Shown in pieces: positions 1 to 29,349 of a stretch of DNA of 29,349 bases. The position numbers and the translations under genes were made by a program. The DNA comes from a virus (Duplodnaviria; Caudoviricetes), in IMG/VR virus record IMGVR_UViG_3300024325_000045, positions 1 to 29,349 of that record; one strand, written 5' to 3'. Within the stretch, counting starts at the first letter, position 1, and the number at the start of each line of letters is the position of its first letter. Under the pieces are notes generated by a model. It was not told the DNA's origin and made no database searches. It saw only the letters and a program-made list of their open reading frames with translations.

Positions 1-497
1 TCCAGCCCTGAACTGATCTCAAGCGTTTGCTGAGAGCACAAGCTGAGCGGCGCCACCTCAATCGAACTGACTACAGCGCTCCGCACTTGTGCCAGGAAGC
101 GAATCCGCAACTGCCCCTCTGAACACATAGCCAACACAGAGCGTGCAACTGGCCGCAGATAGCCGGCTTCCGCCACGAGGTCCAGCCGATCGAGCACAGT
201 TTGATTGTTGACGCTCACCGAAAACACCCGCTGCCCAATGGCTTGCACGGTTGGCTCGATGAACTGAAACGTCACTACGTACACACGCTTTGAGCATGGA
301 ATGCGGTACGTGAAATCCGCTCCGAATCGCAGCGTTGCATCGGTCGTACCAGGCGGCAGTAGCGCTTGCGGGATCAGCCAAACGGCCCCTCCGGTGAATC
401 CGGAGTCCGTGGCGCTGCCGGCGTCGATCACCTGAGCAGAGAGTAGGCTACAAAGAAAAAGCCCGCCAGCGGGGAGCCAGCGGGCGAGAGTGCTCAT
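1..497 (-). CDS. Secreted malectin-like carbohydrate-binding protein (3' end runs off the window)
   Basis: Not in the ORF track. My translation from ATG 497: MSTLARWLPAGGLFLCSLLSAQ-VIDAGS...TLRFGADFTYRIP...YVVTFQFIEPTVQAIGQRVFSVSVNNQTVLDRLDLVAEAG...GQLRIRF...AVVSSIEV. This matches the malectin pattern (RxG-F-Y-IP, F-E, GQRVF-V-VN, D+xAEAG) after a signal peptide ending in SAQ. Confidence 0.85.
   Translation of the reverse strand, partial: MSTLARWLPAGGLFLCSLLSAQVIDAGSATDSGFTGGAVWLIPQALLPPGTTDATLRFGADFTYRIPCSKRVYVVTFQFIEPTVQAIGQRVFSVSVNNQTVLDRLDLVAEAGYLRPVARSVLAMCSEGQLRIRFLAQVRSAVVSSIEVAPLSLCSQQTLEISSGL
452..485 (-). terminator. Intrinsic terminator-like hairpin
   Basis: Minus strand GCCCGCTGGC-TCCCC-GCTGGCGGGC followed by TTTTTCTTT: 10-bp stem with two G-U pairs, just downstream of the stop at 507. 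Confidence 0.75.
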
Positions 498-506
498 CGG
501 GGAAGA

Positions 507-752
507 TTATTTTCGGATCGGCTGAACTGGCGGAATCGCCGGCGGCGCCGTGGTATTGATGTCGAATTCCCTGACTCCCTTGGCCAGGCCGGCGAGTCCA
601 GCCCCCAGAGCGTCAAGCTGCGCTGCAGTAACCGGAGATCCGGCTGCGATCTGGTCCTTCAGTGTCTTGACATAAGCAGTAATGTTGGTTTCGGCTGTGC
701 CTACCGCCGCCTGTAAATCGTCAAACTGCGCATTTACTTCATCAATCGTCAT
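507..752 (-). CDS. Small helical/coiled-coil phage protein (81 aa)
   Basis: Start reassigned to ATG 752 (MTIDEVNAQF), preceded by AAGGAGAACT. Ala-rich amphipathic sequence. Confidence 0.75.
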   Translation of the reverse strand: MTIDEVNAQFDDLQAAVGTAETNITAYVKTLKDQIAAGSPVTAAQLDALGAGLAGLAKGVREFDINTTAPPAIPPVQPIRK

Positions 753-760
753 AGTTCTCC

Positions 761-1009
761 TTAGCTTGTCGTGGTTTGATTGAACTGCTCGATCTGATCC
801 TTTGACTCTCTGATGCGAGCCCCGAGCGCGTCCAACTCTTCTGGAGTGGCGCCCGATCCGGGAATCATCCCCAAGTAAGCGGCGAGCGTCTCTTGATTCA
901 ATAGCACATGGTCCAGCTTTTGATCGATGAGGGCGATCTTGCGGAGATCCTCTGAGTTGTGAAGCATCTCCCCCAACAATTCGCTGATTTGCCGCAATAG
1001 AGTCTTCAT
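761..1009 (-). CDS. Small coiled-coil phage protein (82 aa)
   Basis: Helical sequence. Preceded by TGATATAGT 9 nt before the ATG. Shares a motif with the 507..752 protein. Confidence 0.7.
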   Translation of the reverse strand: MKTLLRQISELLGEMLHNSEDLRKIALIDQKLDHVLLNQETLAAYLGMIPGSGATPEELDALGARIRESKDQIEQFNQTTTS

Positions 1010-1035
1010 ATCGAACCAACTATATCACGTTCCGG

Positions 1036-1350
1036 TTACGCGGCCTTCTTTTTCTTGCGCTGCAGTCCGCGCTTCACCAGTTCCTGCACGTATCCGGACA
1101 TCGATAGCCCCGCCGCGTCCGCCCCGGCCCGGATCTTCGGCATCAGATCGGTATCGAACAGCACCGTCATGCGATCCGTGGTAGGCCTGTCCGTTGGCCG
1201 CTTGCGGAGTCCCAGATGCCTGAGGCGGCTTTGCGTCGAGGAGAGTGTACGGCCGAGCGTCTGAGCGAGCGCCGCTGTATCCATCTCCAGGTAATTGGCC
1301 TTGAGTATTTCGTCTTCGCGCTCAGTGAACGGCGCGCCGGGCTTTGGCAT
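1036..1350 (-). CDS. DNA-binding regulator: N-terminal HTH (Myb-like) plus C-terminal ribbon-helix-helix
   Basis: FTEREDEILKANY...AALAQTLGRTLSSTQSRLRHLGL (HTH), then RMTVLFDTDLMPKIRAGADAAGLSMSGYVQELV (RHH pattern). Start set at ATG 1350, downstream of an extended -10. Confidence 0.75.
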   Translation of the reverse strand: MPKPGAPFTEREDEILKANYLEMDTAALAQTLGRTLSSTQSRLRHLGLRKRPTDRPTTDRMTVLFDTDLMPKIRAGADAAGLSMSGYVQELVKRGLQRKKKKAA

Positions 1351-1414
1351 ATTGCGCAAGTATACCACAATTACGCAATGGCGCAATACCGCAAGCGTAG
1401 TTCCAATGTATAAT
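1351..1414. promoter_or_regulatory. Divergent promoter region with operator-like repeats
   Basis: Minus: TTGCGC-16 nt-TATACT with TG extension. Plus: TATAAT at 1409-1414. TTGCGCAA palindrome at 1352-1359. CGCAA at 1374, 1382 and 1390 (8-nt period). Confidence 0.65.
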
Positions 1415-1480
1415 GAATGAGCCGAGCAGCGGTTGGACGCTGCATCGGCCCTACCTAACGCGATCTAAGGAGGATCACGA

Positions 1481-1966
1481 ATGGTCTATCAAAATAGTAC
1501 CCTATTACACAAGTTCATGAGATTCGTGCTGCCTGAGCCTAATTCAGGGTGCTGGCTCTGGACAGGAAATCTCACCTCCCAAGGTTATGGGCGTTTCGTA
1601 GTTCCACGTAAAACCGCCCGTAAGCATACTGACCGAGCTTACAGAGTTGCTTGGGAATTGCTAATTGGCCCAGTTCCTGAAGGTAAGGAACTTGACCACC
1701 TGTGCCGAGTGCGATGTTGCGTAAATCCACAACACTTGGAACCAGTCAGCCATCGAGAGAACTTGCTTCGCGGATCGGGTGCAACCGTCACCAAATTGCG
1801 CTGGGCAACCAGACGAGAAGCCATGACCCACTGTGTAAACGGCCACGAATACACTCTCGCGAACACCAGGATTGATGCCGATGGAGGATATTCTTGTCGT
1901 ACGTGCGACAGGCTAGCTATGCGGAAACACAGACTCCGCTCTTTAATTTCCACAGCAAAGACATGA
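1481..1966 (+). CDS. HNH homing endonuclease (HNH_3-like) with C-terminal Zn-binding domain
   Basis: SGCWLW, GYG, LDHLCRVRCCVNPQHLEPVSHREN, THCVNGHEY, CRTC. RBS TAAGGAGG. Confidence 0.92.
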   Translation: MVYQNSTLLHKFMRFVLPEPNSGCWLWTGNLTSQGYGRFVVPRKTARKHTDRAYRVAWELLIGPVPEGKELDHLCRVRCCVNPQHLEPVSHRENLLRGSGATVTKLRWATRREAMTHCVNGHEYTLANTRIDADGGYSCRTCDRLAMRKHRLRSLISTAKT

Positions 1967-2105
1967 GTTCCGCCCGTTCTGCTTTCGTTAATCTATCCAC
2001 CGTGCGGAGATTATCGTTATGCGTGATCTCCCGAGCCATCTGCAAGACTTCACCCGGAGAAACCGCTAGCTCTTCCACCAGCGCTTTGAATTCGTCAGGA
2101 AACAT
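1917..2105 (-). CDS. Hypothetical protein (62 aa)
   Basis: ATG 2105 (MFPDEFK) with GGAGG RBS. 3' end overlaps the convergent HNH by 50 nt. Confidence 0.65.
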   Translation of the reverse strand: MFPDEFKALVEELAVSPGEVLQMAREITHNDNLRTVDRLTKAERAELMSLLWKLKSGVCVSA

Positions 2106-2110
2106 AGTAT

Positions 2111-2156
2111 CCCTCCATTGCGCAACTTCCTGTTCGCATGATAACATGATTTCCAA
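2111..2156. promoter_or_regulatory. Overlapping divergent promoters with TTGCGCAA palindrome
   Basis: Plus: TTGCGC (2118)-18 nt-TAACAT (2142) with TG extension. Minus: TGTTATCAT at 2138-2146. Palindrome at 2118-2125. Confidence 0.55.
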
Positions 2157-2366
2157 ATGCCCGAGCGTTACAAATTCAAAGATACCGTCTACCCGAGTGG
2201 CAAGAAGAAGGGGCGTCCGCGCGGAGTGGGTCGCGATCCGTTTGAATTCACCGGGACATGGCCTCTCTCCCAAACGATGCGGCTCCAGCCCGAAGACGTT
2301 CTGTCTCGAAGTAACGAGCCGCCCTCAGTCATACGATTTGGCAGCAAGAAATCTGCGGCCCAATGA
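2157..2366 (+). CDS. Small basic protein with AT-hook-like KKKGRPRG motif
   Basis: 69 aa, downstream of a promoter-like sequence. Stop overlaps the next ATG (ATGA). Confidence 0.55.
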   Translation: MPERYKFKDTVYPSGKKKGRPRGVGRDPFEFTGTWPLSQTMRLQPEDVLSRSNEPPSVIRFGSKKSAAQ

Positions 2367-3040
2367 TGTTTCACCCATCCCTACACAAAATTCTTCTCAT
2401 CATCCAAATCCTTGCCGCTTTCGCCTACTTCGCGCTCGCGATAAGATTGCTCCGTTCCGGCCGATTTCTCTCGCTACCGTTCTTTTTCGGGTACTCCTGC
2501 CTGATGATTCTCGATTTACTGTGGCATCCCGTCACCATCCGCGAGGTGATCTGGATTGAGCCTTGGTTGCTCTGCTTACGCTTTTGCCTCGTGATCGAGG
2601 CTGCTTGCCTGATCGCAGACAAAACAGATCGCAACTGGCGCCGGTGGCTATTGCTGTTCCTGCTGTTCTTTGGAATCGTGGGCAGCACGCGCGTGGCCGG
2701 CTTCTACCCACTGACTGATTTAGCCGACTGGTATCGAACCGTCCGGCAAACAGCCCATGTAGGATTGGCTGTCATTTGCCTGTCTCTCTGGATATTTCAA
2801 GCCATGGATCAGGACATCAAATGGGATAGGATCTGGTTGCCACACTGCCGCATCGTCAGCGCCTACATGATCGCCAGAGCAGCTTTCAGTTTTGCAGTGA
2901 AACCCGGAGCCGATGTCGAGTACCACCACACCGTGCGAATCTTCGCGCTAGTGTGCTACTCGACCCTGATCGCCATTTGGCTCTGGTACGATCGCCGAGA
3001 CTTACGTGCCGCGCGAGCGGCGGCCTTCCGCAGCCTCTAA
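2363..3040 (+). CDS. Polytopic membrane protein, about 7 TM helices, unknown function
   Basis: Seven hydrophobic stretches in 225 aa, no soluble domain, basic C-terminal tail. Confidence 0.8.
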   Translation: MMFHPSLHKILLIIQILAAFAYFALAIRLLRSGRFLSLPFFFGYSCLMILDLLWHPVTIREVIWIEPWLLCLRFCLVIEAACLIADKTDRNWRRWLLLFLLFFGIVGSTRVAGFYPLTDLADWYRTVRQTAHVGLAVICLSLWIFQAMDQDIKWDRIWLPHCRIVSAYMIARAAFSFAVKPGADVEYHHTVRIFALVCYSTLIAIWLWYDRRDLRAARAAAFRSL

Positions 3041-3247
3041 CCCCTGCACCCTCTGACGTAGATCCGTGTAGTCGGCTTCGAGTTCGGTGAGGCGTTCGCC
3101 ATGCAGCCTCAGATTGATTGTGGCTCGCCTCAGTTCCTCGCTCTGGCCGTTCTTTAGCTTGCCCATCTTGTGATAAGACAGGCCGCTCAACAGGCTGGCC
3201 AGACCGGCTATTAAGTCGCTCCAACCCACCCCCGCAGGTAAGGTCAC
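3002..3247 (-). CDS. Membrane-anchored coiled-coil protein
   Basis: GTG start right after the upstream stop. Hydrophobic N-terminus (LIAGLASLLSGL), then heptad-like LTELEADYTDLRQRVQGLE. Confidence 0.6.
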   Translation of the reverse strand: MTLPAGVGWSDLIAGLASLLSGLSYHKMGKLKNGQSEELRRATINLRLHGERLTELEADYTDLRQRVQGLEAAEGRRSRGT

Positions 3248-3248
3248 A

Positions 3249-3353
3249 TTATTCCTTGGAATCCTTCTTTTTGTCCTTCTTGGGTGCGGGTGCAGGTTGC
3301 GGCGTCGATTTACCTTGATCGGGGTCCGTTTCTGGTACAGGTTCGTCTGGCAT
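3249..3353 (-). CDS. 34-aa Pro/Lys-rich peptide MPDEPVPETDPDQGKSTPQPAPAPKKDKKKDSKE
   Basis: Below the ORF-track cutoff. Strong TAGGAGG RBS and upstream TGATATCAT extended -10. Fills the intergenic gap. Confidence 0.65.
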   Translation of the reverse strand: MPDEPVPETDPDQGKSTPQPAPAPKKDKKKDSKE

Positions 3354-3391
3354 CGTGGCGTTCCTCCTAATTTCGGAATGATATCACACCT

Positions 3392-3649
3392 TTAACCGGA
3401 ATGCTCTTCCAATCCTTGAACATCCGCTTTTCCTTGAATCACCCCTTTAGCATGCTCAGCTTCCCCGGTCACCTTTACTAGCGCGTCCTTGATCGAGTTC
3501 GTATTCTTTTCCAACGTGACGATCGCCGTCTTTGCCGCGGTCACCTCTTTCTGGACTTTGACCGTATAAATCGCGACGATAAAGGTCAATACCACCCCAA
3601 AGAAAGTCAGCAGCATTTGGACGAGTTGCAGGATTCCCGGTTCAGACAT
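3392..3649 (-). CDS. Single-TM protein with coiled coil (lysis-cassette-like)
   Basis: Start at ATG 3649 (MSEPGIL), overlapping the upstream stop. One TM helix, then a helical region. Confidence 0.7.
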   Translation of the reverse strand: MSEPGILQLVQMLLTFFGVVLTFIVAIYTVKVQKEVTAAKTAIVTLEKNTNSIKDALVKVTGEAEHAKGVIQGKADVQGLEEHSG

Positions 3650-4010
3650 TCTTTTGACCCGATTCAATCGGCAATACTTGGGTCGTCTTCTCCACTGTTT
3701 TATCGATAGTGACGACCGCGCCTTTGGAATCCGTCGTGGTCTGAGAAGTCTGCGTTTTCTCAACCACGATCTTGTCCGGGAGCGGGGATTTAGACAGGTA
3801 GGCAAAGGTCTGCATCAATGCTGAGAACGCGAACACCCAGCCGATCAGCTTAAAGCTCTTGGCCGAGCCAAAGGCGAAGTCGTGCGGGTCCACGATCAGT
3901 GCTCCGAACGCAGCATAGACCGACGTCGCGCCACCAGCGATCGCGCCCTTGATGAGTCCATAGCTCCACCCATTCCAATCGAGGCCGGTCCAGAATCCCG
4001 ATAGTCTCAT
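3642..4010 (-). CDS. Putative holin (2 TM)
   Basis: Two hydrophobic segments and a hydrophilic C-terminus. Lies downstream of the tail genes. Confidence 0.55.
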   Translation of the reverse strand: MRLSGFWTGLDWNGWSYGLIKGAIAGGATSVYAAFGALIVDPHDFAFGSAKSFKLIGWVFAFSALMQTFAYLSKSPLPDKIVVEKTQTSQTTTDSKGAVVTIDKTVEKTTQVLPIESGQKNV

Positions 4011-4013
4011 TTA

Positions 4014-4178
4014 TTACGAGCCGAAGAGCGCCCTTCCCCCTTTGATCATCTCTGCCGCAACCCAGCAGGCGAGCCCGAAACAGATTAGGCGAGAGCGCCA
4101 CGGCCAAGGTTCCACATTCGGAACACCGGCCAGAACGAACAGAACAAAACCAAATACCATCAGAATTCCTGGAATCAT
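4014..4178 (-). CDS. 54-aa two-TM membrane protein (holin-like)
   Basis: Not in the track. MIPGILMVFGFVLFVLAGVPNVEPWPWRSRLICFGLACWVAAEMIKGGRALFGS, RBS AAGGAG, ends TAA TAA ATG into the next gene. Confidence 0.75.
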   Translation of the reverse strand: MIPGILMVFGFVLFVLAGVPNVEPWPWRSRLICFGLACWVAAEMIKGGRALFGS

Positions 4179-4203
4179 CGTCTTTCTCCTTCGCTAAAGT
4201 GTA

Positions 4204-4806
4204 TCAATAAAACGAGTTTCGATATCCACTGCCGCCAGATCCCCCGGCTGGCACAACCGTTACCTGATAGGTTTTGTCCGCGTTTCCGAAAACGTTCGTC
4301 GCGCGAATCACCACCGTATAAACCCCTACTCCCAACTGCGCGGCGTTAATATAAATCGACCTGCCCGCGATGCTCAATCCATCCGGATACGCTCCAAATT
4401 CATTAAGGGACCAGCCGTTAGGGTCCATTTGGACCGCTACGATCACTCCAACCGCGCCCAGCGAATTCTCGTAGAGAGCGTATTCTTGAGCATCAACGAT
4501 ATCACCCAATCCATAACTAGCATCGAATTCTCCAATCGAAATGTAGCAGTTATGAACGTCGAATCCATCCGCATTGAGCGCCTTAATTCCGAAGTTGTAC
4601 GACCCCGCAACCGTTCCCGAACCATTGAATGTCAGCACGTTTCCCGTTGTTGAAACGAGGGACATCCCCGGAGGCAACGAGCCGTACTGAACGGACCAAG
4701 TAATAGGCGTCGAGCCCGTACATACTACCGCGTCAACCGGAGTCGGAGATCCGATATACATGCCGCCGAGATTGTCTCCGGGGTTTGTGATGAGTGGGGC
4801 AGCCAT
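4204..4806 (-). CDS. Putative Ig-domain (He_PIG-like) tail/virion protein
   Basis: TGSTPITWSVQYGSLPPGMSL...GSYNFGIKALN and a second PDGLSI...GVYTVVIRATN unit. Confidence 0.75.
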   Translation of the reverse strand: MAAPLITNPGDNLGGMYIGSPTPVDAVVCTGSTPITWSVQYGSLPPGMSLVSTTGNVLTFNGSGTVAGSYNFGIKALNADGFDVHNCYISIGEFDASYGLGDIVDAQEYALYENSLGAVGVIVAVQMDPNGWSLNEFGAYPDGLSIAGRSIYINAAQLGVGVYTVVIRATNVFGNADKTYQVTVVPAGGSGGSGYRNSFY

Positions 4807-4812
4807 AAAGGT

Positions 4813-6924
4813 TTAAGGTGGCGGTAGCGCCGCGTTCGGTTTCAAGTTCAAATGCACGAGGCCATTGCTCCCCGGCCACGTTGAGCCCACCTGAACCACA
4901 TTGACAAATATCACGGCTCCATCTACATACGGGTAATTCGTCGTGACGAATTTGAACCCGCTTCGAGGCGAGGTCGTGCCATCGGGAATGACGATCTTGT
5001 TTGCGTCTCCACTCGGGAAAATGGAAGTTGCATCCGCCAATAATCCCGTAGAACTATAGAGCAAATCAATGATGAGATCGTCTCCAGTAGGTGGATTCTG
5101 GGAGAACTGCCCATCCCATCCGCCGAAAAATCCAGATCCGCGCAAACGATACGTGTCCGCTTGGACGCCTAAAGCTAGACCTGGATTCGTAAGCCCTGGA
5201 ATGTCGAGGCCCAATCCAAACGTCCCCACTGTCGGCGGGACGTTCACCCACAACCGGCCGGCTCTTATAAAATCACGCTCGAACGATTCGGAGACATCGC
5301 CCAAACCGGCCCGCAGCGTGATTGAGAATCGCCACACCTGCAGTTTCTCGAGCGTGGCTTGCATCTCCTCGACCACGTAATTACCCACCGCTGGCGGGAA
5401 GGTGCGGTTGACATCAACTACCATCCCCGGCAGTAACCATGCAGGTTGAGATTTCGAGTTGTAGGTGAATTTTACGGATTGCGGGAAGTCTCCATCGGTT
5501 CCGTAGGCGTCGAGCAGAGCTTGAGCCAGAGCCAGAGCATCGTCTTTATTCACGATGTCTTTGGCCTGAAACACACTCTCGTACAGCCCGACCGCCGCAA
5601 TCGAAGCGGTATCCTCGACACAGAATGCCCCTGGAAATGGGGACTGCGACCCGAGCGTCACGATATCCCCTGGAGACATCGCCGGAACCCCAGGCGGATC
5701 GAACCGCGAGATGGAAGGGATTCCCGCTACTCCCGTTCCGAGCCCGCTATACCAGTACCATGCGGAAACCCCATCCCACGCTCCCGGATCTTGTACGCCT
5801 TCCTCAGTCCCGTTGAGATAGACGACCGGCTTCGATGGCATCGTATGCGGCGGGTAAAACACAGTCTCTTCCGGAAGAACCACAAAAGTATCGGTGATGA
5901 CCGGATCGGACAGCACGGCGCTGGTGAGCACGCACTGATGGTTTCTGAACTTCGCGTTGTTTGTTGTGACCGAAACTTGATCCTGGTTCACGTCTCCATC
6001 GCGCAAAGTGAACGGCGCCGCGGTTCCGGTTCCCTGCTCTTTCCACTCCAGCACTTTATTATCGTCAATCCAGTAATCCCATCCCGCGTTTCCATCGCGA
6101 ATCTGGTTGAAAACTTCCCCTCCGCTCAGATAGTGGAAATACTTCTGCTCGTTAGAACCCCCGGTAGGCCCTTGCGGGATGGTCATCGACACGCCGAATT
6201 GAGCTAGCTTCTTCGACCAGACGTCTTTGACGATGCTCTGCCATTCGCTTTGATCTGGCGCATAGAGTTCCGCAATTACGACGCGATTCAGGTAACTCTG
6301 GAAACCTGTGCAGGTCACAAGCAGGCGTGTCTTGTTCGTCGGTCCCTTGATTCTCGATTCCGCGACGGTTTGCACGACACCGCCAAAGCGTTTGATCGAG
6401 TTCCAGAAAAGAGCCACTTCCTGCCCACATTGCGGTTTCGAGCCACTGGTATAAACAATCGAAAACGTCGCCGACCAGGCCGCGCTCATGCGCTTGATGA
6501 TCGTCGCCGGGGAGTTCTCATCGAACAAATACGACACGCCCCCAATCAGCAAAGTATTTCCGCTACCAACGGTGGTAACGAAGGACATCCCCGGTGTGCC
6601 AGGGAAGAGACGTAACACCGCCGGCTCAGGACTGAGAGTGATTGACCCGGTGAAGGTCATTACCGGAGTTCCCGGAGTCAGCACAAGCGCAGCAGGAGCC
6701 GGTGACAGATTGATGTTGTCATCCGGCGAGATCGATGGCGTACCGCCTGTGATGACCAGCGCAGCGGGAGCCGGTGTCAGCGTGAAAGAGCCGGAAAAGC
6801 TGAAGGAAGGAGTGCCGGGAGTCAACACCAATGCAGCTGCGGCGGGAGTCAGATTGATGTTGGAAATGCCAGAGAAAAAGAATTGCCTGGTCTTGCCAAA
6901 CATCGAGAATGGCTGCTTCGCCAC
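4813..6924 (-). CDS. Tail tip / minor tail protein with N-terminal tandem repeats
   Basis: 703 aa downstream of the tape measure. Four N-terminal repeats, hub-like central part (FGGVV, WDYWIDDNKVL, SIAAVGLYE, PGMVVDV), beta-rich C-terminus. Confidence 0.75.
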   Translation of the reverse strand: MAKQPFSMFGKTRQFFFSGISNINLTPAAAALVLTPGTPSFSFSGSFTLTPAPAALVITGGTPSISPDDNINLSPAPAALVLTPGTPVMTFTGSITLSPEPAVLRLFPGTPGMSFVTTVGSGNTLLIGGVSYLFDENSPATIIKRMSAAWSATFSIVYTSGSKPQCGQEVALFWNSIKRFGGVVQTVAESRIKGPTNKTRLLVTCTGFQSYLNRVVIAELYAPDQSEWQSIVKDVWSKKLAQFGVSMTIPQGPTGGSNEQKYFHYLSGGEVFNQIRDGNAGWDYWIDDNKVLEWKEQGTGTAAPFTLRDGDVNQDQVSVTTNNAKFRNHQCVLTSAVLSDPVITDTFVVLPEETVFYPPHTMPSKPVVYLNGTEEGVQDPGAWDGVSAWYWYSGLGTGVAGIPSISRFDPPGVPAMSPGDIVTLGSQSPFPGAFCVEDTASIAAVGLYESVFQAKDIVNKDDALALAQALLDAYGTDGDFPQSVKFTYNSKSQPAWLLPGMVVDVNRTFPPAVGNYVVEEMQATLEKLQVWRFSITLRAGLGDVSESFERDFIRAGRLWVNVPPTVGTFGLGLDIPGLTNPGLALGVQADTYRLRGSGFFGGWDGQFSQNPPTGDDLIIDLLYSSTGLLADATSIFPSGDANKIVIPDGTTSPRSGFKFVTTNYPYVDGAVIFVNVVQVGSTWPGSNGLVHLNLKPNAALPPP
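6580..6858 (-). repeat. Four ~25-aa coding repeats ([IF]xL[TS]PxxAxLx[LI]xxGTP)
   Basis: INLTPAAAALVLTPGTPSFS / FTLTPAPAALVITGGTPSIS / INLSPAPAALVLTPGTPVMT / ITLSPEPAVLRLFPGTPGMS. Confidence 0.85.
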
Positions 6925-6925
6925 C

Positions 6926-7690
6926 TTAGCTGATCTCCGCTACTTCGTCGGGATGGAGCACACGATTCCACACGTACACGACATCCGTTATGGAGTCGCA
7001 GGTTGCGCTCAGATCCGACCCATGGACATTGACACAAAAGATTGGAATTGTTGAATACGTGATATCCCCCGCAGTTGTATCCGAACCGAGCAGTTGGCCA
7101 TTCTTGTAAAACTTGGATGATCCTGAAATTCGAGACAAGCACACGGAGAACGGCACGTCATTAGAAACCACCCCCGTAAACGTCGTGAACGTGTTCGATG
7201 GGCTGTTGTAGCTGAAGTATAGCCCGGTCGCATCCGCCGCCGGCCGGCCGATCGCGTAACTGATAAACGGCGATGAATTCGCTCCATCGTAGAACATGCC
7301 GGCCAAGGCTGGATTGTTGGAACGGTTTCCGTTGCTCCGAACCACGCCGCGCCAGAAGATTGTTACTGCGACAGGTCGCAGTGCCATCGAGCAGGCCGGC
7401 TGTGTACCAGCCGCCCCGCTCACTCCGTTGACCTGATCTCCAATGTAACCGCCCGAGCGTGAGCCTGAATTAGGCCCAACTAGCCCGAGCCCATAGGGTC
7501 CGGCTCCGAAATAAGAATCCCCGATCAGGTGCATCCTGTCGTTCAGAACTGAAGGATTGTATTGCCCGATTGCCGAATACGCAAACCTCCCGCCTCCTTC
7601 GTTAAACAACCACGCCCCGACCAGCCCGCGGCTGATCGGGTGCGATCTGTTCAACAAAGTTCCAGCGGAAGGTTTAGAGAATCCGCTCAT
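6926..7690 (-). CDS. LamG/concanavalin-like lectin domain tail protein
   Basis: HPISRGLVGAWLFNEGGG, KFYKNGQL, ITDVVYVWNRVLHPDEV are typical of LamG-fold phage proteins. Confidence 0.8.
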   Translation of the reverse strand: MSGFSKPSAGTLLNRSHPISRGLVGAWLFNEGGGRFAYSAIGQYNPSVLNDRMHLIGDSYFGAGPYGLGLVGPNSGSRSGGYIGDQVNGVSGAAGTQPACSMALRPVAVTIFWRGVVRSNGNRSNNPALAGMFYDGANSSPFISYAIGRPAADATGLYFSYNSPSNTFTTFTGVVSNDVPFSVCLSRISGSSKFYKNGQLLGSDTTAGDITYSTIPIFCVNVHGSDLSATCDSITDVVYVWNRVLHPDEVAEIS

Positions 7691-8283
7691 GCAATTCCGT
7701 CAATATTGGAGTAACGAACCTCGATAGCGTGCGCTTGAGTGAACAGTGAGCCGTCGTCCACCGCACGCAGGCGGATCGCTCCATCGGGGATTACGATCGG
7801 CGTGTAGATCTCGGCTGAATCGTAGAGCGTCGAGCCTGTCTGCGCATTTACCAGATTGTCCTCGATGGTAACCGAGGTATTGGCGGAGATGGATTTGATT
7901 CGACCCCACTCAGAATTGGCGATGGTTCCGTTGAGGATGAAGATCAGATCGCCGATAGTGAGATTCGTTGTGCTGGCCACAGTGATTACGTTCGTCCCGG
8001 CATTCACCGTCCCGGATACCGCTTCCGCTTCGCAGGCCGCAAAAGCTGTCGTGATGACCGCGATCGGAAACCATGAGTTGTCGCCTGATGCGGCGAAGGA
8101 TACTTCGATACGGATGTTGGCTCCCGCGCCTGCTGCCGTGGCGGCTTCTCGACCGAAGCGAATGTAGACGAGCCCGCCCATCTTTGTGGAAACGTCGACG
8201 GCGGTTCCAACTACCACGGAACTAGCCGACACGGTTTGCAGCGCGAGAAGAGTGAGGCTTCCAGTTTTTGAATATGTCGCCAT
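7687..8283 (-). CDS. Minor tail/virion structural protein
   Basis: 198 aa, Thr/Ser/Ala-rich beta-type sequence in the tail operon. ATGA overlap with the next gene. Confidence 0.7.
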   Translation of the reverse strand: MATYSKTGSLTLLALQTVSASSVVVGTAVDVSTKMGGLVYIRFGREAATAAGAGANIRIEVSFAASGDNSWFPIAVITTAFAACEAEAVSGTVNAGTNVITVASTTNLTIGDLIFILNGTIANSEWGRIKSISANTSVTIEDNLVNAQTGSTLYDSAEIYTPIVIPDGAIRLRAVDDGSLFTQAHAIEVRYSNIDGIA

Positions 8284-8293
8284 AAGTTTCCTT

Positions 8294-8740
8294 TTATCCA
8301 GTCAAGCTGTAAACATTCGCCACGGTCAATGTGAAAGTGACTCCGGGATTAACGGTCACATCGGCGGGGGCGGTATCGCCCAGAGCATAAGCGATTAGAT
8401 CGCCCGTAGTAGAATCGACCGCCACCACCGCGCGAAATGAGAAGCCTGCGCCCGATCCGGTCCACGCTACGTTTCCGGTGTCGAACGTAATCGTAGCTGT
8501 AGCCCCGCCGCCGGCAATGGTGGGAGAAGCCGCAGTAGCGCCCCCTGTCGTATAGCCGTTTCCGTTCGCAACTTCGTTAGTAAGAGCTCCATACGTGGCT
8601 CCGACTAGAGCGGCGTTAATGGCGTTTGACGTGGAGAGAACCAGCGCGTACTTAATGGTATCGGCCGCGTTGAGGTTCATCACCTTCTTATTGAGTTGTG
8701 CTTTGAAATCGTTGTAAATGACCCACGGACCTACTGCCAT
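8294..8740 (-). CDS. Minor tail protein
   Basis: DTIKYAL, NEVANGNGYTTGG, ITFD...VAWT pattern common in siphovirus tail genes. RBS AAGGAG. Confidence 0.75.
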   Translation of the reverse strand: MAVGPWVIYNDFKAQLNKKVMNLNAADTIKYALVLSTSNAINAALVGATYGALTNEVANGNGYTTGGATAASPTIAGGGATATITFDTGNVAWTGSGAGFSFRAVVAVDSTTGDLIAYALGDTAPADVTVNPGVTFTLTVANVYSLTG

Positions 8741-8752
8741 TTTGTTCTCCTT

Positions 8753-11700
8753 TTATCTCGTCTTGAATCCGCTTCCCCACAAACTGGTTGTCAATGAATT
8801 CGCCACTACCTGGGGATCGTTGGTATACACGTTCTGGGTGATCGGAGCGTACACATCGTACCCGCCCCCCCCTCGCAAAGCATTTCCGCCCATCACCGCT
8901 CCACCCATCGTGGGTGTCGAGGGAACATATCCACCAGTGAAGAAGTCTCCGAAGGTACCACTGCCAATTGTCTTGCTTTGGAGTAACGACAACTGGTCTT
9001 GCAGCAAATATCCATAAGGTACGCCTGCGTATGGTCCGCTGGGTGGAGCCCTGGAGTCTGGAGGCGTGGAGGCGTAGTTCCTTTCGCCGAGATACTTTGT
9101 CTTTTGGTTGTATTCTTCAAATGATAATTTCCCAGTGCGATACTGCTCAAGCGCCAACTGATTGCCAACGAGGCCACCCAGCGGCATCAGATCTCTCACG
9201 CCCTGCCCGTATTGCTCATAACTGATCTGGCCTTTGTAATACTGCTCAAGCAAGCCTGCGACTTGCACTTTGTAGTATTGGGCAATCGTCTCAAGAGAAT
9301 TTCCTGCGGCTTTCAAATTCTCGAAAAGTTGCTCTGACGATTTCCAAGCCGCCTGCTGCGCGAGCGCTGACGAGTCTTGTTGCTGCCTAACGGCAACCAG
9401 TGTTCCGAGTTGCTGTTGGAAGGCAGACATTGCCGTTTGAATCTGTGCATCTGAGAAGGCAGGTAGCGTCGCGCCCGGTCCAAGGCCGCCTTGAAGCGCT
9501 ACACCACTGCCCAAGCTATTCGTCTGCGAACCGAGTGCCGCCGCATTGATCGCCGCCTGTTGCCGAGCTGCATCCGGTCCAATCTGCCGAGCCAAATCGT
9601 ACAGCGCGGTCCCAGAGTTTGCCAGATAAAAGGATCGCTGCGCCGCATCTACCTGAGTCTGCAAAGAGCGCGTGCTGTTGAACAGGTCGAAGTGCGCCCT
9701 GGTAGCCGCTTCCATCGCCTGTACCATTGGATCGGAAGCCCGCCGCTGTTCGATCGCCCCTTCCGCCGCGGGCATCATGGCAGCCTGATACGCCGCAGTA
9801 GATTGATCTACACGTCGCTGGAATTCGGCTGCGTCAATATTGCCGAGCTTGAACTGCGTAAAAGGACTGTCAAGATCCAACTTTATAACGCCATTGACGA
9901 TGTTGAATCCCGATCCGGAGGTTTGCGTTGCTGAGGTCTTAAGACCCGCCCCGAGCAAGTACTCCTGGATTGTGGTTCCTTCCGCGACCCAGCCGCGCTT
10001 GATACCCTCAGTAATCGTTTCCCGAATGTTGGCGTTGACTTGTTCAACCGACAGGCCCAACTCAGATGCGAATCGGTCATAAATCGATTTCAGACTTCCC
10101 CCCGGAGTCATCCCGGCGTTTACCGGAGGAGAGAAAAATTCCCCCGCCTTCAATTGATACCCACTCGCATTTCGCGCAGTAGTTCGTGCAATAGTTTCAA
10201 CCGATGTGTTTAAATCCGCAAGTCCGCGGCCCAGCTTTGCAACGTTATTCACGAAGCGAGTTACGGCCGGATCAGACATCGGATCGACCACTTCCCCTTG
10301 ATATCCGGTCTGCCCGCCTGTTTCCAGATTCCGCTTCCCATTCTCGGTTCGTTGTCCCGCTACGGCTGCGGCAATGTCCATTCCCCCGGTTGCGCTGGCG
10401 ATGTTCACGTTGATGAGGCCATACTGGAGAACATCCACAATCTTTTGCAGCGCAGCCCACCCATCGGTGAGGTGATCAAGCTTGGGGAGCCACGTATTGA
10501 GCGCGAACTGAATGCCCCCAGTCAATTGCTCTTTCGCCTGCCGCGTCGAGATTTCAATTTTGGCGACATCGCTTTCAATGTGCGCCAACTGAATGCCGGT
10601 AGCAATCCCGGAGGCTACAGAGACACCCAGCCCTGCGATGCCGAGCACGCCACCAAGGGAACCAAGACCGCCTGCTCCACCGCCTGCCCCACCAGATCCT
10701 CCGGCTCCGCCTGTGGCTCCTTGGCTGAAATCTATGTCGCCACCCACCGGCATTTCACCTGGAAGGTTTACCGGAGACGCGCCAGTTTTCTTCGCCAGCC
10801 CAAGCAAGCCCAGAAGCCCACCCGCTCCACTTGTCGCATTCCCCGCTCCAGCAACGGCTCCGGACACCCCGAACACTTTCGCTAGACCAGCTGCCAATCC
10901 AGTTACGCGAATGATCTCTGCGCCGAGCAGTTTGAACGCTGATCCTATCAGCGTTTCCAAGAACATCTTCTCGATGCTTTTGACTACGCCTTTCCAGACA
11001 TCGCCCCAGTCTTTGGCGTCCACGATGTTATCGGCGATTGACTTTCCGACCATCTCGAACGATTTTTGGAAATCGTCCATCAGGTTTCCGTAAAGCTTGC
11101 CAAAGAACTGGAGTCTCTCAATGCGAGCATCTTCCGCAAGCTGAACCTGCTTCAGCAGGATCATGTACTCCGTTACAGATTCGTTACGAGCCGTCTTTTC
11201 ACGAATTATCCACTCTAATTCCCGCTCCTGCTGAGCGGCTATCTGTCCCTGAGACGCTCCCGCACGTGCCAGTAGGTCGATATACTTACTCTGTTCCTCG
11301 ATTGCCTTGGGGAGGTCCGATTGCGCAATTTTATTTATCTGGCCGCTAACCTTCGCCCATGCCAGTTGCACAGTTTCCAGATCAGCCGCGCCACGTTCAG
11401 CGAGAAAATCGAAGTTTTGAAATAGCTTGTCAAACGCTGCGAGTTGAACCGTGCCAGATTTCTCCGCATCTAAACCCAGCGTTTTATACACTCCGCGTAA
11501 GTCTTCAACGAGCTTTATTTGACCGAGAATGTCCTGCTGATCCGGCCCAAACCGTTGCTCTAAGGGAGTGGTGATCGGGGTCTGAACCGACGCTACTTTC
11601 CTAACCTGCTGCTCGTATTTGAGCCATGCTTCGGTGAGAGTTTTGGCGGTAGCTTCCGATTGCGCGCCAAATTCCTTTTCCCCTTTCAGGGCCTGCGCCA

Positions 11701-13654
11701 AAAGTTCTTCAGTGCTGATCTTTTTCAAGGCGTCAGGGACACTCTCTGCGCCGGCCTTCATCCGCTCGAAGAATTGACGGATTGCTACATCCGCCGCTCC
11801 GAGTTGAATCGCTTCCTGCTGGAATTTCTCGGTTAACGCCGTGACTTTCTGAGCGATTTTATAAAAGGCGTCGGAGTCCGCAAACTCTTTTGCGGTATCG
11901 CGCATTCGTACCAGTTCGGCCCGCCATTCCTGCATAGCGGCCAAAGGAGCGCCACGCATCCCCACCATTAATGAGTCGGCTTTGAGGATATCCGCCTCGA
12001 CCGATCCGAGCATCGACTTTGCCGTGCGGCCGCCTTCTTCAAGCCGCGAGACATACTGCTCATAGGTTTCAGGAAATGTATTGTAGAGGTCCACTACGGA
12101 GTTGTGGAAGCTTACCTCCGCCTTCACCATCTCCGCGTAGGACTTTTTCGCCGCTTCGGTTGCGGCATTTTCAGCGACGATCTCGGCTGTTCTTTTCTTG
12201 CTCGTTCCGCTCATCGCCTCATGAGCGGCCTTCAGATCTTTCAGTTGATTGATGTAACTGGCTTGGCTGATAAGGCCCTGGTTGTACTGCTTTGTCGTGT
12301 CGGCGATATCGATGCCGAGTTGCCGCATCTCGACTTCCAGCAGAGCTACCGCATTATTCTCCGTGTTCCGGTTCTTTAGAACGTTGTCTTGAGCTTTCCA
12401 GAACGAAACGAGCGCCGCTGTGCCAGCAAGGACTGCCGTAGCAAGAGCAACCCACGGAACGGCATTCACGGCCCATGCGGCTGCGGCCACAGCCAGCAGC
12501 CCACCAGCCGCCGCTTTCGCCGGTTCCGGCAATCCCCCGAAGCCAATCGCCAAATTGCGAATCGCTGGGAGAATGTCTTCGCTCAGCATCTTCGCGAGAT
12601 TCGCCACCGTGGGAGCAATCTGTTTCCCGATGTCTTCAAAAGTGTCGTTGATTTGCGTCTTTAGGTTGACGAGTGATCCGGCGATACCCTTGGAGCTTGC
12701 TGCGGCTACACCCTCAAATTTATGAAGCGCTTCCGCCAAAGCATCGAGTCGCTGCGATTGGGTCAGACCCTCAAACGCTTTGCCTATTTCCTTATCAGCC
12801 ACCCCTAGCACTTCGGCCAAATCATGAGCGCTCAGACCTACCGCAACCAAGCTGCGGCTCATTACCTTGCCGCTCTCGGCCATGCGTTCGATCGAAGCTG
12901 CGACTACATCGAAGTTCTTATTGACCGCCGCCGCTGCATCGGCTTCAGCCTGCAAAATTCCAGGAATTTGCGCCGCGTCCACTCCGAAGGCGATCATGCG
13001 TTGATCGGCCTGCTCAATTGAGTGACCTGCGACTCCGACGGTCAGAGCGAAGGCTTTGAGCGCGTCAATGTCCCGCTCTACTTGCTCCGCTGTTTTCCCG
13101 GTGAGGGCTTGCAAAGAAAGCGAGAGCTTTTGGACTTCTCCATAAGCCTCGATGGCTTCTTCGCCAAAATGTTTTAGTGTCGCCGTGACAGCCAGTGCGG
13201 CTCCAATCTTTAGAAATCCCTCCGCCATTGAAGAGAGACCGCCGGCAACTTCTTGCACTGGAGGCTTTACTTCTTCAACTGATGCGGCGGCCCGCTTCAT
13301 CGCCGCTGCCACATTATCCTGAGCACGGGCTAAGGTGTCTGCGTTGGTGGCACCCAATTCGTAGGCTAATTGGATATCAACCAGAGCGCCTTTAGCACGA
13401 ACTAGTTCCAGATCAAGGGCTTTCTGTTTATCAACGATAGCTTGCGCCGCTTCGCTGAATTGGTATGCTGCCTTGCTGGCGGCGTCAAAGCCCTGCTGCT
13501 GATAGCCGGTCGTTGCGGTGGCCTTCCCGATCGCCTCCGATAGCGTCAAGCCGGCCTTGATGGCCATGTCCACAGCGCGTTGGAAATCTTTTTCCAACTG
13601 GCTGGTATCGCCGCTAATAATAATTGGAATTTCGCCTATCGGATCACCCGGCAT
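8753..13654 (-). CDS. Tape measure protein
   Basis: 1633 aa, Ala-rich helical, with hydrophobic and Gly-rich segments. Directly follows the chaperone pair. Confidence 0.93.
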   Translation of the reverse strand: MPGDPIGEIPIIISGDTSQLEKDFQRAVDMAIKAGLTLSEAIGKATATTGYQQQGFDAASKAAYQFSEAAQAIVDKQKALDLELVRAKGALVDIQLAYELGATNADTLARAQDNVAAAMKRAAASVEEVKPPVQEVAGGLSSMAEGFLKIGAALAVTATLKHFGEEAIEAYGEVQKLSLSLQALTGKTAEQVERDIDALKAFALTVGVAGHSIEQADQRMIAFGVDAAQIPGILQAEADAAAAVNKNFDVVAASIERMAESGKVMSRSLVAVGLSAHDLAEVLGVADKEIGKAFEGLTQSQRLDALAEALHKFEGVAAASSKGIAGSLVNLKTQINDTFEDIGKQIAPTVANLAKMLSEDILPAIRNLAIGFGGLPEPAKAAAGGLLAVAAAAWAVNAVPWVALATAVLAGTAALVSFWKAQDNVLKNRNTENNAVALLEVEMRQLGIDIADTTKQYNQGLISQASYINQLKDLKAAHEAMSGTSKKRTAEIVAENAATEAAKKSYAEMVKAEVSFHNSVVDLYNTFPETYEQYVSRLEEGGRTAKSMLGSVEADILKADSLMVGMRGAPLAAMQEWRAELVRMRDTAKEFADSDAFYKIAQKVTALTEKFQQEAIQLGAADVAIRQFFERMKAGAESVPDALKKISTEELLAQALKGEKEFGAQSEATAKTLTEAWLKYEQQVRKVASVQTPITTPLEQRFGPDQQDILGQIKLVEDLRGVYKTLGLDAEKSGTVQLAAFDKLFQNFDFLAERGAADLETVQLAWAKVSGQINKIAQSDLPKAIEEQSKYIDLLARAGASQGQIAAQQERELEWIIREKTARNESVTEYMILLKQVQLAEDARIERLQFFGKLYGNLMDDFQKSFEMVGKSIADNIVDAKDWGDVWKGVVKSIEKMFLETLIGSAFKLLGAEIIRVTGLAAGLAKVFGVSGAVAGAGNATSGAGGLLGLLGLAKKTGASPVNLPGEMPVGGDIDFSQGATGGAGGSGGAGGGAGGLGSLGGVLGIAGLGVSVASGIATGIQLAHIESDVAKIEISTRQAKEQLTGGIQFALNTWLPKLDHLTDGWAALQKIVDVLQYGLINVNIASATGGMDIAAAVAGQRTENGKRNLETGGQTGYQGEVVDPMSDPAVTRFVNNVAKLGRGLADLNTSVETIARTTARNASGYQLKAGEFFSPPVNAGMTPGGSLKSIYDRFASELGLSVEQVNANIRETITEGIKRGWVAEGTTIQEYLLGAGLKTSATQTSGSGFNIVNGVIKLDLDSPFTQFKLGNIDAAEFQRRVDQSTAAYQAAMMPAAEGAIEQRRASDPMVQAMEAATRAHFDLFNSTRSLQTQVDAAQRSFYLANSGTALYDLARQIGPDAARQQAAINAAALGSQTNSLGSGVALQGGLGPGATLPAFSDAQIQTAMSAFQQQLGTLVAVRQQQDSSALAQQAAWKSSEQLFENLKAAGNSLETIAQYYKVQVAGLLEQYYKGQISYEQYGQGVRDLMPLGGLVGNQLALEQYRTGKLSFEEYNQKTKYLGERNYASTPPDSRAPPSGPYAGVPYGYLLQDQLSLLQSKTIGSGTFGDFFTGGYVPSTPTMGGAVMGGNALRGGGGYDVYAPITQNVYTNDPQVVANSLTTSLWGSGFKTR

Positions 13655-14392
13655 CGTGATATTCTCCTAGAGCCCAATCGGGCAGAATCGCTTCGTCCAC
13701 AGGCTCGCCCGGTTTCATCAGTGACAATTGCGCGTTCACCAATTGCGCCTGAACCGCTCCCAGCTTTTTCTCCATCGATCGCGCCTCGCGATTCCCGCGA
13801 CCTAGGAAATCATCCGCTGTGAATGGTTCTCCGATCGCTCGCCCCGATGAATCCCGCTCGAGGAAGTTTACATTCGCGAACATGGCCTGAGTGACGGCCC
13901 AGCGCGTGACCATCGCCTCGTGAACTTGCTCGAGCGCAGCAAATTCACGAGGCGTCAGCGATAGATGTTGGTCATCGGACAGCCCGAGTCCGTGCGGAGA
14001 AGTGGCGAAGGCCCAGGACTTGAGCCAGCCCTCGTCAGAATCTACTGCAATTGCGGAGCGGCCGGTTGATCCGCCGGCGCGGCCGCGGGACTCGGCGGCG
14101 GGAAAACTTTTTTTAGCGCTTCGTTCACCACTTCACCCACCAAACTCATCTTGTCTTCCGAGAAGATCAGGTCCGCAAGTTGGTCCGGTGCCCCGTCATA
14201 CTGATCCCAGAGCGCCGCGTGAAGTAGATCGATGTACGTCGCTAAACTTTTGAATCCGCCCAGATCACTGAGACTGGCCCCGGCTTTGTTCAGCCGGTAG
14301 AGAATGCCGCCGCGTGTGAACTTGACGACATAGGTCACACCACCAAGTTCCAGCGTGGGGAACTGCAAACCGCTTCCATTAGTCTGGCTCAT
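13644..14392 (-). CDS. Tail assembly chaperone, long (GT-type) form via -1 frameshift
   Basis: Slipping at CTA AAA AAA opens SFPAAESRG...WLKSWAFATSPHGLGLSDDQHLSLTPREFAAL, continuous with the 13644..13913 ORF. Confidence 0.85.
14042..14392 (-). CDS. Tail assembly chaperone, short (G-type) form
   Basis: ATG 14392 (MSQTNGSG) right after the tail-tube stop. 116 aa. Confidence 0.85.
   Translation of the reverse strand: MSQTNGSGLQFPTLELGGVTYVVKFTRGGILYRLNKAGASLSDLGGFKSLATYIDLLHAALWDQYDGAPDQLADLIFSEDKMSLVGEVVNEALKKVFPPPSPAAAPADQPAAPQLQ
14107..14114 (-). other. -1 ribosomal frameshift slippery site A_AAA_AAA
   Basis: Minus GCG CTA AAA AAA GTT, followed by GC-rich CCGCCG...CGGCGG able to form a stem. 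Confidence 0.8.
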
Positions 14393-14396
14393 ATTC

Positions 14397-14858
14397 TTAA
14401 ACCAGTGAAGGTGCGTTGTCGTTTGACCATTCCATGGACGCTTCAAACACTCCGCCGACTTTTCCCGTAATGGCGAAGCTTGTGGTGTAGGCTGCGAAGG
14501 CGTCCGTGCTGGAGTTGCCATCGGGATAGACAAGCTGGAAGTCTCGCTTCAGCCGATTGATCAGCAGATACCGTAGCCCGGCGCCCACGAGGCCGCCATT
14601 GACGGCGTTGCGGTGCGTAACCTCTTCCATGACCCAGAAGATCTTCGCGGAGATCTTGCCCATATCAAGCAGCGTGGGGAAGCGCCGACGCCACGTGTCC
14701 GAGACGTTAGTGACATCCACAACTTCGGACATTACTGGAAGCGCCACGTCGGTCACGTTGGCGATAGTTTGCATGGTTTCAGGTGAGCTGTTGTTTCCCA
14801 CCTGCAAAAGCAATCCCGAGACGGCGATTGCGGAAGCGATCGGTGAAGTAGCGGCCAT
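14397..14858 (-). CDS. Major tail (tube) protein
   Basis: IANVTDV, VVDVTN, TLLDMGKIS, FQLVYPDG, FAAYTTSF pattern of siphovirus tail tubes. RBS GAGGAG. Confidence 0.88.
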   Translation of the reverse strand: MAATSPIASAIAVSGLLLQVGNNSSPETMQTIANVTDVALPVMSEVVDVTNVSDTWRRRFPTLLDMGKISAKIFWVMEEVTHRNAVNGGLVGAGLRYLLINRLKRDFQLVYPDGNSSTDAFAAYTTSFAITGKVGGVFEASMEWSNDNAPSLV

Positions 14859-14891
14859 TTTCGTTTTCTCCTCTAAACTAGCGGTTTCCCT

Positions 14892-15329
14892 TTACAAGCT
14901 GGCATTGCTGAACGTCATCACATCAATGAGTCGCAGCATATTCCCCGGTTTAGGCAACGCAACAAATCCGTCACGAGCCCCAACGATGTGATTGGAGTAC
15001 TGGGTCAGCCCCGGCACTCCCACTAAATCGAGTCCATCCCAAAATTCCTGTAATGCGGCTTCGAGGTTCGCTAAGGCGGTCTGCCCCGCTGCCGTGTTCA
15101 CTCCCCAGAGCGTGTACTGCACTCGCGTGGGACCGCCCACTCCGTTCAGGCGCCGGTTCATCGTGTAGACTTCGGCATCGCTGATGATCTGAACCACCAC
15201 GGCCGGAAACGCGGATCCCTGCACAAGCTGAGTATCGAACCAGCGAAACGGATTCGTTCCGAGGATCGCCGTGAGTGCGGGTGTGGCAATCGCCGCGGCG
15301 CGGATCTTGTCTTTGAGGGGAGTTGCCAT
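14892..15329 (-). CDS. Tail terminator/completion protein (DUF3168-like)
   Basis: LTAILG, FPAVVVQIISD, RVQYTLW. Position just before the tail tube. Confidence 0.75.
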   Translation of the reverse strand: MATPLKDKIRAAAIATPALTAILGTNPFRWFDTQLVQGSAFPAVVVQIISDAEVYTMNRRLNGVGGPTRVQYTLWGVNTAAGQTALANLEAALQEFWDGLDLVGVPGLTQYSNHIVGARDGFVALPKPGNMLRLIDVMTFSNASL

Positions 15330-15514
15330 CAGTTGGGCCTCGCCTTCTCAACCAGCACACCGGGCCCATAGAATCCGCTCTCATCCTCTTCGTATCGCTT
15401 CCCGCAATACACCACGGATCGCGGCCCTTGGCCTTTATGCCGAAGCGGAAGCGTCACGGTGTCCACTACCTGATCATTTGCATCGACCAATCGGCACTCC
15501 TCATTTGAGCGCAT
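15329..15514 (-). CDS. Hypothetical protein (61 aa)
   Basis: AGGAG RBS. TGATG overlap with the downstream gene. Confidence 0.6.
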   Translation of the reverse strand: MRSNEECRLVDANDQVVDTVTLPLRHKGQGPRSVVYCGKRYEEDESGFYGPGVLVEKARPN

Positions 15515-15519
15515 TACGC

Positions 15520-15555
15520 TTGCTCCTGTTGCGCAACGGTGGTATAATTGCGATT
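15520..15555 (+). promoter_or_regulatory. Sigma70-type leaderless promoter for the HNH gene, with palindrome in the spacer
   Basis: TTGCTC (15520)-17 nt-TATAAT (15543) with TG extension, 7 nt before the ATG. GTTGCGCAAC at 15528-15537. Confidence 0.75.
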
Positions 15556-16008
15556 ATGTTTACAAAGAAGTTCGCCACGTTGCTTGATCGAATGCTGAGC
15601 AAGGTTTTGCCTGAGCCTAATTCCGGGTGCTGGCTCTGGATGGAAGGAATTGGCAATGGAGGTTATGGAGCCACCAGTGTCGATGGAGAACGCAAGGGCG
15701 CCCATCGCGTAATCTACGAACTTTTGGTTGGCCCGATCCCCGAAGGAATGGACCTCGATCACACTTGCCGAGTCCGCCTCTGTGTCAATCCAAAGCACCT
15801 GGAGCCTGTAACCCGTCGCGAGAACTTGAGGCGAGGCATCAATGGGCAGAAAACATCTTGCCTCAATGGACATGAGTTCAATGCAGAAAATACCTACTAC
15901 CGCAAGCCAAGCGGAAAGAAACAGTGCCGCATCTGCGCGAGGGTTCTGGACCGTGCGAGACATAAACGTATTCGCCTTACCGCAATGCAAGCGACAACTC
16001 TCCCCTGA
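15556..16008 (+). CDS. HNH homing endonuclease (HNH_3-like), antisense to the late operon
   Basis: Start reassigned to ATG 15556. SGCWLW, AHRVIYE, LDHTCRVRLCVNPKHLEPVTRREN, CLNGH, CRIC. Confidence 0.92.
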   Translation: MFTKKFATLLDRMLSKVLPEPNSGCWLWMEGIGNGGYGATSVDGERKGAHRVIYELLVGPIPEGMDLDHTCRVRLCVNPKHLEPVTRRENLRRGINGQKTSCLNGHEFNAENTYYRKPSGKKQCRICARVLDRARHKRIRLTAMQATTLP

Positions 16009-16393
16009 AAAGATCCTTGACTGTTGTCCGGTTTTCATCTATTGCTGGACGCATATAAGGCCTCGCGATCATCCCCGGCCAAGTTGAACTGTATGGACCG
16101 GGACCGGCTCCAGCGCTTCCAGCGCCAGCTATTCCTGTTCCAAATTCCAGATAAGCCGCGTAAGGCACATGCGGCCCAACCTGGCCGACGATAGTTTTGC
16201 CTGAGTCGTCAATGCTGCTGGTGATCGAATCTCGCAATGCTCCGGTATCGACCGGCGCTTTCGCTTTTGCGCTCGACTCGATCAGCTTCAGCGACTTCTC
16301 GACTGCGCTGCGAACCGCGGGCGTGATGTGAACCTCGACGTACCGGCCGAGATCGCCGCGTGGTTTGAATTGAGCCGTCGCCTGTAGCCTCAT
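15977..16393 (-). CDS. HK97 gp10-family neck/tail-completion protein
   Basis: AKAKAPVDTGALRDSI, YAAYLEFGT, ARPYMRPA. Start ATG 16393 overlaps the upstream stop. Confidence 0.9.
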   Translation of the reverse strand: MRLQATAQFKPRGDLGRYVEVHITPAVRSAVEKSLKLIESSAKAKAPVDTGALRDSITSSIDDSGKTIVGQVGPHVPYAAYLEFGTGIAGAGSAGAGPGPYSSTWPGMIARPYMRPAIDENRTTVKDLFRGELSLALR

Positions 16394-16824
16394 ACTCGAG
16401 CCCTGCACAGCGTCACACGAGTTTGCGTCTGCTGGCTATCCGCATCGGCTCCGGTAATGTCGTACACCGTCACGTTCCCGGTTCGATCCGTCATTTCCGC
16501 GATCCAGCCCACATCGCCCCAGTTGGTCTGCGGCGTCAGTTCCGGGTAGTACCGATCGAGCAAAACATGCCGCTCGCCTTCTGAGAGAATTTCGGCCGGC
16601 GTCTTTCGTTCTGTTCCACTCACCCGGTAGGCTTGCTCATAGTAGGGAGCATCCATGCACACGATGCCCGAGAGGCCCGCTACGGCTACGTAGGTTCCAC
16701 TGGGAGCACCGCCAGCTCCTAATGTCCCATCCGGCGCCTTGACGGTCATCAGCGAGCGGAAAAGGCCCGTCGCCACAGCCATTGTCATCACTGCATCGAC
16801 ATCGGCGAGGATGTTCTGGTTCAT
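16390..16824 (-). CDS. Putative head-closure / head-tail joining protein
   Basis: Start reassigned to ATG 16824 (MNQNIL). 144 aa, beta-rich, between adaptor and gp10. Confidence 0.65.
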   Translation of the reverse strand: MNQNILADVDAVMTMAVATGLFRSLMTVKAPDGTLGAGGAPSGTYVAVAGLSGIVCMDAPYYEQAYRVSGTERKTPAEILSEGERHVLLDRYYPELTPQTNWGDVGWIAEMTDRTGNVTVYDITGADADSQQTQTRVTLCRARV

Positions 16825-16901
16825 CGCGGCTTTCTCTTCGGCTGCAAAATACTCGGCCGCGGTATCGGAATCGGATTGAGTGGTAATGGAACGCGATTCA
16901 T
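16821..16901 (-). CDS. 26-aa Pro-rich cationic peptide MNRVPLPLNPIPIPRPSILQPKRKPR
   Basis: Not in the track. ATGA overlaps at both ends link it exactly to the flanking genes. Confidence 0.55.
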   Translation of the reverse strand: MNRVPLPLNPIPIPRPSILQPKRKPR

Positions 16902-17344
16902 ACTCCGTACTGCCTCGCCATTTGCGCCCACCATCTTTCCTTGAATCCAAACGGCTGCTGAACCTGCTCGATAACCACAAAGGCCCCGGCGTCGTCCTCA
17001 TCGCGTAAACACTGTGCGCCTGCACGTAACGCCTTAGCTGCTTCACCCGGAGATAATTCCACGTCGAGCAGTTTGGTTATCGAACTGAGCCGCGCCCGAT
17101 CATTCGCGATGGAATCGATCATCAACGCAGCGATGCGGCGGTATGACACCGGAGGCGTCGGTAACGAAGCAACGCCTGCAACCCCGCTGTAACGCTGTCC
17201 GGACTGCCACACGAGCGATTGCATCGCCGTCGCCATTTGGATCTCCGAATCCTCGAAGATATGACCGACGTCCACCATGTCCGGAATCAGAAACCGCACA
17301 TAATCGATGGGTGGATTGGCTCCGAATTGGTAAGAGAATGACAC
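16898..17344 (-). CDS. Head-tail adaptor/connector protein
   Basis: FSY...IDYVRFLIPD...IFEDSEI pattern. First gene after the capsid. Confidence 0.75.
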   Translation of the reverse strand: MSFSYQFGANPPIDYVRFLIPDMVDVGHIFEDSEIQMATAMQSLVWQSGQRYSGVAGVASLPTPPVSYRRIAALMIDSIANDRARLSSITKLLDVELSPGEAAKALRAGAQCLRDEDDAGAFVVIEQVQQPFGFKERWWAQMARQYGV

Positions 17345-17361
17345 CTAATCGACCTTTCACG

Positions 17362-17399
17362 AAAAACGCCGGATGAGACCCCCTCGAATCTCACCCGGC
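17362..17399 (-). terminator. Intrinsic terminator after the major capsid gene
   Basis: Minus GCCGGGTGAGATTC-GAGG-GGGTCTCATCCGGC then GTTTTT: 14-bp stem including G-U pairs. Confidence 0.8.
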
Positions 17400-17421
17400 C
17401 AGCATCAAACGACGAAAAACC

Positions 17422-18702
17422 TTACGCTCCGGAGCCGTTCGAGGCCACTGTCGAGTGACCGTCGATCACCTTGCCGCCGTAGACACTCAACACTTTGAGT
17501 TCTTGGCTCATTGTGTAGAAATCTCCGAGCGATGCATCAACCCCGCCTCCAGCCCGCATGGTGTTCGGAACCTTCGAGAACACTTGCGGCGTCTCGAATC
17601 CTGCCAGATGCCCGAATTCCATCGCCGGCCGATTCTGTGCGTTCGGATCGAGCGTGATCCCCCAACTCGTTGCAGCATTCGCCGTTGTCGCCACCAGCGG
17701 GATAAACGGATTCATGATCGGCGTCATATTCTGCACGGCCCAGTTATTGATCTCGATGAACTGAGTCGGGAAGCCTTGCACGTTCGCCGTTCCGCCGTTG
17801 ACGCTCAACTGCGCCGTGAGCATGTGCATCAGGTTCTGAGCCGTTGCTACTAGCGACGGCCCGTACCACAGATACATTTTGCCAGCGAGGATAATCGGAT
17901 AGCCATCCACGTCCCGCATGCCAGCGAGGATCTTGAAGGCGTCCTGTAACCCTTGAATCGAAAGCGGCGGATTGTTCGACGCGGCGCCGTTCGCGATGTT
18001 GATGATGTTGGCGAACGTCGAATTGTACAGAAGCGCATTCGGCCCGGAGACGTCGATGTAGAGCCCGGTAAGGAACATCTCGATCCCGCGATTCGCTCCA
18101 ATGACCAGCCGTTGCGCCAGATCATTGAAGATGCCCAGATCGTCGTTAATCATGGCCTCCCACACCACGCGCGTGAACGATTCGTACTTGTACGGCGCGT
18201 ACTGGATGGGGGCATTGTTGATGAGAAACTTTGCCTTCGGCTCACCACCCGGGGCGACTAGTTCCGGCGGCGTTGTGGCTCCGTCGATCAAATAGCGCGA
18301 AACGGAGCGAAAGTCCCGAAGAGTGTGCTTGCGGACCATCGGCAAACTGATTACCGGCGTGGCAGTCCAGTAGCCATAAAGCACACGGTCGAGCACGTCG
18401 AGAGTTAGCGCCGAGAAGTCCGTTACGGACATTCCGCCTACCGGAGCTTCCTGCAAATTGAGCAGCCCCGGATAGCTCTCCGCCAGAGCTCGCACTGCAT
18501 ACTCTTGCGTCGGATGAAACGCCTGACGCATCAGGAACGGATCGGTACGGCCGCCCGCCACGTCGGTGATGAGCCGTGCTGCTTCGAGCACGCGCAACCG
18601 ATGCCGCCCTTGCGCCTGATTTCGCCGCGACTGCCAGCCGTCCAGATCAAGCCCTGCCGAAAAATCGTAAGGAGTGACGCTTTCAGTAATTTGTGGTCTC
18701 AT
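17422..18702 (-). CDS. Major capsid protein (Mu gpT-like, HK97 fold)
   Basis: LRDFR, KYE...WEAMINDDLGIF motifs. 426 aa, RBS AAGGAG, followed by a terminator. Confidence 0.9.
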   Translation of the reverse strand: MRPQITESVTPYDFSAGLDLDGWQSRRNQAQGRHRLRVLEAARLITDVAGGRTDPFLMRQAFHPTQEYAVRALAESYPGLLNLQEAPVGGMSVTDFSALTLDVLDRVLYGYWTATPVISLPMVRKHTLRDFRSVSRYLIDGATTPPELVAPGGEPKAKFLINNAPIQYAPYKYESFTRVVWEAMINDDLGIFNDLAQRLVIGANRGIEMFLTGLYIDVSGPNALLYNSTFANIINIANGAASNNPPLSIQGLQDAFKILAGMRDVDGYPIILAGKMYLWYGPSLVATAQNLMHMLTAQLSVNGGTANVQGFPTQFIEINNWAVQNMTPIMNPFIPLVATTANAATSWGITLDPNAQNRPAMEFGHLAGFETPQVFSKVPNTMRAGGGVDASLGDFYTMSQELKVLSVYGGKVIDGHSTVASNGSGA

Positions 18703-18714
18703 CGTTTATTCTCC

Positions 18715-19122
18715 TTAGTCTCTCGATACCGAATTGGTCAGTCTCACTAGCGCGTTCGTGGTTGTCACGCCAGCAGTGATCGTTGCCGTGCCGACATAAT
18801 TTCCGAATGGAGCGTTCCCGCGGGTCTTGTCGATCGTCAGTGCGGTTGTGACGTTCGTTGTAGCATCCAGCGATCCCGAGGCGAAGAGTTCATCTCCCGG
18901 CCGAAGGGTTAGACCAGATACGGGTGATTGCGTGCTCTGTGCGATCACAGTGAGAGAGGCCACGCCAACCAGAACAAACTGGCAGCCTCCAAGGGTCGCA
19001 TTGTAGTTATCGACCGCGACGGCCGGCATGGTGCCGATCAACACCGGCATTCCCTTAGTCACCGAACTGGGACAAGGGAAAAATATGCTATTGTCGTCGG
19101 GAAAGATCGGGTAATTAAGCAT
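18715..19122 (-). CDS. Capsid decoration/cement protein (DUF2190-like)
   Basis: MLNY...VTKGMPVLIGTMPAVA...GV...GD...FG...VRL pattern. Between scaffold and capsid. Confidence 0.75.
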   Translation of the reverse strand: MLNYPIFPDDNSIFFPCPSSVTKGMPVLIGTMPAVAVDNYNATLGGCQFVLVGVASLTVIAQSTQSPVSGLTLRPGDELFASGSLDATTNVTTALTIDKTRGNAPFGNYVGTATITAGVTTTNALVRLTNSVSRD

Positions 19123-20626
19123 TCGGAGCCTCCCCGTACCCAGCGGCGATCGCCTTCACGGCAGTCTCAGGCAGCCCGAATCCGGCAAACACGCTCAGCG
19201 CCCGCCTGTGAGCCATTGCGCTGGCTTCGCGAAGCTTCGTCTCCGCTTCCGGGTTCGGCGCCGCACCGCCTGAACCCATGCCGATTACCCGGCCCGCGCC
19301 TGTGAGGCTCGCCACGTAGGCGCCTTCGCGTTTTGCTTCCGCGTTCACTGCTTCCGCGAATTTCACTTTGTCGAGAGCGCCTTCGAGCATCGGAATTTCC
19401 CGCGAGAGCACCAAGTCAACGACTCGTGCTTTGCTGGCTTCCTGCAGCGTGATGTCTTTGAGGATGCGTGAAGCCTCCTCTCTGGCATCGCCGCGGATTG
19501 CCCGTTCAAGCAGTGGAGCCTGAGCGGACTTCACCGCCGATTCGATTAATTTCTGTACAGCAGTTTCGTCCATCTCGGACTCCTGTTTTGGATTGGCGGA
19601 AACGGCCGCCTCCGTCAAAATCATTCCGCCCGCGCCAGCTCGGGTTACCACATCGATACTTTCGCAGCCGGTAAACTCCTTCAGAATCGGGACGCCGTCT
19701 TTCAGGACTGGCCGATTCGCTTCCATTACGGCGTTTCCGTTGGCCCGGATCGACATGCCCGAGTAGGGAGCCTTTTCTAACACCCCCGGAGCGATATCGC
19801 CGGCGAATTTGGCCTTCGCATAAAGACCGTCGCCGTGTTTCACGCTTTCCTTCCAGTAGGCGTCCGAGGAAAGTGCACCGGCGAGCTTATGCCAGTCGCC
19901 CGCTGGCCGCTCTGCCGATTCGCGTGCAGTGGCGTGATTGATATAGATTTGTGTGTTCTTTTTGAAGACGTTAGGCCCGTCCCGCTTCAACACTTCAGCG
20001 GGATAAAAAGCAGTCGATCCCCTGCCCGGAGCGATAATCTTGATTTCTACCTCGCGGCCGGCCGACTCAATAAGTTGAAGTTCTTCCCCCCACGAAGTTG
20101 ATTCTAGGAGTTGTAAGGTAGAATGTTTTTGTGGTGTTTCACGCTCAACGCTGGCGCGGGCCTGTTCTCGGCTGTCCAATTGCCGAAAAGCATCGGATTC
20201 GCGATTGCCGTTCGTGTCGTGCCGCCCTGATGCGTCACGCTCGCGCCGCTGGCCAGTGGAACCCTCCGTATGATGAGAAAATAAAAGCCCGAGCAATTCT
20301 TGGCGTGTATTTGCGTCGAGGGAAGATTCAAAAAGGGCCTTGCAGCTTGTGCGGATCGCCGAAGTCTCAGGCACATCACCGAGACTATTCAAAGCCTCTT
20401 GAAGTGACTTGGCTTTGCAAAAGGCATCACGAGCAGATTCACCACCTCGACCCGCTTCAGCCATTGAGCAGTTAGCCCCGAGGGACGTTGCGTGATCGTG
20501 GATCGCCTGCAAGACGCTGAGATCTCGCTTTGAATTGCGCGCCCCAGCTTCACTCGTCTCGACCTTGCCGTCCGCCATTTCCTGCATACGCAAGGCGAGC
20601 GCTACAAATTCGGCACGTAAGAGCAT
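19115..20626 (-). CDS. Prohead protease / scaffold fusion
   Basis: IIAPGRG, FYPAEVL, YINH, GMSI, SIDVVTRAGAGG protease motifs, then a helical scaffold tail. Confidence 0.85.
   Translation of the reverse strand: MLLRAEFVALALRMQEMADGKVETSEAGARNSKRDLSVLQAIHDHATSLGANCSMAEAGRGGESARDAFCKAKSLQEALNSLGDVPETSAIRTSCKALFESSLDANTRQELLGLLFSHHTEGSTGQRRERDASGRHDTNGNRESDAFRQLDSREQARASVERETPQKHSTLQLLESTSWGEELQLIESAGREVEIKIIAPGRGSTAFYPAEVLKRDGPNVFKKNTQIYINHATARESAERPAGDWHKLAGALSSDAYWKESVKHGDGLYAKAKFAGDIAPGVLEKAPYSGMSIRANGNAVMEANRPVLKDGVPILKEFTGCESIDVVTRAGAGGMILTEAAVSANPKQESEMDETAVQKLIESAVKSAQAPLLERAIRGDAREEASRILKDITLQEASKARVVDLVLSREIPMLEGALDKVKFAEAVNAEAKREGAYVASLTGAGRVIGMGSGGAAPNPEAETKLREASAMAHRRALSVFAGFGLPETAVKAIAAGYGEAPNA
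20131..20475 (+). CDS. HNH-like endonuclease nested antisense inside the protease/scaffold gene
   Basis: CRSC...ARAILGVYLRRGKIQKGPCSLCGSPKSQAHHRDYSKPLEVTWLCKRHHEQIH is a recognisable phage HNH-like signature. TAGAAT lies 6 nt before the GTG. Confidence 0.85.
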   Translation: MVFHAQRWRGPVLGCPIAEKHRIRDCRSCRAALMRHARAAGQWNPPYDEKIKARAILGVYLRRGKIQKGPCSLCGSPKSQAHHRDYSKPLEVTWLCKRHHEQIHHLDPLQPLSS

Positions 20627-20697
20627 GTACCGCTATATTTAGTGCGTAACCCGCTGGAAGGCAAGCAAACGGAATAAAATCTTAGTAAGATACCATC

Positions 20698-20973
20698 ATG
20701 CCTGAAACCGAACTTTGCTCGAAGTGTAAGGAGAATCCCCGCGCCGACTCCGATTCAAACAATCCCTGGTGCAAGCCCTGTCGAGCCAAATATGCGAAAG
20801 AATATGCCGATGAGAAGTTGACCCGCGAACGGTCAAAGGGTTTTGTGGCCGGCGTCGAGGCGATGGTGCAAACGCTCGCTACTGAGTTCGGCCGCCATGG
20901 TCGTGCTCAGATGACTTGCCGGGAAGTGGAATTTGCAATCCGGAATTCACCGCGTCCTCAGATGCCGACCTGA
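20698..20973 (+). CDS. Small Zn-finger protein (CxxC...CxxC)
   Basis: CSKC and CKPC. TAAGAT 6 nt before the ATG. Divergent from the protease gene. Confidence 0.7.
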   Translation: MPETELCSKCKENPRADSDSNNPWCKPCRAKYAKEYADEKLTRERSKGFVAGVEAMVQTLATEFGRHGRAQMTCREVEFAIRNSPRPQMPT

Positions 20974-21186
20974 CGCGCGAAACTCGCGTTGCTTCTCCTC
21001 TAGGATCAGTCTGCGAACGTTCGAGGCGCATATCCCAAAGACACAGGCGATTTGCCTGATCGTCAGCTTATCCATTTTGCGTTCTAGTTCGATCCAAAGA
21101 TTGATCAGCGTTGCGTTACGTTGTGTCTTGGCGTTGCGTTGTGCCACAGTTCTACCTGTATTTGAGAACGAGCCAATCGCGGCCAT
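20947..21186 (-). CDS. Small HTH DNA-binding protein
   Basis: LTIRQIACVFGICASNVRRLI fits an HTH. Start uncertain. Confidence 0.6.
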   Translation of the reverse strand: MAAIGSFSNTGRTVAQRNAKTQRNATLINLWIELERKMDKLTIRQIACVFGICASNVRRLILEEKQREFRASGRHLRTR

Positions 21187-21436
21187 TGCCGGGTTTCAGC
21201 TTGGCGGGATCAAAGTGAACCGTATAGCCGATGCCGGGGTTTTTCTCTTGATGCAAGATCGTGCTCATTGGCAGCTTTTTTCCGTTCCGATAGATAGAGC
21301 CTACTTCTTTGGTAACGGCCGCTGAAGCAACCGGCCCAGTCATCACAAAACAGAGCGCTGTCCCGTCGTTACACTCTTGAGGCTTCGTGGAATGAAAAGG
21401 CCAGATGGAGAAAACGATGGCGAGTAGAGGAATCAT
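21152..21436 (-). CDS. Small exported protein with fibre-like C-terminal motif
   Basis: Hydrophobic N-terminus, then IYRNGKKL...YTVHF...DWLVLKY. ATGA coupling. Confidence 0.6.
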   Translation of the reverse strand: MIPLLAIVFSIWPFHSTKPQECNDGTALCFVMTGPVASAAVTKEVGSIYRNGKKLPMSTILHQEKNPGIGYTVHFDPAKLKPGNGRDWLVLKYR

Positions 21437-21750
21437 GGCTTTGACTTCACTTCCACTTTCGGCGCAGGCCGGTTCACATACTCCCGCAGCGCGTTGAGCG
21501 CCCCATCCCTGATCGTTAACTCAGTCTGACAGGCCCGCTGCGTTGCGGCTAGCTGCTCCTCGGCTTTGGCGAGTCGAGCCTTGAGCGATTCAATCAGAGC
21601 GGATTCATCCTTGTGAATGTCTAGTGGCTCTGGCTTGGGCTTTGGTTCTTCGGCATGAGCTACAAACAACCAAATCAAAATCAGCGGTATAGATATTGCT
21701 AATGACCTGGAAAGGCAAAGCCAGCAGAATCCAGATTCGGCGTGTTTCAT
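21433..21750 (-). CDS. Signal-peptide/anchor coiled-coil protein
   Basis: ATG 21750 coupled to the upstream stop. LAISIPLILIWLFVAHA-EE, then a coiled coil. Confidence 0.65.
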   Translation of the reverse strand: MKHAESGFCWLCLSRSLAISIPLILIWLFVAHAEEPKPKPEPLDIHKDESALIESLKARLAKAEEQLAATQRACQTELTIRDGALNALREYVNRPAPKVEVKSKP

Positions 21751-22091
21751 TTGGGGACACCCAGGAAGCAAACCAACTTCCCCTCAACCCAGACTTCCCA
21801 TTGATGCGCCACCCCTTGATAGCGATGGCGCCGCACATCCTCAACGAATGCCTGAAGGAATCTTTGAGTCGGTTTCGATGTAGTCAACTGATCGACGCAC
21901 CTCCTGATTTCTGCGGGACTCGTCGGGTTTTCGTAGGAAATCACAAATCCGGTCCATGATTCACTGTTCCACGTGACGCCATCTCGCGGAATGTACTTGC
22001 CCGCTGTGGTGCAGTCCACATCCTGGGAATTGACCGTTGAAAACTGGGCTAGCATCGACCCGGCGACCAGCAGAATGCCTAGGATTTTCAT
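21747..22091 (-). CDS. Secreted hypothetical protein
   Basis: MKILGILLVAGSMLA-Q signal peptide. ATGA coupling on both sides. Confidence 0.7.
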   Translation of the reverse strand: MKILGILLVAGSMLAQFSTVNSQDVDCTTAGKYIPRDGVTWNSESWTGFVISYENPTSPAEIRRCVDQLTTSKPTQRFLQAFVEDVRRHRYQGVAHQWEVWVEGKLVCFLGVPK

Positions 22092-22618
22092 GGCCGCACG
22101 CTCCTGAGAACGTATACGTCCACTACCCCCGCACTAATTGACGTGAGAAGGTCAACCGTGCTTGTAAGTGCTAGCACAACGTTCGTTGCCGCTGACGTAT
22201 CGCTTCCCACAACAAGAGGCTTTAGTGTGGTATGGTTCGTAGCGCTCACGGCGGTTTTAAGATTGTACCCAGTAACGGCGGAAACCAAGAAGAGATTCGG
22301 TGAGTCTGTGGTTCCCAATCCTCCTAAGAGTGTTGTCGTTCCGACAAAGGCCGTGGTTGATTCGATGTAGAAATCATGCACGAAACCCTTTGCCAGCAAG
22401 GGAAAGAGGGGAATGCTTTGCGTCAGACCCGCCGCTTTGGCAATCGAGGCCGCCGTACAGCCGGTTCCTGAAACCACCAGATTGGTGGTGGAGTTGGTGA
22501 CTGTACATTTGATCCACATCGGCACGGCGCCGGGGTTGACCGGGTTGTAGGTGAGCATCCCGCTTTGGCCGAAAGCCGAGAATGCCAACAAGAAGAAGAG
22601 GCCGATTAGATGAAGCAT
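22088..22618 (-). CDS. Secreted beta-rich protein resembling a virion decoration protein
   Basis: Start reassigned to ATG 22618: MLHLIGLFFLLAFSAFG-Q. Thr-rich jelly-roll-like body (STTAFVGTTT, AGVVDVYV). Confidence 0.7.
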   Translation of the reverse strand: MLHLIGLFFLLAFSAFGQSGMLTYNPVNPGAVPMWIKCTVTNSTTNLVVSGTGCTAASIAKAAGLTQSIPLFPLLAKGFVHDFYIESTTAFVGTTTLLGGLGTTDSPNLFLVSAVTGYNLKTAVSATNHTTLKPLVVGSDTSAATNVVLALTSTVDLLTSISAGVVDVYVLRSVRP

Positions 22619-24012
22619 TTCCACGCTCCTGCAACACGGTAAGCAAATGCGCCGCCGCCAGATCCCGCGCAAGTATTGTCGGAACCGCTGGTGACCGTGC
22701 AGTCCGAGCAAAAGACTTCGGCGGCATTGGCGTAAGCCACCAAAGCGCTGAAGGTTGTCGAACCAAGTTGGTTTGCCGCTGTGCCTGTGCTCCGAAAGCC
22801 CCACTTACCAACGGCCCCATTAACTGTACTTTTATACCCAGAGAATGTTGTCGCTCCAGCCGCTGGATCTTCCGCGACGAAACAATTGGCTTCTGTCACT
22901 GGTGCGCCGCCACCATTGACGATTGTGGTGCAATTGTACCCCCGCACGTCGCCGATGGTTGTATTGTTGTTGGCAAAAGTCGATTCCGCTTCATAATAAT
23001 AAATAGAGTTGATAGTCTGCGCCGAGCCACTCGCTCCCACGCCTAAGCCTGAAAAGACGCCTTTGTACTTGGTCGTCGTCATGGCGGGTTTATCGATAAA
23101 GCTGAGAATGACGAGGCTATCCGACTCAGCCCTGTTGACTAGAGCACTATCCGTCAATACAACGCGCAGTGGAGTAGGCTGGGCTGCTGTTGCAACAGCC
23201 GTTTGAGCTATTCTTACCATTCCGAACTTGTTGTTTGTTCCAAAAATGGTTAGGCCGAAATCCGCATCGATCTGCCTTAAATCGGCGATATTCGCGGCCA
23301 GATTGCCGAGCAAGGTGGACGTGGTGACTGAGAGGGCGCTGAACGTAATGGATGACGCGCCGGTGGAATGGCACATAAGGTCGAAAAAGCCTTCGCCGCT
23401 GTAGACAAATTGAACGGAACCTGCTCCCGAAACAAGCGGAATGGAAACGGACGCCGTGGCTGTATAGTCTGGTGAGATGAAACACGATAGATTGGGAACG
23501 CCCGATAACGCACTGATTGTATACGTAAACGTGTATGTCACTCCTGCCACGAAATCGGCGGGCGCATCTTGGTATAGTTCGTCGCAATCTGGACCGCCGC
23601 AATAAGCCGCTCCCGCGCCAGAGCCATGAGTATACGTGGCTGATCCCGTATTGATAACAAAGCCGGTGCCATCAACGGACCAAGCAGCCTGACCCATCGG
23701 AAAGGTCCCATCCAGTAAGAGATTTCCCGTCGGAGCCTCAAGGATTGCCAGCGTTGTCCCATCCCACGAGCCAAATCCTCCGAACGCTCCTGCATTGTTG
23801 AACGGAATTGAATTAACGGGCGAGGGAGGAGTCGCGCTGATCGTTCCAGTTCCGCTCGTGCCGAGAGATCCGCCTGAACCGATAACCAGCGCCGCCGTAT
23901 TCGTGCCCGCCGTGATGCTCGAGAATGCTGGCGTGCTGCTTCCCCCGCCACCACCTGGAGGCGTGTACTGAGCCCACAGTGAAACCGCGAAGAGAATCCA
24001 GAGCATTCTCAT
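22606..24012 (-). CDS. Secreted fibre/adhesin-like protein (468 aa)
   Basis: Start reassigned to ATG 24012: MRMLWILFAVSLWA-Q. Gly/Ser/Thr-rich, SIPFNNAGAFGG fibre motif, CBM-like NLLLDGTF...GVTYTFTY, Cys-containing C-terminus. Confidence 0.75.
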   Translation of the reverse strand: MRMLWILFAVSLWAQYTPPGGGGGSSTPAFSSITAGTNTAALVIGSGGSLGTSGTGTISATPPSPVNSIPFNNAGAFGGFGSWDGTTLAILEAPTGNLLLDGTFPMGQAAWSVDGTGFVINTGSATYTHGSGAGAAYCGGPDCDELYQDAPADFVAGVTYTFTYTISALSGVPNLSCFISPDYTATASVSIPLVSGAGSVQFVYSGEGFFDLMCHSTGASSITFSALSVTTSTLLGNLAANIADLRQIDADFGLTIFGTNNKFGMVRIAQTAVATAAQPTPLRVVLTDSALVNRAESDSLVILSFIDKPAMTTTKYKGVFSGLGVGASGSAQTINSIYYYEAESTFANNNTTIGDVRGYNCTTIVNGGGAPVTEANCFVAEDPAAGATTFSGYKSTVNGAVGKWGFRSTGTAANQLGSTTFSALVAYANAAEVFCSDCTVTSGSDNTCAGSGGGAFAYRVAGAWKCFI

Positions 24013-24347
24013 TTCGCCCACCCGATATCCACTTTGTCGCCTGTCGTGCAGTAGTAAAACAATTTCGTCAGATCGTACCGCGGACTTCCCTGCGAAACGA
24101 CTGGGGTGTTGTAACCCCCGCCGGCTGCGATCGGAAACCCTCGCGTAGCGCTGACGCTCGAATCTCCGAACCGCACCACAGCGGAGTTGGTCGACGGTGC
24201 GATGAGTTGCACCCAGAGCGCAAGACCGGAGGTGCTGACAGCGTGAGCGGCTGAGTCGCAAGTGATTTCAGCGGGTACAACAATGAGCGTTTGAGCAGAC
24301 AGCAGAAAGGCAAGCAAAAGCGGCGCGAACAATCGAGCAGTTCTCAT
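24009..24347 (-). CDS. Secreted small beta-sandwich protein resembling phage structural proteins
   Basis: MRTARLFAPLLLAFLLSA-Q, then VQLIAPSTNSAVVRFGDSSVS...GFPI...DL...GDKV. TGATACAAT 6 nt before the ATG. Confidence 0.75.
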   Translation of the reverse strand: MRTARLFAPLLLAFLLSAQTLIVVPAEITCDSAAHAVSTSGLALWVQLIAPSTNSAVVRFGDSSVSATRGFPIAAGGGYNTPVVSQGSPRYDLTKLFYYCTTGDKVDIGWAK

Positions 24348-24359
24348 GCGCGGATTGTA

Positions 24360-24635
24360 TCACACATAAACCCGTTTCCTCGTATCCCTGTATTCAACCT
24401 GGCAGGTGCAATGGGGATGCGCGGGGGGTTCATCGTCTCCGCTGGAGAATAAATCGTCCATGTCGATATCGCCATCTTCGGAGTTTTCCACGCAGAGTTC
24501 ACAGTTCCCAGCTACCCCACCGTCTCCTAGAATCCAGCGTTTTACGGTCACTTCATCGTAATAATACTCGCCGGGGGCTTCTTCTAGCGCCCAGACCAGC
24601 GCCTGCGCGAGCGTTTCGAGTTGCTGCTCCGTCAT
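24360..24635 (-). CDS. Miniature MuF/SPP1 gp7-like head morphogenesis protein
   Basis: KRW...CELC..N...GDI...FSSG...PPAHPHCTC is the C-terminal signature of the family. ATG 24635 coupled to the upstream stop. Confidence 0.75.
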   Translation of the reverse strand: MTEQQLETLAQALVWALEEAPGEYYYDEVTVKRWILGDGGVAGNCELCVENSEDGDIDMDDLFSSGDDEPPAHPHCTCQVEYRDTRKRVYV

Positions 24636-24820
24636 GGCTTGAAAATCAGAATCGGGCTGAACGGAACCCAGTGACGTGCTTCCACCGATCCCGCGTCGAG
24701 CCGATGCAGTTCGCAGCGCCACTCCTGCCCGCACTTGGGACACCACCACCGCTGCACTTCATCGAGTTTCCCAGTTCGTAAATCCTCACTCAGCGGCCCT
24801 GTGCAACACTCATCAGGCAT
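24632..24820 (-). CDS. Small Zn-ribbon protein
   Basis: MPDECC...WWCPKCGQEW. Start overlaps the portal end. Confidence 0.6.
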   Translation of the reverse strand: MPDECCTGPLSEDLRTGKLDEVQRWWCPKCGQEWRCELHRLDAGSVEARHWVPFSPILIFKP

Positions 24821-26669
24821 GTTCGTGTGCAACACCGTTTCGCTCCGCTTCCACGGCCAGAATCAGTTCTTTGGCCAGTCTCCGGGCCTTCGCTTCACTC
24901 GGCTTTATGGTAGTGGCTGGAGCCGCGGCAGCCTTCGCCGCGTCGTCCTTGGCCTTCTGCCGCTCCGCAATCGACCCTGGAAATTGCTCATCCGCCAATT
25001 CTTCTCCATCCTCGACGTCGAGCAGATCGTAGAGCGCCCGCACTCCTACCTTGATGTCGATACCAGCGTCGATCGCTTTGCATGTCGCTTCGATTTCGGC
25101 CGGCAAGTCACCCTCAAGAATCGCCGGGAAGTTGCAGTTTATAATGATCTCCCCAGGCTTGGGCTCCTCTTTCACTTCGATCAGTCGCAGACCATCCTTC
25201 GATCGTACCCGTTGCGCTTCTCGGATGACGATTTTTGTATCCTTGTATGCCTCGCGCAAGCGACCGGAGGCCGCGCCCTTGCTTGTTGCCAACACATACC
25301 GGCAAATCGTTACCAGATCCTCGCGCCATGCCTCCTGCTTTTCGATGAAGTTGAGTTCGGTCGGCCGGTCCAGCGTTGTGGCTGTCGCCAGGTTGCTCGT
25401 CTCCATATCGCCCAAGAACGTCGGAGGAATCCCGAACACGCACGCGACCATATTACGGTACTCTTTCACTTCTGAAGGATCGCCTCCAGCCCCCTGCGTG
25501 TTGAAAGCTTTAAGCACTGTATCCGGCCCGCTGACAAAGAGCGATCCAGGAATCGCCGGCGGATTGGTATCCCACGGCCCCGAGCTCCCAGTAGCGACGT
25601 TGGTTTGAAGTTGCTGTTTGATCCCTTCCGCAGCTTGCTGCCCGCCCTTCGTGGTAATCGTCGCTGCGAATTGTGCCAAAGATTTCTTGACCGTATAGCA
25701 AGCTTCAAGCCACTGCTTCCCGGTTTTGGCCCAATCGATCGCCGCATAAACCAGCGGGCAGCCATACAGCCACTTTGACACGGCGCCGCATTTCCGATGG
25801 AGTATTGGATTGTCCCACTTGACCTCGTAATTGTTGATCTGCGGGATTTTTTCCGCAGGTTCGTAGCCGAGCGCCGGATACCAGGCCTCGCGGGTTTGCG
25901 TTCCCATTCGAGCGTTCTGTGCGTCGAAGGTTCGCTCTGTCCAGACGCGCCTGTAGAACCATGGCGTATCCGTGTCATCTGGGTTCGTAACGATGTCCAT
26001 GATTTCAGTCGCATCGATCGTGCGAACCGTGACGAGTCCAGAATCCACCGTATCCGCGAAGAAGCAGAAGAAGAGATTCCCGTCGTAGTACTTCCGTCTC
26101 TCAAGATCGGTGAGCGCGATCTGGCCCAGAGTTAATTTGTTTCGCTCAAAGAATTCCTCAAGCGTCTTGTTTGCCGCTTCATCCGGGCTTGAGATTTCGA
26201 CGCCGCGACCGAACACGTAATGAGCCGCCACGTTAATCCCCCGCTGGATCAGCGGGTTTTTAATGTAGTAGAGCCTTGAAATCAGAATGATTTGCTGAAT
26301 CCCCCAGCGCGAAAACTCCAGCCATGAGAGATTGACTTCCCGCCGCCACTCCACATTCGACAGCATCAGGTCCAAGTCGCCGGCCATTCCGGTGGAGTCG
26401 ATTGCTTCGCGGAATTTAAACGGCCCCGGCTGGTTGATTTCGCGTCTCGATTCATGCACGAGCCAAGGCCCCGCGCCAGCCATCTGACGCGCTTCGAGGA
26501 GTTCCGAGGCGCGTTCCACGTAGTCGTTACGGTGGAAGGCTTCACGCTGTGAGGCTTCGTTCAGGAGGGTTTGCTGGTAGCGGCAGAGTCGCAGCAATTC
26601 AGGATCGAGCTTGGGTTGAAGGAAGTGGAAGGCTCGGGCGAGGAGGGCTTGTAAGCGGCGTCGGATCAT
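24813..26669 (-). CDS. Portal protein
   Basis: 618 aa at the head of the head module. RLYYIKNPLI, DGNLFF, YGCPLVY, GIPPTFLGD...NLATA. Confidence 0.85.
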   Translation of the reverse strand: MIRRRLQALLARAFHFLQPKLDPELLRLCRYQQTLLNEASQREAFHRNDYVERASELLEARQMAGAGPWLVHESRREINQPGPFKFREAIDSTGMAGDLDLMLSNVEWRREVNLSWLEFSRWGIQQIILISRLYYIKNPLIQRGINVAAHYVFGRGVEISSPDEAANKTLEEFFERNKLTLGQIALTDLERRKYYDGNLFFCFFADTVDSGLVTVRTIDATEIMDIVTNPDDTDTPWFYRRVWTERTFDAQNARMGTQTREAWYPALGYEPAEKIPQINNYEVKWDNPILHRKCGAVSKWLYGCPLVYAAIDWAKTGKQWLEACYTVKKSLAQFAATITTKGGQQAAEGIKQQLQTNVATGSSGPWDTNPPAIPGSLFVSGPDTVLKAFNTQGAGGDPSEVKEYRNMVACVFGIPPTFLGDMETSNLATATTLDRPTELNFIEKQEAWREDLVTICRYVLATSKGAASGRLREAYKDTKIVIREAQRVRSKDGLRLIEVKEEPKPGEIIINCNFPAILEGDLPAEIEATCKAIDAGIDIKVGVRALYDLLDVEDGEELADEQFPGSIAERQKAKDDAAKAAAAPATTIKPSEAKARRLAKELILAVEAERNGVAHEHA

Positions 26670-26885
26670 GCCGCGATAGTAACACGAATGGCGGCGTAGC
26701 TGGCCATGTCACAGCTCTTTGGACTCGCCGCCACACGTTTTGCCTTCCCTAGGCGGCCAGTTATTCACCGGCTGGGGCCACTCCACGCCCCCTTCGGATA
26801 GGGGTTGCCGGTCCAGATGCTCTCGATGTCAGGAAGGCTGGAGAGCCCACGCTTCGCTCAACAGAAACTTATTTATCCGCAGGGA

Positions 26886-26957
26886 TCACGCTTGCCGATA
26901 TCTGCGAACAGCCCACAGCAGAAACAACACCGGCACCAGATACGCTATATGTTCCAT
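26886..26957 (-). CDS. 23-aa single-TM peptide MEHIAYLVPVLFLLWAVRRYRQA
   Basis: Not in the track. ATG lies 6 nt below a full promoter. Hydrophobic core plus Arg-rich tail. Confidence 0.55.
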   Translation of the reverse strand: MEHIAYLVPVLFLLWAVRRYRQA

Positions 26958-26995
26958 GTCGCAACAATACCACACCTGTGGCTATTGCGCAATAG
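26958..26995 (-). promoter_or_regulatory. Leaderless promoter with 14-bp palindrome over the -35
   Basis: TTGCGC-17 nt-TATTGT with TG extension. CTATTGCGCAATAG at 26982-26995. Confidence 0.65.
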
Positions 26996-27003
26996 GGGTG
27001 GTA

Positions 27004-27906
27004 CTACACCACCCCGAACAGATCGAGCCCCGCCGCCAACCCCGGATGCTCGAGAACTAATCGTTTACACTCCGCTTCCTGATAGGGCTCGGCATCCACG
27101 TCTAGATATTGCATCAGGTGTGCGTACGGAGCCCACCACGAGGCCGGAACCTGATCATATATCCAAGTATCCGGCGTCCCGAACGAGCGATTCCCCGCGT
27201 CTCCGTGGATTGCCCACGAGTACATCCTGTCCATCTCTGCAACGGGCTTATCCGGCCACCGCAGCCGCTCATTCAGCTTGTACAGCGCGTGCTTGGCTTT
27301 CAGCCGCCTCTCGCTGACACCCCAGAGGTGCATCACGCCGCCGTCGCCTTGAGCGATCGGCCTGTAGGGTTGTAACGTCATACCGCGCGGTTCACGATGG
27401 TGGAAGTTGTCGCCGCCCCAGTACAGCCGCTCGTCGTCGCAAAAAGCCGTCGAAAACCAGCGATTTCCCCATATACCATTGGCGTGGTAGCGATTCAGGG
27501 AGCCACGCAGGTTGTATCCCGGCAGTTGAACAATGACTCCTGGAGATGCTTCGTATAATGCAATCGGAGGCCAATCGCCCTTTACCCACGGATGCGGCCC
27601 TAAAGCAGTAAGGTTTCCCGTCAAGATCTCGTCGGCGTCGATAATGGCGATGTGGGTTGCTTTATGATACCGAGCGATTTTTAGCATCCCCTGCCTGTGA
27701 GTCATTTCCTCCCATTCCCCGCTGGCGGTCGCATCATGGATTCTATCTGGGTACTCTCGTCGCAATAGATCAATGATTTGCGGGGTTCTATCTGTGCTCG
27801 CATGATCGAGGATCACCAGTTCGTCCACCCAAAGAAGTGCAGCTCTTGCAGACAATCCCAGTACCCAGGATTCATTTCTACAGCACATCAAGCCCACGAG
27901 TTTCAC
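27004..27906 (-). CDS. Glycosyltransferase family 2
   Basis: [24 protein letters not shown] (DxD), HLW. GTG start overlaps the HNH stop (GTGA). Confidence 0.9.
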
Positions 27907-28388
27907 CGCGACTTCCTCCGATTATTGGCTTGCTCTTTAGCGGTCGCCCACCGACAGTTTCCCGGCTCGTAGTTCCCATCGTTGTTGATGCGGTCGATGC
28001 TCAGACCAGGAGGTATTTCCCCCATGTCCTTCAAAAACATTCGGAAATCCCTCCATCGTTCACACACCGTAATACCCCGAGCTCCGTAATATTTGTATTC
28101 TTTAACGCGCGGGTTGAAACAGCGCGACTGCATTCCGTTCCAGATTCGATAAGTTCTCGATGAAGCCTTACCGTGATACGGTTTGCCTCCGGTGAGGAAC
28201 TGCTGACGCTTGCACCCACAACTAGTGGTGCGGACATTTCGTAGGTTTCTTTGTGAACGCTTGCAGGTCTTTCCGCAATCACATCTACATTCCCAAACGA
28301 ATGAACGGTCCAGGCGCTCGTTGGTTCTCCGAACAGCAACCAGCATCCCGAAACGTCTACCTGTTATATCAACTGGAACTGTTGGCAT
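27903..28388 (-). CDS. HNH homing endonuclease
   Basis: [71 protein letters not shown] 7 nt before the ATG. Confidence 0.93.
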
Positions 28389-28488
28389 GTGGTTTATTAT
28401 AACACCACATCAGCGCCGCCCTCGCCGTCAGGCCCAAGCACCATATTTCGTTGCGCACAGGCATCAGTCCGATCAGCTTCAGCTTCAA
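28369..28488 (-). pseudogene. Orphaned 5' fragment of the glycosyltransferase (29 homologous-region codons, then 10 unrelated codons and a stop)
   Basis: TTG start with GGGAGG RBS and TTGA coupling: [29 protein letters not shown] vs GT2 start [27 protein letters not shown] (18/26 identical). Confidence 0.88.
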
Positions 28489-28682
28489 ACATCCCTCCCC
28501 TGAAGATTATTCCTATACATGCTGGCAGGATCGGGCAAAGGCTTTTCTAAGACGTGGGGAGCTAATTGAAGCGCAATCGTATCAGCCGGAACATCTAGCA
28601 ATCGTGCCAAGCGAACATGGCCGATCATGGCAAGTAGACGCATCACGTCTTTGTCTGAGGGATAATCGCCAATCAGCTTCAT
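28485..28682 (-). CDS. Hypothetical protein (65 aa)
   Basis: ATG 28682 (MKLIGDY) in ATGA overlap with the upstream stop. Confidence 0.55.
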   Translation of the reverse strand: MKLIGDYPSDKDVMRLLAMIGHVRLARLLDVPADTIALQLAPHVLEKPLPDPASMYRNNLQGRDV

Positions 28683-28837
28683 AATTCTCTCAGCCGCTGC
28701 CAGCGCTCCGAATGAAAATGCCGCGTATGCCTTCCCACGGCTCGCGTCATGTGCGGTCCACTCCGTGCCGTAACGACCGTGCCGCATTCCGGACAGGACA
28801 GGGAGCGCCAGCACGGGCTGAAGTACGCTCGCAGCAT
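28679..28837 (-). CDS. Small C2H2-like Zn-finger protein
   Basis: CPECG...RHTRHFH. Start set at ATG 28837. Confidence 0.5.
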   Translation of the reverse strand: MLRAYFSPCWRSLSCPECGTVVTARSGPHMTRAVGRHTRHFHSERWQRLREL

Positions 28838-28851
28838 AATCCAGTACCGCC

Positions 28852-29124
28852 TCACTGAGTCCGTATCTCCTTCGGTGTCCAGTCGATCTTCTTCCATTCG
28901 ATGAAATCCGGTGTGATCTGCCGCACGTGGGCGATCACATTCAACTTCTCTCCGAAGCCCATCACTTTGCCAAGCACGATACAGGGGTCCATATGAACCA
29001 GGGCGCAGTTGTGCTTTCTGAGCACTTGCAAGAGTTCGTCCAGGATCTCTTCGGCTGTATCGACGTCGCCAGTTTCAGGCCGGACGATCATCGTCGGCTT
29101 TAGCTTCAGTTCGTCATCGTTCAT
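28852..29124 (-). CDS. Hypothetical protein (90 aa)
   Basis: Compact ORF in the same-strand run, GGAG upstream. Confidence 0.65.
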   Translation of the reverse strand: MNDDELKLKPTMIVRPETGDVDTAEEILDELLQVLRKHNCALVHMDPCIVLGKVMGFGEKLNVIAHVRQITPDFIEWKKIDWTPKEIRTQ

Positions 29125-29126
29125 GA

Positions 29127-29267
29127 TTAGTACGACTCCTCTGGGAACGCCCAGTGTGCAATCAGCACACCGAGGCGATCTACTGATTTAGGCTCTCCGA
29201 AGAAAGCCCATACCATTGCGATCAGAAACAGCGTTGGAATTGCGATCACCTGTTTCCATGAGTTCAT
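29127..29267 (-). CDS. Small membrane protein (46 aa)
   Basis: ATG 29267 (MNSWKQVIAIPTLFLIAMVWAFF) in ATGA overlap. One TM helix. Confidence 0.55.
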   Translation of the reverse strand: MNSWKQVIAIPTLFLIAMVWAFFGEPKSVDRLGVLIAHWAFPEESY

Positions 29268-29349
29268 TGCATTCGTACTCCACATCTGGCGCACCAGACC
29301 ATCGGGCGCGTCCATATTTGCGCCGCTCCAGCCGCTTTCGCTTTTTCTA
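29264..29349 (-). CDS. 3' end of a CxxC-containing ORF entering from outside the window
   Basis: ...EKAKAAGAAQIWTRPMVWCARCGVRMQ-stop, overlapping the next ATG. Confidence 0.45.
   Translation of the reverse strand, partial: EKAKAAGAAQIWTRPMVWCARCGVRMQ

Follow-up and report, generated by a model that had tools for sequence, protein, structure and literature searches.

The prohead protease gene and its linker

The window, i.e. the whole stretch of 29,349 nucleotides analysed here, is a contig from a soil phage in which the portal, protease, capsid and tape-measure genes all lie on the minus strand. The related locus L061 hints at an Acidobacteriota host. The prohead (capsid maturation) protease gene (19115..20626, minus strand) encodes 503 residues. 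Residues 187-404 match head maturation proteases (phrog_15531, E 7e-23), residues 9-56 also match (E 8e-6), and tblastn aligned the ORF with annotated capsid maturation proteases of actinophages. H231, S292 and D325 are invariant in 32 protease homologues. Family match, location before the capsid gene and conserved His/Ser/Asp residues together identify the predicted product as a prohead protease of the herpes/T4/HK97 clan. A fold search with the whole protease gave no match at E 0.001, the weak Foldseek matches to herpesvirus proteases having E-values of 0.5 or worse. The protein can be divided into an N-terminal module (residues 1-56; 20459..20626), an insert (residues 62-172; 20111..20443) predicted to be helical over residues 65-122 and disordered over 120-179, the protease domain (about residues 187-340; 19607..20068), delimited by family match, invariant residues and tblastn, and a C-terminal region that appears to be helical and scaffold-like.

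The N-terminal module is kept in frame in insert-free relatives. P0005, P0008 and P0009 have N-termini that share 80-86% identity with it, and in P0008 it is joined to the protease by a short linker. Measured from the last N-terminal module to the L-x-L-x-E-S motif, the linker is 117 aa long in the window versus a median of 16 in relatives (90 short cases of 111 scorable proteins among the best 120 of 502 homologues; 9 of the 120 were unscorable and left out, and P0091 was mis-measured). The first-pass annotation had proposed an insertion of about 115-130 aa at this place; alignment with homologues confirmed the insertion but reduced its net size to about 100 aa. The N-terminal region of the protease family is modular and ranges from 58 to over 300 aa. 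The window protease is itself a mosaic, with an N-terminus nearest to P0008/P0009 and a domain nearest to P0002/P0003/P0011. In P0007, P0143, L007 and many others, the N-terminus consists of exchangeable GD-rich, GKGKSFPI and EAGARNS modules without Pfam match, separated by L-x-E-A motifs. The linkers of L036, L043, L044, L082, L087 and P0011 contain a DnaJ-like CxxCxGxG pair on the sense strand.

Two [LIVMF]-x-E-[AS] motifs, LLES (residues 173-176) and LIES (185-188), lie just before the protease domain (20063..20110, minus strand) and are predicted self-cleavage sites. All 32 homologues compared have E175 and E187. Within 30 residues before the domain, all 115 scorable proteins have at least one [LIVMF]-x-E-[ASG] motif and 108 have two, and the N-terminal part of the capsid protein contains four such Glu motifs. 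Repeated x-x-E motifs in the N-terminal protease and capsid parts, as well as the conserved His-Ser-Asp residues, are also described for the Glu-specific prohead proteases T4 gp21, phiKZ gp175 and SPN3US gp245 in the available part of PMC5694885; cleavage was measured in those systems and is predicted for the window protease, and SPN3US gp245 is cut at its C-terminus, not at its N-terminus.

Cleavage-like motifs had also been noticed in the insert, and LQEA (host residues 75-78) and LFES (98-101) are indeed present. LQEA opposite KPLEV occurs in three of four carriers versus 2 of 55 free-standing homologues, and no carrier is without a motif of this kind in its insert. Shared ancestry can explain LQEA in carriers, and the idea that it is a required feature was dropped, as P0143 lacks it. 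Removal of the insert as a propeptide by the protease is plausible from the Glu motifs before the domain, the Glu specificity of related proteases and the predicted disorder of residues 120-179. The linker tolerates unrelated inserts anyway.

The antisense HNH-family gene and its overlap with the protease

An ORF of 114 codons with a GTG start (20131..20475, plus strand) lies wholly inside the protease ORF, as the first-pass annotation had claimed. It matches the endonuclease family phrog_2340 in PHROGs (E 5e-17) and, more distantly, the HNH family phrog_8048 (E 0.0075), whereas Pfam returned no match for either the nested or the host ORF. The annotated start at 20098 is not part of the gene: it corresponds to a TTGATT hexamer. 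The HNH-family core (20341..20442) comprises C71, C74, H82, H83, C96, H99, H100 and H104. The Asn position of the HNH motif is occupied by Glu, as in most of the phrog_2340 family. The His/Cys core motif and the family match place the protein, at the sequence level, among the HNH (beta-beta-alpha-metal) proteins. Its N-terminus is zinc-finger-like and contains a GPxxGC-x5-H-x4-CxxC motif (20158..20217), a predicted zinc site common to P0121 and to the HNH-less minigenes described below. The predicted structure is confident over the HNH core. The best VIA-align structure matches are HNH nucleases and are weak (4h9d, Z 4.9, rmsd 4.7 over 68 aligned residues; then 5h0o, the GVE2 phage HNH, Z 4.0). 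The top Foldseek rows are also HNH proteins, yet with E-values of 0.4 or worse, and a PDB sequence search gave nothing below E 0.09.

Free-standing members of the phrog_2340 family (HHxDYSKPLEVxWLC; 439 phage records match) share the HNH core and helix with the window protein but carry an N-terminal CxxC...CxxC finger instead of GPxxGC...H...CxxC. P0121, a 199-aa protein that is 61% identical, has both the same GPLPGC finger and the HNH core. It may represent a free-standing source of the nested gene, since its upstream frame is unlike an antisense protease. The same allele was found in the DNA contigs of X1 and X2; X4 provided a single contig of depth 2 with two listed changes, too thin for use. 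No RNA data set was listed as containing the sequence, a result that is uninformative about expression.

A -10 box (TAGAAT, 20119..20124, plus strand) lies 6 nt before the GTG codon, in agreement with the earlier claim that the gene has its own -10, and is predicted to form a leaderless promoter. A -35 box at 20098 was set aside, as its spacing to the -10 box is 15 nt and it is built of conserved host codons. The sigma-70 scan did not list this -35/-10 pair. The spacing and the scan therefore favour a -10-only, leaderless arrangement. A -10 box is also found 6-7 nt before a start in 20 of 79 free-standing phrog_2340 homologues.

In the overlap, codon position 1 of the HNH gene pairs with host position 1, and HNH position 2 lies opposite the host wobble base. 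This geometry forbids the junctions NTT-A, NCT-A and NTC-A, and the host frame is open across all 345 nt within a stop-free ORF of 503 aa; both points had been anticipated in the first-pass annotation. The stop codon of the nested gene, TAG, lies opposite the host G-A-N of LGANC, and the last codons and the stop are read from ancestral host codons. In the synonymous-shuffle test suggested by that annotation, run with the HNH protein fixed, 0.5-1.8% of 20,000 shuffles kept an open host frame. Among free-standing homologues, 6 of 63 scorable loci have no stop in this frame across the corresponding span (82 loci examined, not dereplicated, of which 19 were dropped as they had no regex-detected core), and by inspection none of these 63 viral homologues has a recognisable host protein in the opposite frame. 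Thus, the phrog_2340 family is fairly well suited to the overlap and, with about 10% of free-standing homologues open, the open host frame alone is modest evidence.

Two findings could have overturned the overlap: a protease start below 20100, or stops in homologous inserts. The host frame contains no ATG, GTG or TTG at residues 151-211, so that a protease start below 20100 would cost the first conserved strand. The three homologous inserts recovered are all open, in a protein search that is blind to interrupted copies.

Homologous inserts, HNH-less minigenes and palindromes in related loci

Homologous inserts were found in P0007 and P0013, with 46-48% identity in the host frame, and in P0143 (E 1e-5). 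A word-indexed search with the insert recovered only P0007 besides the window, while a profile search of 1.84 billion proteins gave P0013 and P0143; a fourth row of that search, P0144, is an unrelated repeat protein and was dropped. The three proteins are known as host-frame sequences, and the presence of HNH was assessed from the residues that could be encoded on the opposite strand. The key HNH residues are encodable at 15 of 15 positions for P0007 and at 14 of 15 for both P0013 and P0143, versus maxima of 9, 9 and 11 of 15, respectively, in 5000 shuffles. This encodability is partly due to host-frame likeness in P0007 and P0013, but not in P0143, for which only 17 of 49 host-frame residues are identical to the window. 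Changes in the antisense protein are forced at 7, 7 and 12 of 49 core positions (P0007, P0013 and P0143), and they miss all 14 key core positions, with chance probabilities of 0.08, 0.08 and 0.009. Position 99 is forced to Cys or Tyr in P0013 and P0143, Cys being the usual residue of the phrog_2340 family. All three inserts end in host residues compatible with the GTG start and the -10 box. These comparisons show that conservation of the insert lies in the antisense protein and not in the host-frame peptide. Opposite the HNH core, host-frame identity reaches 17 of 21 in three carriers versus 2-10 of 21 in 55 free-standing homologues; together with the predicted helices, this may reflect a constraint on the host side and not a passive linker. 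The contrast between core and N-terminal half was significant in one of six pairs.

Protease domains and their C-terminal flanks were placed in a tree of 58 rows (P0143 was not included), in which P0001 (the window protease), P0007 and P0013 occupy three separate starred parts; a single carrier clade is rejected (AU p 9e-6). By this tree the distribution of the insert over the host-gene phylogeny is disjunct for the three carriers. L007, a sister of P0007, is 89% identical and has no insert, with about 95 + 5 residues absent. Carriers of the HNH form are nevertheless rare: 3 of the best 120 of 502 protease homologues, HNH-less forms being commoner. A comparison of the host-frame insert alignment with viral contigs gave 70 pattern matches, none of which was confirmed, and the 141 protease loci with DNA included no further HNH-bearing one (L067 and L068 duplicate the window phage).

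These 141 loci, reduced to 98 by dereplication, were surveyed for HNH-less antisense genes. Such minigenes, ORFs of 49-73 aa with CxxC in the same frame as in the window and lying in long linkers of 45-60 aa, were found at L008, L017/L060/L078, L026, L029, L075 and L077/L120, i.e. in six lineages with DNA. The linker lengths of L052 and L103 are regex artefacts, and many distant loci have no scorable linker. Across the 98 loci, a -10 box followed after 6 nt by a start in the same frame occurs in 8 long-linker loci versus 0 of 90 others; the 8 include the window and the near-copies L077 and L120, leaving 7 lineages. Weak -10 matches in L042/L083 and L059 were rejected, as they lack CxxC and lie within the protease domain, beyond the interval that was scored. 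Compatibility with CxxC (19 of 20 long versus 19 of 90 short linkers) is confounded by length and was not used as proof.

Four minigene loci share the GPxxGC-x5-H-x4-CxxC motif with the N-terminus of the window protein. In each of the 10 pairs formed by the five members of this motif family, the antisense frame scores higher than the host frame and than the four remaining frames. L008 and L077 have a weaker, CxxC-only form and fail the frame-score test against the window. Third codon positions are the most diverged (19, 18 and 5 of 31 for the window against L029), in an alignment that was made in the antisense frame and is biased accordingly. Between L017 and L060 there are 5 differences in the antisense frame: three silent, one stop-to-stop and one replacement. 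The minigene stops are read from ancestral host codons, as expected of truncated cassettes. P0025 and P0026 are sisters separated by an in-frame gap of about 40 aa that spares the promoter-side codons, which suggests a deletion pair. About 12 further long linkers, known as proteins only, probably belong to the minigene family. Searched against PHROGs, the six minigenes gave no match better than E 0.13, and as a lone query the L017 minigene found only itself. Counting HNH-bearing and HNH-less forms together, sequence comparison places related antisense genes at the same linker in at least nine other phage lineages.

The first codons of the nested gene overlap a half-broken parS-type palindrome (20135..20150). 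The consensus, TGTTTCACGTGAAACA, is as given in the part of PMC10197239 available; with 4 mismatches to TGTTTCACGTGAAACA, the window copy fails a match within 2. Ten insert-free loci (L007, L009, L032, L061, L072, L076, L080, L081, L108 and L122) contain a 16-bp palindrome with at most 2 mismatches to this consensus, 61-76 nt before the protease domain. In carriers, the number of mismatches is 3-6, and those resembling the window have preserved the half with the start, A-TGTTTC. Carrier-specific sequence lies on both sides of the palindrome, the ORF body on one side and the -10 box on the other. In total, 22 palindromes were detected in the 98 loci (447 kb): 10 in the linker, 12 located 600-1200 nt upstream and none elsewhere in the flanks. 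They often lie within coding sequence read as VSRET. The palindrome may be a landing site, an operator or a remnant, and its recurrence could reflect the use of host ParB, or again an operator. Elsewhere in the window, weak palindromes with 3 mismatches each are present at 1600-1615 and 21965-21980 (0.35 expected by chance).

Origin and possible roles of the nested gene

We consider it somewhat probable that the protein-coding antisense HNH-family gene in the protease linker is mobile: a cassette that is not spliced out and through which the host ribosome translates. A cassette composed of a -10 box and a leaderless zinc-finger-HNH gene would have entered the linker in the sole orientation and frame that keeps the protease open. 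Its transcription would depend on the -10 box that it carries and yield a leaderless mRNA. The zinc finger would bind DNA and the HNH domain would nick insert-free alleles of co-infecting or resident phages, after which repair would copy the cassette, i.e. homing would take place. An addition of about 100 residues would be tolerated by the protease, since the linker is not part of the protease domain and is probably removed by cuts after Glu motifs as the head matures. In-frame deletion would then have eliminated the nuclease half in several lineages, leaving a zinc-finger minigene still under selection. The earlier proposal of a splicing-free insertion into an essential gene is supported, the insert having moved between protease backgrounds with selection on the antisense protein and not on the host frame.

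Several observations speak against homing. The window protease is mosaic, and phage mosaicism alone could scatter the insert. The rarity of carriers relative to HNH-less forms also counts against it, as does the insertion site. Homing inserts usually sit in conserved sequence, whereas this one occupies a variable linker. A more specific version is doubtful: the cassette would home on the parS-type palindrome of the linker and turn half of it into its own start codons, rendering carriers immune, and would later shed the nuclease to give the minigene. If true, the linker would record empty site, invasion, truncation, domestication and deletion without splicing, and the whole cycle would take place inside an essential capsid gene.

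Less likely than the mobile cassette, but a serious contender, is a domesticated regulator, in which the zinc-finger protein, whether or not it retains the HNH domain, and a convergent antisense transcript would damp the head genes with the palindrome as operator, the patchy spread resulting from ordinary phage recombination. Such a role fits the HNH-less minigenes, whose promoter, start and Cys motifs are retained across the 6 lineages with DNA and which show silent changes, and it fits the confinement of the palindromes to the linker (10) or to the region 600-1200 nt upstream (12) in the 98 loci. Up to 31 of 78 related loci moreover have a similar leaderless CxxC gene immediately upstream. 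In the window, this neighbour (20698..20973, or from 20686 at its widest; plus strand) is divergent from the protease gene, encodes CxxC...CxxC and has TAAGAT 6 nt before its ATG; it resembles the N-terminal finger of free-standing phrog_2340 proteins, all 16 listed differences in a related contig are at third codon positions, and it is itself likely to be a regulator. Yet 90 of 98 loci have no nested gene at all, four carriers retain the full HNH core, the palindromes are intact in empty alleles and broken in carriers, and the minigene stops are supplied by host sequence, as they would be in truncated genes. The mobile cassette and the regulator may also be stages of one history.

The remaining explanations fare worse. 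The HNH protein of HK97, gp74, is reportedly a packaging helper, and the nested gene could be a helper of the same kind stored inside the protease gene. Its position in the head module and the GVE2 phage HNH as second-best structure match (Z 4.0) agree with this, and HNH proteins that aid terminases are mentioned in the available part of PMC11855218. We regard it as quite unlikely, given that the gene is absent from close sisters and most relatives, that the window has a second HNH gene upstream of the portal gene (27903-28388) and that phrog_2340 is not annotated as terminase-associated. It is at least as improbable that the protease gene is split, with translation restarting in the insert (TTG at residue 150 or 111) and an upstream frame that is open incidentally. 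The insert does contain in-frame TTG and GTG codons, actinophage homologues match only from residue ~184 and, as mentioned above, the frame is open by chance in about a tenth of free-standing homologues; but these codons are preceded by no Shine-Dalgarno-like sequence, residues 1-56 show in-frame conservation, the host frame is open in the four HNH carriers and in every minigene carrier with DNA, and the synonymous-shuffle probability is 0.005-0.018. Removal of the insert by an unrecognised RNA or protein splicing system is hardly credible, even though group I introns and inteins often contain HNH genes (PMC11855218 and PMC2988022, from the parts available): there was no Rfam match at E 1 and no Pfam intein match, within the limits of these libraries, the ORF and its promoter fill nearly all of the insert, and the inserts, of 45 to 119 codons, without exception preserve the frame. 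Read-through without splicing is well supported.

The first-pass annotation knew of no described equivalent, but the principle has a published precedent on the same strand. The ShiLan domain is an out-of-frame HNH in an open mycobacteriophage DNA methylase gene (Arsenault, Gosselin, Gogarten 2025, PMC11855218). According to the portion of that paper available, it shares with the window an ORF with HNH and zinc finger in another frame, a stop-free host frame, the lack of intron or intein features, a disjunct distribution, a GTG start and a proposed leaderless initiation, HNH activity being predicted in both. With its out-of-frame HNH ORF, open host frame and disjunct spread, the predicted nested gene is a hidden insertion of the ShiLan type; it is not a ShiLan domain proper, which occupies the third methylase frame among conserved residues. 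ShiLan lies on the same strand among conserved residues of a non-essential methylase, whereas the gene described here is on the opposite strand, has its own -10 box, belongs to the phrog_2340 family and sits in a variable linker of an essential head protease; it also overlaps a parS-type palindrome, and derivatives without HNH occupy the same site in other lineages. The free-standing homing endonucleases of T4-like phages (mob/seg) are likewise intronless HNH genes of patchy presence, and they spread by nicking (intronless homing), as proposed for the nested gene. These genes lie between genes with overlaps of 1-24 nt, and full nesting is not described in the available part of PMC2988022. A literature search, with subscription journals outside its scope, found no paper on an antisense nested HNH gene.

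The locus adds an essential structural host, a series of empty, full and truncated alleles and a palindrome to a published principle. With it, the hidden HNH idea, so far tied to a dispensable methylase, also covers an essential virion-assembly gene and an antisense position. It also suggests a route of entry: a self-contained cassette of -10 box and start, an overlap frame that chance leaves open fairly often, and a linker that is not part of the folded domain. With empty, full and truncated alleles occurring naturally at a single site, the homing, decay and domestication of a nested gene can be tested directly. Standard annotation misses nested antisense genes of this kind. Separately, the recurring parS-type palindrome offers a lead on how the phages may use the host partition machinery.

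The second HNH gene of the window (27903-28388, minus strand) matches phrog_374 (E 1e-59) and has TATAAT 6 nt before its ATG. Between it and the portal gene, directly upstream of the latter, lies a gene resembling family 2 glycosyltransferases (27004-27906, minus strand; Pfam, E 1e-6).

Follow-up and report, generated by a model that had tools for sequence, protein, structure and literature searches.

The window analysed here is the whole 29,349-nt stretch of viral DNA. It is a single contig of a tailed soil phage, whose minus strand carries genes for the portal, head protease, capsid, neck and tape measure. Along this strand a 109-aa ORF ends in a TGA that overlaps the old TTG start of a GT2 (sugar-transferase) gene at 28488. 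The stranded beginning of GT2 follows, then a nuclease gene, and then a second GT2 start that leads into a complete 300-aa ORF aligning over its full length with its best homologues (Table 1). When extended, the frame of the stranded start encodes a 39-aa peptide whose stop, at 28369, lies within the nuclease gene. The nuclease gene is flanked on one side by the complete host gene and on the other by a second copy of that gene's beginning, and no splicing element accompanies it. The order given in the first-pass annotation, namely an old start with its RBS and coupling, TATAAT, the nuclease and a new start coupled to the nuclease stop, was borne out by the sequence. At the last of these points the new GTG (27906) does overlap the nuclease TGA, and it also has an SD of its own.

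Two other features of the window were noted. No long ORF occurs on the coding strand in the gap of roughly 330 nt that separates GT2 from the portal ORF (26670-27003), and a second, unrelated HNH gene is present at 1481-1966 on the plus strand (Pfam HNH_3, E 9.5e-14).

Table 1. Positions of features in the window and at other loci with terminal duplications around a related nuclease gene.
Locus	Feature	Position	Strand	Observation
Window	Portal gene downstream (head-packaging context)	24813..26669	-	phrog_10963, E 1e-59
Window	GT2 body, codons 28-300, intact	27004..27825	-	PF13704, E 1.3e-6
Window	Replacement GT2 start, codons 1-27, differently coded	27826..27906	-	P8C, V9C and C27V at conserved columns
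Window	Inserted segment, 577 nt; the empty allele has a single base here (net +576 nt)	27826..28402	-	Joint 27825-28403 with one letter between
Window	161-aa HNH-family nuclease ORF, intact	27903..28388	-	phrog_374, E 1e-59
Window	SD GGAGG in last nuclease codons, 8 nt ahead of new start	27915..27919	-	Sequence
Window	Perfect inverted repeat, 7 bp	28387..28410	-	Spans junction: stump arm and insert arm over nuclease start
Window	Predicted extended -10 (TG-N-TATAAT)	28396..28404	-	TG from host codon, TATAAT (28401-28396) from insert
Window	Stranded native GT2 start, 28 codons + TG	28403..28488	-	0 differences over 100 nt (28403-28502) from contig of run X3
Window	RBS of old GT2 start	28493..28500	-	Within stretch identical to empty-allele contig
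Window	Upstream ORF, 109 aa	28485..28814	-	No Pfam or PHROG match
L501/L516/L517	Last 35 residues of gene duplicated in startless remnant beyond nuclease	about 710-1630	+	21-23 identical
L241	Gene, nuclease, 26-aa ORF repeating the gene's C-terminus	680-1350	+	13/21 identical
L228	Gene, nuclease, short ORF repeating the gene's last 26 residues	700-1410 (counted on minus strand)	-	14 identical
L483	13-residue C-terminal duplication flanking nuclease gene (minus strand)			9 identical
L142	8-codon N-terminal stump coupled to upstream stop, nuclease, RBS, new GTG start	about 2440-3100	+	z 4.1

Codon usage of the two GT2 starts

The old and new starts are identical at 18 of 26 residues, and 14 of the 15 shared residues with degenerate codons use different codons, so that both counts made earlier were confirmed. 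Nucleotide identity between the two is 54% and their longest shared word is 7 nt. The new copy had also been described as more A/T-ending, and this holds: GC3 at degenerate codons 2-27 is 0.39 compared with 0.77 in the old start.

As a comparison, 82 distinct family genes were set against each other in 2,944 pairs, and for each pair we measured what fraction of synonymous codons had changed between codons 2 and 27. This fraction averaged 0.59, and only 4 of these pairs, which share ancestry and are not independent, reached 14 of 15 changed codons. The codon divergence between the old and new starts exceeds chance. Compared with the family, the new start had a changed synonymous share of 0.80, with every family member at 0.74 or below. 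Its codon sharing at identical residues was 0.19 over codons 2-27 (as low in none of the 82 members) and 0.12 over codons 16-26 (as low in 1 of 81), and was ordinary from codon 28 onward (0.38 over codons 28-39; 17 of 82 as low). When amino-acid changes were counted as well, the new start ranked second of 83 and not first. The old start departs from none of the conserved family columns that it covers, compared with 3 of 17 for the new start. At the junction, the codons TGG TGC GAC of the empty allele described below are TGG GTG GAC in the new start.

The GC3 of the downstream GT2 gene is about 0.49 up to codon 124-161 (27537-27424) and 0.71 thereafter (change point permutation p 0.011), with a stronger change point in 1 of the 82 family members. 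Because GC3 stays low this far, the incoming DNA may exceed the promoter, nuclease and 26 codons. It is possible from this pattern that a longer foreign tract was acquired and that only its junction-side part was driven away from the family spelling.

An allele without the nuclease

The region is contained in three read runs: X1 and X2, which are possibly the source data, and X3, which is from a separate study; no RNA data set was among those listed as containing it. In X1 and X2, 26000-29349 lies in a single contig with 1 and 0 differences, respectively. Run X3 has a 151-nt contig (depth 2.2) that matches 28403-28502 at 0 differences, has one other letter, and then continues from 27825 onward for 36 nt. 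This contig was placed at 80% likeness; its 36-nt arm may contain mismatches and its last 14 nt do not fit. On the coding strand it reads TGG TGC GAC, or W-C-D, in an in-frame joint that skips the 577-nt insert. TGG TGC GAY are the junction codons in 59 of the 82 GT2 family genes.

Nuclease-free relatives had been expected to read through ALMW-C-D and to match the old copy at the DNA level. The X3 contig does both, with 100 of 100 positions equal. The old start had been delimited as 28488-28402. Its start position stands, but the native part can be followed only to 28403 because position 28402 is T in the window but C in the empty allele. An adjacent X3 contig is identical to the window across 28512-28662 (151 nt), and variants in the same run are 90-96% identical over the small upstream ORFs (window 28614-29125). 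These variants mean that more than one related phage is present in run X3, and together with the identical contig they show that close relatives of the window phage occur there. Most of the nuclease gene and of the GT2 body has no coverage in run X3, an absence that carries no weight for or against.

Because the empty allele equals the old start at the DNA level, the stump is native and the 577-nt segment is the newcomer; a single low-depth contig stands behind this allele. The idea of an insertion cassette that supplies a recoded N-terminus is supported by the empty allele, although the unit itself may be longer than first proposed.

The nuclease

The nuclease matches PHROG HNH families, as well as viral proteins whose annotation is HNH or AP2-linked, and it had no Pfam match. 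Its earlier designation as HNH agrees with the PHROG match, but the catalytic His is absent and the modelled protein looks PacI-like. It has a His-less D-R...Y...N motif; an alignment of 88 sequences shows no variation at R133 and Y140, has N156 in at least 90% of the sequences and lacks the catalytic His. Two relatives, P0121 and P0241, are 84-85% identical to it.

The structural model (pLDDT 90.7) has a predicted PacI-like nuclease domain at residues 73-160 preceded by an SH3-like domain at 2-53; a single-sequence fold was discarded (pLDDT 35). The closest solved structure, ranked first of 48,161 chains, is PacI (3m7k; rmsd 2.7, 74 aligned), with a Z of 5.7 that is only middling. A Foldseek search of the PDB with the model gave nothing at E 0.001, and sequence searches of solved structures gave nothing credible. 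Judged by the residue spacing in PacI, the conserved residues may be equivalent to those of PacI. The 161-aa protein is predicted to be active as a nuclease.

PacI has Tyr in place of the catalytic His (PMC5714182, PMC3384342), and PacI-like His-Me finger nucleases are group 20 of PMC5714182, in the accessible parts of these papers. With the absence of His, the invariant Tyr in a loop and the top structural match, at its middling Z, the modelled nuclease may be PacI-like; PacI itself is a restriction enzyme. One PacI-like phage nuclease that was assayed had no significant exclusion activity, according to the available portion of PMC12724721.

Expression signals

TATAAT lies 7 nt ahead of the nuclease ATG, which has no SD. 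It had been proposed that the junction itself forms an extended -10. The TG-N-TATAAT sequence is indeed present, but no -35 was found near it and a consensus promoter scan gave 0 sites. A transcript from this -10 would be leaderless, as predicted from its position. TATAAT occurs 4-9 nt before a start in 9 of 208 family genes, a raw count that includes the window gene. Translation could be coupled through the stump frame, whose stop lies within the nuclease gene. From this arrangement, the nuclease is likely to be expressed either from the junction extended -10 or by ribosomes that end the stump peptide.

The 7-bp inverted repeat over the nuclease start may, speculatively, be a hairpin or operator. 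We treat it as a lead only, because 741 nt of sequence gave 17 inverted pairs and because neither junction region did better than its shuffles in RNA folding (z 0.19 for the inverted-repeat region as a whole). Together with the -10, the repeat recalls the promoter-in-hairpin control of T4 endonucleases that is described in the accessible sections of PMC2988022 and PMC10448857.

The GT2 family and distribution of the cassette

The GT2 family is large (963 proteins at E 1e-10 among 3,241 candidates), and D90, D92 and E93 are invariant in its alignment. Of 93 GT2 loci, including some with short flanks, 34 carry a portal homologue in the flanking DNA. Because the four best genome matches are Acidobacteriota, a host in this phylum is likely. 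Cultured phages have GT2 relatives at only 22-23%.

Tandem GT2 paralogues had been named as evidence that would count against an insertion. No second GT2 start was found in the best 80 of 96 viral loci, in 47 pattern loci or in 21 genome loci, which are overlapping sets. Among 129 records with any start match, two GT2 starts occur only in the window, to which 2 of the records correspond. When the metagenome collection was scanned for the cassette-shaped pattern with inserts of similar length, only the window's own record (L330) was recovered. Viral contigs gave no relative in a single-protein GT2 scan, and in a nuclease scan the best 80 of 565 matches had at most 54% identity and none adjoined a GT2 gene. 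The only two candidates from a stump-peptide search of a protein collection (P0243 and P0244) are not stumps; we consider them fragments because both continue into DEL....

In three of the 82 family genes (L005, L014 and L199), the GT2 start is overlapped by the stop of a nuclease that is related to the window's but longer, and there is no stump. In L005 a TATAAT lies 5 nt ahead of the nuclease ATG. The idea that these stumpless genes are also recoded was not supported, since their GT2 starts, at ranks 8, 24 and 13 of 83, respectively, have no marked recoding. On its gene order, this layout is the one that would be expected of a donor. Separately, a genome bin (L333, 2501-3343) has a GT2 homologue that begins at residue 27, with no nuclease or start within 2.5 kb upstream; speculatively, this is a rearrangement or misassembly.

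Terminal duplications around related nucleases

A search for nuclease genes flanked by duplications had also been suggested. We surveyed 280 related nuclease genes, having excluded beforehand those with less than 330 nt upstream or less than 240 nt downstream. A flanking protein duplication reached z of at least 4 in 9 of the 280, the window included. L533 (z 20) was dropped for flanks that resemble paralogues and L406 (z 5.2) for its lack of ORF logic, and L228 was kept by eye at z 3.9. This left five other lineages with terminal duplications, four C-terminal and one N-terminal (Table 1). About 2 in 100 genes of the sampled His-less nuclease family have this layout. Synonymous change in the five lineages is ordinary (44-71%).

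In the L501/L516/L517 lineage a TTGACT-17-TACAAT promoter match lies between the gene end and the nuclease, and the upstream gene has a C-terminus that we take to be neck-protein-like. The genes at L241 and L228 are presumably ASCH-like and an SbcC-like ATPase, respectively. For the N-terminal case, L142, a 70% identical locus (L593) has no nuclease at that place and its gene starts in the same way.

A model for homing and the alternatives

We think it probable, given the gene order, codons and empty allele, that a free-standing nuclease gene entered a phage GT2 gene at its W-C codons, close to the start, bringing a recoded copy of the displaced start with it, and that it spreads by homing. 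We infer from the codon pattern that the cut site is at the junction. The nuclease would cut intact GT2 alleles near W26-C27-D28, and repair of the break from a carrier would copy the insert in and leave the GT2 gene complete. The stump would act as the left homology arm and the GT2 body as the right arm, so that the recipient would come to have the nuclease and the carried start behind a newly made stump. Because homing would never refresh the carried start, it would drift with the nuclease. It would also be selected to differ most beside the junction (codons 16-27), and the recoding would prevent both re-cutting and loss by recombination with the stump, given their low identity and short shared words. 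The likely origin would be intronless homing from a phage with the nuclease upstream of its own GT2 gene, with the left end joined without homology and an incoming tract that may extend to codon ~124-161.

An alternative that we consider rather unlikely is that a single recombination from a lower-GC phage brought in the nuclease along with a foreign GT2 gene, either whole or only its front half. The locus would then be a one-off mosaic scar with the stump as a leftover; the codon differences would reflect donor ancestry and the unit would not target the site. The low GC3 to codon 124-161, with its change point stronger in only 1 of 82 members, fits this account, as does the failure of the X3 contig to fit beyond 36 nt past the joint. 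So do L005, L014 and L199, where a nuclease overlaps the GT2 start without a stump or marked recoding, and the presence of the cassette in one phage only in the metagenome pattern scan for similar-length inserts. By contrast, the unusual codons cluster at 16-26 and stop at the junction, the junction codon itself is altered (C27V), the break adjoins an invariant W codon, the divergence is above nearly all family pairs, and the same layout recurs in other genes in the survey of 280. The mosaic and homing accounts have a common origin and differ on site-specific cutting and repeated homing.

Splicing is very improbable. A group I intron would consist of the 576 nt between ...TGT and GAC, and the insert does formally begin after U and end in G, with the frame kept upon its removal and W-C-D restored. 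However, searching 26500-29349 against Rfam gave nothing, even at E up to 1. The insert is almost wholly coding, for the nuclease and the replacement start, which leaves no room for a ribozyme core, and splicing is unnecessary because the complete second start has its own SD. Hardly any likelihood attaches to one long protein made from the old start by ribosomal recoding or by a ShiLan-type read-through insertion, since, although the GT2 stump and body share a frame across the insert, ten stop codons lie between them in translation, whereas the ShiLan insertion has none in the host frame in the accessible text of PMC11855218. A decayed tandem paralogue or an assembly artefact is extremely unlikely: nothing was found in its favour except that X1 and X2 may be source data, and against it the stump shows no decay and has the same sequence as an intact allele, both runs span the region nearly without differences, and the window alone among the records with a start match has two GT2 starts.

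Relationship to known mobile elements

The fungal mitochondrial parallel drawn in the first-pass annotation is published, and a similar one exists in yeast, with the difference that those elements replace 3' ends. For WHO elements at FBA1 of Torulaspora and Lachancea the mechanism has been demonstrated, including allele-specific cutting (PMC7282813). As described in the accessible part of that paper, they resemble the window element in that no splicing occurs, a nuclease gene separates the working gene from a second copy of one of its ends, the end that is carried has diverged, and a role as homology arm has been proposed for the stranded fragment. They differ in replacing the 3' end, in having intein-like zinc-finger nucleases and in occurring in clusters, whereas the window has a 5' end, in a phage, with one copy of an HNH-type nuclease whose cutting is predicted. 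Mobile endonuclease ORFs of fungal mitochondria (mORFs) form gene hybrids in Allomyces atp6 and in Glomus atp6, atp9, cox2 and nad3 (PMC3630166, as excerpted). As in the window, the native piece equals relatives in DNA and the carried piece is far more distant in DNA than in protein. The fungal pieces are C-terminal and accompany LAGLIDADG or GIY-YIG nucleases in mitochondria, in contrast to a 5' replacement by an HNH-family gene, which must bring a ribosome site, and the window insert does. The window element works like WHO elements and mORFs but is a member of neither.

Among phage elements, the free-standing seg and mob endonucleases of T4 are similar in that a free-standing nuclease lies beside a conserved phage gene and donor sequence replaces the target (PMC2988022, PMC10448857). 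In the available parts of these sources they are intergenic, cleave hundreds to thousands of bases away and have no stranded duplicate described; the window insertion lies inside a recipient codon relative to the empty allele, and no intron was found. The stumpless nuclease neighbours in the same GT2 family (L005, L014 and L199) are intergenic. Insertion into a coding region without splicing also occurs with mobE in Aeh1 nrdA and mobA in T4 gene 60. These leave two complementary polypeptides (PMC2988022, accessible part), whereas the downstream GT2 of the window is complete alone. The accessible text of PMC10448857 and PMC2988022 describes endonucleases of ICP1-like phages and T4 as intergenic, intronic or gene-splitting, with no stranded starts. 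Our literature search, which mostly excluded subscription papers, found no phage description of such elements. Because terminal replacement is published for 3' ends (WHO, mORFs), the 5'-end phage form is the new part.

Significance

Engineered home-and-rescue gene drives reportedly link a cutter to a recoded, rescuing copy of the targeted part of a gene; these are synthetic, Cas9-based and in insects, unlike the window element. We see an about even chance that phages carry natural equivalents of such drives. These would form a class that is widespread yet has no name: homing elements that do without splicing, insert within the opening or closing codons of a conserved gene and bring a re-spelled version of that end together with its ribosome site. 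In the window, the captured half of the target would also give part of the nuclease promoter and one hairpin arm over the start codon, so that the nuclease would be on, and controlled, only at the proper site.

The filled and empty alleles, identical upstream, are exact substrates for a cleavage comparison. The His-less nuclease family is large, and we found little evidence on its activity. Stumps of this kind are easily missed, since our stump search of the protein collection gave two candidates, neither of them of this kind; the starts and ends of phage genes can differ in ancestry from the rest of the gene. If our reading is true, the window element would represent a fourth mode in which phage nuclease genes reside inside a gene, besides the intron, the intein and the split protein, and would be the phage counterpart, at a 5' end, of the yeast WHO elements at 3' ends.
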